Part shown: positions 1-64,000 of the stretch, piece after piece | Layout of the letters: each line of letters begins with the position of its first letter | Numbering within the stretch: the first letter of the stretch is position 1 | Assembly (NCBI GenBank): GCA_038087875.1 | Contig: JAXLNO010002266.1 | Span: 1 to 64,000 of the forward strand | From: Malacoraja senta | Lineage: Eukaryota | Direction: 5' to 3' | DNA length: 64,000 nucleotides | The notes under the pieces: model-generated | The model's database searches: none | What the model was told of the DNA's origin: nothing | The model's input: only the letters and a program-made list of their open reading frames with translations | Program-made: the position numbers and the translations under genes

Positions 1-1409
1 AGACACAAAAGCATGAAAGCATATACCACCAGACTCAGGAACAACTTTTCCCCCTCTGTTATCGGACCCTTCCGTAGGCTAGGGTATGGTCCCATTCTCC
101 AACCAACTTCATTGCGGACGTTGGACTTTTTCTCTGGAACTGCTATGTTGAGAAACTGTATTCTGCACTCTGATATTTGTCTGTTTGTTCCCCTTGTTGT
201 TCTTGTGTTTGGCTTGATTACATTTTAGACTTTAGACTTTAGAGATACAGTGTGGAAACAGGCCCTTTGGCCCACTGAGTCCACGCCAACTAGTGATCAC
301 CCTGCACACTAGCACTATCCTACATATTAGGGGACAATTTACAAATTGCAGAAGCCAATAAACCTACAAACCTGTACATCTTTGGAGTGTGGGAGGCAAC
401 CAGAACACCCGGAGAAAACCCACGCTGCAGGAGTTTCCCCCGGGATACAAAGATGGCAGGACAAAGAGGGGTCGATGGTTTGCGGGAACTCCTCTAGTAT
501 GTCGAGCACGCGGGCCGATCGGACATTGGAATTTGAATAATGGTGCCAAAAATGGCGACGCCAGCATGTGTAATATATGCAAAAAGAATTTCACTGTACA
601 GTTGCATATGCGACATGTAAAGCACCATTGAACCATATTGTTTGGCTCAAAGTGGAGCAGGAGCATTTGGGATGGTACTGGGTCCTTGCATTACTGTAAA
701 CAGAATCTCAGAGTAAATGTGGAAGGAGCTTGCCAACTCACAAATACCCAGTCACAAATACCCAGACCAACCCTGGTCGTGTGGCAAATAAAGTTTCTAT
801 CTATCTATCTATCTATCGAACACCCTTCCCCGGCAGCGTCTGCAGATGCCACCTTGGCACCTCACAACCCACAAAGCTGGAGGTCAAGCAAGTCATACTC
901 AGTTCCCAAGCACTCCCTAAAAAGAAGCAGGTTCCACTCAAGTTTTATTTGAGTTTTTATGGACCAACTTTCCCTTCAGAGGTTTCATTTGAACAACCAA
1001 ATCGTCACTTCTTGTGACGTCAAGCACCGATTGAGACATCGCCAATGCAAATGCAGCCTGTAAAGGTTGCGTAAGTGGGACAGGCCCTTAACTAACTCCT
1101 ATTGAATCAGGTTCTCAAATACATTTGCAGAACCTTCACATAGAATCAGGGAAAGTTCATCAGGTGTGTGTTGTTCATCAGGTATGTGAGTAAAACAAAC
1201 AGCCACGAAACATGAACTGTGAAAAATGCTAAGATATAAAATAGGCAAATAAAAAATGCAAAGCACCAGAACAAAGCAAATAAAGGCTGTTTTCCAATTT
1301 AAGTTCTTTTTTTTAAAATCAGTTCCAATTAATTTACCAAACTGGTTCCTGTGACAGTCAATTCCATAACAGCTCAGTTTAAATATTTACTGTATTTCAT
1401 AGTTGGCAT

Positions 1410-2290
1410 TGTAGAAATTGTAGATGGTAATCCAGAATTACAGTGGGATCTTGATCAGATGGGCAAGTGGGCTGAGAAATAGCAAATGGAGTTTAATTCA
1501 GATAAGTATTTGGTGTGAGGTGTCAGATAAGTGTGAGGTGTGGTATTTTGCACAGCAATACCAGGGCAGTACCTCTATAGTGAACAGTAGTACCCTGGGA
1601 AGTGTGGTTAAGCAGAGATCTAGTAATACTAGTACAGTTTCCAGAAAGTGGTGTTGCAGATAGCTAGGGTGGTGGAGAAGGCTTTTGGCACTTCATCAGT
1701 CAGGCAACTGAGTGTAAAAGTTGGGACATTATATTATAGTTGTATAACACGATGGCGAGGCTGCACTTGGAGTATTGTGTTCAATTTTGGTCATCCTGCT
1801 ATAAGGGAGATGCCATTAAACTGGAAAGAGTGAGGAGAAGATTTACAAGGATGTTGCCAGGACTCGAGGGCATGCGCTATAGGGAAAGCTTGAGCAGGCT
1901 AGGATTTTATTCTGAGCACAGGAAACCTGAGGGGTGATCTTTTAGAAGTATAAAAAAATCATGAGATGAATAGAGTGAAAGCACAGCGTCTTTTTCCAAG
2001 GGTGGGGGAATCAAAAACAAGAGGGCAGAGCTTTACGATGAGAGAGCAAAGCTTTAATAGGAACACGAGGGGCAACTTTTTCACACAGAGGGTGGTAGGT
2101 ATATGGTTCCAGCTGCCAGATGAAGTAGATGAGGCAGGTGCTACAACAACATTTAAAATACTTGTGGACAGGTGGATGTATAGGAAAGGTCTAGAGGAAT
2201 ATTGGCCAGGTGCAGGTAGATGGGACTAGCATGGATGAGCATCTTGGTTGGCAAGAATGAGTTGGGCCTAAGGGCCGGGTTCAATGGCCT
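1410..2290 (+). mobile_element. CR1 LINE 3' fragment (duplicated at about 8035-8910)
   Basis: Frameshifted LEYCVQFWS..Y..D..KLERV.RRFTRMLPGL and FFTQRVV..W..LP. Confidence 0.85.
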
Positions 2291-3055
2291 TTGTCTCTAC
2301 TGAGATGAAGCTGTTCAGATGAAGCTTAGATATAGTTCTTAGGGCTAACGGAATCAAGGTATATGGGGAGAAAGCAGGAACGGGGTACTGATTTTGGATG
2401 ATCAGCCATGATCATATTGAATGGCGGTGCAGGTTCGAAGGGCCGAATGGCCTACTCCTGCACCTATTTTCTATGCTCTCCTCTCTGACTGTCATATCAC
2501 CTTCAAATACCTGGGATTTCCAGCATTTTTCTTTTCTTTTTAAATTTCTACACTGCTAAGTGTGGCACACTGCATTAGTTACTTATACTTTGCAATTTAA
2601 CCTTCCTTTAAATACGATCTCTGCAAATGGATTTGCCTCATTTGTCATAGACTGAGGGCTTCAGTGGGTAGTTTTTTCTCTCATCCACACACTGAATCCA
2701 GATCTCAGTTTGGAGTACAGAACCAAGGCTGACTCTTTAGGGCAGAGTGCTACGTTGCTGAAGATGTTGTCAGTCAGATGAATCTTTAAACTGAAGCCTT
2801 TCCCAGCAGACCATATAGCCATATAACAATTACAGCATGGAAACAGGCCATCTCGGCCCTTCTAGACCTATTGAAGAGGAGAATTCCCTCTCCCACCATC
2901 CCTGCCCCACCCTAGTTGTCCTACTAGTTTCACTGTCATCCTGCTTAGTTTCACTGTTCTTATTTGGGTGGCACGGTGGCGCAGCTGGTAGAGCCGCTGC
3001 CTCACAGCACCAGAGATGTCTGGTTCGATCCTGACCTTGGGTGTTTGGGTGTTTG

Positions 3056-3367
3056 GGTGGCCACGGTGGCGCAGCGGTAGAGTTGCTGCCTTACAGTGCT
3101 TGCAGCGCCAGAGACCCGGGTTCGATCCCAACTACGGGTTCTGTCTGTACGGAGTTTATATGCTCTCCCCGTGACCTGCGTGGATTTTCTCCGAGATCTT
3201 TGGATTCCTCCCATGCTCCAAAGATGTACAAGTTTATAGGTTAATTGGCTTGGTAAATGTAAATGTCCCTAGTGGGTGTAGGATGGTGTTAATGTGTGGG
3301 GATCGCTGGTCGGCGCGGACCCGGTGGGCCGAAGGGCCTGTTTCCGCACTGTATCTCTAAACTAAAT
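3056..3367 (+). mobile_element. tRNA-derived V-SINE (HE1-like), full length; preceded by a partial head at 2966-3037 and duplicated at 9598-9998
   Basis: Pol III A box (GGTGGCGCAGCGG) and B box (GGTTCGATCC), V-domain core, CR1-like tail with (CTAAA)n. Confidence 0.85.
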
Positions 3368-3945
3368 TACCCCTTTGCTATCACCTCTTCTACAGCCAAC
3401 AATGGACTATTGTGGGCTCCACCTTTCCTTGATCATCATTGCTGACCTTGATTTGTCCTTTTTATCCCTTTCATTCTTTTGTTTTTCACATACCACCTGT
3501 TTCCCTCTCCCCTGACTCTCAGACTGAAGAAGCATGGCCGTCCGAAGGGGGGGGGTGCGTTGGGTGCGGTCGTACCCCCCTTTTTTTTCCCAGAGTAACA
3601 AAAAATCCAGAGAAAAAAAAAATTTGGAGCGCAATCAGCGTTTCCACTTTGATGGATATTACCTGAAATTCTGGTTCTGGCCAGCTGGATGATTTGGAAA
3701 AAAAAGGAGTGCCAGTTTCTCTGGGCCCGGGGGGGCTGCGGTGTCTGCCTGCCCGGTCCATTGCCTCCAGCTGCGGCGTCGGAGCCTCGCCGCTTGTCAG
3801 CCTGGCTGGTCAGTCCGTTCTCACGCAACCTCCCCCCCCACCCGTCGGGTCCACACCACCCCCCCCCCCGCCCCCGCCGGGCCCACACCTTTCTTCTCCC
3901 CCCCCCCCCGCCGCGGGCCCTCGCCTTGGGTTTAGACTCTCTGTT

Positions 3946-4404
3946 AAAGGCCTGTCTCACGAGTCTGCGGTCTATGGCGGCGAAACGGGAGGAATCTGCC
4001 GCCATAGACCGCGCACTCGTGAGAAAGTACAATTCCCGGGCCGTGCGGCGGTGCTCCCAACACCGCGCGGTGCTAAAATAAAATCGACAATGTCCAAAAC
4101 TAAATACTCACCGCACAACCTCCACCAGTGATGCACGAGTGCGGCACGGCCGCTCGCACGGGCCGCCGCCGGTGTGGCTCGAGCGCCGTGCGTCAAACCT
4201 CCAGTGCCACAGGCTCCGCCAGTGACGCACGTGCCGCCGCCAGTGAGGCACGTGTGCTGCACGGCCGCAGGCACAGCCACCGCTACAGCGCCGCGATCAG
4301 GATGGCCGCCGCCACAGCCGCCGCTGGTGAGTCACGTGCGGCGGGCCGACGTCATCGCAGTCGGCCCGCCCTTTTTTTACTTACCGCAAGCACGTGGGAC
4401 CCGC
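3946..4404. mobile_element. GC/CpG-rich Harbinger-like MITE, present only in duplicate copy A
   Basis: Starts after TTA with AAGGCCTGTCTCAC and ends near GTGGGACCCGCC. Absent at the equivalent site (10570) of copy B. Confidence 0.55.
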
Positions 4405-4846
4405 CGTGTTTGAATTAACTCGGCCCCCGCGCAGTTAATTCGGGCGGCACAGTGGTAGAGTTGCTGCCTCACAGCGCCAAAGACCTGGGTTCGATCCTGA
4501 TTACTGGTGCTGTCTGTGTGGAGTTTGAACGTTGTCCCTGGGACCGCATGGATTTTCTCCGGGTGCTCTGGTTTCCTCCCACACTCCAAAGACTTGTAGG
4601 TTAATTGTCTTCGGTAGGTTGTAAAATTTTCCCCAGTGTGTAGGATAGTGCTAGTGCACGGGGTGATCGCTGGTCTAAAGTCTCTAAAGTCTAAAAAGCC
4701 CCAAAGTCCTTAGTGCAACCAAGACGGTTCGTAGTTCTTAGTTTAGTGATTGTTTGTAGTGTTCAAGAGGTCAATGGCTGTTGGGTAGGAGCTGAAGAAG
4801 GGTCTCGACCCGAAATGTCACCCATTCCTTCTCTGCAGAGGTGCTG

Positions 4847-5194
4847 CCTGTCCCACTTAAACGGAAACCTATGGAGTGGAAGGTAAGACCTCCCTGGTGG
4901 AATAAAACTGGGTGAAAAAATACCTTCCATTACCTGCAACCTCCGGGAACCACCTTCAACTAGCATCGCAACCGGCTTCGACTAAAAAATTACCGATTTT
5001 TAAAACGGCAACCTATTTTTAGTCGCGGCCGGTTTTGAATTTTTTGAAATAATCGCCGGAACATAGAAGAAGCGGAAACCACTTTCAACCATTAGGGAGA
5101 CTGACAAAAATCTCCGGGAACCGCACGGAAACCTTGGGTGGGGCGCAAAGTCTCCAGGGGTTTCCGTTCAGGTTTCCTAAGTGGGACAGGGGCA
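4847..5194. mobile_element. Harbinger-like MITE, same subfamily as the one at about 19700-19977
   Basis: CCTGTCCCACTT...AAGTGGGACAGGGGCA|TTA. Internal sequence matches the intron-5 copy. Confidence 0.7.
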
Positions 5195-5643
5195 TTACTA
5201 ATCAAGAAACTATCAATTTACGCTTTAAAATTACCTAATGATATTCTTTGAACCTGTATTTGGCCCATTAAAAAGCCAACCACTTTGTTTTGCCTGGGGT
5301 CACTCATTGGTCAGAGCAGGTAAGGATGAGACATTTCCTTCACAGATATTATTACTGAGACTAGCCTTTGATTCCTAATCTATTTACTTGAATCCAAATT
5401 CTCCAATTGCCATGGTGGGATTCAAACTAGTCTCCAGATCATAGGATTTCAGCATCTGCAGTTCTTTCCTACAGAGCTTATTTAGTTTAGTTTAAAGAAA
5501 CAACGTGGAATCAGGCCCTTCGGCCCACCAAGTCTGCGCCGACCAGCGACCCCTGCACACTACCACTATCCCACACACACTAGGGACAATTTACAATTAT
5601 ACCAAGCCAATTAACCTATGTCTTTGGAGTGTGTGAGGAAACT

Positions 5644-6136
5644 GGGGGGAGAGGGAGAGGCCGGGTGTGGAGAGAGGAGGGGGGAGAGAGAGGAGGGGGG
5701 GAAAGAGGAGGGGGGAAGAGGGGAGGGGGAGAGAGGAGGGGGGAGAGAGGAGGGGGGGAAGGAGAGATGGGAGGGGGGGAGGAGGAGGGGAGAGAGGAGG
5801 AGGGGAGGGGAGCCGGGATCAGTGGGGGGCGGGGGCGGGAGCAGCATGGAGCGAGCAGCGGGGAGCGGCGTCACTCGCAGCGCGAGCAAGACGACGCAGA
5901 CCCATTGTGACGTCATCAGCAAAAGAGTTGTTTTTATTTCAGGTTTGTCGGAATCTTGAACATTTTCATTAATAACTCGAGAAATAAAGCATGAAATTTT
6001 CAGATAAGGCGATTTCGGACTCCACGGAAAAAATATCGACCGGAATATGTAAACATGTTACCGTTACCGTGTCGTGTTTTCGAGAAGATGTGATTATACA
6101 CACACACATCCAAGATCAGAGATTTATAAGTATAGA
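5644..6136 (-). mobile_element. Possible non-autonomous Helitron-like fragment with a polypurine tract
   Basis: Minus-strand start TCTATACTTATAAA.. followed by a (TG)n microsatellite, and a G/A-rich low-complexity block at 5646-5812. No 3' CTRR end found. Confidence 0.3.
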
Positions 6137-9100
6137 AATGTTATATATATATTTATGTTATTGAATCAAAATCAAGAATTATAGATTCACATTTCAAAAA
6201 CGGTTTCACAATTCAGTAGTACTGATTTTCAGTATTCCATACTGATATTTGGGAATACATGAGGTTGCATGCAAAATACTGATTTTCAGCCATCAAAATA
6301 CGGAAACACAATCACATTGTGTTTGAGAATTCAAAATGTGATTTGTGATCTTGTTTATGAATCAACATGGAACTAAAATTTGTTATAATAGTATGACAAT
6401 AAAATAGGTTAGTTTGAAAGCGATCATAGTAAAGTGATAATGTAAATGCACCATTTAGTTTGACTTCAATTTTCATGATGGAAATTGAAGTCGAACTAAA
6501 TTTTGTATTCACATCACTGTTCCATGTTAAAATTGATGTGATGTGAAGTTGTTAGGTCAGGAGGACCTGCACTGGTGCACTGCACACACTAACACAGTCT
6601 AACAGTAACAGCCAATCATATCAACACACGAAACATTTTCTAAAAAAAGGTTTTATTTACTGCAAAAACGTACACTATTTTATTTGCAGTTTTTGCATGC
6701 TCCTTTATAACATTTTACATAACATTTTACAACAGTACAACTTGAATATTAAAACAAGGACAACTTCAATTCTTGATTTAAAAAAATGTATACAACAATG
6801 ACCCCAATCATCCCATTCCACCCACTCATTACTCTTGACTCAACCAAAATGATTTCTGAAATATTGGTCATAAATTTGGTGCAAAAATGCTCCAAAATCA
6901 GGCTCAGAATGGACCAGAGAGCATCTAAAACTCCAGAGCTTCCAAGGCCCTTAAGCGGGCTCCGGACCCTGGCCGTGAGGGACTTCGCGCTCATGATGTG
7001 CGCTGCGTGCACATTATTTCACATAATTTTTTTGTAATCCTGCCATGCCACCCCCCTTTTTGAAAAGCTTCGTACGGGCCTGAGAAGGGTCTCGACCCAA
7101 AACGCCACTAATTCCTTTTCTCCAGAGATGCTGCCTGACCCGCTAAGCTACTCCAGTATTTTGTGTCTAACTCCATTATTATTGTCTGCAGGTGTGAAAT
7201 ACTGCATGTACATGCAGTTATAAGTGTTGTCCAATGATGAATGTTTATATTCTTTATGACATTTCTCCATTTGTAATCTTATCAAAGCAGATAAATCCAT
7301 TATAAGTGAAAGGGCTAACTGCCTCCATCATATGTAAGATTAAATGTTTCATATACGATGGATTTATGGAGGGCGGCACAGTGGCGCAGGTGGTAGAGCT
7401 GCTGCCTCACAGCACCAGAGACTGGGGTTCGATCCCGACCTTGGGTGTTGCCTGTCTGGAGTTTGCTCGTTCTCCCTGTGACCATGTCCTCTCACATTCC
7501 AAAGACGTACTGGTTTGTAGGTTAATTGGCTTCTGTAAAATTGTCCCCAGTGTGTGTGGAATGGATGACAAAGTGGGATTACATAGAACTAGTGTGAATG
7601 GGTGATTGACAATCGGTGTGATTCGATGGGCCGGTTTCCAAGCTGTATAACTAAATTAAACTAAACTACACGCATTTCTAATCTGAAATATTTCCTGGTT
7701 CTATCTAGGACTTGGCAAGCGCTACCTGAGTATGTGTTGGCAGCAGATACTCTCACACATTGAACCAGAATGAGGAAGAGCACTTGAAACACCACTTCTT
7801 GGAAGGATACAGACCAGTTCTGGTTCTAGTGCCAGAGGCCATAGTCTCAGAATAAAAAGACGTACCTTTAGAAAGGAGATGAGAAGGACGTTTTTTTAGT
7901 CAGGGGTTGGTGAATCTGTGGAATTCATTGCCACGGATGACTGAGGAGACAATTAATTTACCAAACTGGTTCCTGTGACAGTCAATTCCATAACAGCTCA
8001 GTTTAAATATTTACTGTATTTCATAGGTGGCATTGTAGAAATTGTAGATGGTAATCCAGAATTACAGTGGGATCTTGATCAGATGGGCAAGTGGGCTGAG
8101 AAATAGCAAATGGAGTTTAATTCAGATAAGTATTTGGTGTGAGGTGTCAGATAAGTGTGAGGTGTGGTATTTTGCACAGCAATACCAGGGCAGTACCTCT
8201 ATAGTGAACAGTAGTACCCTGGGAAGTGTGGTTAAGCAGAGATCTAGTAATACTAGTATAGTTTCCAGAAAGTGGTGTTGCAGATAGCTAGGGTGGTGGA
8301 GAAGGCTTTTGGCACTTCATCAGTCAGGCAACTGAGTGTAAAAGTTGGGACATTATATTATAGTTGTATAACACGATGGCGAGGCTGCACTTGGAGTATT
8401 GTGTTCAATTTTGGTCATCCTGCTATAAGGGAGATGCCATTAAACTGGAAAGAGTGAGGAGAAGATTTACAAGGATGTTGCCAGGACTCGAGGGCATGCG
8501 CTATAGGGAAAGCTTGAGCAGGCTAGGATTTTATTCTGAGCACAGGAAACCTGAGGGGTGATCTTTTAGAAGTATAAAAAAATCATGAGATGAACAGAGT
8601 GAAAGCACAGCGTCTTTTTCCAAGGGTGGGGGAATCAAAAACAAGAGGGCAGAGCTTTACGATGAGAGAGCAAAGCTTTAATAGGAACACGAGGGGCAAC
8701 TTTTTCACACAGAGGGTGGTAGGTATATGGTTCCAGCTGCCAGATGAAGTAGATGAGGCAGGTGCTACAACAACATTTAAAATACTTGTGGACAGGTGGA
8801 TGTATAGGAAAGGTCTAGAGGAATATTGGCCAGGTGCAGGTAGATGGGACTAGCATGGATGAGCATCTTGGTTGGCAAGAATGAGTTGGGCCTAAGGGCC
8901 GGGTTCAATGGCCTTTGTCTCTACTGAGATGAAGCTGTTCAGATGAAGCTTAGATATAGTTCTTAGGGCTAACGGAATCAAGGGATATGGGGAGAAAGCA
9001 GGAACGGGGTACTGATTTTGGATGATCAGCCATGATCATATTGAATGGCGGTGCAGGTTCGAAGGGCCGAATGGCCTACTCCTGCACCTATTTTCTATGC

Positions 9101-10165
9101 TCTCCTCTCTGACTGTCATATCACCTTCAAATACCTGGGATTTCTAGCATTTTTCTTTTCTTTTTAAATTTCTACTTTGCTAAGTGTGGCACACTGCATT
9201 AGTTAGTTATACTTTGCAATTTAACCTTCCTTTAAATACGATCTCTGCAAATGGATTTGCCTCATTTGTCATAGACTGAGGGCTTCAGTGGGTAGTTTTT
9301 TCTCTCATCCACACACTGAATCCAGATCTCAGTTTGGAGTACAGAACCAAGGCTGACTCTTTAGGGCAGAGTGCTACATTGCTGAAGATGTTGTCAGTCA
9401 GATGAATCTTTAAACTGAAGCCTTTCCCAGCAGACCATATAGCCATATAACCATATAACAATTACAGCATGGAAACAGGCCATCTCGGCCCTTCTAGACC
9501 TATTGAAGAGGAGAATTCCCTCTCCCACCATCCCTGCCCCACCCTAGTTGTCCTACTAGTTTCACTGTCATCCTGCTTAGTTTCACTGTTCTTACTTGGG
9601 TGGCACGGTGGCGCAGCTGGTAGAGCCGCTGCCTCACAGCGCCAGAGATGTCTGGTTCGATCCTGACCTTGGGTGTTTGGGTGTTTGGGTGGCCACGGTG
9701 GCGCAGCGGTAGAGTTGCTGCCTTACAGTGCTTGCAGCGCCAGAGACCCGGGTTCGATCCCGACTACGGGTTCTGTCTGTACGGAGTTTATATGCTCTCC
9801 CCGTGACCTGCGTGGATTTTCTCCGAGATCTTTGGATTCCTCCCATGCTCCAATGACGTACAGGTTTGTAGGTTAATTGGCTTGGTAAATGTAAATGTCC
9901 CTAGTGGGTGTAGGATGGTGTTAATGTGCGGGGATCGCTGGTCGGCGCGGACCCGGTGGGCCGAAAGGTCCTGTTTCCGCACTGTATCTCTAAACTAAAT
10001 TACCCCTTTGCTATCACCTCTTCTACAGCCAACAATGGACTATTGTGGGCTCCACCTTTCCTTGATCATCATTGCTGACCTTGATTTGTCCTTTTTATCC
10101 CTTTCATTCTTTTGTTCTTCACATACCACCTGTTTCCCTCTCCCCTGACTCTCAGACTGAAGAAG

Positions 10166-11047
10166 CATGGCCGTCCGAAGGGGGGGTGCGTTGGGTGCGG
10201 TCGTACCCCCCTTTTTTTCCCCAGAGTAAGAAAAAATCCAGAGAAAAAAAAAATTTGGAGCGCAATCAGCGTTTCCACTTTGACGGATATTACCTGAAAT
10301 TCTGGTTCTGGCCCGCTGGATGATTTGGAAAAAAAAGGAGTGCCAGTTTCTCTGGGCCGGGGGGGCTGCGGTGTCTGCCCGCCCGGTCCATTGCCTCCAG
10401 CTGCGGCGTCGGAGCCTCGCCGCTTGTCAGCCTGGCTGGTCAGTCCGTTCTCACGCAACCTCCCCCCCCTCCCGCCGGGCCCACGCCTCCCCCCCGCCCC
10501 CGCCGGGCCCACACCTTTCTTCTCCCCCACCCCGCCGCGGGCCCTCGCCTTGGGTTTAGACTCTCTGTTACCTGCTGCGAGAGGCATGAAGAGTGTTTAA
10601 TTGTATAGGCACCAAAAAACGCTACAATGAAATCATTACTTGCCACAGCATAACAGGTCTGCAAGCTCAGTATTCACTGATAACACAATATCCATTCATA
10701 TAACCATTATCTATTCATAGATAATACAATAAACAAAAAAACAGTAATACATTAAAAATATTATTTCGGGCGGCACAGTGGTAGAGTTGCTGCCTCACAG
10801 CGCCAAAGACCTGGGTTCGATCCTGATTACGGGTGCTGTCTGTGTGGAGTTTGAACGTTGTCCTTGGGACCGCATGGATTTTCTCCGGGTGCTCTGGTTT
10901 CCTCCCACACTCCAAAGACTTGTAGGTTAATTGTCTTCGGTAAGTTGTAACATTTTCCCCAGTGTGTAGGATAGTGCACACTATCCTACACATTTTTTGT
11001 AATCCTGCCATGCCACCCCCTTTTTTGAAAAGCTTCGTACGGGCCTG
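10166..11047. mobile_element. Internally deleted duplicate of the 5-bp-TSD DNA element
   Basis: Same termini and AGAAG TSD (10161-10165, 11048-11052). Confidence 0.7.
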
Positions 11048-11498
11048 AGAAGGGTCTCGATCCAAAACGCCACTAATTCCTTTTCTCCAGAGATGCTGCC
11101 TGACCCGCTAAGTTACTCCAGTATTTTGTGTCTAACTCCATTATTATTGTCTGCAGGTGTGAAATACTGCATGTACATGCAGTTATAAGTGTTGTCCAAT
11201 GATGAATGTTTATATTCTTTATGACATTTCTCCATTTGTAATCTTATCAAAGCAGATGAATTCATTATAAATGAAAGGGCTAACTGCCTCCATCATATGT
11301 AAGATTAAATGTTTCATATACGATGGATTTATGGAGGGCGGCACAGTGGCGCAGGTGGTAAAGCTGCTGCCTCACAGCACCAGAGACTGGGGTTCGATCC
11401 CGACCTTGGGTGTTGCCTGTCTGGAGTTTGCTCGTTCTCCCTGTGACCATGTCCTCTCACATTCCAAAGACGTACTGGTTTGTAGGTTAATTGGCTTC

Positions 11499-12119
11499 AA
11501 TTAAACAACTGCAGCTTATCCAAAGTGCCGCTGCCAGAGTCTTGACCAACACCAAGAAAATGGGCCACATTACACCTGTCCTTAAATCTTTGCACTGGCT
11601 CCCTGTGTGTAAGAGGATAGATTTTAAAATTCTGTTACTGACCTACAAGGCACTGAATGGTCTAGGTCCAAAATGCATCTCTGACCTACTTGTTGTATAT
11701 GAGGTGCCTAGACTCCTCAGGTCTTCAGGGACAGGTTTACTCTGTGTTCCCAGGGTCAGAACTAAAAAGGCTGAAGCAGCATTGGGTTTTTATGCTCCAC
11801 ACCTGTGGAACAAGCTCCCTGAACACCTGTGGTGGGCACAGACTGTAAGCGCATTTAAATCAGGCCTTAAAACACTGTTGTTTACTAGAGCTTTTCCATG
11901 ACCTGACATGCAGGTAATCTTAACTGTCTAATTTTAACCCTTTTATGTGCTTTTTAAAATTGTTTTATTGCTTCATTGACGTTGTTTTATTATTCATACA
12001 TTTGTCGTATTGCTTATTTTGCAATTTTTAATTATTGACTATTTTATTTTTTCTTTCCTGTAAAGCACCTTGAATTGCTGTTTGCACGAATGGTGCTATA
12101 CAAATAAATTTGCCTTGCC
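11499..12119 (+). mobile_element. L2-clade LINE 3' fragment inserted into a SINE
   Basis: Peptide LQLIQSAAARVLT...HITPVLKSLHWLPV..RIDFKILLLTYKAL...LWNKLP...FKSGLKTLLF, then a T-rich UTR, a terminal stem-loop and an AATAAATTTGCCTTGCC tail. Absent from copy A. Confidence 0.88.
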
Positions 12120-12462
12120 TGTAAAATTGTCCCCAGTGTGTATGGAATGGATGACAGTGGGATTACATAGAACTAGTGTGAACGGGTGATTGACAATCGG
12201 TGTGGACTCGATGGGCCGGTTTCCAAGCTGTATAACTAAACTAAACTAAACTAACACGCATTTCTAATCTGAATTATTTCCTGGTTCTATCTAGGACATC
12301 TCTGCACCTCAGGAAATATCCTGGAATGTTCTTTGAAGTGAAGAATGCTGTACCTGTGTAATGCAAACTGTTGTTTGTACTGAACATGAAGTTCAGTACA
12401 AAAAATTGAACAAGTTGAACAAGTTTAAAATTTAACACAGACAATAGTACTGCAGTCATTTT

Positions 12463-12468
12463 TTTAAT
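12463..12468 (-). terminator. Probable IL20RA polyadenylation signal (ATTAAA), giving a 3'UTR of about 1.0 kb
   Basis: First AATAAA/ATTAAA hexamer I could find downstream of the stop. It has upstream TGTA motifs and a downstream GT/T-rich tract on the minus strand. Confidence 0.45.
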
Positions 12469-13475
12469 AAATGAATTTGCAAATGAATCAAATACAAAGC
12501 TTATAAAATATAACACCTCTGAAATATTCTGCACATACAAAAATATTTTTCAACAGCTTTTCAAAAAAACTTTGGTTACTGACAGTGTCCAATTATGTAT
12601 AATATTGATCTATCTGGATATTAAAATGTATAATCAATTTTCAAGTTTGAAAACTAGAAACCATGATATCCACCATAATGTTTTCCAGTGGAGGTGTAGA
12701 GAACCCCGACCCAAAATGTCGTCTATCCATTCCCTCCACAGATGCTGCCTGACCTGCTGAGCTACTCCAGCACTTTGTGTTTTGCGCAAGATTCCAGCAT
12801 CTGCAGTTCTGGGTGACTCCATTTAGGTGAGGCAAAGACAGTTTGCTCCACATTACCAATAATGTTTCTGAATTATTTAAAATAAAACATATTAGATCGA
12901 CAAGTTATTTTTTCAGTGACATTTTCAATTAACGATAAATTGTGTTGCGGATGTGTGTGCTGCATTGAGTTAGATGGACACTGCCCAAACCTTAATACTG
13001 AATAAAGATCTCACAAGTTCATCCCAATAATTTAACCAGGATTGGAATATAATCCCAACAGATGAAACAATAATATACCAAGCCATTGTATCTTGTACTG
13101 GCCTATTTCCTATTTCAGAAGTAATTCACCGATCTCCTTGTATAGGCTCTTCATTTTCCTTTGAGCTCCACGACTTCTCTGTGCCAAAGTGTTTCTTCCA
13201 CTGCTCTGTTTTGGGCTTTGCCTGATATTACCAAGGTTATCTTTCTCTTGCTTTGGTGATGATTCAGTATCTGTGTACCAAAGTCAAAGTTCCCCTTTTG
13301 ACAGTATATCAAGGAGAATGGTAACGGCTGTCCAAATTTCGATCACGTTTAGATTTTATGCCAAAGTGACATAAAATAGTGAATGATCTACACCAACTGA
13401 ACAAAATGGAAGTGCAGAATGGTGGCATATTTTGCACAAAATACACATGGCTCTTGCAGACAGAGACCACGATTG

Positions 13476-14528
13476 CTATATTTGTAAACGCAGCCCCCAA
13501 TGTTCTTGGAAGTTTGATAAATAGGCTTCTTCCTCAGTTTTTAAAGATTCATCTGGAAACGCCTTTGTACATACAGAGGATAGAAGATCTTGCTGCGGTT
13601 CTATAGTCTGTGACAAGGAGTCACGATCCTCTGAATCTCTCCTAATGCACAATGCAGATAAGCTCAGTCTACCACTACTGAGGTCCCAGTCTAAATCTGC
13701 CTCCTCCATCTCTTCATATAGTTTTTCATTCAGCATCTTGCTATCTAATACAAGAGGATAACAATCAACACCATCCATTGGAGGCTTTCCGGCGATTTGA
13801 AACTGCGATGTATAGTTACTTTGTTCTTGTTGCAGTGGCATTTTTGGCAGATACGCTCTCTCACGCTGACCATCATTGCTCCCTGTCGTCATCGCATTTG
13901 AATCATTCGTAACAGATTGCGACAAGTAACTTGTCAGCAGCGGATCATCGGTCTTTCCGTCTGGTGAGAGACGTGGTCGTTCATTTTGTGGGTTCAGACG
14001 TGTCTCTACTGCGAGAAGGCCATAGTCAGGACGATACTGTGCTCCTTCAACGTTCAGAGGCCCTGACAGCAGTTGCGATCTGTATCCCAATTGCAGTGGT
14101 TTTCTGCAATTCCCATTTGGTAGCTGGACGCTTTGCAATTGCTGAGGGCGGCTGATGTTCTCTGTTGCAACGTCGCCATGTTGAATTCCCTTCAACTCAT
14201 CATTTCCAGTTGAGTGACCATTTTGTTTGGACTGATCAGCCACCGGAATACCGCTCTCGCTATACACACGGTTTTCTGTTGCTGGATTTTCTACAATTTG
14301 AGATTTGTACACATTTCTTTGATTTTCTATTGTCAGGGGAATGGCTTTCCATTCAGTAGCAGACATGTTGCAAACCTGGGATGTTAAAGGGATTTTGCAA
14401 TCATCAGCATCTTTACAGTCATATGATGATGCTTCCCTGTTCCCCTTCTCCAGAACCATAACATTAATGGTCAGTGATTCAGGTGAACAAATCAAGAATG
14501 TCTTATTTGATGGGCAATCCTTTTGCAG
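13476..14528 (-). CDS. IL20RA: IL20RA exon 7 (350-aa cytoplasmic domain ending EEEAYLSNFQEHWGLRLQI)
   Basis: Strong polypyrimidine plus CAG acceptor, in frame with the 339-aa track ORF. The DWD..SGRL and YL..F.E.WGL..Q C-terminal motifs are characteristic of IL20RA. Spliced CDS is 1887 nt = 628 aa plus stop. Confidence 0.93.
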   Translation of the reverse strand: MQKDCPSNKTFLICSPESLTINVMVLEKGNREASSYDCKDADDCKIPLTSQVCNMSATEWKAIPLTIENQRNVYKSQIVENPATENRVYSESGIPVADQSKQNGHSTGNDELKGIQHGDVATENISRPQQLQSVQLPNGNCRKPLQLGYRSQLLSGPLNVEGAQYRPDYGLLAVETRLNPQNERPRLSPDGKTDDPLLTSYLSQSVTNDSNAMTTGSNDGQRERAYLPKMPLQQEQSNYTSQFQIAGKPPMDGVDCYPLVLDSKMLNEKLYEEMEEADLDWDLSSGRLSLSALCIRRDSEDRDSLSQTIEPQQDLLSSVCTKAFPDESLKTEEEAYLSNFQEHWGLRLQI

Positions 14529-15301
14529 CTGAAAAGAAAAGGAAAGATAAAGTTAAGGGCTTGAAGTTTAGCTTCAAACAAACCATTTAATGTTCAATCA
14601 TTTATATTTTACTATCATTCACATACACATGTTCAGCTGGCACAATCTATTTGTCTTTGGTGCCTTTGCACATAATCTTGGTTCACCTTGGTACCAGATG
14701 AGAAATTAAGGTACCCGCTCCCCACAGTTTTCCACAGATGAGGATTTTTATGGGAAATTAGGTATTTTGTACTTGAACTTCCAATGTGTCCTATAAGCTA
14801 TTAAGGGTTTTAAGTTAAGATTCTTAAGAGGAAAATCTAGAGCAACAGCTTTTAAAGATGTATTCAAGAAAAGGCCTAAAATATTGTTTCATATTCCTTT
14901 AAAGGCAACTGTGTTCTGATGGGAAGGGGATTTTGATCTGAAAGAATTTCTTTTTTTTCTGAATTTCCTAAAATAGTTTCCCTTTCTATAGATGCTGTCT
15001 GATCTGTTCAGACCTTTTCTATTTTCATCTCTGATTTGTTTGATTTTCATTTATTGTGTCAGGTTCAAACTAGTACAGGGATCCTTCCCTATTTAGTTTG
15101 ATTGAGGAGAATGACCACGAGGTACTATGGTAAACACAAAGGTAGACAAAAAGCTGGAGATACTCAGAGGGTATGGCAGCATCTATGGAGCGAAGGAATG
15201 GGTGATGTTTTGGGTCGAGACACTTCTTCAGACCTTGTCTACATTTGATTTTTCCAGCATTTACAGTTCTTTCTTAAACATGGTAAACACAAGGCAAGTT
15301 A

Positions 15302-15528
15302 AGGACCTGTCCCACTTTCACGACCTAATTCACGACCTTTTTTACTCGTGGACATTTTTCATCATGCTAGAAAAACGCCTCGACCTACTTGATGCCACGA
15401 GTACCTATGACTAGCATCACGGCCTGCTACGATCTACCTACGACCTCGTGACGACCATGCTGCAAGTACGAGTCAAGGGCAAACTCAGCAGAGGTCGTGA
15501 ATTAGGTCGTGAAAGTGGGACAGGCCCT
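15302..15528. mobile_element. PIF/Harbinger-like MITE
   Basis: TIR of about 37 bp (AGGACCTGTCCCACTTTCACGACCTAATTCACGACCT) and a TTA TSD on both sides. Confidence 0.8.
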
Positions 15529-16139
15529 TTAGTTTTTGTTTTAATTGCAGTAGAGCTTTAAAGTGTTTTAAGTTGCAATTCTTTCTCATTATTTTGGAAT
15601 CAATCACATGGCTTTTGAATGCTTATAAATGTTTTTTTGACAGTTGTTCAAATGTCAGGTCATCCTCCTTCATTCTTTTTACCAACAGTTCACACTGGTA
15701 CTGTTTCCCCTCACCCATAGTTACAGTATATAGCTATATCACCCATTTAGCTCTTGGGGCTAATGGAATCAAGGGATTTGGGGGGAAAGCAGGAACAGGG
15801 TACTGATTCTGGTCGATCAGCCATGATCATATTGAATGGTGGTGCTGGATCGAAGAGCAGAATGACCTACCCCTGCACCTATTTTTTATGTTTCTATGTC
15901 TATGTTTCTATAATTCGTGCTGTGGATTCTACTACTTTCCTTTAAATTCCAACAACCAGCCTCCTTCCCCAGAACAAACTTCATTCCAATTTGGAGAAAT
16001 TAAAAGAAAGTGAACAGTGCATGAATTGGCTGTGATTCATAGAGTCGTGCAGCATCAAATCGGGCCTTTTGGCCAGACTCGTTCATGCCAACCAAGATGC
16101 CCATTTAAGATCATCCCATTTACCACCTTTTCATTTGTT

Positions 16140-16570
16140 CAGAAAAATTCAGAAGCTCTATTCCTTGGAACACAGGAAGATGAGGATTGATCTTAGAGAG
16201 GTGTACAAAATCATGAGAGGAATAGATCAGGTATATGTACAAAGTCTCTTGCACAGAATAGGGGAATCGAGAACCAGAATACATAGGTTTAAGATGAAGG
16301 GGGAAAAGATTTAAAAGGAACCCGAGGGTGTAACTTTTTCACACATAGGGTGGTGGATGCTATAGAATGAGCAGCCGCAGGAGGTAGTTGAGGCAGAGAC
16401 TATCGCAACATTTAAGAAACATTTAGACAGGTACATGGATAGAATAGGTCTAGAGGGATATGGGCCAAACACAGGCAGGTGGGACTAGTGTAGCTGGGAC
16501 ATGTTGGTTGGTGCGGGAAAGTTGGGCTGAAAGGCCCATTTCCATGCTGTATGACTCCATGACTCTAAGC
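16140..16570 (+). mobile_element. CR1 3' fragment in IL20RA intron 6
   Basis: LYSLEHRKMR.DL.EVYKIMRGID plus a CR1 tail. Confidence 0.8.
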
Positions 16571-19201
16571 TGATATGGAGAAAAGACATATATTTCTGTT
16601 TTTTGCTCTCCACTGTGATCTTTCTTAGTTGGAGGACCATATGATTAAGCTAGCAGGTGCATCTCAAACTGCCCATGCTAGTTATTGAACATGACCCAAC
16701 ACCACCATTGCACTGGAGATAGGAGATTGCAGATGTTGGAATCTTGAGCAAAAAACAAAGTGCTGGTGGAACTCTGCAGGTCAGGCAGCATCTGTGGTGG
16801 GAATGGACAGATGATGTTTTGTGCCAAGACTCATCCTCATGCATCACTGACCTCCTCCAGTACTTTAATTTTTGCTCTAGATTCCAACAGCTGCAGTCAC
16901 TTCTGCTCCATTCTGCTGCCACACTGCGAAGTCTCAACAACGTATGCCTGTTTGAAGAAATTCTCCGGTCCGAAGAGGATTCTAAGGGACAGACCTCTAA
17001 GTGGCAGTGACCTAACCTCTAGAATTCTAACCCTGCTACTATTTTCCCATTGGGTTGTAGAGGTCATGGGTTTTGTAGGTGCTGTCAGAATAGCTTCGGT
17101 GAGTAGCTGCTGTTCATCTTGTGAGACGGCAAACAGTGCAGCCACAGGATACCAGTGGTGGAGGATGGAGGTTTAGGATGGGGGACGGGATGTTAAATAA
17201 GGCAGCCACTTTGTCCAGGATGATATTGAACTTCTTGAGTGTAGTTGCAGCAGCACTCATTGGTGCAAGTGGTAAGCATTCTAAAATCCTCCCGACTTGG
17301 AGGAGGACCTGGCGAGCTGCCGTGAAGATGCCGCCGGCCATGTGCGGCGGCAGACCTGGCTTGCCTTTGCGAAGGAAGACCCAGTGGGGCTACTCCCTGC
17401 TGAGGGGGGGTGAGGGGGGTGGAGGGGGGGAGGGAGGGGGAGGGGGAGGGTGGGAGGGGGGGAGGCTGCCGAGCTCAGCCCTGAAGACAGGAGTGTCAAG
17501 GATGGGAGGAGCCGCTGGTGACGACGGACATGAGTAGTGGGCCAGTAGATGAGGGATGGAGGTATTGCCTCTAATGCCTTCAGGGCCGATCGCAGGAGGC
17601 GCCCCCGGGATACAGAGGCGGTCGGGCAGGGAGACTGTCGTTCGTTCGCAGACTGAGATCAATGGAGAAGGCCCTGCAGCGGCCTGTATCCTACCCTGAT
17701 TGGGAACCACTCCAATACGTAGAGCACGTGGACTGGACTTTGGACTTTTGCATGTGGTGCCAAAATATGGCAACTCGTGTATGTGTGAGTTGGGCAAAAA
17801 GAATTTCACCGTGCAGTGCGTATGACAATAAAAACGATTGCAACATTGTGGATGTTTGAAAGATGTTGGGTGTCAGAAAATGAGTCCAACCTTTGACCTG
17901 CTCCTGTAACCACTCTATTTATGTGTGAGGCGCATGTGACCTCCAGGGATGTTAACATTGGAGGCTCAATGATGAGCACACCATTGAACATCAAGGGGAG
18001 AAGGTTAAACTCTTAAACGTTCTCTTGTTGGAGATGATCGTTGCCTGGTGTGTATGTGCGCATGTTCCTGGCCACATATCAGCCCGTATGTGAAAGCTAT
18101 CTTGCTCTTGGAAGACCTCATTTACTCGACAACTGTGAATGGGAATGGCCATTGTGCGATCGTCAGTGAATATCACCACTTATTAAGGGAGGTTATTGAA
18201 GGAAGCAACTGAAAATAGCAGCAGAATGTCTCGGTGCCTCGTCTGGGAGGTGGGGTGCTTCTTTGCTGCTTTCATTTGGGCTTTTGCCCACTGCCGGTGA
18301 AAAGATTCTAAGGTTCTCAGCTCCTTTCCAAATGCTCTTTCTCCATTTTCGAATAGTCAAGGACCAGGGATTCACAAGAGATGGTGAGGAACACAGCACT
18401 TTAAGTAAGGTCTCAAAGCTCAATATAATTGCAGCAAGACTTTCTTACTCTTGTATTCTCACTTAGAATAAAGCACAACATACTACCCATCTTCCAATTT
18501 ATTTGCCACACCTGTTGATTTCCTGAACTTCCTGCACCACCACATCCAGTATTATGTCTCTGCATGCCAATGTTTACTAGTTCCTCATCATTTAATAATT
18601 TTTGCCATTGAAGATGAGTAACGTAACCTATGGCCCCATAGCAGAAGCGTCCACGTCGCGGGGCTGGAAACTGGAAGTATCTCAAGCTAATTCTGCTACC
18701 ACCATCATCTATTGCAACAAGTGATGGCTCCCACTGATTGTCGCCGGAAGCTTGCGACCTTTTCAGGACGGACGATGACAGCGATGTCAGCATTTGAAAC
18801 ATGGAAGATGGACACGAAAGAAGAATCTAACCTGCATTATTCTCTAAATCCGCTTTCTTATCCTTTTCCCCCTCACTTATATCACACTACACAAACGTTT
18901 TCCACCTGTCATGGAAAAAAATCTCCAGATGAGTCCAATTCTAGTTTACCCATTACATTATATATTGTTGTTCCACATTACTTTGTCCAAAACTGTTATT
19001 CTTAAGTGAATAACATATTACCTTCCTCTGTTTGAAGAGCAAATATTTGCACTATTGTCCATGCTGTTGAATCTACTATGAACAAGTTATTTGTATATTC
19101 CCTGCTGCACTGGTTTAAAATAGGCTTCCTTTAGTAAGGTTCACAACAGTTCCATCGCAGGAAACAATAGTAATAAAAATAACCTGTCAGAAATTCCTTA
19201 C

Positions 19202-19341
19202 CAGATTTATAGGTTGCTTCTGATCTCTGGCATTCACGTATTTGTACATAAAACAGCATGCCAAAGCAAAGATAAAAATAAAAAGGAGGACTGGCAGGAC
19301 ACATCCAAACAGAATCATTTTAACCATTTGTTTTGCTGGAT
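19202..19341 (-). CDS. IL20RA: IL20RA exon 6 (TM helix ILFGCVLPVLLFIFIFALACCFMY plus Box1-like KQPINL)
   Basis: CAG/GTAAG boundaries, 140 nt, phase 1->0. Hydrophobic helix with the VLP motif, then YKY...P.NL as in IL20RA. Confidence 0.94.
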
Positions 19342-19494
19342 CTGTCAAATAAAGAGGAATAGGTAATGAAAAATGTACAACTACACTTGTAAAAACTATA
19401 AAAGTTCAGTATAAATCGAGTGAAAGTAAATTTATGATTTAGAAATAATGACATTGTATCAGAAGTGGAAGAATACGAAATAAAACAATTGGAT

Positions 19495-19977
19495 TCAAAA
19501 AATTCAAAACCGTCCGCGACTAAAAATAGGTTGCCGTTTAAAAAATCTTGTGATTTTTTAGTCGAAGGCGGTTGCGATGCTAGTTGAAGGTGGTTGCCGG
19601 AGGTTGCAGGTGGTTGCCGGAGGTTGCAGGTGGTTGCCGGAGGTTGCAGGTGGTTGCCGGAGGTTGCAGGTGGTTGCCGGAGGTTGCAGGTAGTGGAAGG
19701 AAAGACCTTCCACTACCTGCAACCTCTGTCAACCACCTTCAACTAGCATCGCAACCGGCTTCGACTAAGAAATTACCGATTTTTTAAACGACAACCTATA
19801 TTTAGTCGTGGCCAGTTTTGAATTTTTTTAAATAATCGCCGGAACATAGAAGAAGCGGGAACCACTTTCGACCATTAGGGAGACTGACAAAAACCTCCGG
19901 GAACCGCACGGAAACCTTGGGTGGAGCGCAAAGTCTCCAGAGGTTTCCATTCAGGTTTCCTAAGTGGGACAGGGGCA
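19495..19977. mobile_element. Rearranged Harbinger-like MITE with an internal fold-back and a 20-bp minisatellite
   Basis: Right end AAGTGGGACAGGGGCA|TAA. The left half is the reverse complement of its own internal sequence. Repeat (GGTGGTTGCCGGAGGTTGCA) x5. Confidence 0.72.
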
Positions 19978-20759
19978 TAAGTCTGCAAGCCTGAGGTGTC
20001 TCATCAGAAGACGAGTTGCAGTTCCTCTACTTGCATTGACTTTCACTAGAACAAAGTGAAAAGATAACAGGCAGAGTAGCCTCAGCAGTAGTGATATAAA
20101 GAATTGACGTTTCAGGTGAGAATTTAAATAACAGTTGACTGGAAACTTAGAGCCGTGTGTGTGAACTGATTGAGGAGTTCCATAAAGCAACAATTAGAGT
20201 AGAAAGGAACTGTGGATGCGGGTATATACTAAAGACAGACGCAAAGTTCTGGAGTAATTCAGTGGGTCAGGCAACATCCCTGGAGAAAATAATGGGTGGC
20301 GTTTCAGGTTGGACCCTTCTTCAGAAGCAGACGGAGTCAATGGAGCCTGGTCTATGTGATGGACTGAACTACTATCACTGAAGAAGGGTCCCGACCAGAA
20401 ATGCCACCCATCCATGTTCTCCAGAAATGCTGCGTGACTCCAGCAATGTGTCTATAAGCAGTCATTTGATCTATTTCTTGTGATTCTAGTGCAGTAAAGA
20501 TCACACCTTGAGCATTGAACATAGAAATTTTGTTTTCGTCTGTTTTTTATTTTTAGTGTGTGTTAAAAGTTTGTGTAAATGTTCTCCGGTTTGTTTTATT
20601 GCGAGCTTCTGCTTTTGCCCGAGGGGAGCAGAAAGGGGAAGGAATGGCTGGGATGGGACAAGCTCTCGGCTGCTTTTCTGAGACAGAGTGAAGTGCAGAT
20701 GGAGACAATGGTGGGGAGCCTGGTCCGTGTGATGGACTCGGCTACATCCACAACTCTGT

Positions 20760-21210
20760 CAATATATGATGAACGTTTGACGGCACTGGGCCTGTGCTCG
20801 CTGGAGTTTAGAACGATGAGGGGGGAACTTCATTGAAACTGACCGAATAGTGAAAGGCCTAGATAGGGTGAATGTGGGGAGGATGTTTCCACTAGTGGGA
20901 GAGTCTAGGACCAGAGGCCATTGCCTCAGAATAAAAAGACGTACCTTTAGAACGGAGATGAGGAGGGATTTCTTTAGTCAGAGGGTGGTGAATATGTGGA
21001 ATTCATTGCCACAGATGGCTGTGGAAGCCAAGTCAATGGATATTTTTAAGATGGAGATTGACAGATCCTTGATTAGTAAGGGTGTCAGGGGTTATGGGGC
21101 AAAGGCAGAAGAATGGGGTTGAGAGGGAAAGATAGATCAGCCATGATTGAATGGCGGAGTAGACTTGATGAGCCGAATGGCCTAATTCTGTTCATAGAAC
21201 TTATGAACTC
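20760..21210 (+). mobile_element. CR1 3' fragment in intron 5
   Basis: YDERL.ALGL.SLEFR and FFSQRVVNMWNSLP. Confidence 0.8.
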
Positions 21211-21427
21211 TCTGCAGAATACAGAATGATTTAATGTATAGGCCAAATAATTCCCTTCAAAGAAATATGTAAAAAGGAAACAGTGAAAGCAGCAAAGATA
21301 GATAATTAGAAGAGCTAATGGGATGGCTGGGCATAATGGTCTGCACTGTGATTTTCATGAATGCTGCATATGTTTAATATGTAATATTACATTTTTTAAT
21401 AGTTTCTCATTAAAATGGAATTCTCAC

Positions 21428-21572
21428 CTTTTGGTGTTGTTGTGCATTGAATTTCAGAAGGGTCACTTCTTCTCAAAGAGGAATGTTCCACTGACCAAAC
21501 AGTCACACAGTAAGTGGTGTCATGTTCCAATGTGTACACCTTTTTAAAATCACCATTTTCCAGGTAAATGCA
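21428..21572 (-). CDS. IL20RA: IL20RA exon 5 (CIYLENGDFKKVYTLEHDTTYCVTVWSVEHSSLRRSDPSEIQCTTTPK)
   Basis: TAG/GTGAG boundaries, 145 nt, phase 0->1. Has the LE..T.YCV.V...PSE.QC..T D2 signature. Confidence 0.93.
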
Positions 21573-22379
21573 CTAAAAGCATCAAATGTATAATCATTAT
21601 TTTCTTTAAGTAAATATTTCTTACAGGAATTTGATTCTTCAGATTTGGCATTGAAACAACGTAGTATAGATTAACTCAGATTTAAACCTTGTGTACAGAT
21701 CCTCCCCAGTTGACAAACACCTGTACATATGAACAAATGATTGGGAGAGAGTCGGGATGGATTTGCCAGCTGCTGCAGGCAAATTCCCCCATGTGGGAAC
21801 TCGGTCCACAGCTGCGTTTCTCCCTTGCAAACTGTTCGTGTTATATCACAGTGCTCAGGATTGGAACCATAAGACAGGAGCAGAATCAGGCCATTCGGTC
21901 CATCCAGTCCACTCTGACATTTAATCACGAATGATCTATTTTTCCTTTCCAACCCCATTCTCCTGCCTAACCTTTGACGCCCTTCCTAGTCAATCTCCGC
22001 TTTAAAAATACCCAATGGCTTGACCTCCACAGCCGTGTGTGGCAATGAATTCCAGATTCACCACCCTCTGGCTAAAGAAATTCTTCCTCATCTCCTTTTA
22101 TTCTGAGGCTGAACCCTGCTGTAACCCTTTTCTTATACGTAAATGCAAGAAAGAGTACTTGTGAAGACCTCAGTGCATGAACTCTGTGTATGACCTATGC
22201 TGGACTATTATGATTGTACATTATTATCAACATCTACTAGTGAATGAGTGAAACAAAATGACTGCTGTACATAGTTAGCACATTGCCAATGTCAACTGAG
22301 TTTAACATCGCCTTTATCAATATTCAGATCCATTGTAAAATGCCATTAGGTTAATATACAAAATAAAACTTTCTCTTAC

Positions 22380-22552
22380 CGATTTATTGATATTTCTGTC
22401 GGTGACAAGGATTTCAAATTTTAATTCATGAAACATTTTAGTCAGTGAAATAGATTGATGTAGATTGTACTGCCATTTTTTGGGAGGTGTCAAAATGATT
22501 GTGATGGAACAGACCCCAGCTTCCAGTTTTACTTTTGGGGAAGTGAAGATCG
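22380..22552 (-). CDS. IL20RA: IL20RA exon 4 (FNIII D2 N-half: TIFTSPKVKLEAGVCSITIILTPPKKWQ...TDRNINKS)
   Basis: CAG/GTAAG boundaries, 173 nt, phase 1->0. Aligns by eye with the IL20RA motif P.V.L....SI...LT.P.KW. Confidence 0.92.
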
Positions 22553-22738
22553 CTGAAAGATAAGCAAGTATTAAAATCAAAGTGCACAACATTTGCCATT
22601 TCAATCATAACTCAGTAACAGGTACTCAAAATAAGAACCGAAGATAAGTATGCCATTAATAGTCCCGTTGATTTATTTTCTTGAGAAACAGATTTTTAGA
22701 GTTAAGTCTGTGTTTTTACTCTTAGAACTGGACGTTAA

Positions 22739-23036
22739 AGGGCGGCATGGTGGCGCAGCGACAGAGTCTTGCCTTACAGCACCAGGGACCTGCATTCCTG
22801 ACTACGGATGCTGTCTATATGGAGTTTGAACTTTCTCCCCGTGATCTGCGTGGGTTTTCTCCGGGTGCTCCGGTTTCCTCCCAGACTCCAAAGCTGTACA
22901 GGTTTGTAGGTTAATTGGCTTTGGTAAAGAAAAGATACATTGTCCCTAGTGTCTAGGATAGTGTTAAGTGTGTGCAGGGATCGCCAGTCAGCATGGACTC
23001 ATTGGGCCAAAGGGCCTGTTTCCAAACCAAACTAAA
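22739..23036 (+). mobile_element. V-SINE (HE1-like)
   Basis: Same head, core and tail. Further copies at about 225-425(-), 4441-4695, 5480-5643(-), 7370-7667, 26833-27110, 34040-34290(-), 35050-35355(-), 46090-46392, 47597-47710(-), 50390-50526(-), 51535-51720 and 63273-63475. Confidence 0.8.
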
Positions 23037-23469
23037 CAATTAATTTTTCAAGAAATTGTCAGAGAAATTAACCATTATGTATAGATCTAGCTTTATTCTC
23101 CCTATTTTCTGTTCACTGCTTTACTGTATTTAAAGAAAGTAAAACTACATTTAAAGCAAGCAAAAAGATATGATGATAGTTAAACTCCGTCATCATGCCA
23201 AATTCATAATTGGGATTAATGTAGGAATGGAGAGGATGTGCAGTTGATGATAACTGTTTCCAAGGGCTCGTTTCCCTGCTCATGACTCAACGATTCTTCC
23301 ATAAATAAATTATTTCAAAAGAAATAAAGATTAAAAGTAATGGAAAAGTTTGCTGAGCCAGCAAAGTCCTCTTAAAGAAGAGAATGTGCTTCCTTGCCAA
23401 AGACTCACATTTAGTGTACAAGCAATAATGCTGAGTTTTCCTTTGTTTCCACGCTGTATCACACTGAGT

Positions 23470-23695
23470 TTTCCTCGGAGTGATACAGTGTGGAAACAGG
23501 TCCTTCGACCCAACTTGCCCACAGCGGCCAACATGTCCCAGTTACACCAGTCCCACCTGCCCGCATTTGGTCCATATCCCTCCAAACCTGTCCTATCCAT
23601 ATACCCGTCTGTTTCTTAACTGTTAGGATAGTCCCTGCCTCAACTACCTCCTCTGGCAGCTTGTTCCATACACACACCACCCTTTGTGTGAAATA
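23470..23695 (-). mobile_element. CR1 3' fragment
   Basis: VWNKLPEEVVEAGT. Confidence 0.75.
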
Positions 23696-25112
23696 GTTGT
23701 TGTTGCTTTGATGTTCTTAACATTAAGAACTGTATCTCCAGATTCAGGGACAGCTTCTTCCCAGCTGTTATCAGGCAATTGAACCAGCCTACCAACTTCT
23801 AGAGAGCAGACCTAAGCTATTACTGTATGTACTTTATTGGAGATACACGGACTATGTTTGATTGGACTTTATCTTGCACTAAACATTATTCACGTTATTC
23901 CCTTTATCATGTGTCTGTAAGCTGCGGATGGCTCGATGATAATCATGTATTTCCACTGACTGGTTTGCGCACAACAAAAGCTTTACAATGTACCTCGGTA
24001 CATGTGACAATAAACTAAACATTACCTACTAAAACAGTAAAATGAGAACGATTGAGAAATCTATTCTTTGTTTGTTTGCACTAAATGGGCAATAAAGAAT
24101 AGCATGGGATGCTCAACGTCAAAAATTTGAATCTACTGACATTAATCGAAATGAATTTCTCACAAATAGTACACAGTGAACCTCTTACTCCATGTGCAGA
24201 TTCTGTGTAATTGTCAGAGGGTAAAATAATAGTAAAATAATAATTAAATCCTTTGAAGTTTTGAAGGAATTTAACACGAACTCATATTATCCGTGTGTCT
24301 GCCTTTAATAAATTATTACTTCTAACACATAACGATTAATAGTGCACATGTAGAAACTATTAGATGAATAAACATGCAACTTGTGTGATGATGTTGACGA
24401 GAGTGTAAGAGGCTTCTAGAGTGGCATGGGTCACGTGCAGGCAGATGAGATTAGTTTATCTTGGCAGACATTGTGGACTGAAGGAGCTGTTCTCATGCTG
24501 TACTTCTCTATGTTCTTGGAGGAAAGAAAGTGTCAGGACAGGAGAAGTCACTGCATTTTGTTTGATATTTTGAAACCAAAGTAGCATTTACTCCATCACT
24601 GGCATCTATGTGAGTTTATCAAGTGTAAAGTATTGCTCATTAAATCAAGCTTAAAATGAAACATTTCAATGCTTTTCAGAATTAAATATAATGGATTTAT
24701 CAAGATTTACTTTGGTCATAATAGCATGGAAGGTGGCGTGTAGCACATATGCCATTCAATTAAGGCAACCATGCTTTAGACATGTCTGATATTTCTACAG
24801 AGGACTATCATTGATATTGGTCGCGCATTTACTGTGGGCTATTCAGTCACAACCAAATCAGCAAAAACCGGCATCAGTAATCAAATAACACTCTCTATAT
24901 TACACAAGGAAATACCTCTTAAAATCACTATGAATAACTTTGTTTGAATTGCATTGGAACATTAAAGATAAAGAACAAGATATGGTATTGAATCATAAGG
25001 CGGGGATAATTTAAAAGTCGATACAAATGATATACAAAGCTGTTTTTGTGTAATTCATGTCAATTTTCCATGAGTTGCATTCAGCTGGGGAGATACAAAG
25101 TATTGTACTTAC

Positions 25113-25291
25113 TTTCCATTTCTGGATTGAATCTTCCGCTTTTAATCCAATTTGAAAAGCCTGCTTCCGAAACAGACCTTACCCTGGCATAGTAATGTTC
25201 TTTGTAATATTCCGTTTCATTTGAAAGGTCACAATATGTTTTTGTGATATTCTGGCACTCAGCTTTGATCTTCCAATCTTTTTCTCCATAC
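25113..25291 (-). CDS. IL20RA: IL20RA exon 3 (YGEKDWKIKAECQNITKTYCDLSNETEYYKEHYYARVRSVSEAGFSNWIKSGRFNPEME)
   Basis: CAG/GTAAG boundaries, 179 nt, phase 2->1. Has the conserved C-x7-C-DLS.ET...YYARV...S.W..S.RF.P of IL20RA D1. Confidence 0.95.
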
Positions 25292-25429
25292 CTGATTTAG
25301 AAAATTACACAATTAATAACCTTGGCAAATACCGCATTTGTAATGTCACCCCCAGTATAAGGAAGTATGAAGAGTATACTGGGCCACCTGCCAGTTAGAT
25401 ACATATAACCCACAGGATCACATGGCTGA

Positions 25430-25780
25430 GGCTGAGGTGCATAAAATCATGAGGGGAATAGATAGGGTGAATGCACAAAGGCTTTTCCCCTGTGTAAGGC
25501 AATCAAGAACTTGAGGGTACAGGTATAGGTTTAAGATAAGAAGGGAAAGAATTAATAGGAACCTGAGGGGCAGCTTTTTCCACACAGATGGTGGTGGGTA
25601 TATGGATGAGCAATTATAAGAAATAGTTGAGATGGATAAAACAACAACATTTAAAAGATATTTGGACAGATATATGGATATGGGCCAAATGTGAGCAAGT
25701 GGGACCAGTTTAGATGGGGCATCTTGATCGACATGGACAAGTTAGGCTGAAGCATCTATTTCCATTCTGTAGGACTCTAA
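25430..25780 (+). mobile_element. CR1 3' fragment
   Basis: Same 3' consensus as the other CR1 copies. Confidence 0.7.
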
Positions 25781-26580
25781 TACTGGTAGATAGTAGATCA
25801 ATCAGAAGAGCGAGTAAATATTAAAATTATGGAAATGTGCTTATCACACTTCACTTACAACAAATTTCTAACATAGCAAGGTGACGAATCATAAAACTAC
25901 CGTGGAAAAAACAACATTACAATTGACATATTCACTTTTAGGTAGTCAGGTAGATGTTGATTAAACTGAAGATGTTATGTTCAAAATTAGCAAATGGGAT
26001 CAAACTGCCTCCAAATCTCAATGCAGGTAATGGATTTATTAATTTGAGAGAAATATTGAATTAAGCTCCAAGGTATTTAACCTTTACAATCTCTGTTTCA
26101 AATACCCAGATGGAATAAAAGGGAACGATTATCAACACATGGGTTTTTTCCTTTGAGTGGTTTATACCATAATCAAGAAATAAAATGAACTTGCTCAGGA
26201 AATAAGAGGAAATTGCTGCGATTACATGGACTGAACATGGTAATTAATCTAAGCCCACAAACGACATTTATAATCAGCACAAATATAAAAAAATTAAATC
26301 ACCAACAATTTTTAAGCCCTCAGTTATATACTTCACATCCAGCATAAAATAAGAATATACTAGAAACTCTCCCACAGTTGCAGTTTCATCTGCTGAGCGT
26401 TGCCAGTATTTTCTGTTTTATTTCAGATTTCCAGCAACAGCAGTTTGTTGATTTATTTCAATTCCAAAGCTGAATTCTAACAATTTTGAATCTCCCAATA
26501 AGGTTCTTTATCTCCCATGGTATGATAAATCTACCAGAACAGATATTGGGTGTGTTGGATGTGGGGCAAACGGACTCTAA

Positions 26581-26805
26581 TGGGACTGTCCCACAGACGA
26601 GTTTTTGTGCGACTACAGGCGACTGCCGCAAAGTTTTCAACATGTTGAACATTTTTCGGCGACAGTGGCGACAATTTTAGCTGTAGTAGGTTGTCATAGG
26701 TTGATGTAGGTGTTGTCGTAGGTGCTGTCATAGGTTGTCACCAGGTGTCGTAGGTGAATTACATTAAAACTAGTCCCTGACAGTCGCCCAAGTGGGACAG
26801 GCCCA
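26581..26805. mobile_element. Harbinger-like MITE
   Basis: Ends TGGGACTGTCCCAC and GTGGGACAGGCCCA, flanked by TAA and TTA. Confidence 0.7.
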
Positions 26806-29143
26806 TTAAGAAGATGCTGGCTTAATACTCAGTGGGAGGCATGGTGGCGCAGCGGTAGAGTTACTGCCTTACAACACCAGAGACACGCGTTCGATCCTCA
26901 CCCCCTGGTGCTATCTGCATGGAGTTTTATGTTCTCCCCGTGATCACATGGGCTTTCTCTGGGTGTTCCAGTTTCCTCCCACATTCCAAAGATGTGCAGA
27001 TTTGTGGGTTAATTGACTTCTGCAAATTGTCCCTAGTGTCTAGGATAGATAGGATGATTGTGAACACCACAGACTCTGTGGGCCTATGTTTCCATGCTAT
27101 ATCTCTAAATTGAACATAACTCAAGTTTAAACTCATGTTCATAAGTCATAGGAGGAGAATGAGGCCATTTGGCTCATTATAGTGATCGAGACATCCAAGG
27201 CACTTAATACAGCGAAAACCAGACATGATATTTTCAGTTAAACGAGAGCAGCAGCGGAAGAGGGTATCAATTCACAGCTGAACAAGACAAATTTAGGACA
27301 TTTTCCTTCAGTGTTCGAAAGTGGCAGAAGCAAGTGACTAATAGTTGTAATGTGTTGCTATGTGGAGCTAAAATATAGCATGTTTAAGAAACCATCTAAT
27401 AATGGAATATGAAGATGGTGGAGTTAATGTTTTGGGAGTGTGAAAGAAAACACGCTTGGTAGTACAGTTCTAAGTTGAACGTGCAAATGCTTTGCAATAA
27501 AATTAAAATCTTAGAAGTAACATGGGCAATGAGTTCATTCTAAAACCCTGTTCTTTATTCCAATAGTTGCCTCCATGTGTATACATGTCTAAAAGTGACC
27601 ATGCACAGGATGGTAGACAAAAATGCTGGAGAAATTCAGCGGGTGAGGCAGCATCTATGGAGCGAAGGAATGGGTGACGTTTCGGGTCGAGACCCTTCTT
27701 CAGACTGGCACAGGATGAGTTGGTTTGATGATTCTGAAACCCATGTGAAACAGTTGGGTAGATTGCACCAGATAAAATAATGCTGCTTTGTGTGCAAATT
27801 GATGCACAGATAGATAACAGATTGATGTAAAATATCTGTGTTATTACAGCGTTTAACACGTTGGTCACTCAGGTGAAAAATCCTACGAGAACTTGCAACT
27901 GCAAACGTGCTATTTAATCTTTTATATATTTTCACATCATCCCACTGTGTCACTGCAAAAAAAAACTTCACTCCAGTGGTACCTTTCTAATTCTAATCCT
28001 TTGCAAACACATAATACAAGAAGCAACACATTTAAAGTGAACACTTCGCATCCTTCAAAAGTTGAAAGTACAGGATTCAAAGACAAACCGATACTCCAAT
28101 ATAGTAGATCAGGGCAGCTTAATAAAATCACATTTCACAGCAGCTACTGAATATAATTTAATAACAATGAAGTCTGTATGCACATGGCTGAAATATTGTG
28201 GTTAACCAAATATGTAAATTCCTCAATAAAGTTGCTGGATTCAATTTTATGAATAATTGAGTTAAAATAACTCTCACTTTTCCACTCATATTCAGTTTGT
28301 TTTTCAATCATGGCACTTATTAAAAACAATTTTGAGATTTCCTAAATTACAAAATTCATTACAACATTCATTACAAAAACATTAAAAATGTAATAATTAG
28401 AAAGGACACATGGTGCAATGAGGCTCAATGCACACAATTTCAAAAGTACATTGAAATCAGTCTTGGATCATGAGATGATTTTTCCTGCTATCTGAAGGCA
28501 GTGACCTTTGCTACCTTTGCAAAATGGACCTGGGGAATTCCATTCAGTCACAATGTGGTGGATAAATGCACAGTTTTGGTACAGAGAGAACAGGAAGCTA
28601 CTAAAATACTTAATTTGAAAAAAATAAAATAATCACATTAATTTATTGATGATAGGGAATATAATGCCAAAAAACAATGGTAGCACACAGATGTATGAAA
28701 GTTTAAAAAAAAAGTATTTCATTTCTAATCTGGATGACCACAAGTCTTTGAGATAAGTCGATGAAGAAAGCTGATGACACAGATTGGTGTTGATTGAGAG
28801 AGTGAAGAATTTAGGTTATAACGCTCTGTGACTCTATGACTAACTAATCTGTCTGTCGGAGGCATAATAGAGGGAGAACAGAGGAGAGGGGAAAAAAGCA
28901 CAAACAACAGCAAAAAACATACTGAAACAGTGAGATACAGAACACTGCACCTGCTGGAACATCTGAAATCAAAGAGAACGCCAGAAAAGCATTCAGGCAG
29001 CGTCTTGGAAAAAAAAAGCTGAGTACCATCAAAATTGGCAAAGGATTGAAAAGCAAAATGAACTACTGCTGGAAATCTGGAACAAGCAGTCGCATTAAGC
29101 TCTAAATAACAATGAATGAATGGAGAATGAGAATAGTAATTAC

Positions 29144-29279
29144 ACTTTATATTGCACGCTGAACTGTTGCTTCCCAGGTGTTCTCCTAGTAGGCAGTTCC
29201 CAGTGTAGAACATTCTGCAAGTTTCGTGACGAGAAATGCAAATTTCTCGGTACAGGTAACATGTTTTCCTTGGAATGTC
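29144..29279 (-). CDS. IL20RA: IL20RA exon 2 (FNIII D1 N-half: ...LPVPRNLHFSSRNLQNVLHWELP...FSVQYKV)
   Basis: Poly-T tract plus AG acceptor and GTAATT donor, 136 nt, phase 1->2. Matches the class II receptor pattern LP.P.N..F.S.N..NVL.W...VQY. Confidence 0.92.
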
Positions 29280-30327
29280 CTAAAAAAAAAACAAAAAACA
29301 GCAATGTTAGAAATGTATGCGGCAGTCAGAATGGTACAAAGTAAAAATGCAGAAGGATTACCAACACTGAAAAATAACATGGTCACATTGGTGTATGCAC
29401 TCCAGAATATCTTCACGATTATAAAGGTCCAGCATGATTTTGCTGCTGCACATTGCAAACAATGAAGTCCCAAATTGTCACCATCTCCGCCCACAATCTG
29501 TCCTGCCACTTTCATTACATGCCCCAATACTCCCACTTCTGGAGGCAGAAATCTGCCCCAGTTCTCCTTCTAGAGCCGATTCCATTTGGTGCTTGGGTCA
29601 TCAACAGATTAGTGGATTGGTTTAAGGAGTTCTGCCACTAGCAGTGCTATTTGAGGTCAACTTGATCACCTTTAAGTAGCTGAAGCAAGACTTACAAGCA
29701 TTCGCGTGTGGTTGAGAAATATCAAAATACCAGTCCATTGCAGGTCATTATTTGCTACCTTGGTGCTTTGATATTTCAGGTGAATGGAGAAGAGAGAGAA
29801 ATATGTGGCCTTTGCACAAAAATCCCCAATTTTCCATTGTTTTATTTCTCTCTGCAATTTGCATTGTGTTGTATGACATAATCTAACTTTGCACAAATAG
29901 CCCCAAAACGCAATGAAATGTCCCTTCTTCTGGAAAAGCTAAAATAGCGTTATTAACAGATCAAGATTTCAGAAGGCAAGCCTGTAAATTATATAACATA
30001 AACCACATTTAGAAAGCCTACATATTGTCTCTGGCTATATTGGTTAGGTATTTTCCATCCTACATAATTTTTGTTCCATTGTGGTTTTGTCTCTCATCAG
30101 CAAAGCGTACTGTTTGTGGTTTCTGTGGCAATTCGAGACAGTTAATGCATGTCACTTTCTGTTGGTAGCCACCTCTTAGACTTCAGCTTTCTGCTTTCAG
30201 CTACCAGATGAACACGAGCCATTGTCATTGTCTGCTCTATTCCCAAGCGACATGGAAAAGCATAAAAATCATCTTATAAAACAAAAATGTATTGGGAAAC
30301 TGATACAATTTATTTATTGCACCCCTC

Positions 30328-30800
30328 CCCAGGTATCTTCCCCATGCAACCGCAGGAGATGCAACACCTGTCCCTATACCCCCTTCCTTGACTCTGTCTA
30401 GGGACCATAACAGTCCTTTCAGGTTAGGCAGAGGTTCATTTGCACCTCCTCCAACCTCATCTACTGTATCCATTGGTCACATTGTGGACTCTTAGACTAA
30501 ACGTAGACTGGGCGATCGTTTTGCTGAACACCTTCACTCAGTCCGCCTGGGCCTATCTGATCTCCCGGTTGCCAAACACTTTAATTCTCCTCCCATTTCC
30601 ACACTGACCTTTCAGTCCTGGGCCCCCTCCATTGTCAGTGAGGCCAAACACAAATTGGAGGAACAGTAACTCATATTTCACTTGGGCAGCTTACAACCCA
30701 GTATATGAACATTGATTTCTCAATCTTCAAGTAACCCTTGCTTTCCCTCTCTCTCCATCCTTCCCCCACCCAAGTCGTTGTACTAGCTTCACAGCTGTCT
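30328..30800 (+). mobile_element. Penelope-like element 3' fragment (GIY-YIG region); terminal repeat seen again at about 31345-31660
   Basis: Degenerate FPCNRRRCNTCP...QRF.CTSSNLIYCI...KRRLGDRFAEHL. Confidence 0.75.
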
Positions 30801-30859
30801 TGCTGACTCTCGTTGTCTGTCGCTCGATGAGAAAAGGATCAGGTAATATCTGACCATTT

Positions 30860-31340
30860 TCCATATTTCTGGGAGAGAGACTTCTGAGAAGACACATTGA
30901 CAGTTATTTGCAGGTTCAAAGGACTGTTGTCTGGCGTGGCAACTCTGAGGTGCTGATCACAGATAATGGGCCCCTGTTCACAGTGGATAACCGAGTGAGC
31001 TTCTCAAAATCCTGACAGCTCGTTCCACAGACATAAATCAAATCTCTTTCTGCGGGGTATGGGAAAGACAGAGAACAGTGAGGAAGGACAAAGGCCTACC
31101 AAAACCTGCTAAAGTGGCAGTCAGAGCTCTCTATCCATCCACAATATTTAATCCCGAGGGTTGATAAACTGCTCTCTGCAGAGACTTGTGAATGGATGAA
31201 GCAGAACTCTGTACCTAACAACAGAAAGGCCGTTAGAAAAGAAGCACAAAACAATGGACAACTTGAGATGGCCAAAGTAAGGAAGGCACCACAATGAAGA
31301 TGCCAATAACTTCCATTGATGAGTTGTGGACACAATAATT
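30860..31340 (+). mobile_element. Degenerate Gypsy-like integrase remnant
   Basis: EVLITDNGPLF resembles the integrase (S/T)DNG.QF motif. Heavily decayed. Confidence 0.4.
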
Positions 31341-31801
31341 CTCCATTTCAAGTAACCCTTGCATTCCCTCTCTCATCGACCCTCCCCCACCCTAGTCGTC
31401 ATGGTAGTTCTACTGGTGGCATCCATATATCCCTTCATTATCACCTCTTCCACAGTCAGCAATACACCATTGTGGGCTCCACCTTTCCTTGGCCATCGGT
31501 GCTGGCTGTGATTGTTCTGAACCTTTTCATACCTCTAGTTTTCCTCTCCCCCGACTCTCAGTCTGAAGAAGGATTTCAACCCAAAACATCACCGATTCCT
31601 TTTCTTCAGAGATGCTGCCTGATTTGCTGAGTTTCTCCAGCATTTTGTTCCTTTCTACAGACTACATTGGACAGATGCCAGATTGACCAGAGTGGTGACT
31701 CAATGTCCAAGCTCACAAAGGTGCATATCACTTATTGAAGGACATCATATTAGGAAGACCACCAGAAGAAATGTGTAGGAAGGAACTGCAGATGCCGAAA
31801 C

Positions 31802-31838
31802 GGGTCTGAAGAAGGGTCCCAACCCGAAACGTCACCTG
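31802..31838 (+). ncRNA. Penelope-type minimal hammerhead ribozyme motif (best-formed copy)
   Basis: GGGT-CTGAAGA-A-GGGT(ccca)ACCC-GAAAC-GTC-ACCT: core CUGANGA/GAAA, stem II, ACGT palindromic stem III and a short stem I. Confidence 0.5.
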
Positions 31839-31878
31839 CTATCTGACCCGCTGAGTTACTCCAGCTTTGTGTCCAGAC

Positions 31879-32108
31879 CAAGGGTTCCCAACCTGGGGTA
31901 AATTTACCCCCAGTGGGTAAATTTCACCTACCCAGGGGGTAAATTTGTTGATTCTGGATTTGTACATATTTTTTCTCATTGACTGTGTTTGGTTCTGGTA
32001 TACCGGTATCTGTTCGTCATTAGTTATTCATAATTATGTGAAATAACATTGTTATGTGCTATTAAAGTTGCCAGGGGTAAACGGGACAAAAAAGGTTGGG
32101 AACCCCTG
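31879..32108. mobile_element. hAT (Charlie-type) MITE
   Basis: TIRs CAAGGGTTCCCAACC and GGTTGGGAACCCCTG. 8-bp TSD GTCCAGAC / GTCTAGAC (1 mismatch). Confidence 0.85.
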
Positions 32109-32792
32109 GTCTAGACCAACAGAAGAATTTGCTTGACAGCTACAGCTATGGAGAAAGGAGGGTGCACCAATAAACCTGTAGAACAAGAATGCCACAGCTT
32201 GACAACAGATGCATGGAACCAGTTAGGATTGCTAGATTGTATCTTGAGGACTTTGTGAAGTACAACAGTTGACAATTGCTTTGATGTCTTTTAAAAAAAA
32301 TCTACTCCAGGAAGAATTTGTCATGTATTTAGAAATAATTACTGGTTTAAAGCAGTCACTTAGTGGTGCCATGTGACTATCTGCTCTCTGGGCTGCAACT
32401 ATGTACCACAGAAAATTCCTTAGTCAGTCTGTGTGAAAGAATGTTGCCGAACACCATGTCTTTCACAATAGGATTGTTGGTAGTTTGAAGTACCGTCTAT
32501 TTTGAGTTTCTTTGTTGGAGAGTGACGTGTGTGATACTGAGATACTAACTAAACTGTCCCAGCTCCAAAGTAAATATCTACCCAACACAGTGGAAATTTG
32601 ACTTGATACTTCATGCTCTCAAATAGCAGGACAAATCACTTCACCCACTCACTATCCCATCAGCCCACTCCCAATCATCAGTAGGGCGATGGCTCATTCA
32701 CAGTGCTATTAAACAACACTCAATATCCAATTAGCTTGCTTGCTACTGCGTAGGAAGGAACTGCAGATTTAACTGCTGGTTTAAACTGGAGA

Positions 32793-32968
32793 TAGACACA
32801 AAATGCTGGAGTCACCCAGTGGGACAGGTATCTCCGGAGAGAAGGAATGGGTGATGTTGCGGGTCGAGGCCCTTCTTCAGACTCTTTGAAGAAGGGTCTC
32901 GACCCAAAATGTCACCCATTCCTTCTCTCCAGAGATGCTGCCTGAGTTACTCCAGCATTTTGTGTCTA
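32793..32968. repeat. Inverted pair of Penelope-like terminal repeats (palindrome of about 175 bp)
   Basis: TAGACACAAAATGCTGGAGT...cttcttcaga|..gaagaaggg...ACTCCAGCATTTTGTGTCTA. Similar pairs at about 20235-20455, 36500-36730 and 40575-40740. Confidence 0.75.
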
Positions 32969-35900
32969 GCCTGCTCACAACTGCTTAGTTTGGGTTTTAT
33001 TGGAACCACTCCACTCCACTCCAGACCTCATAGCAGCCTTATAAAGGAGAAACAAAGGTGATGTTCCTGTCAAAGAACTTTCAACAGAAGACACCTAGAA
33101 AGCTGGTTTGGCGCAAGTCCATTTTTGTACAATGTGGATGCAATGGATCTCATGGGCTTCATCTGTGCAGCAAATTGTTATGATTCTATGTTACTGTAGC
33201 ACAATAACATAGGAAGGAACTGCAGATACTGGTTTTACCAAAGATAGACACAACGTGCTCGAGTAACTTAGAGTCTATGGAGAAAAAGGACGAGTGACTT
33301 TTTGGGTCAGGACCCTTCTTCAGACTGCATTCATTTGCATTCATTTGCATCCCATTCATTGCTATCTGTATTTTAGTTTAACCCCATTCTTTGATGGTGC
33401 ATCAACTGCATTAATAAGAACTTGTTTAGCATTCCCTTCATAAATGCAAAGACAAAATACCTAATTGATCATAAGTGAAGCATGAGCAAGTTAACTAAGA
33501 TAAACAAAAACACTTGCATTATCAAAGCAAAATCAAAATACCAAGAATGCTGAATTAAAAGTAGAAAATACTGTAAATACTGCTTGCAAAAGTTACCACT
33601 TTAAAATTGATTTACCAGTTATGAAAGATTATTATCCTAAAAAAAAATCAACTGTTGCTTACTTCACAGATGCTCAAATTAACTTGGAATATGCCATGAA
33701 AATCACCCAACCCTCTTAATCTTAACTTCAGTCAGTTGAAGCCCATTCTGCTAAACCTTTCTAACAAAGTAGATATCCTCAATCAGAAATTAATTATGTG
33801 GAATGTGGCTGTATCACATCCAAGACAACTGTATCTTTCCTTACATCTAGATCACCACACAGCCATGGACACCTCCACGCCCTGCCCAATTGCACAAAGC
33901 CCTTTGCCTGCTTGTATTCCACTGCTATTGCAATAATGGCCATTATTTTACTAGCCTCTGTAAATTACTTGTTGAGCCGGTAAGCCAAATTCTCAATGAA
34001 CATCAACACTAATTGATCTCTAGCATTTAGTTGAATTTACAGGCCCTTCGGCCCATCAAGTCCCCGACAATGAGTGATCATCCTTATACTAGTTCTATCC
34101 TACACATTATGGACAATTTACAGAATTAACCTACAAACTGACACGTCTTTGGGATGTGGGAGGAAACCGGGTGCACCCAGAGAAAACCCATGTAGTCACA
34201 GGAAAAATGAGCAAACTCCACACAGACAGCAGGTGGGGTTAGGATCGATCCTGTGTCTCTGGTGGTGTGAGGCAGCATCTCTACCACTTAAATTGTACTC
34301 TGTTTTATGATTTTTATTCTGTGATGTACTGTCCTATGATGCCCGTTCCTGTGATGTACTGTCGTTCTATGTTCTAAATGCCCATTTATTCTCCAACAAG
34401 CTACAACCTCCTCTTATGGTGTAATCGAGAGAATTAAATTTAGCTCCGAGGGCTAACGGAATCAATGGATATGGGGAGAAAGCAGGAACGGGGTACTGAT
34501 TTTGGATGATCAACCATGATCATATTGAATGGCGGTGCTGGCTCGAAGGGCCGAATGTCCTACTCCTGCAACTATTTTCCATGTTTCTATGTTTCTAACC
34601 TAGATAACCTCACATTTTCCCTCATTACACTTCAATTACCGTTCTTTGTCCAGTTATTTAGCCTGTCAGCATCTCCTTGCAACCACACTTGTCATTCCCA
34701 GAATTTATTATGCCGCCTTTATTTGTAAACCTGGATTCATTACATCCCTTCATCCAAGAAGTGAGGTTCCAGGCTCGATCACTCAGGATCCATAATTTTC
34801 ATGGGTAAATAATATGGATATTCACAATCCTGGGAGTTGAAATTCCACAACCTCTTGAGCCTTTATCATATGGTTTGTTAAGTTTAAAATAAATGTTAAT
34901 AGCTGAGATTTCATTTATGATGAATCTAATCACCTCCAGTACATCATAGTAGGTTTGGTTATCCAGTAATAGAAAATAGAGATCTCAGACCTTGTATAAA
35001 TCTTGTGGTCTAGCAGACAATCATAACATCCACTGCCCCCCAGTATGCATTTAGTTTAAAGATGCAGCATGGAAACAAGACTCTTCAGCCCACCAAGTCC
35101 ATGCTGACTATCAATCACCCGTTTACACTAGTCCTGGTTATCCCACTTTCGCATCAACTCCCGACACACATTAGGAGCAATTTACAGAAGCCAGTTAAGT
35201 AGCAAACCCAGATGTCTTTGGGATGTGGGATGAAACCTAGTAATTCACAGGGAGAACTTGCAAACTCCACACAGACAGCACCCGAGTTCGGGATTGAACC
35301 TGGGTCTCTGGCGCTGTGAGGCAGCAGGTTTTCCAGCTGCCCCATTGTGCTGCCCTTTGTGTCATGAACTACCTGCAGCAGGGAATTCAAGGCACTGTGG
35401 AGATACCAACAGCATTGTATATACAAAATCATCCAAACATCCTTGCAGGTTATGCAAACCCCTGTCATTCACCACTCGATGGCTACCATTCCCAGCACCA
35501 AAGCCCTCAGTTGTCTCCTATGGACTGGCAACATCCTTTGACAGGTATTTTAGTCCACAGCCTGTCATTGCAAGAGATTATCAGTTGGAGAGGAAAGCAT
35601 TCAAGAATGGTCTCAAAATGTTTTTGTAGAAGTATAACATACTTAAAGGTTCATGGAAATTGCTGCCCATTGAGAAGGAGAAGCAGGTTCAAGATGGCGC
35701 TGAATTTCATCTATCAGGGCTACATACAAGCTCAGCATAAAGTAACAGCAAGCTGCACGCTATCTTGCAAACTACCCATCTGCCATCTCCTGCCCTTCCC
35801 GTGACTGTGTCAACCGGTTTCCTGATGACCTCATTAGTCAAAGGGGATCCTGCAGACTTTGCCACAGATGGAATGAAAGCAAACTATCCTCCACCTTGAG

Positions 35901-37654
35901 CCAACAAAAGAATATCCTCAACAGGTAAAGATATGTGAGACCAAAGATTAGAGGTGGAACATTGATATCCTTAGAATAATAAAGAGGGACAGGAAGATAA
36001 AATATGTAGGAAGGAATTGCAGATGCTGGTTTACACCGAAGATCGACACAAAAATCTGGGGTAACTCAGCGGGTCAGGCAGCATCTCCGGAGAGAAGGAA
36101 AAGGAATGCCTATAAAAGTGAAAAGGATAGTCATGAACCTATAACGTAATCATGAACAGCAAGAGAACGCGAGGGATGTATGTTTAATGTTTATGAGCAA
36201 GGTGTAGGTAGCTAATTAAGAAAGAGACCAGAAAACACATAGCCAAAGCAATAAAATGAGTTCAAAATGCAAGTAGAGATAATTAAAGGCAATGATATCA
36301 TAATTATTTCAAAATTTAAAGGGAATGTTGAGGAGACAAATAGACGATAAAGGTCACAGTTCTGTTGAAGGTCTCCGATCTGAAACATTCACAGATGCTG
36401 CCTGATCTTCTGAATGTTTTCAGCATTTTCTGTTTTACTTCTGATTTACAGCATGTGGCTTACATTATTTTCATTCTCCAGATTAGTAGCTCAGAAGACA
36501 GACACAAAATGCTGGAGTAACTCTGCGGAAGAGGCAGCATCTCTGGAGAAAAGGAATGGGTGACGTTTTGGGTCGAAACACTTCTTCAGTCTGAGAGGAC
36601 TATCAGTCTGAAGAAGGGTTCCAAACTGAAACCCATTCCTTTTCTCCAGAGATGATGCCTGACCCGTTGAGTTACTCTGCATTTTGTGTCCATCTTTGGT
36701 GTAAACCAACATCTGCAGTTCCTTTCTACACATTAATAGTTCAGAACTCTGGCTGCTAATCAAGTTACATAAAACACTGTTAACACTGCACCCTTCTCTT
36801 TTCTGCTCAGCCCTCAACTTCCCCAGGCTTGCAATAGCTCCCAGACTCCAATCCTCCCTTGGTCTCCCTCCATTTCTTTCATTGCCATCCCTCTAGCAAT
36901 CCACAGCCCAGTCAACATCCTCCACTAATTCTGCAAGGACAAAACCAGCAAAAGAAAAAGAAATGCAATGAACTGCAAATGTAGGAATCTTGAGTGAAAC
37001 ACAGAGTGCTGGAGTAACTCTGAGAGTCAGGCAGCATCTGTGAAAGGAATGGATAGATGAAAATACTTAAAGGTTTTTACTTGCATGATCTTTTCTGTTG
37101 TATAGGGTTCATCACGCTAATAAAAATATTGCAATGGGATAAAGGAATGCGATGGTGACACCCAAGATTCAATTTACGTGCTTTTATTGGGAGCTGAATA
37201 ACTTTTAGACCAAAGCATTTAAAAGTGTATTAGGGCATTTTTCTGCAAGATTGACCTGCAATCTGCAGACAATAATCGGCATTTACCTGCAGACTTACCA
37301 AATCCAAGTAAAACATCTTGAAAAGATTCATTCAGGAGAATGGGCTTAGGAGGGAGAGATAGATCAGCCATGATTCAATATCTTGTAGACTTGATGGGTG
37401 GAATGGCCTAATTGTAATCCTATCACTTAAGACATGACCATTACTTTAGAGGTGCGTTATGAATGAATGCAAGCTGTTGTTGGTTTGCTTTTTCCCTTAG
37501 TACTTCACCAAAACCAATAAAATGTCGATAACTAATGAAAACTAGAATAAAATATTTAAAGGTTTTATATAGTTAATAACTGTGATGCCCCAAACTCGCT
37601 GGTTATGGGGAAGAGAATCCGACCCATGTCCACACGGAACTGAAACAATGCGAC

Positions 37655-38032
37655 ATACTCTGGAGTTTAGAAGGATGAGAGGGTAACTTATTGAAACATA
37701 TAAGATTATTAAGGGTTTGGACACGCTAGAGGCAGGAGACATGTTCCCGATGTTGGGGGAGTCCAGAACCAGGGGCCACAGTTTAAGAATAAGGAGTAAG
37801 CCATTTAGAATGGAGACGAGGAAACACTTTTTCTCACAGAGAGTTGTGAGTCTGTGGCCGGTTCTTTGGATACTTTCAAGAGAGAGCTAGATAGGGCTCT
37901 TAAAGATAGCGGAGTTAGGGGATACGGGGAGAAGGCAGGAATGGGGTACTGATTGTGGGTGATCAGCCATGATCACATTGAATGGCGGTGCTGGCTCGAA
38001 GGGCCGAATGGCCTACTCCTGCACCTATTGTC
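37655..38032 (+). mobile_element. CR1 3' fragment (second subfamily, tail gaatggcggtgctggctcgaagggccgaatggcctactcctgcacc)
   Basis: Tail shared with about 2330-2475, 15750-15900, 34440-34590 and 61141-61435 (minus). Confidence 0.8.
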
Positions 38033-38449
38033 TAACTTTGGCACAAGGGAACGAAAATCAACAAACACCAGGGCTGAATAAAAAGGACAGATTGTGGAAA
38101 ACACCGGGAATTGCGGCGCATTCCCAGTTTCACCTTTCTAAATTCCCATTTCCAGTTTCTGCAGTTTGTTTCTTCCCAAAGCATTGGGGACGCATCACTT
38201 TGCAATTTCCCCGCGATTATTATGTCCAAACACTGTACTGCAGAACTTCATTGCTTCGCGGGTCAATTAGAAGCAAGTAGTATTGCTCCATTGTAGTTCC
38301 CGTTGGGCAGCAACAGTGACAACAGAAACCCTTTTCTAAAACAAAAATCAAACGCGAACGCAAGCAGTGAATCCGATTTAGAATGAGGATCAAAACAAAC
38401 GCGCGGTAATAACAAGGGGAGGGGGAGTTGAAGTGATATTCAGTCTTAC

Positions 38450-38510
38450 CTCTTGCAGACAGAAGAATGAGCAGGGGAACGGGGAAAAGCCAGGTTAGGT
38501 CCATGTTCAT
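38450..38510 (-). CDS. IL20RA: IL20RA exon 1 (signal peptide MNMDLTWLFPVPLLILLSAR)
   Basis: Hydrophobic leader followed by a phase-1 G|GTAAG donor at 38449. The second ATG (38504, aacATGg) has the better Kozak context and may be the true start. Confidence 0.8.
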
Positions 38511-38671
38511 ATGAGTGCACCTGCTGAATGGTACAACACTCAGTGGCAGCGATCGGCTCGCAGAGAGAGACTGTGTGTTGCTCAGCAGGTAGAGGAAATG
38601 AAATCGCTCTGCCCTGAAGACCTAGGCGTGACCGCAGTGCATGTGCATTCACCTCTACCTGCACTTCAAGG

Positions 38672-38730
38672 AACATGTGTCTTCCTTATTTTAAAACACG
38701 TGTCTTCCTTATTTTAAAACACGTGTCTTC
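38672..38730. promoter_or_regulatory. 23-bp tandem repeat (2.6 copies) in the IL20RA proximal promoter region
   Basis: Unit AACAYGTGTCTTCCTTATTTTAA lies 160-220 bp upstream of the ATG. Each unit carries an E-box (CATGTG or CACGTG), and the two full units also carry a GGAAG ETS core. Confidence 0.45.
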
Positions 38731-38829
38731 TGAGGGCAGGGTCCAGGATTTGGACTTTGGTGCGTGGGAGACATGTAGCTTATCAAATCAGTGAGAAAAT
38801 CATATTAACGCGGACAGTGCACGTAGATT

Positions 38830-39200
38830 AGGAGGAGGAGGGGTGATATTATTACAGGTGTATAAAATCATGAGAGGAATAGATCGGGTAGACGCAGAGT
38901 CTCTAGCCCAGAGCAGGAGAAAGCGAGAACCAGAGGTTTAAGGTGAATGGGGAAAGATTTTATAGGAATCCGAGAGCTAACTTTTTTACATAAAGGGTGA
39001 TGTGACAATGAAACGAGCTGCCTGAGGAAGCAGTTGAGACAGGGACAATCGCAAATTTTAAGAAACTTCTGGACAGGTACATGGATAGGACAGGTTTGAA
39101 AAGATACTGGCCAAACGCAGGCAGGTGGGACTAGTGCAGATGGAACATGTTGGTTGGGGTGGGCAAGTTGGCTGAAGGGCCTGTTTCCACTCTATGATAT
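38830..39200 (+). mobile_element. CR1 3' fragment
   Basis: CR1 3' consensus. Confidence 0.75.
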
Positions 39201-39554
39201 TCTGCTGTTAGATTCTGTGTTCATTTGTGGTGGGTGAAGTTATATTCCCCTGTGCCCCATCTGCAACAAAAACAGAAAATGCGTGAAATACTCTGTAAAC
39301 CAGGCAGCATTCGTGAAAAGAGAAAATATCAAAATACCTGGTGCACAACTCGCCAGAACTGGGAAATAGAGAGAGATTCGCATGGGTTATCAGCAGAAGG
39401 AATGCGGGGGAGGGGTGTGTAGATCAAAGGGTGTTTGTGATAAGAGTCAAATTGGTTTTATGTGGGCAATTATCAGTTTGTGCTGATAAATATTGCCAAC
39501 AAGCCATTTGTCCTAAAACAGATAATCACTTTGATTTGCACATAGAGGCATAGA

Positions 39555-40455
39555 TTAATACAGTGTGGAAACAGGCCCTTCAGCCCAACTCGCCCACACT
39601 GGCCAACAATGTACCAGCTATCCTAGTCCCACTTGCCTGCGCTTGGTCCATAACGCTCCAAACCTGTCCTATCCATGTACCTGTCCAACAGTTTCTTAAC
39701 GATGGGATCGTCCCAGCCTCAACTACCTCCTCTGGCAGCTTGTTCCATACACCCACCTGTGTGAAAAGGTTACCTCTTGGATTCCTCAAATCTTTTCCCC
39801 TTCACCTTGAACCTATGTCCTCTGGTCCCTTACTCTGGGTAAAAGACTGTATCTACCCGATCTATTCTTCTCATGATTTTGTAAACCTCTATAAGGTCTC
39901 CCCTCATCCCTGTACGCGCCAAGGAATAGAGAGCCAGCCTACTCAACCTCTCCCTATAGCTCACACCCTCCAGTCCTGGCAACATCCTCATAAATCTTTT
40001 TTGAATCCTTTCAAGCTTGACAATATCTTTCCTATAACATGGTGCCCAGAACTGAACACAATATTCTAAATACGGTCTCACCAATGTCTTATAAAACTGT
40101 AATGACCTCCCAACTTCTATACTCAATACTGACTGATGAAGGCCAAATTGCCAAAAGCGTTTTTGACCACCTTAGCTACTTGCGACTCGTCCTTCATGAA
40201 ACCATGCACTTGTACTCCTCGATCCCTCTGCTCTACAACACTACCCAGAGGCCTATCAATTACTGTATAGGTCTTGCCCATGTTTGATAACCAAAATGCA
40301 ACACCTCACACTTCTCTGTATTAAATTCCATCAACCATTCCTCCGCCCACCTAACCAATCGATCCAGATCCTACTGCAATCATTCACAACCATCTTCACT
40401 ATCTGCAAAACCAATAACTTTTGTATCATCGGCAAACTTGCTAATCTTGCCCTGT
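39555..40455 (-). mobile_element. CR1 RT/3' fragment
   Basis: FYKTLVRPYLEYCVQFWAPCYRKDIVKLERIQKRF. The 5' end reads into an SKFADDTK-like RT motif. Confidence 0.88.
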
Positions 40456-41429
40456 ATGTTCTGTGGGTTTTTTTCCAGAATTTTCAGAATTTTTCACAGA
40501 TTTGTTTTCCCTTTCTTCTTCAATGACTTATGACACTCATTTGGATGAGGGGACCAAATGTAATATATCAGTGTGTAGGAAGGAACTGCAGATGCTGGTG
40601 TAAACCGAAGATAGACTCAAAAAGCTGGAGTAACTCAGCGGGTCAGGCAGCAACTCTGGAAAAAAGGAATAGGTGTTGTTTCGGGTCGAGACCCTTCTTT
40701 GGACAGTCTGAAGAAGGGTCTCGACCTGAAAAGTCACCTATGCCTGTAAATATATCCATGCTTGCTGATGGTATAAAACTGGGTGGCAATGTGGATTGTA
40801 AGAATAATGCAGAGAGGTTGTAGGAGGGATTTAGACAGGCAACATGATTGGGCAACAAGATGGTGGATAGAATATAACAAAAATGTGTGGTTACCAAAAA
40901 CGTAGACCCAATGGCCACGTGCAGCGGAAGTTCGGAAGCCCCGAAGACGGGACAGTCGAGGAGGGAGCTGCTGGCTGTGACGGACGTCAGGAGTGGACCT
41001 GTATGAGAGGGACCGGGGTATTACCTTCAGTGCCTTCAAGGTGCCCCAGGGACACAGTGGCGATCGGAGAGGGGAGTGAGACGCAGGCAGCTTTTGGAAG
41101 CATCACACACTATATGACACCAAAAGGTGGTTTCGCTACCATGGATTTCACCTCCTGACAAGATCACTTTGGTATTTTGTACTGCGTCACTTGACAAAAG
41201 GAACAACATTCCGAAACAAAATTATTGGGAATATGCCTTTAGACCCTCAGGCCAGGGCGAATCAGCAGTTGGATTATAACTACAAAAGGTCAATAGTAAT
41301 AGTTTTGTGAATAGATCTATCAACTTGTGAGGATCACGACAGGCATTTAACGCACCTCAGCTGATTGTATTTTGCTGCCTGTTTACTGCGTCTAACCAAG
41401 ACAACCACATTCTTCATTGTTTGTACAGT

Positions 41430-42040
41430 GATCAAGGCACTGTGATCAGTCAGAGTATTGAGTATAGAAATTGGGAGATTATATTACAGTTGTACGAGAC
41501 ATTAGTGAGGTCAAGTTTAGAGTATTGTGTTCAGATTTGGTCACCCTGTTATGGGAAAGATGGTGTCAAGCTAGAAAGGGTGCAGAGAACATTTATGGGG
41601 ATGTTGCCTGGATTCGAGGGTTTGAGCTATAGGAAGAGGTTGAGCAGGCTAGGATTTTATTCCTTGGAACACAGGAGGATGAGGGGTGATCTTATAGAGG
41701 TGTATAAGATTATGAGAAGAATAGGTAGGGTAAATGCAGTCTTTTTTACCAAGAGTAGTGGGAATCAAGAACCAGGAGCACAAGTGAGGGGGGTCAGATT
41801 TAATAGGAACCTGAGGGGTTGGTTTTTTATACAAAGGGTGGTAGGTGTATGGAACGAACTGCCAGAGGAGGTATTTGATGCAGGGATTATTGCAATGTTT
41901 AAAAAGCATTTGGAGAGGTTTGTGAATAGGATAGTTTTTGAAGGATATCAGTCAAACACAGGCAGGTGAGACGAGTATAGTTGGTTGGTATGGGCAAGTT
42001 GGGCCAAAGGGCCTGTTGCGTGCGGTATGTCTCTATGACT
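41430..42040 (+). mobile_element. CR1 3' fragment
   Basis: 182-aa ORF LYETLVRSSLEYCVQIWSP...WNELPEEV. Confidence 0.85.
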
Positions 42041-42490
42041 TGGCACAGTCCATCAAAGGAACAGCACCCCACCATCGAAAGCATCTACAGTACATGGGGT
42101 GCTGCTACCTTCAAGGATCCCCACCATCTGGGACATTCTCTCATGGCAAGAGGCTCAGATGCCTGCAGTCCCACACCACCAGTTTCAGGGACAGTTACTT
42201 TCCTGCAACCATCATATTCTTGAACCAACTTGCACAACCCTATTCCTACCTCGACAATGCAACGCCACCGACCATTGCCTGCACGACGATGGACTTGTTT
42301 TCTAATTGTGTTTTGCACTAAGATCTTGCTTTTTGCAATCTTTTCCTTTTCACTGTTTTATAATATTTATGTTTAATTTATTTCTGTGTGTGTTGTCTGT
42401 CCCTAAGTGCCTGTGATGCTGCTGCAAGCAAGTTTTCATTGTACCTGTACCTCCCTGTACTTCTGCATATGACAATAAACTGGATTTGAT
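42040..42490 (+). mobile_element. Rex1/Babar-like LINE 3' fragment (similar pieces at 1-225 and 23725-24020)
   Basis: KDPHHLGH...TTSFRDSYFPATI peptide remnants and a tail ending GACAATAAA. Confidence 0.5.
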
Positions 42491-42889
42491 ATGAAACAGT
42501 TGCAGAATAATAATTATACTATCACGTGAAAAATGACCTCTGTGTTCCAATACATCATGAACAGATGGGTGCAATAAAGTAATGTTTTCCAGATTTATGG
42601 ACTGCATACCGGTGTTGTTTTTCACTGGGGTAAAATTCACTGACAATTATGATAACACTGGTTATGATAAAATTGGTGTGTGAAAGCTGTCAACAGGCCT
42701 GGCTGAAATGCCGAACAGGGGTCACTTTCAGGTCAGTCAACGGCCATATTAGCGGAACTGTTCACCTGTTGCTGAGTTGGCAGATTTCTGACTGCTGGTA
42801 TTGTTAATGGTAGTGGTTTATTACTGTCACCTGCACCAAGATAATGAAAAAATATTTTTGTGCATTCTGGTGCTTTTTTGCCTTGAGTC

Positions 42890-43190
42890 AGTGAATATTG
42901 GACCAGAAGACACAGGTTTAAGGTGAAGGAGAAAATATTTAATCGGAATTTGAGGGGTAACTTTTTCACACAAAGGGTGGTGGGTTTATGGAATGGGCTG
43001 CCAGAGGAGGTAGTTGAAGCTGGGACTATCCCAACATTTAAGAAACAGTTAGACAGGTACATGGATAGGTTTGGAGGGATATGGACCAAGCGCGGGCAGG
43101 TGGGACTAGCGTAATTGGGACATGTTGGCTGTTGTGAGCAAGTTGGGCCAAAGGGGCTGTTTCCACACTGTTTCACTCTATGTCTCTATG
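42890..43190 (+). mobile_element. CR1 3' fragment
   Basis: FNRNLRGNFFTQRVVGLWNGLPEEVVEAGT. Confidence 0.8.
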
Positions 43191-45495
43191 GTCAAATCTT
43201 ATTATGGAGAGACACAAAACGCTGGAGTAACTCAATGGGTCGGGCAGTATTCATGGAGAACACGGATAGGTGACATTTTGGGTTGGAACCCTTCTTGACT
43301 AATCATACTGTCAAGGGTTGTGCCACGAACAGTGTAGTTCCCCCCCCCCACCACCCTCCCCTTTCTTTTAATCATCCAAACTGCAAATCTGAAATGGTGA
43401 CGATTTAAAAGGGAATGCTTGCATTCAAGGTCAACCTTGACTCAGCACCAACACTCTTGCTACTGAGTTGGAAGCTATTTGTTCATAGTCAACCCCTACA
43501 GGATTTCCCCCTTTACTTGACAACTGCAATTTTTTTCACAATTCTGACAGGGGTGACCAAGCACTATGTGCCTTTATTTTTGTTAACCGGCACGTGCAAG
43601 TTCCTCATGTCTCCAGGATAGACACGTTACCTGCCTTTGTGCCTGATAATTTAACTTCAAAAATATAGAAGCATTCACCCCACCATGGCTTGGGGTGCAA
43701 CTATCAGTTCAGCCTGATTACAATGCTCTGGGAACTATGCACTGTGAATAGACTGGAAAACATAGTGTTGACTTCTTTGGAACAGATGGATTATTTTCTC
43801 TGAAGCACCAAAAATTGAGGGAAAACCTGATAAATTTATGAGAGGCAGAGATAGCGTAGACAGTCAGAATGTTTTTCCCAGGGTATAGATTTAACGTGAG
43901 TGGGAATGCACGGGGTAGGTTTTTTACACAGGGGGTGCCTGGAACACACTGCTGGTGGTGGTGCGGAAGTCAGATATGATAGTGGCATTTAAGGGGCTTC
44001 AGATGCGCACATGGACATGCAGGGAATGGAGAGATATGGATCACATGCAGGTTGAGAACATTTGTTTAACTTGGCATCATGTACATCATGGACATTGTAG
44101 GCCGGTTCCTGTGCTGTACTGTTCCTATGTCCTATGAAAACCAATGTAATTATAAATTGTCATGCTGTATTGCAAGAATCCCATTCTTGCTTGCAGGAAT
44201 TGTACCAGCTAAAGTTTTACATTATACTTAAGGTTGTAAATATTAATATTATATCATTTTTGGAAGCCGCTCAGATTAACTTGAAAACAATGAGAATTTA
44301 ACACATGAGTTATTTAAAGATGGTTTCAGAATTTTGCAGTTGTCCCATCTTGAGTCGTAAACATTGTAGGGGCCCTTTAAGAAAATTCTGATCAAAATTG
44401 TTGAAGGACTTCCTGAATATAATTCTTGTCTAACCATCTTTAAAAAAATATATATATGTAAAACTGGTTCATGTATCTTGTTGTGTTTTATGACTGTTGG
44501 CAGCAATTTCCTTCCTGGAGTAAATAAAGTTCTATCGTATCATATCGAATCATATTGTGTATGAATGTTATATGTATGTATGTAAAGAGCCAGAAAGCCC
44601 CAGTTTGACAAAGTTCAGAACAGACAAAATGATTTAGTTAGAAAACATAACAGCAAAAATATGTTTGAAGTTTTACAGGCTATGAAATTTGGTACTGAGA
44701 ATCTGAAAATAATTACCCAATTTATTCTTCACAGATCTCAGTAGACTGTGAAATTTTAATATTAAAGGTGTTGGAAAAAACATGATATTTTTTTGTTTCA
44801 TGTTAACTGCAAAACAACCTGGTATTTGAAGGCTTTGGTCTTCTACTTCCTGTTCCCTATCTGCAGAATGGAAGTCTTTGCAGAAAACCAAAAATCTCTG
44901 TTGCATGCAAAAAGGAACCAGGGTTGAATTTGTTGTTTTTCTATGATTCTCGTTTGTTGCAAAACATACTTGGCGAATAAAGTGTGATTCTGATTCTGAT
45001 TCTGATTATATATGTGATCTTTTAAGAATTATTCCATTTTGTACTGAAAATTAATACTGAGACTAGTATAGCTAAGACGTGTTGGCCGGTGTGGGCGAGT
45101 TGGGCCGAAGGACCTGTTTCCATACTGTATCACTCTATGGCTCTCAATGACTCTAAATATTCATCATACCCCCTGTACCCTGTACACAACATGTCGCCTG
45201 AATTGACTACATGGGAACATTTTAGCAGAATCTGAACATTGGCTTTGCGTCTAATTTAAGGTGAGTTTTGTGAATCTAATCAGGGCAGCAGGTTTGTTCA
45301 TTTATCCACTCGGGTATTTTTCACCATTCAGCAAGATCATGGGCTGCACTGTACTAATTCAATATGCCTGTCTTTGCCGCCAATCCATTTATACATTTGG
45401 CTGATGGAAATCATTCAACCACACATTTAAAATTAATGATTGGGCAAGGGTAGTTCCAAATTTCTGTGCTCTCTTTGTGAAGTAGTTTATCTTTA

Positions 45496-45971
45496 AGGGC
45501 CTGTCCCACGGGCATGCGACTCCATGCGGCAAGCGCGACCTAACCGCAAGCGGGGGCCGTGCGGGGGCCGCGCGGAGGTCTCGGGGCCATTCCCACTTCG
45601 ATCGCCAGAGCCGTATGGAGTTGTGCGGTGCTGGTCCCGACATCGCGCGGGGCTCCGAAAAACTGACACTGTTCAAAAATTCCGTGCGGCAACGGCCTGC
45701 CACCCCACAGCCGCATCGAGGCCCTGCGTACCGCCTCGATGCCGGACGCAGCCGCATCGAGGCCATGCTCACCGCCTCGCTGCCATACGCACCGTCTTGA
45801 CGTCACTCGACCTCCGCGCGGCCCCCGCTTCCGATTTGGTAGAGCTTGCCGCATGCAGCCGCATGCTGGTGGGACCGGCCCTGTACGGGGATCACTCGAT
45901 CTCCGCGCGGCCCCCGCTTGCAGTTAGGTCGCGCTTGCCGCATGGAGTCGCATGCCCGTGGGACAGGCCCT
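45496..45971. mobile_element. PIF/Harbinger-like MITE, GC-rich subfamily
   Basis: TIRs of about 70 bp starting AGGGCCTGTCCCAC, TTA TSD. Core shared with 51929-52373. Confidence 0.82.
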
Positions 45972-47116
45972 TTACTTTCAGATGTGAGAGTATTTTTTTT
46001 TATCAGTTCATCTGATTAATCTCATAGCTGTGGGAAACAAGCTTAGTATCTGTGATCTGTTCACGTATCCCTTGGAATCCAGGCAACATGTGGGTGGCGC
46101 AGTGGTAGAGTTGCGCAGGAGTCCGGGGTTCGATCCCAACTCCTGCTGCTGTCTGTACGGAGTTTGTACTTTCTCCCCATGACCTATGTGGGTTTTCTCC
46201 GAGATCTTCAGTTTCCTCCCACACTCCAAAGACATACAGGTTTGTAGGTAATTTGGCTTGGTATAAGTGTAAATTGTTCCCAGTGTGTGTAGGATAGTGT
46301 TAATGTGCGGGGATCGCTGGTGGGCGTGGACTCGGTGGGCCGCAGGACCTGTTTCTTGCTGTATCTCGAAACTAAACTAAACTAAACTAAATTTACATTG
46401 TGTACCAACTGTGGTCACAATATCCACCCAAAACGTTGGTGTCCATCACCTCCCATACTGTCTTAGGCATGGTTAATCAAGGGCCTTGTTTAGATTTAGC
46501 ACCATCTTATATTTCTGCCCTCTAGGGACGTCTGATATTTCATGTCATTTTGATAATTTTCTGAAAATCAAGTGATTTGGATGATCTTTGTGTACAGACT
46601 CTGAGGCACAATTGGTGGAACTGCTGTCCCACGGTGCCAGAGATCTGGCGCTGACAGTGGGGAGTTTGCACGTTCTCCCTGTGAACAGATAGGTTTCCTC
46701 CGGGTGCTCCGGTTTCCTCCCACATGCCAAAGGCGAGCGGGTTTGTAGACTAATTGTCCTTCGTAACTCACTCCTAGTGTGTAAGGAGTAGATGCAAAAA
46801 TGGGATAACATTAAACTAGTATAAAGAAAGACACAAAATGCTGAAGTAACTCAGTAGGTTAGGAAGCATCTCTGGAGAACCAGGAAAGGTGCCTGACCTA
46901 CTGAATTACTCCAGCACTTTTTGTCTTTCTGTGGTATAAACCAGCAGCTGCAGTTCCTTGTTATTACATAACACAAATATTACCAGTGATCGATGGTCAG
47001 TGTGGGTTCAATGGGCCAAAGGGTCTGTTTCCATGCTGTAACTTTTCATTAAAAATTGAATCTTAAATCATTTGCCCGTCTGTTTTTTTTGACCGATTAC
47101 CATTTAGCAGGTTTTT

Positions 47117-47440
47117 TAGATTTAGTTTAGCTTAGTTTAGTTTAGTTTAGCGATACAGCGTGGAAACAGGCCCTTCGGCCCACCGAGTATGCCGACCAGT
47201 GATCCCCGAACATTAGCACTATCCTACACACACTAGGGACAATTTTACACATACACCAAGCCAATTAACCTACAAACCTGTATGTCTTTGGAATGTGGGA
47301 GGAAACCGAAGATCTCGGAGAAAACCTATGCAGTCACGGGGAGAATGGACAAACTCCGTACAAACAGCACCCGTAATCAGGATCAAACCCGGGGCTCCGG
47401 CACTGCAAGCGCTGTAAGGCAGCAACTCTACCGCTGCACC
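47117..47440 (-). mobile_element. V-SINE (HE1-like)
   Basis: Reverse-complement copy with a (TTTAG)n tail. Confidence 0.8.
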
Positions 47441-50400
47441 AACTATCGTTTAGAGGGTCAAACTAAATGACTCTCATATTTATTTGTATTGAAATTAATT
47501 TACCACAGTTTTGCCTATAAATTTAATTTCTGAATAACCCTTGATAATTTTATGTTTCTATCTTCACCAGGAAAAGCCAAACCCTTGGGCCAAGTATGTT
47601 CACAGGGAGAACGTACAAATTCTGTACAGATGGCACCCGTAATCAGGATGGAACCCGGGTCTCTGGCACTGTAAGGCAGCAACTCTACCGCTGTGCCAAC
47701 GTGCCGCCCAACGGAGGCGTTGAGGCCAGGGACAGATCAGCCACGATCACAGTGAATGGCAGGACTGACTTGAGGGATCAATTAGCATTGTCTTGCCCCT
47801 GTTTATTATATTTCTTGTTTCTTGGGGTAAAAGCAGGGTCACACTGCTGTACCGAGGCTTCATGCTTCACCTCTGATTTATCGGATTACGATAATTTAAT
47901 TTTATCTCTGAAGATTTGGGATTGTTTCAGGCATTACCAGGCCACTTGACTTGGAGACTTGACTTGAATCTGTGGAATTCATTGCCTTGGCCGTGGAGGC
48001 CAAGTGAACGGATATTTTTAAGGTGAAGATTGCCAGATTCTTAAGTAGTACGGGTGCCAGGGGTTATGGGGAGAAGGCAGGAGAATGGGATTGAGAGGGA
48101 ACGATAGATCAGCCATGATTGAATGGCGGAGTAGACTTGATGGGCCGAATGGCCCAATTCTGCTCCTAGAACTTTTGAATTTATGAATTCAAGTGAGAAG
48201 AGTGAAATGACTGTAGCTTCTATTGCAAACTTCACACATTTAGGGTTCAAATCACACCAAGATAAAGTGATGATGAATTTAATAAATCTGAATTTGCACC
48301 AAAGGGAAATAAAACAATTTTGTGGAAAAAAACAATTACTTCTCTCAGGAGGTAAACTGCAGCTTATATTGATTTGATTGTATTTACACATAATATTATC
48401 TGATATGATTGCAAAACAAAGGCTTTTAACTATACCTCGATACACTTGAAAAGAATAAACCTGAACCTAACAATTATTCTGCAGCTCATATTGTGCTTGA
48501 GTTAGATTTGATTCTTTATACATAGTTTTATCTGATCCGAATGGATAGCACACAAAACAAAGGTCTTCACTGTAATTCAGTACATGTGACAAAAATAAAC
48601 TGTAATTCAGTACATGTGACAATAATAAACCTGAACCTAAACATTACCTGACTGACAAAGAGGTTAATTTCCTAAATAGGTCAGGAATAAATACCACCAT
48701 TATCACAAAATATTTCTGCATAGGCAATAAATGTGACCTAACTGGCTTGATCCACATTTTGAGAGCACGTTAAAACGCTTTATTCTTAAATATCCTCCAG
48801 GGCAGCTCTTAAATTCAATGTAGAACATTCCTTCCATTCACGCATAATTGCCGCAAACATGAGGCACCTCTCGAGATGCATGTGATAACGGCTATAAATT
48901 AATCAGCCGTTCCATACAGCATGGAAACAGGCCCTTCAGCCCAACTCATGAATGCTGGTTTAGTTTAGTTTATTATTGTCACATGTACCGAGGTACAATG
49001 AAAAGCTTTTTTTCTGCATGCTGTCCAGTCAAAGAAGACTATACATGATTACAATCAAGCCATCCACTGTGTACAGATAAAGGATAAAGGGTCCAACATT
49101 TAATGCAAGTTACCCTAGTTAACTAAGATGCCCCATTCACGCTCATCCCATTCGTCACATTTGGCCCATATCCCTCTAAATCCCTCTCAATCTGAAGAAG
49201 GGTCTCATCCCGAAACGTCACCAATTCCTTCTCTCCAGAGATGCTGCCTGTCCCACTGAGTTACTCCAGCTTTTTGTGTCTACCTTTAATTATTAGTTTT
49301 ATTGTTTGTAGCATTGTAAGGATTTGTTCTATTATGGGGGTCTTTTCTTCTTTTCAAGAGTGAGGCAAATATTCAAGTCTTCCATTTAGCTTCATTATCA
49401 TATTAGAGAATAGATATTAATAAATATGCTATTACATCTGTAACATTTAATAGAGTTTGTAAGAGTGAAGATAGACACAAAGTGCTGGGGTAACTCAGCG
49501 GGTCAGCCAGCATCTCTGGAGCAAAAGGATGGGTGACGTTTCGGGTCGGGACCCTTCTATGAAAGATTATGCAGTTTCAAAAGAGCATCTCTTCTCTTTG
49601 CCTGAAAGTGTTAATGTCGAAGCAGCCAATGGCCACCAGAAGTATTCAGACTGCACAGATCCTGATGGCAATCTGCCTGCATGGCTGATTTGTTGCTGGT
49701 ACTGCTCTTTTAGAACTCAATGCTGCAGCCACATCCTTCACTTAATTGTGGACTGCTGCACGTGCATTAGCATCAGGACGATCGCCTGTCAGTGCAATTT
49801 AAAAGAATCATGAACTATTCTCTGTCTGCTTGCTGATTGCTTTATGTTGGCGGTTGCCTTCAATGCTCTATGGCCATGAACTTGACAGGTTGGGCTCCTG
49901 TCTGAGGGTTGGTAATGTTTGCCACCTATTACTTGTGGTCATTTTCCATTGCTCTAAGCAGTCAACGTGGAGTAGCGCTTCATAGGAGGGGAAGGATGAA
50001 AAGGAAGAGGTAAGAGAGGCTGATAGAAGGCAGGGTCGACCTAAGTCGAGAGCGGATTCATAAGTTCATAAGTGATAGGAGCAGAATTATTCAGCCCATC
50101 AAGTCTATTCTGCCATCCAATCATGGTTGATATATCTTCCCCTCTTAACCCCATTCTCCTGCCTTCTCCCCTTGACACCCGTACTAATCAAGTATAGAAC
50201 ATGAGCAAACATATGTCCCACAGTAATCGAATGGTGGAGAAATGTAGCAGGGAAACAGGCCCGTTGGCCCATTGAGTCTACACCAACCATTAACCGTCCA
50301 TTTTGAAAGGACTGGGGGCTTACCCACAGAGCAGAGTGCCAGTTGTGGCCTGCATGTTATCTTGTGGGTATTGCGTATCATATCTGTTTTACTTTAAAGA

Positions 50401-51928
50401 GATACAGCGTGGAAACAGGCCCTTCGGTCCACCAAGTCCATGCCGACCAACGATCACCCAGCACACTAGCACTATCCTACACACTAGGATCATTTACAAT
50501 TTACAGAAGCCAATTAACCTACAAACAATCCAAGTCTATCCCTGCAGATGAAACCCTCTAATCCAGGCAGCATTCTGGTAAACCTCCTCTGCACCCTCTC
50601 CAAATCTCAAGCATCATTCCTGTCACTGCACACAATACTTCAGATCTGGCCTAACCAAAGTCCTATAGTGATGTATCATGAGTTCTTGACTCTTATATTC
50701 AATACCACCAACAATAAAGGCAAGCATACCATATGTCTTCTTTACCACCCTATCTAGTTGTGCTGCCACCTTTAGCGAGCTATGAATTTGGACTCCAAGA
50801 TCCCTCTGCACATCAAAGTTGTTGAGAGTCTTGCCATTAGCTGTGAAGTTGAACTAAAGGAAATTAGTTTCAGCTAAAAAAATAGTATCGGAGAAACTAA
50901 TGGCGTTGAAAGCGACTAAAATCCAGGGTCTGAAGATTGGCACCAAAAGAGCTACATGTGCTGGTTAAAACTGTAGAGAGACACAAAATGCTGGAGTAAC
51001 TCAGCGGGACAGGCAGCACCTCTGGAGAGAAGGAATGGGTGACATTTTGAGTCGTGTCTGAAGAAGTATCTCGACCCAAAAAGTCACCCAGGAATGGGTG
51101 ATGTTTCGGGTCGTGACTGAAGAAGGGTCCAGCACTTTCTGTCTGTCTACATGTGCAAATGGTGGATACAGTGGTTATCATTGACCAGTATTCCACACAT
51201 TATGAAATAGTTCCTGTAGGTGGGAAGCTGTCAAATGTCACTTTGCTATTTGATAAAAGAGGGAAACTGTTTTGGGGCTTTGTCAGCCCAACATCAGTAG
51301 CGGGGAAAATACCAGCGAGAATGACCATGGATGAGATGACAGGAAACAGAAACTAGAAAGGTGGAGAATTTGATACCGCAAAGATCCACAGAGGCCTAAT
51401 CACTGAATGCTTTTTTAAGAAGGAGATACATTGATTGAATGATTGGTAATGAGTGAGGTTCTCTTGATCTTGACGTTCAAGTAAAAGTTATAGATCCTTG
51501 CTGAAGTTCATAGGGAAAGATTTTTCTTGAACAACGGGCGGCACGGTGGTACAGCAAATGCAGCGGCGGAGACCCGGGTTCGATCTCGACTACGGGTACT
51601 GTCTGTATGGAGTTTGTATGTTCTCCCTGTGACCTGCGTGGGTTTTCTCCGAGATCTTCGGTTTCCTCCCATACTCCAAAGACATGCAGGTTTGTAGGCT
51701 AATTGGCTTGGTAAATGAAAGTTGAAAGATATATGGAAACAGGCCCATTGGCTCATCGTCTGTCGTCATGAATGATGGGGGGACCCGGTAGGGGGCCGTT
51801 AAGAACAAAGCGGACCCAGCTGGGTGGCGCTTGCGACCACGTGTGGCCGCAGGCTTGGCTCGCCGCTGCGATAGGACTTTTTGGTGAACTTTTGTAACTT
51901 CGCCGGCCAGAAACATGATGATACTAAA

Positions 51929-52373
51929 AGGGCCTGTTCCACGGGCATGCGACCTGCATGCGGCAACAACGACCTAAAGGGCCTGTCCCACCAGCATGCG
52001 CCTGCATGCGGCAAGCGCGACCTAATTTGGTCGCTTGTGCCGTACGGCCTCGCGGGGCCGGTCCCACTTCGATCGCCGGAGCCGTATGGAGTTGTGCGGA
52101 GCTGGTCCTGAGATCGCGCGGGGCTCCGAAAAACTGACCGTGTTTAAAAATTCCGCGTGGCAACGGCCTGCCGGACCGCAGCCGCCTCGACGCCGTGTCA
52201 CTCACTCGACCTCTGCGCGGCTCCCGCTTCTGGTTTTGTCACGCTTGCCGCATGCTGTACGGCTCAAGCGACCACATTAGGTCTCGCTTACCGCATGCAG
52301 GCGCATGCTGGTGGGACCGGCCCTTTAGGTCGTGCTTGCCGCATGCAGGTCGCATGCCCGTGGGACAGGCCCT
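51929..52373. mobile_element. PIF/Harbinger-like MITE with doubled (nested) TIRs
   Basis: Outer and inner AGGGCCTGTYCCAC termini on both sides. Inner unit is 51978-52324. Confidence 0.8.
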
Positions 52374-53194
52374 TTATGTACTGCCTAGGTGAAGTCTGCT
52401 ACATGATTTTACTGGGTTGTATGAAAACACAGCATTTCACTGTGTCTAGGTACATGTGACAATGAAGTATAATTAAATTATGGAACTGAATCATGATTCA
52501 GCACTGGCCATGAGTCAGCAATGAGCATTCATTGTGGCCAAATGCCTTACACCTGTTCACAGACAATGAGCCACATCCCACCAATGGCCAAAAACCACAG
52601 CCACAATACTTGTGCAGTTCGCGTTGGTGTTGGCTGGTGGTACGCTGGTGCTTGCCAGCTCGTCCTGCATGACAGAAAGAGTGCAGGCAAGCACCAAGCA
52701 TCAAGGTTAAATAGTTGCAGTGTTCACAACTGGTGAGATGCTTGTGCAGGTGTGTGGTTTGCAGTAGTGATAAGTGAATGAGGATGAGGTGAACCACATA
52801 AATTCATAAGTTCCAGGAGCAGAATTAGGCCATGCAGCCCATCAAGCCTACTCCGCCATTCAATCATGGCTGATCTATCTTTCCCTCTCAACCCCGTTCT
52901 CCTGCCTTCTCCCCATAACCTCGGACACCCTCACTAATTAAGAATCTGTCAATCTCCGCCTTAAAAATCTTTATGAAATATCTATGGAAATTTGGTTTGA
53001 GCTGATTGAAAGAGATTCTTAGTCGAAGAGTATTGTGGCCGTGGTTTTCTGGGCAGTGCCCGAGGGCCATTGGTGGGACGTGTTTCATTCTCTCTGAACA
53101 CGTGTATGAGGTGACTGAATGTTTCTCAACACTGCATTTAATTCCTTGGCAGACCTCTAGGGATTGTCCCGGTTAGTTATCCTCAAACCACATC

Positions 53195-54317
53195 CTTGTG
53201 AGGGAAGGTGAGCAGCCGGAAATAGGTGTGCATGTAGGCACAAATGACGTGGGTAAGAAGAGGAAGGAGGTTCTGCAATGTGTGTATAGAGAACTAGGTA
53301 GGAGGCAGAAAAGCAGGACCTCTAGGGTGGTTATCTCTGGGTTGCTTCCAGTACCTCTTGCTAGTGAGGGTAGGAACAGGGAGATAGGGGATCTGAATGT
53401 GTGGCTGAGGAGTTGTTGCAGGGGGCAGGGATTTAGATTTCTAGATCACTGGAATCTCTTCTGAGGCAGGGGTGACCTGTACAAAAGGGACGGGTTGCAC
53501 CTTAATTGGAAGGTGACCGACATTCTGGCAGGCAGGTTTGCTAGTGCTACACGGGTCGGTTTAAACTAAACAGTGGGGGGGGGGGTGGAGTCAACAACGT
53601 GGATGCGTATCCGTGCAGTTAACGGGAGAGTGTAGGAAAGATCACGTTTAAACTAACAGCAGGGGGATGGGAACCAGGGAGACAGAAGGCCATACAAGGA
53701 GGAGAGAAGCAGAAGGTAGAAGGGAGATAAGAAAACCTAACCTGAAAGCTTTGTGCCTTAATGCGAGGAGCATTTGTAATAAGGTGGATGAATTGAATGT
53801 GCAGTTAGTAGCTAAGGGATATAATATAGTTGGAATTACGGAGACATGGCTCCAGGTTGACCAAGGCTGGGAGCTAAACATGCAGGGGTATTCGATATTC
53901 AGGAAGGATAGACAGAAAGGAAGAGGAGGTGGGATGGCATTGCTGATTAAAGAGGAGATTAATGCAATAACAAGGAGAGACATTAGCTTGGATGATGTAG
54001 AATCGGTATGGGTAGAACTGCGAAATAGCCAAGGGCAGAAAACGCTTGTTGGAGTTGTATACAGACCACCAAACAGCAGTAGGGACGTTGGAGATAGCAT
54101 CAAGCAGGAAATTAGGGATACGTGTAGCAAAGGCACAGCAGTTATCATGGATGACTTTAATCTACATATAGATTGGGCCAACCAAATTGGTAACAGCACT
54201 GAGCAGGAGGATTTCCTGGAATCTATAAGGGATGGGTTTTTAAACCAATATGTAGAGGAACCGACTAGAGGGCAGGCCATCCTAGACTGGGTATTGTGTA
54301 ATGAGGAAGGATTAGTG
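53195..54317 (+). mobile_element. CR1 internal fragment: ORF1 SGNH-esterase domain plus ORF2 APE endonuclease, cut by a MITE
   Basis: VHVGTNDV, VISGLLP, DGLHL (ORF1, one in-frame stop); LNARSI.NK, GITETWL, VYRPP, DFN, LDWV (ORF2). Confidence 0.88.
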
Positions 54318-55029
54318 AAAGCCCTGTCCCACTGTGCGAGTTCACCCAAGAGCTCTCCCGAGTAAAAAAATAAATCAAATTCATGGTAAGCACGTAGAAT
54401 GAACGTAGCGGGTACGTCGGAGCTCGGGACGTCTCTTAGCGCTAATGGCAGGTACTCGGGAAACATGTCCACGAGTCAAATATACTCGTGATGGAAAAAA
54501 TTGATACTTTTTAACTCCTAGTTATACCGTAGTAGCTCGTGAGTTTACCGTAGTAGGACCTGGTGTCCTATATCACTATTGTATGTTCATGATGGAAATA
54601 AGAATACTCAGTATATTCATTACCTTTGAATTGTAGTTTTATGTAATCCTCCCATAATTTCTGAGTTCCATTTCACAATATCTATCAGACATACAGAATG
54701 TTGCAAGGTAATGTTGTAAAAGGTTCTGACTGTCTACCCTATCAATGCCTCTCATAATTGTATATAGTTCCATCGTCTCCCCTCAACCTCTGACATTCCA
54801 GAGAAAAAAAATCCATGTATATCCAACCTTTGGCGTGCTCTGATTTTCCTTTCATTTTTCTAAATTCTGGGCAGGCATTCCAGTTTCCGAACATACTGGA
54901 GAAAATTTCTAAAGAGGCAAGCCAGACATTAACAAATCATTTTTCAAAATGGAACTCTGAATGTTCATAATCCCTACTGAGGCACTGAATATAAACTATT
55001 TGAATCTGTTCTGGTGTACTCTCAATGTT

Positions 55030-55550
55030 CACTGTCAAGTCGGGGGGGAGTTCTCTCCGCCACGGGTACCATCTAATCACGTGCTACCTGCTCCATGGTC
55101 GGATAGTCAGCAACTAAACCGTCTCCGCCACCTGGTTTGCCAGATGAGTGGGGGGGGGGGGGGCACCAGCAGGACCAAAAACGAGCTGTCAAAGGGCGGA
55201 TGAGCTCCTAGCGAGCCAACGGCCTTCCACACTTCAGTAGAAGTTGCGATCACTGTCGTACATAGCATTGTAAGGAAAGATGATAAAGCACACACACCAA
55301 AATCCTATACTTCCAGCGGCAGAAGTCCGCAGGAACTTAGTAGCTGGTCGAGGTTCTGGCCCATCTGGGCACCATGACGACAGGTCTTTAAACCCTGGGC
55401 ACACCCCGGGGAGGGATCAGTCCGACTTCAGGACTAGAGGAGCTTGCCAGCTGCATGGAGGACAGAGATGTGTGGTGCATCCATCACTGTGCCCGTCGGA
55501 AACCAGCACCACTGCGTCACTAATGTTTTCAACAATTTAATAATAATAAT

Positions 55551-55585
<35 letters not shown>
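55030..55585 (+). mobile_element. Short non-tRNA retroposon with a (TAA)n tail and an 8-bp TSD
   Basis: TCAATGTT at 55022-55029 and 55586-55593. About 15 TAA units at 55539-55585. Confidence 0.6.
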
Positions 55586-55586
<1 letters not shown>

Positions 55587-56135
55587 CAATGTTGGTAAAT
55601 CTACTCTGAGAAACCAAGCAGTGAGTAATGATGGAGCATGGGTAATGATATTTCCTGCACTTTGTATTGCTGATATGCTGTACATAGTTGACAATGTAAT
55701 CAGGGTATGTGCATATTTACAAGATTTTAATTGTGCATACATGTTTGCTTATGCTCTAAAGAAAGATCCCAACCCGAAACGTCACCTATCCAAGTTCTCC
55801 AGAGATGCTGCCTGACCCACTGATTTACTCCAGCACAGTGTGTCCTTTTGTGGAAACCAGAATCAGCAGTTCAGTTCCTTGTTTCTACATGCTTGCTTAA
55901 CTTGGGTAAGATAAAGGGTTAAATTGCAGATTTAAGCCGTGTTAAAATCACCGGTACAGGGGTAAGCTGGTTTGTCTAATCTTATCGGATGTGCCATCTC
56001 ACATTCCGCAGGCTGAGTTCACAGTACTGCAATAAATAAATGGCAAATTCAAAGAGTAACTACAACAGGGAAAGGAGATGATGTAGAAAAATTGCGGATA
56101 AGTGTGAGAACTAAATATAGTTCCCGTGTAGTTAT

Positions 56136-59100
56136 TTTTTATTTTTTTTATTTTTTTTTAAATAATTTTTTTAATAGAAGTACGGTAGATTACAGTAATG
56201 TACAACACGTATATATTAATACATTTTTTGTACCGCTTCACTTTTTTAAACTTTAAGAAAGAAAAAGAAAGAAGTAAGAAAAGTGAAGAAAGTGCGCAAA
56301 GGTTGTGAAGTGCAAAAGAGTGTTGGGAAAAGAAAGCCCCTTAGAAAAGAAGTTAGAGAAGGAAGTAAAGTTAGAAAATAGACCCTAGAAAAGAAAGAGA
56401 AAGAAAGAAGGAACAATCGCTCTATTATAACTCTTATACCATACTTCATAGAGAAGGAACTACCAACCAAGTCTGTTTTTATTTTACCTCCCATTACCAG
56501 GTCCAGATACCTTTTATTTATTTATTTGTTTTTCTAAATTACTATTGCACCTCATGCTTGTAATAGGTCCAAAAACGTAGACCACGTCTTTTGAAATTGG
56601 TCTACTTTGCCTACTAGGAGGAATCTCATCTCTTCCAGATGTAATGTTTCCAACATATTTGATGTCCACATTTTTATTGTTGGTGTGGGCGCATTTTTCC
56701 AGAATTTAAGTATAAGCTTTTTTCCCATTATTAGCCCATAATTGAGTAAATTCTTCTGATACACGTTTAATTCAGGAATACCTTCCGATATTCCAAAAAT
56801 AATCCATTCTGGTTTTGGTACCAGTTTTATTTTGATTAATTTTGAAAAAATATCAAATATTTCAAACCAGAATTTTTGGATTTTTGTACAAAAAACAAAA
56901 AAATGTGCTATGGTAGCTTCTTGACATATACATTTATCACAGATTGGTGAGACGTTAGGAAAGATTTTATTTAGTTTGGTTTTTGAATAATATAATCTAT
57001 GTAATGTTTTAAATTGGATAAGCGTATGTCGTACGTTGATCGAGCATTTATGCACCTGTAATAAATGATTATCCCAACTCTCTTTTGAAATTTTTATACC
57101 TAGATCTTGTTCCCAATCTCTTCTAATTCCATCTGTTGTGGGTATTTCTATATTTAAGATGATATTATATAAGTATGATATTAAATTAACTGATTCCGCC
57201 TTTGTCTTCATTGCTTCATCTAGTAAGTCGGAAGGCATATTATAATAATCTTTTGTGTGTGTTTTCAAATAGTCACAGATTTGTAGATATTTAAAATATT
57301 GATTATTTTTCAAATTATATTTCAGTTGTAGTTGTTGGAATGATAGTAATTTTTCTAATTCATACAGATCTTCGAGCGTTTTGATTCCCATTCTTTCCCA
57401 TTGTATAAATGATTTATCTATGATTGAAGGTTTAAACGATGGGTTATTGACTATTGGTATTAAGAGAGATAGGTTTCTTAATTTTAGATTCTGTTTTATT
57501 TGCTTCCATGTTCTAATAGTGCTATATATAATTGGATTTTTATTATAATTTTTATTATTCAAATTTATTGGAGAGAGAATAATCGCTCCTATATTATTCG
57601 GGGAGCAATCCCCTTTTTCCATTATAATCCAGTCCACCTGCTGGGCAGAATTGTCCAGCAGGTGAATCATATTTTTAATATTTACTGCCCAGTTATAATA
57701 CATAAAGTTAGGGAGCGCTAGACCCCCCAACTCTTTTCGTTTGTTAAGGTGTGTTCTTTGTATTCTGTGGGATTTGTAATCCCATATAAAATTTGTAATG
57801 TCTGAGTCCAGTTTTTTGAAAAACTTTTTTGGGAGATATATAGGTATTGATTGAAATAGGTAAAGGATTTGTGGTAAGAAAATCATTTTTATAGCATTTA
57901 TCCTACCTATTAAGGACATCGGAAGTGTTTTCCAAAATTTAATCAAATTATTTAATTTCTTAAGTAGGGGATTATAATTAGCTTTAAACATATCATGGTA
58001 ATTTCTAGTAATCTCAATTCCTAAATATTTGAATTTTTCCATAGCTATTTTAAAAGGGAATTTCCTGAGATGTGTTGAGTCTTTTGGTTTAATCGACATA
58101 ATTTCACTTTTGTTCCAATTTATTCTATATCCTGAAAAGGATCCAAAGTCCTCAATTAAGTTTAATATATTTGGTATACTAATTTGCGGTTTTGTGATGT
58201 ACAGTAGTACATCATCAGCATATAGGGATAGTTTGTTGTTTGAATATTTTGTGTTATAACCGTGAATATTCGAGTGTGTTCTTATTTTTTCAGCAAGGGG
58301 TTCAATTACCAAAGCAAATAACAGCGGTGATAGTGAACATCCTTGTCTGTTGCCCCTAGATAATTCGAATTTTGAAGATAATATATTATTAGTTAGTATT
58401 CTAGCCGTAGGTTTGTTATATAGTAGTTTTATCCATGCAATAAAGTTTTCTCCCAATTGGAATTTTTGCAATACTTTGATCATATAGTCCCATTCTACTT
58501 GATCAAACGCTTTTTCTGCGTCCAGTGAGATGATAGCTAACTCTTGGTCATAAGATTTATGTGAATGCATTATGTTAAGCAAACGTCTCAAATTATTAAA
58601 TGAGTGTCTCTTAGGTATAAATCCTGTTTGATCCTCATGTATTAGTCTACTAACATACTTGCTTAATCTATTGGCTAATGTTTTTGCTATTATTTTCTGA
58701 TCCGTATTTAACAAAGCAATCGCTCTATATGATCCTGGTTCTTCTATATTTTTATCTTTTTTAAGTATTAATATGATCGTTGATTCCGCTAGTGTTTCAG
58801 GTAGGTTTTGCTCTTTATAAGCATATGTATACATTTTTTGTAATCGTGGAGTAACTATATCATAAAAAGATTTATAAAATTCATTATTGAATCCGTCTGG
58901 TCCTGGTGTTTTTCCATTTTTTAGTGTTTTTATTGTGTCTTCTATCTCCTTAGAAGTAATTTGTGCTCCCAGTTCCTCTTGTTCCCTGCGTTCTAATTGT
59001 GGTAGATTACAATTATCTAAAAATTCTGAGATTTTATTATTGTCTATTGACGTTTTAGATGTGTATAGATTCTGGTAAAATTGAGCAAATCTTTTATTAA

Positions 59101-60194
59101 TATCCTTGGGTAGTGTTAATACTTCCCCTCTATCTGATTTAATCTTTAATATTGCATTCTCTTTTTCCCGTTTTTTAAGTTGTCGTGCTAGAAGTTTGTG
59201 GGGTTTGTCCCCGAATTCGAAGTGTTCTTGTTTTGTGATTTGAAATAATGTTATAACTTTCTCTGACAGTAATTTATTTAACTGAAATTTCAGTAGTAGT
59301 ATTTTATTATGTTTATCCATAGTTGGGTCTTTAGCATTATCTATATCTAACTGTTTTATTTGATCTTCTAAGTGTCTTTGTTCATTCTTATTCTTTTTAT
59401 TTTGATAAGCTTGAAATGAAATAATGACTCCTCTTATAAATGCTTTGAAGGATTCCCATAATAACGTGGGGGATATCTCTGGTGTATCATTTAACTCAAA
59501 AAATAGATCCATCTGTTTTTTTAGATAGATACTCCCTTGAGGGTCTTTTAAAATTTGTGAGTTAAACCTCCAGAACGGTTTATTCATAGACATTCCTTCT
59601 AGTTTTAGAACAAAAGTTAACGGAGAATGATCTGAGATCGCATTAATATGATATTTAGGATTCAGAGATTGCGAAATTAATTTTGTATCCACAAGAAAAT
59701 AGTCTATCCGTGAATATGTTTTATGCACCATTGAATAAAACGAGTAATCCCTTCCCGTCGGGTTTGCAATCCTCCATACATCTGTTATATTTGTGTTTTC
59801 CATATATGTGTGTAAGAGTTCACTGGTTTTAGATTTCGTCTGACCTTTTTGTTTTTGCATCGATTTATCTAAATAAGGATCTAAAACACAATTAAAATCT
59901 CCTCCGATTATAACATTTTGATAATTAGATTCTGCAATTATATTCAGAATTTTATTAAAAAATTGAGGGTTATCAAAGTTGGGCGCATATATGTTTACCA
60001 GCGTAATTGGCATATTATTGATCTCCCCTGCTACTATAAGATATCTCCCTTCCTTATCTAAAATAGTGTTCTTTGATTTAAATGGAATTCCTTTACGAAT
60101 AATAATTGCAGTACCTCTAGATTTGGAGGTAAATGAAGAGTGAAATGTTTGGCCTATCCAGTTCGCCCTCAGTCTTGTCTGATCTTGCTGTTTA
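56136..60194 (-). mobile_element. L1-clade LINE, 5'-truncated, young
   Basis: 12-bp TSD CCGTGTAGTTAT (56124-56135 and 60195-60206), A-rich tail at about 56136-56160, 3'UTR of about 400 nt, uninterrupted ORF2. Confidence 0.95.
56552..60193 (-). CDS. L1 ORF2 (APE endonuclease lacking its N-terminus, reverse transcriptase, CCHC knuckle)
   Basis: Motifs NIYAPN, GGDFN, SRIDY, SDHS (EN); PGPDGF, LDAEKAFD, RQGCSLSPLLF, YADD (RT); CDKC...H....C. The frame stays open for 60 codons upstream of Met 60013, up to the truncation point. Confidence 0.93.
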   Translation of the reverse strand, partial: KQQDQTRLRANWIGQTFHSSFTSKSRGTAIIIRKGIPFKSKNTILDKEGRYLIVAGEINNMPITLVNIYAPNFDNPQFFNKILNIIAESNYQNVIIGGDFNCVLDPYLDKSMQKQKGQTKSKTSELLHTYMENTNITDVWRIANPTGRDYSFYSMVHKTYSRIDYFLVDTKLISQSLNPKYHINAISDHSPLTFVLKLEGMSMNKPFWRFNSQILKDPQGSIYLKKQMDLFFELNDTPEISPTLLWESFKAFIRGVIISFQAYQNKKNKNEQRHLEDQIKQLDIDNAKDPTMDKHNKILLLKFQLNKLLSEKVITLFQITKQEHFEFGDKPHKLLARQLKKREKENAILKIKSDRGEVLTLPKDINKRFAQFYQNLYTSKTSIDNNKISEFLDNCNLPQLERREQEELGAQITSKEIEDTIKTLKNGKTPGPDGFNNEFYKSFYDIVTPRLQKMYTYAYKEQNLPETLAESTIILILKKDKNIEEPGSYRAIALLNTDQKIIAKTLANRLSKYVSRLIHEDQTGFIPKRHSFNNLRRLLNIMHSHKSYDQELAIISLDAEKAFDQVEWDYMIKVLQKFQLGENFIAWIKLLYNKPTARILTNNILSSKFELSRGNRQGCSLSPLLFALVIEPLAEKIRTHSNIHGYNTKYSNNKLSLYADDVLLYITKPQISIPNILNLIEDFGSFSGYRINWNKSEIMSIKPKDSTHLRKFPFKIAMEKFKYLGIEITRNYHDMFKANYNPLLKKLNNLIKFWKTLPMSLIGRINAIKMIFLPQILYLFQSIPIYLPKKFFKKLDSDITNFIWDYKSHRIQRTHLNKRKELGGLALPNFMYYNWAVNIKNMIHLLDNSAQQVDWIIMEKGDCSPNNIGAIILSPINLNNKNYNKNPIIYSTIRTWKQIKQNLKLRNLSLLIPIVNNPSFKPSIIDKSFIQWERMGIKTLEDLYELEKLLSFQQLQLKYNLKNNQYFKYLQICDYLKTHTKDYYNMPSDLLDEAMKTKAESVNLISYLYNIILNIEIPTTDGIRRDWEQDLGIKISKESWDNHLLQVHKCSINVRHTLIQFKTLHRLYYSKTKLNKIFPNVSPICDKCICQEATIAHFFVFCTKIQKFWFEIFDIFSKLIKIKLVPKPEWIIFGISEGIPELNVYQKNLLNYGLIMGKKLILKFWKNAPTPTIKMWTSNMLETLHLEEMRFLLVGKVDQFQKTWSTFLDLLQA

Positions 60195-61010
60195 CCGTGT
60201 AGTTATAATAGCATGGATTTTAACTTTCCAATATTAACTGGGATAATTTTAGTATGAAAAGCATAGATGGGGTGGGATTTTTATGAGCCAACATTTTGAG
60301 AGCTCCCACTGGAGAAGGTGTAGCTCTGGAATGTAACCAGGCAAGTGGTTGAACGGTCATCGTGAGAGCATTTTGGAGACAGTGACTGTAACTCTGAAAG
60401 TTTCACGGTTATTTACTATGAACAAGGATGCTCCAAAAATGAACCCGTGACTTGTGGGTGAGTGGCTGGTTGGAGGGGTGGGATCGGAAGAGAGGGAGGG
60501 TAAGGCCTCAGTGTCAGGACAGTGGGCGTGGTGAAGGATAGAAGGAAACATAAGGTCAATACTTGTGCATTTGTAGACTGATGAAGCACTCAGATTAGCT
60601 GAGCAATGCTGCAGGTAACACCTCGTGAGGTAAGCAATGATGTAGAAATGAGTTTCGATAATGAAAAGTGAATTGTGAGTCACAAATAGTTCAGACCATT
60701 TTAACAAAACAATAACCAATTTCTTAAACACTACCAACTACTTTCAGCTCAGCATTTCACCCATTTTATGAGCTCTTCAAAACTTGGTTTTGTTGCAACT
60801 TATTGATCTTTGACTATGAGCAAGTGGCTTAACAAATGAACATTCCTAAAGTTTGACTCCCTCTGCTGGTTACATGTGTTATTACACACACAGTGACTAA
60901 ACCTCCAAACACAAGAATCCACAAAGGATTGCCCCTCCTGGCACCATGTTGTTGGGCCACAGGTTCTTCATCATAATGTTAGATCTCCACACTCCTCTCT
61001 CTTACTCTCT

Positions 61011-61140
61011 NNNNNNNNNNNNNNNNNNNNNNNNNNNNNNNNNNNNNNNNNNNNNNNNNNNNNNNNNNNNNNNNNNNNNNNNNNNNNNNNNNNNNNNNNN
61101 NNNNNNNNNNNNNNNNNNNNNNNNNNNNNNNNNNNNNNNN
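61011..61140. other. Assembly gap (130 N)
   Basis: Run of N. Confidence 1.
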
Positions 61141-61439
61141 TCGGCCCTTCGAGCCAGCACCACCATTCATCGTGATATGGTTGATCATCCACAATCAGTA
61201 ACCCGTGCCTGCCTTCTCCCCATACCCCTTGATTCCACTAGCCCCAAGAGCTCTATCTAACTCACTTTTAAATTCATCCACTGAATTGGCCTCCACTGCC
61301 TTCTGTGGCAGAGAATTCCACAAATTCACAATTCTCTGGGTGAAAAAGTATTTTTCTCATCTCCGTTTTAAATGACCTCCCTTTATTCTTACACTGTGGC
61401 CCCTGGTTCTGTACTCCCCCAACATTGGGAACATTTTTT

Positions 61440-61830
61440 CCCACCTCTCTCTCCCCGCCTCTCTGCGCTTCTCTGCCTGCCTCTCTCGTCCCACCACTCT
61501 CTCTCCCGCCTCTATCCCCTCTGCCTCTCTCTCTTCCTGCCCCTCTCTCTCCCCGCCTCACTCTCCACCTCTCCCTGCCTCCCTCTCCCCTCATCTCTCT
61601 CTCCCTGCCTCTCTCCCTGCCTCTCTCTAACCGCTTCTCTCTCCCGCCACTCTCTCCCCACCTGTGTCTCTCCCCACCTCTTTCTTCCCGCCTCTCTCCC
61701 CCACCTCTCTCTCCGCGCGTCTCTCCCTGCACTTTTCTCTCTCTCACCCCACTCTCTCTCGTCCTTCTCTCTGTCCCTCCCTCTCTCACCCTCTCTCTTC
61801 CCCCCTCTTCCCTTCTCACCCTCCCTCCAG
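61440..61830. repeat. Polypyrimidine (CT-rich) low-complexity tract
   Basis: About 390 nt of almost pure C/T. Confidence 0.9.
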
Positions 61831-61984
61831 CCCCAGAATGGAATTGCTTGCTATAATTGATCTGTAAAATCAGAGAGAGAGGATTGTGATTGAAGGTTTT
61901 TCGAACCTTTAATTTTTCTTATTATCACTTATTATTCATTTAATTGCTCTGCAATATATACTGTTAATTTTACACCAAAACAAA

Positions 61985-61990
61985 TTTATT
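61985..61990 (-). terminator. Candidate AATAAA polyadenylation signal of the second receptor
   Basis: Canonical hexamer about 165 nt downstream of the stop, in AT-rich context. Confidence 0.45.
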
Positions 61991-62155
61991 TACATTGCGG
62001 TGCAGACTCGAAGGGCCAAATGGCCTCCTCCTGCACCTATTTTCTTGTGAATTTAAACGAGTTGCTCAAGTGACAGATGTCTTTTGTTCAATATCTTATT
62101 GATACATCAGTACAGAACGCCAGGCGTATTCATTTCCTGGACGGTCAATCTGCAG

Positions 62156-62778
62156 TTATGTAAAATCTGGCTTCTCACAAATGTCCTGATTGATATATTC
62201 TGGAGATGGAGATAAGAGCTTTGATTGTACTACCTCCTGATCTTGACATTTTTCTTCAGACTGGGCGCAGAGTTGACATTGGCAGAGCTCCCTGGATAAT
62301 CTATGTCGTCCGATGTTGTCATGTCTTTGGTCCAGAGATAACAAGGGGTCTAATTCTGCCACCATCTCTACATAATCAGAGCCAGTAAATGTGGGTGTTT
62401 CAAGATAATTACAGAGTATCATGATATCCAGGGGAATGGAGCTAGGATCAAATATTTTGCATTTAAAACTACCTGGGGATTCAACGTTGATATATTTTTT
62501 GCAAGGTGCCTTTGCTGCACACTTGTATTGAAACCGCAAGGTGCTGGTTTGTTTTGAGAGTTCTGTGAGTTCCCATTTGTCAATATATGTTTCTTCAACG
62601 ATTGGAGGTGAAAACACAACAGTCTCCTGCTCTTTTTTATTCCAGGTTGTCAACACTGCAGGGTAATGTAGCTTAGGGTCAAACACATACTTGTATTTAA
62701 AGCATAAATAAATGGAAAGTGTAATCAGGACTAAAGCCCCACCTGCTGAGCAGACAATCACTATCCAAGCACTTGACT
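62156..62778 (-). CDS. Second class II receptor, terminal exon: TM (WIVIVCSAGGALVLITLSIYLCF), Box1-like HYPAVL, and a cytoplasmic tail of about 180 aa ending YINQDICEKPDFT
   Basis: CAG acceptor in phase 1, in frame with the 201-aa track ORF. Hydrophobic helix followed by a KYKY stop-transfer segment. Confidence 0.85.
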
Positions 62779-62874
62779 CTGCGGATTAAAACACAGATAA
62801 AAGGACAGTATGTGAACACAGTTTGCAAATCACCAAAGTCTGTTTATCTGAACAGCAAATAATTTGTTGCTCAC

Positions 62875-63034
62875 CTGCTAGTGTTACACACTGCTCCTTG
62901 CTCAAGTCACCAACGTTATCATTGAGTGAAACCTCTGTTCTAACAGAAATGCAGTAGATCGTTCCGGTGCTTAGATGCTGGATCTCAAAGGTTTCATTTT
63001 TTGTAATGTAAGTCCTCTGGGGCTCCAAATCAAT
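62875..63034 (-). CDS. Second class II receptor, D2 C-half exon (IDLEPQRTY...LSTGTIYCISVRTEV...SKEQCVTLA)
   Basis: CAG acceptor (an in-frame alternative starts at 63016) and a phase-1 G|GTGAG donor, 160 nt. Has the L..GT.YC.SV...S.EQC.T signature. Confidence 0.85.
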
Positions 63035-63845
63035 CTGGCAGTTGGGCAAACAAGTAATGAAACGGAAACTAATTATGCAGGCGCTAGGAACTGCAGATGC
63101 TAGTTTACCAAATAAAAAGACACAAACTGCAGCGGGCCAGGCAGCATCTCTGGAGAATATGGATAAGTGATGTTTTGGGTTGGGTCCTTTCTTCAGACTG
63201 ATTGTGGTAGGGGGAGAAAGCAGGAAGAGAGGTAGGTGCGGGACACAGTGATAGGTAGTTACACGTGAGTCCAGAGTTTGTATGTTCTCCCCGGGTGCTC
63301 CGGTTTCTTCCCACACTCCAAAGACATACAGGTTTGTGGGCTAATTGGTTTTGTATAAATGTAAATTGTCCCTAGTGTGTGTAGGATAGTGTTAGTGTGC
63401 GGGGATCGCTGGTCGGGCACAGACTCAGTGGGCCGAAGGGCCTGTTTCCTAGCTGTATCTCTAAACTCAACTAAACTTCAGGTGAGGAGGGAGTTTGATT
63501 GGTAGATGGTTGAACAAAGGCAAAAATGTGAGATATGGAGTTGGGGAAGCCAGAGAAAGGAATATAAGCAGAAGGGGAAGGGGGTGGGCGGCGGCAGAGG
63601 GAGGGGAATGGGAGAAGTGGGTGCACATCCAGGTAGGGCACAGGGAAGAGAGAAGAAGAAAAGGGAGGGAGGGTAGGGGTGTTTGTAGATAAGGCCTAAA
63701 ATTGGAGAATGCAATGTTCATTAAGCGCCTTGAGTATTAGAAAGGCGCTATATAAATCCAATCCATTATTATTATTATTATTTAAGCTATGCAATTATGT
63801 ATGCTTTGAAAGGAGTAGAAGGTAAACCAGGGCAAAGATTCTCAC

Positions 63846-64000
63846 CTGATCTTTTGCTTTGACTGATAAGATTATATGATATTTGACTTCATGATATGTG
63901 TCTTTCACTGATTGGCTTCCATTTCCCTTTTTGAAGGCTGTGCGGGGAGCAGTCAATTTAATCAAAATTGACTTTTCTAAGGGAATCACTTCAGTCTCTG
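63846..64000 (-). CDS. Second class II cytokine receptor, D2 N-half exon, cut by the window edge (PETEVIPLEKSILIKLTAPRTAFKKGNGSQSVKDTYHEVKYHIILSVKAKDQ)
   Basis: Open frame ending at a phase-0 CAG|GTGAG donor. Resembles the equivalent IL20RA/IL22RA1/IL22RA2 exon (SI.I.LTAP...S..D.Y..L.Y). Confidence 0.8.

Follow-up and report, generated by a model that had tools for sequence, protein, structure and literature searches.

At one end of the window, the 64,000-nucleotide stretch of Malacoraja senta DNA that was analysed, a class II cytokine receptor gene adjoins IL20RA, and the question is which receptor this gene encodes. Class II cytokine receptors form a small family whose membership is, to our knowledge, regarded as unchanging from sharks to humans. 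A preliminary description of the locus proposed a membrane-anchored, signalling-type receptor at the position of the soluble decoy IL22RA2, to be understood either as a membrane-bound, ancestral-type IL22BP or as an extra R1-type chain. Our computational analysis indicates that the gene is probably intact and codes for a class II receptor of the signalling R1 type, that every cartilaginous fish sampled has kept it, and that it adds a third gene to the IL22RA2-IL20RA cluster.

Exon structure, orthologues and the gene cluster

The three in-frame exons described earlier, encoding the FNIII domain D2, a transmembrane (TM) helix, the Box1-like sequence YPAVL and a tail of approximately 180 residues, were all recovered (Table 1). 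The window covers the 3' half of the gene, and the D1 domain and the signal peptide are known from orthologues. The 5' end of the D2a exon is cut by the end of the window, with approximately five codons absent by comparison with the Leucoraja orthologue, and the exon is 96% identical to residues 125-176 of that protein. Both D2 exons matched the Pfam profile PF09294 (Interfer-bind) in consecutive segments, D2a at profile positions 13-51 (E 0.064) and D2b at positions 58-102 (E 9e-7), and both cysteines of the D2 pair fall within D2b (in ..TIYC.. and ..EQC..).

Table 1. Positions of the receptor gene features and of IL20RA in the window
Feature	Position	Strand	Description
D2a exon, first half of FNIII domain D2	64000-63846	-	donor gtgag; translation ETEVIPLEKSILIKLTAPRT...VKAKDQ
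D2b exon, second half of D2	63034-62875	-	acceptor ...ccag, phase-1 donor G|gtgagc
Intron before TM exon	62874-62779	-	96 nt, gt..ag
Last exon: extracellular stalk, TM helix and entire cytoplasmic tail	62778-62156	-	stop TAA at 62158-62156
TM helix WIVIVCSAGGALVLITLSIYLCF	62767-62699	-	23 residues, WIVIV...IYLCF
Box1-type motif PAVLTTWN	62662-62639	-	Pro and Leu of class II PxxLxF invariant
Tail stretch with two more invariant tyrosines	62494-62372	-	Y95 in K-Y-[IV]-N-[IV], Y135 in [DN]-Y-x-x-M/T
C-terminal YINQ, YxxQ STAT3-docking-type motif	62197-62186	-	P-x-Y-I-N invariant from chimaera to skate
IL20RA, next gene downstream	38504-13476	-	same strand as the receptor gene
IL20RA exon 1	~38504-38430	-	
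IL20RA exon 2	29262-29144	-	
IL20RA exon 3	25291-25113	-	
IL20RA exon 4	22552-22380	-	
IL20RA exon 5	21572-21428	-	
IL20RA TM exon	~19342-19202	-	
IL20RA tail exon	~14528-13476	-	

The intron before the TM exon, if retained, remains open for 29 codons and then reaches a stop, which would yield a soluble form. Homologous introns occur in Leucoraja and Amblyraja (96 nt each), Callorhinchus (85 nt) and Heptranchias (108 nt), and reading through any of them leads to a stop. The TM/tail exon is a single continuous open reading frame in these four genera as well, and the reading frame of the gene was intact in every species examined, including three skates. The Amblyraja locus is 95.6% identical to the window.

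Full-length orthologues of 435-461 aa, consisting of a signal peptide, D1, D2, TM helix and tail, were found in Leucoraja, Hypanus, Heptranchias, Heterodontus, Mustelus and Cetorhinus. The orthologues match the Pfam profiles PF01108 (Tissue_fac, D1) and PF09294 (D2), and the D1 cysteine pair is invariant in their alignment. The Callorhinchus orthologue has 379 aa as modelled and approximately 450 aa when left unspliced, the NCBI model removing 71 tail codons, and one predicted isoform in Narcine has no TM helix. Word-indexed homologue searches, one of them started from an alignment that combined membrane, soluble and IL20RA sequences, returned cartilaginous-fish proteins only. No paper on this gene was found in the searchable literature, in which sense the gene may be called uncharacterised, as proposed earlier, but the protein is already predicted by NCBI in at least eight species. 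The names given to it automatically, which are "IL20RA-like", "IL22RA2(-like)", "IFNAR2-like" and "uncharacterized", with 'interleukin-20 receptor subunit alpha-like' the commonest, are inconsistent and conceal one orthologue group.

IL20RA lies 23.6 kb downstream of the receptor gene, and its exons in the window share 85-93% identity with an IL20RA protein from a skate. Between 38600 and 62150, no receptor exon was detected by tblastn with 16 receptor ectodomains (best E 0.15), which agrees with the earlier placement of the gene directly upstream of IL20RA. In four other species, the DNA downstream of the orthologue likewise contained no hidden receptor exon, and the doubt raised earlier about the gap at 61011-61140, as a possible misjoin or hiding place of a conventional IL22RA2, was not borne out.

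In Leucoraja, Amblyraja and Callorhinchus, a soluble receptor gene of five exons, with a coding sequence that stops at Cys+4, ends approximately 5 kb upstream of the membrane gene, which puts the cluster in the order soluble gene, membrane gene, IL20RA. The syntenic position first assigned to the window gene was thus correct in that the gene lies beside IL20RA, but the next slot upstream is filled by the soluble gene. Because this separate gene exists, the window gene would be an extra chain and not a replacement of the decoy, in line with the second of the two earlier proposals. In Hypanus, a stingray, the annotated upstream neighbour is a calpain on the opposite strand; the soluble gene was seen in the two skates named above and in the elephant shark.

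For the elephant shark (Callorhinchus), the cluster has been given as ifngr1-il22ra2-il20ra, with ifngr1 listed separately upstream of 'il22ra2', and the part of that source in which the cluster is listed is silent on a membrane anchor and tail of the 'il22ra2' protein (PMC8863823 supplement). The elephant-shark protein now carrying this name was found to be the orthologue of the window gene.

Relationship of the ectodomain to known receptors

In a maximum-likelihood tree of chondrichthyan sequences, the membrane clade (95/92) was sister to the soluble clade (95/93), with a support of 100/100 at the joint node, and chimaera sequences fell inside both clades. IL20RA was distant, on a branch of approximately 1.9 changes per site. 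Ectodomain identity was 38-42% between membrane and soluble proteins, compared with 30-35% between either of them and IL20RA.

Profile scores on human receptors in the PDB, which are a cruder stand-in for a tree with bony-vertebrate sequences, were highest for IL22RA2 (150 bits), followed by IL20RA (130 bits) and IL22RA1 (93 bits, a match that spans D1 and part of D2 only), with IFNGR1 (48-60 bits), IL10RA (48 bits) and IFNLR1 (45 bits) far below. IL22RA2 leads IL20RA by a small margin of 20 bits, compared with 74 bits in a true orthologue pair, the batoid IL20RA profile scoring 189 bits on human IL20RA and 115 bits on IL22RA2. The same three families were on top in the Foldseek analysis, in which IL20RA ranked first. 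D1 alone matched IL22RA2 at 100.6 bits, ahead by 21 bits, and D2 alone was a near tie between IL20RA (40.4 bits) and IL22RA2 (37.3 bits), with no IL22RA1 match listed at E ≤ 0.01; the single D2 exons of the window gave marginal matches only. Since a lead in D1 is here combined with a tie in D2, there is no clear mosaic of a D1 from IL22RA2 and a D2 from IL20RA, and this candidate was rejected. The soluble neighbour also scored best on human IL22RA2, at approximately 130 bits summed over four exon profiles.

Judged by these sequence comparisons, the ectodomain is a member of the subgroup that comprises IL22RA2, IL20RA and IL22RA1 and is closest to the product of the adjoining soluble gene, and the split between the membrane and soluble genes is older than the divergence of chimaeras and elasmobranchs.

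IL22RA2 (IL-22BP; teleost CRFB9) belongs to the same cluster beside IL20RA, and its product further resembles that of the window gene in the K/Q-x-Y/F-G loop and in the C-D-L-T and A-R-V-R-A blocks of D1. IL-22BP has neither a TM helix nor a tail and stops four residues beyond the D2 cysteine (PMC8634938), whereas the window gene continues into a TM helix and a conserved 180-residue tail, and it is the separate soluble gene just upstream that has the IL-22BP architecture in cartilaginous fish. The proposal of a membrane-bound, ancestral-type IL22BP was therefore upheld for the lineage of the ectodomain, on both the tree and the best human match, but not for its standing in place of the decoy.

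Transmembrane helix, Box1 and cytoplasmic tail

The best 19-residue window of the TM helix had a mean Kyte-Doolittle value of 2.32, and the helix aligned and was hydrophobic in all eight orthologues. It is followed in the window translation by HYPAVLTTWN and the rest of the tail. Within the Box1-type motif, the columns P39, L42, W45 and N46 were invariant in the eight-orthologue alignment, with Thr at the F position of PxxLxF, a motif whose P and L touch the FERM domain of JAK1 and are conserved throughout the class II receptors (PMC5394478). P192, Y194, I195 and N196 at the C-terminus were also invariant in this alignment, and the Q of YINQ is replaced by H in Heterodontus; the GYxxQ motif of IL-10R1 recruits STAT3 (PMC12652433).

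Across the eight species, 28 tail columns are invariant, among them the P and L of Box1 and three tyrosines, and the stretch with Y95 and Y135 is conserved in the unspliced Callorhinchus reading frame too. Measured against two other skates, dN/dS of the tail exon was 0.23-0.24. The features of an R1-type class II chain were thus found together, namely two FNIII domains with cysteine pairs, a single TM helix with the Box1 P and L, and a long tail with conserved tyrosines, and we read the tail as that of a putative working chain of the JAK1/STAT3 type.

An hhalign comparison with IL20RA tails gave an alignment over the TM/Box1 stretch alone (E 0.016, probability 2.8%), and a tail search of 1.84 billion representatives returned two batoid clusters only. 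The chimaera tail was missed by this search as well, so that the search is uninformative on bony vertebrates. Taken together, the two results indicate no demonstrable homology of the tail to characterised signalling tails. A query of the Atlas with the tail gave no usable match, and one with the whole protein gave family-level names only; the AlphaFold model was weak (pLDDT 62.6). The tails of sharks and chimaera keep a C-terminal ..NNWGLxxQ.. end, which is lost in skates and recalls the ..EHWGLxxQ terminus of IL20RA tails, a resemblance that is recorded here as an observation only.

Alternative explanations and proposed mode of action

A tandem duplicate of IL20RA that acts as a second IL-20R1 would account for the adjoining position on the same strand, for the first rank of IL20RA in Foldseek and its second rank on the PDB profiles, for its marginal lead in D2 alone and for the similar tail ends of sharks and chimaera. 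IL20RA (IL-20R1; teleost CRFB8) is likewise an R1-type chain with a TM helix, Box1 and a long tail. Nevertheless, such a duplication seems unlikely: the true IL20RA lies downstream in the window, the sister group in the tree is the soluble gene and identity to it is the higher, D1 prefers IL22RA2, and the score on human IL20RA falls well short of that of true batoid IL20RA. Furthermore, the TM and tail exons, which are separate in IL20RA, are fused in the window gene, the IL20RA tail has approximately 370 residues as compared with 180, and past TM/Box1 the tails share no significant similarity in hhalign. The low score and the separate, distant clade led to the rejection of IL20RA as the identity of the gene.

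Orthology to another named receptor (IFNGR1, IL22RA1, IFNLR1, IL10RA or IFN-upsilon R1) might be considered since all are R1-type chains with the same arrangement of domains and, in other vertebrates, the cluster includes IFNGR1, but this is most improbable. PDB scores for these receptors are far below that of IL22RA2, identity to IFNGR1 in Foldseek was 19-21%, and the LPKS JAK1 site and the YDKPH STAT1 site of IFNGR1 are absent from the translation, as was originally noted; IFNGR1 was rejected on these grounds. In the elephant-shark loci listed in the PMC8863823 supplement, il22ra1 and ifnlr1 lie beside myom3 (myom3-il22ra1-ifnlr1) and ifnur1 lies between clic2 and faah2 (clic2-ifnur1-faah2), whereas the window gene adjoins IL20RA, by which IFN-upsilon R1 (CRFB12) was also rejected, and the orthologue in that species is the protein named 'il22ra2'. 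A decoy that is tethered to the membrane but does not signal, or a gene in decay, with a tail of no signalling function in either case, is about as unlikely as a duplicate of IL20RA. Consistent with such a state are the non-hydrophobic F position of Box1, the skate tails without the WGLxxQ end, the tail codons dropped from the Callorhinchus model, the Narcine isoform without a TM helix, and the public runs containing the stretch, which are DNA contigs that cross the introns, with no RNA run among them. Against it stand the intact reading frames, the low dN/dS of the tail exon and the tail columns, Box1 P and L and three tyrosines included, that have stayed invariant since the chimaera-elasmobranch split.

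IL22RA1 (IL-22R1) is a signalling chain for IL-22 and IL-20-subfamily cytokines via JAK1 and STAT3. If the window gene encodes a signalling R1-type receptor, as preferred here, the D1-D2 elbow would bind an IL-22-like or other IL-20-subfamily cytokine, and the chain would partner a short R2 chain, IL10RB or IL20RB. JAK1 would then dock on the membrane-proximal Box1 (P-x-x-L), and the invariant C-terminal YINQ, once phosphorylated, would recruit STAT3, while the two other invariant tyrosines, of the Y-I-N and Y-x-x-M types, may give Grb2- and PI3K-type outputs. The soluble neighbour, possibly together with an intron-retaining soluble isoform of the membrane gene itself, would compete for the same ligand.

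As to bony vertebrates, the chances appear about evenly balanced that they lost the membrane gene or that their IL22RA2 is its truncated descendant. We tentatively suggest, as a possibility with somewhat less than even prospects, that the gene keeps the ancestral signalling form of IL22RA2, that the bony-vertebrate IL-22 decoy arose from a working receptor by loss of the last exon, and that cartilaginous fish run a second IL-22-type JAK1/STAT3 axis beside IL22RA1, with a decoy encoded in tandem. If the gene does encode an extra signalling chain, older than the split of chimaeras and sharks and paired with a soluble sister gene, the locus would provide a concrete model for the origin of a secreted cytokine decoy from a receptor, and cartilaginous fish may sense IL-22/IL-20-type signals via a receptor that is absent from bony vertebrates.

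Exon structure and the interval to IL20RA

The class II cytokine receptor gene at the end of the window, hereafter the membrane gene, had been described preliminarily as three in-frame exons encoding D2, a transmembrane (TM) helix and a tail, without the LPKS and YDKPH motifs. Translation and Pfam analysis bore out both statements, and the two ectodomain exons matched consecutive parts of the Pfam Interfer-bind (D2) model. The outermost exon is cut by the window end, since its frame is open to that point and the Leucoraja orthologue has five extra codons (TVIGPP..) here. The splice junctions are assigned from canonical sites and conserved phases, and NCBI models of other species agree with them; no RNA run containing the stretch is on record, and the four runs examined were genomic contigs reading through the introns.

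Features of the membrane gene and of the adjoining interval in the window
Feature	Position	Strand	Details
Membrane gene	64000-62156	-	three exons sharing one reading frame
D2 first-half exon	64000-63846	-	ETEVIPLEK SILIKLTAPRT...VKAKDQ; donor gtgag
D2 second-half exon	63034-62875	-	IDLEPQRTY...EQCVTLA; phase-1 donor G|gtgagc
Pre-TM intron	between exon ending 62875 and exon starting 62778	-	96 nt
Last exon	62778-62156	-	short stalk, then 23-residue hydrophobic helix, then KYKYVFDPKLHYPAVLTTWN, then tail ending ...SPEYINQDICEKPDFT-stop
Purine-rich (GAGAGG-type) tract	61480-61850		long, low complexity; just 3' of the membrane gene, beside the N stretch
N stretch	61011-61140		130 N
LINE	56552-60013	-	endonuclease and reverse-transcriptase domains; 1153-codon uninterrupted ORF; between the receptor genes
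Endonuclease fragment	53667-54365	+	separate; between the receptor genes
IL20RA	38504-13476	-	seven coding exons located

The intron preceding the TM exon is very short (96, 96, 96, 85 and 108 nt in the window, Leucoraja, Amblyraja, Callorhinchus and Heptranchias, respectively) and carries an in-frame stop in all five, so that its retention would yield a secreted ectodomain. In a predicted Narcine isoform, the TM exon is replaced by an unrelated 38-residue end.

IL20RA, whose exons share 85-93% identity with a skate IL20RA protein, lies 23.6 kb downstream of the membrane gene on the same strand, and the interval also holds simple repeats. The earlier claim that no further receptor exons lie between the two genes was upheld by tblastn with 16 ectodomains, which detected no receptor-like exon in the interval (best E 0.15). 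As to a conventional IL22RA2 hidden in the gap, the gap itself consists of N, and the counterpart regions, the 7-10 kb that follow the orthologous gene in Leucoraja, Amblyraja, Callorhinchus and Heptranchias, contain no receptor exon.

A separate soluble gene and the order of the cluster

In Leucoraja, the membrane gene is preceded on its own strand by a gene for a 229-aa product with Tissue_fac and Interfer-bind domains, hereafter the soluble gene, which ends about 5 kb away; the arrangement is the same in Amblyraja, and a 198-aa soluble counterpart lies about 8 kb upstream in Heptranchias. Exons 2-5 of the Leucoraja gene were reconstructed with canonical splice sites throughout and family-type phases. 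The ORF closes with C-V-T-T-F, four residues past the D2 cysteine, which is the architecture of IL-22BP. Upstream of the gene for P0012, the elephant-shark (Callorhinchus milii) orthologue of the membrane protein, the locus L002 (MU249834.1) contains apparently intact exons 2-5 with canonical splice sites at a distance of about 5 kb (L002:2193-4946; exon 1 not located). This copy, where no gene is called, ends in C-I-G-T-L and a short read-through, and the 5 kb beyond it contain no TM-like ORF. A relic phase-1 donor, G|gtaag, follows the D2 end of the soluble gene in both Leucoraja (L001:5085-5100, the Leucoraja locus) and elephant shark (L002:4940-4955). In the skate it abuts the stop codon (TTT TAG G gtaagt), the chimaera has it at the equivalent place, and it seems to be a vestige of an ancestral gene with additional exons.

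Because the soluble gene was found upstream of the membrane gene in skates and elephant shark, the order of the cartilaginous-fish cluster is soluble gene, membrane gene, IL20RA. The published elephant-shark synteny list (olig3, ifngr1l, ifngr1, il22ra2, il20ra, slc35d3; PMC8863823 supplement) has a single entry between ifngr1 and il20ra, and the NCBI protein bearing the il22ra2 name in this species, P0012, is the membrane gene product. In Hypanus sabinus (P0002 locus), the upstream neighbour called is not a soluble receptor but an oppositely oriented calpain at a distance of about 7.4 kb; this may reflect a rearranged cluster in stingrays, or a soluble gene that is lost or uncalled there.

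Orthologues and the cytoplasmic tail

A search of the tail exon against 1.84 billion representative proteins matched only one skate cluster, which includes XP_055491895.1 of Leucoraja erinacea (438 aa, named 'IL20RA-like'), and one stingray protein, XP_059838502.1 of Hypanus sabinus. Searches from the Leucoraja protein and alignments added orthologues of 442-546 aa in Heptranchias, Heterodontus, Mustelus and Cetorhinus, the Narcine isoform lacking the TM helix, and truncated models in Rhincodon, Chiloscyllium and Amblyraja. The Amblyraja model (P0013, 166 aa) ends after D1 with retained-intron sequence, and intact but unannotated D2, TM and tail exons lie 1.3-3 kb beyond its end (L004:12707-14550, the Amblyraja radiata locus on CM021370.1). 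At the DNA level the window is 95.6% identical to Amblyraja, and it is also distinct from Leucoraja, so it represents a third skate; each of the three has an unbroken tail ORF.

P0012 (379 aa, 'interleukin-22 receptor subunit alpha-2') has a TM helix, and its Box1 region and C-terminal YINQ are as in the window gene. The last exon is a single continuous ORF in the elephant-shark genome, collinear with elasmobranch tails along its whole length when read unspliced, and the NCBI model drops 71 internal codons (L002:14519-15232). The stretch they encode is conserved in shark and ray tails, two invariant tyrosines included; either its removal marks an alternative isoform or the model is in error.

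Alignment of eight orthologues, with the unspliced chimaera ORF included, identified 28 invariant columns in the TM-plus-tail exon. These included P34, P39, L42, W45 and N46 in the Box1 region, F55 and P57 in a Box2-like segment after an acidic run, Y95 within K-Y-[IV]-N, L-E...F around Y-L-E-Q-P, Y135 within D/N-Y-x-x-M/T, and P192-x-Y194-I-N close to the C-terminus. Comparison of the window with two other skates gave the tail exon a dN/dS of 0.23-0.24 (10-13 synonymous and 9-12 non-synonymous changes), which argues for a constrained and working tail. In PxxLxF, P and L are conserved throughout class II receptors and form a JAK1-specific contact (PMC5394478), and IL-10R1 recruits STAT3 through YxxQ (PMC12652433); these motifs suggest that the tail would bind JAK1 and STAT3. 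Skate tails end 8-11 residues past YINQ, without the ..NNWGLxxQ.. C-terminus kept by sharks and chimaera (window 62156-62185 compared with orthologues P0007, P0008 and P0014 and with L002), an end similar to that of IL20RA tails (..EHWGLxxQ; window 13476-13530).

Placement within the family

Against human receptors (PDB), the membrane-gene profile scored 150 bits for IL22RA2, 130 for IL20RA, 93 for IL22RA1 and at most 69 for IL10RB, IFNAR1, IFNGR1, IL10RA, IFNLR1 and tissue factor. D1 favoured IL22RA2 (100.6 vs 79.2 bits for IL20RA) and D2 gave a tie (37.3 vs 40.4). The corresponding scores for IL22RA2, IL20RA and IL22RA1 were about 130, 95 and 107 bits with the soluble gene (four exon profiles summed) and 115, 189 and 97 with a batoid IL20RA ectodomain profile. 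A maximum-likelihood tree of 16 ectodomains, all from cartilaginous fish, resolved three clades. Support was 95/92 for the membrane clade, with eight species, and 95/93 for the soluble clade, with three; these two joined at a node with 100/100 support, and IL20RA was about 1.9 changes per site away. Ectodomain identity is 38-42% between membrane and soluble genes and 30-35% between either and IL20RA. Since profile scores, tree and identities agree, the membrane gene is assigned by sequence comparison to the IL22RA2 lineage.

The tree distance and the lower identity argue against a copy of IL20RA, and the profile scores rule out an orthologue of IFNGR1 or IL22RA1. Foldseek, with a weak AlphaFold model (pLDDT 62.6), likewise ranked the IL22RA2, IL20RA and IL22RA1 families at the top (24-30% identity; IFNGR1 19-21%), and grouping with IFNGR1 or IL22RA1, named beforehand as the outcome that would overturn the proposal, was not seen. 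IFN-upsilon R1 is ruled out by its separate locus. The preliminary description offered a membrane-bound, ancestral-type IL22BP or an extra R1-type chain, and each stood in part: with a soluble receptor encoded separately upstream, the gene is an extra chain, and its ectodomain is of the IL22RA2 lineage.

Both clades contain Callorhinchus, which places the duplication, as judged from this tree, before the chimaera-elasmobranch split. The clade stems (0.45-0.47) about equal the whole crown depth (about 0.5-0.7) and, given roughly steady rates, would date the duplication to well before cartilaginous and bony fish diverged; post-duplication acceleration would weaken this. Pointing the opposite way, human IL22RA2 is no nearer in profile score to the soluble than to the membrane gene, and the true orthologue pair, IL20RA, has a margin of 74 bits. 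The chances are about even that bony-vertebrate IL22RA2 is the orthologue of the soluble gene or an outgroup to both genes.

A full-text literature search yielded no account of a cartilaginous-fish receptor that is membrane-bound and IL22RA2-like. A 2025 survey traced IL-22RA1/2 back only to bony fish, and IL-22BP has been reviewed as a TM-less homologue of IL-22R produced by an old duplication (PMC8634938). The membrane gene joins a known family, the class II cytokine receptors, and public annotation already carries its predicted protein, with four different names in use; the importance of the gene would be greater if it proves phylogenetically to be the ancestral form of IL22RA2.
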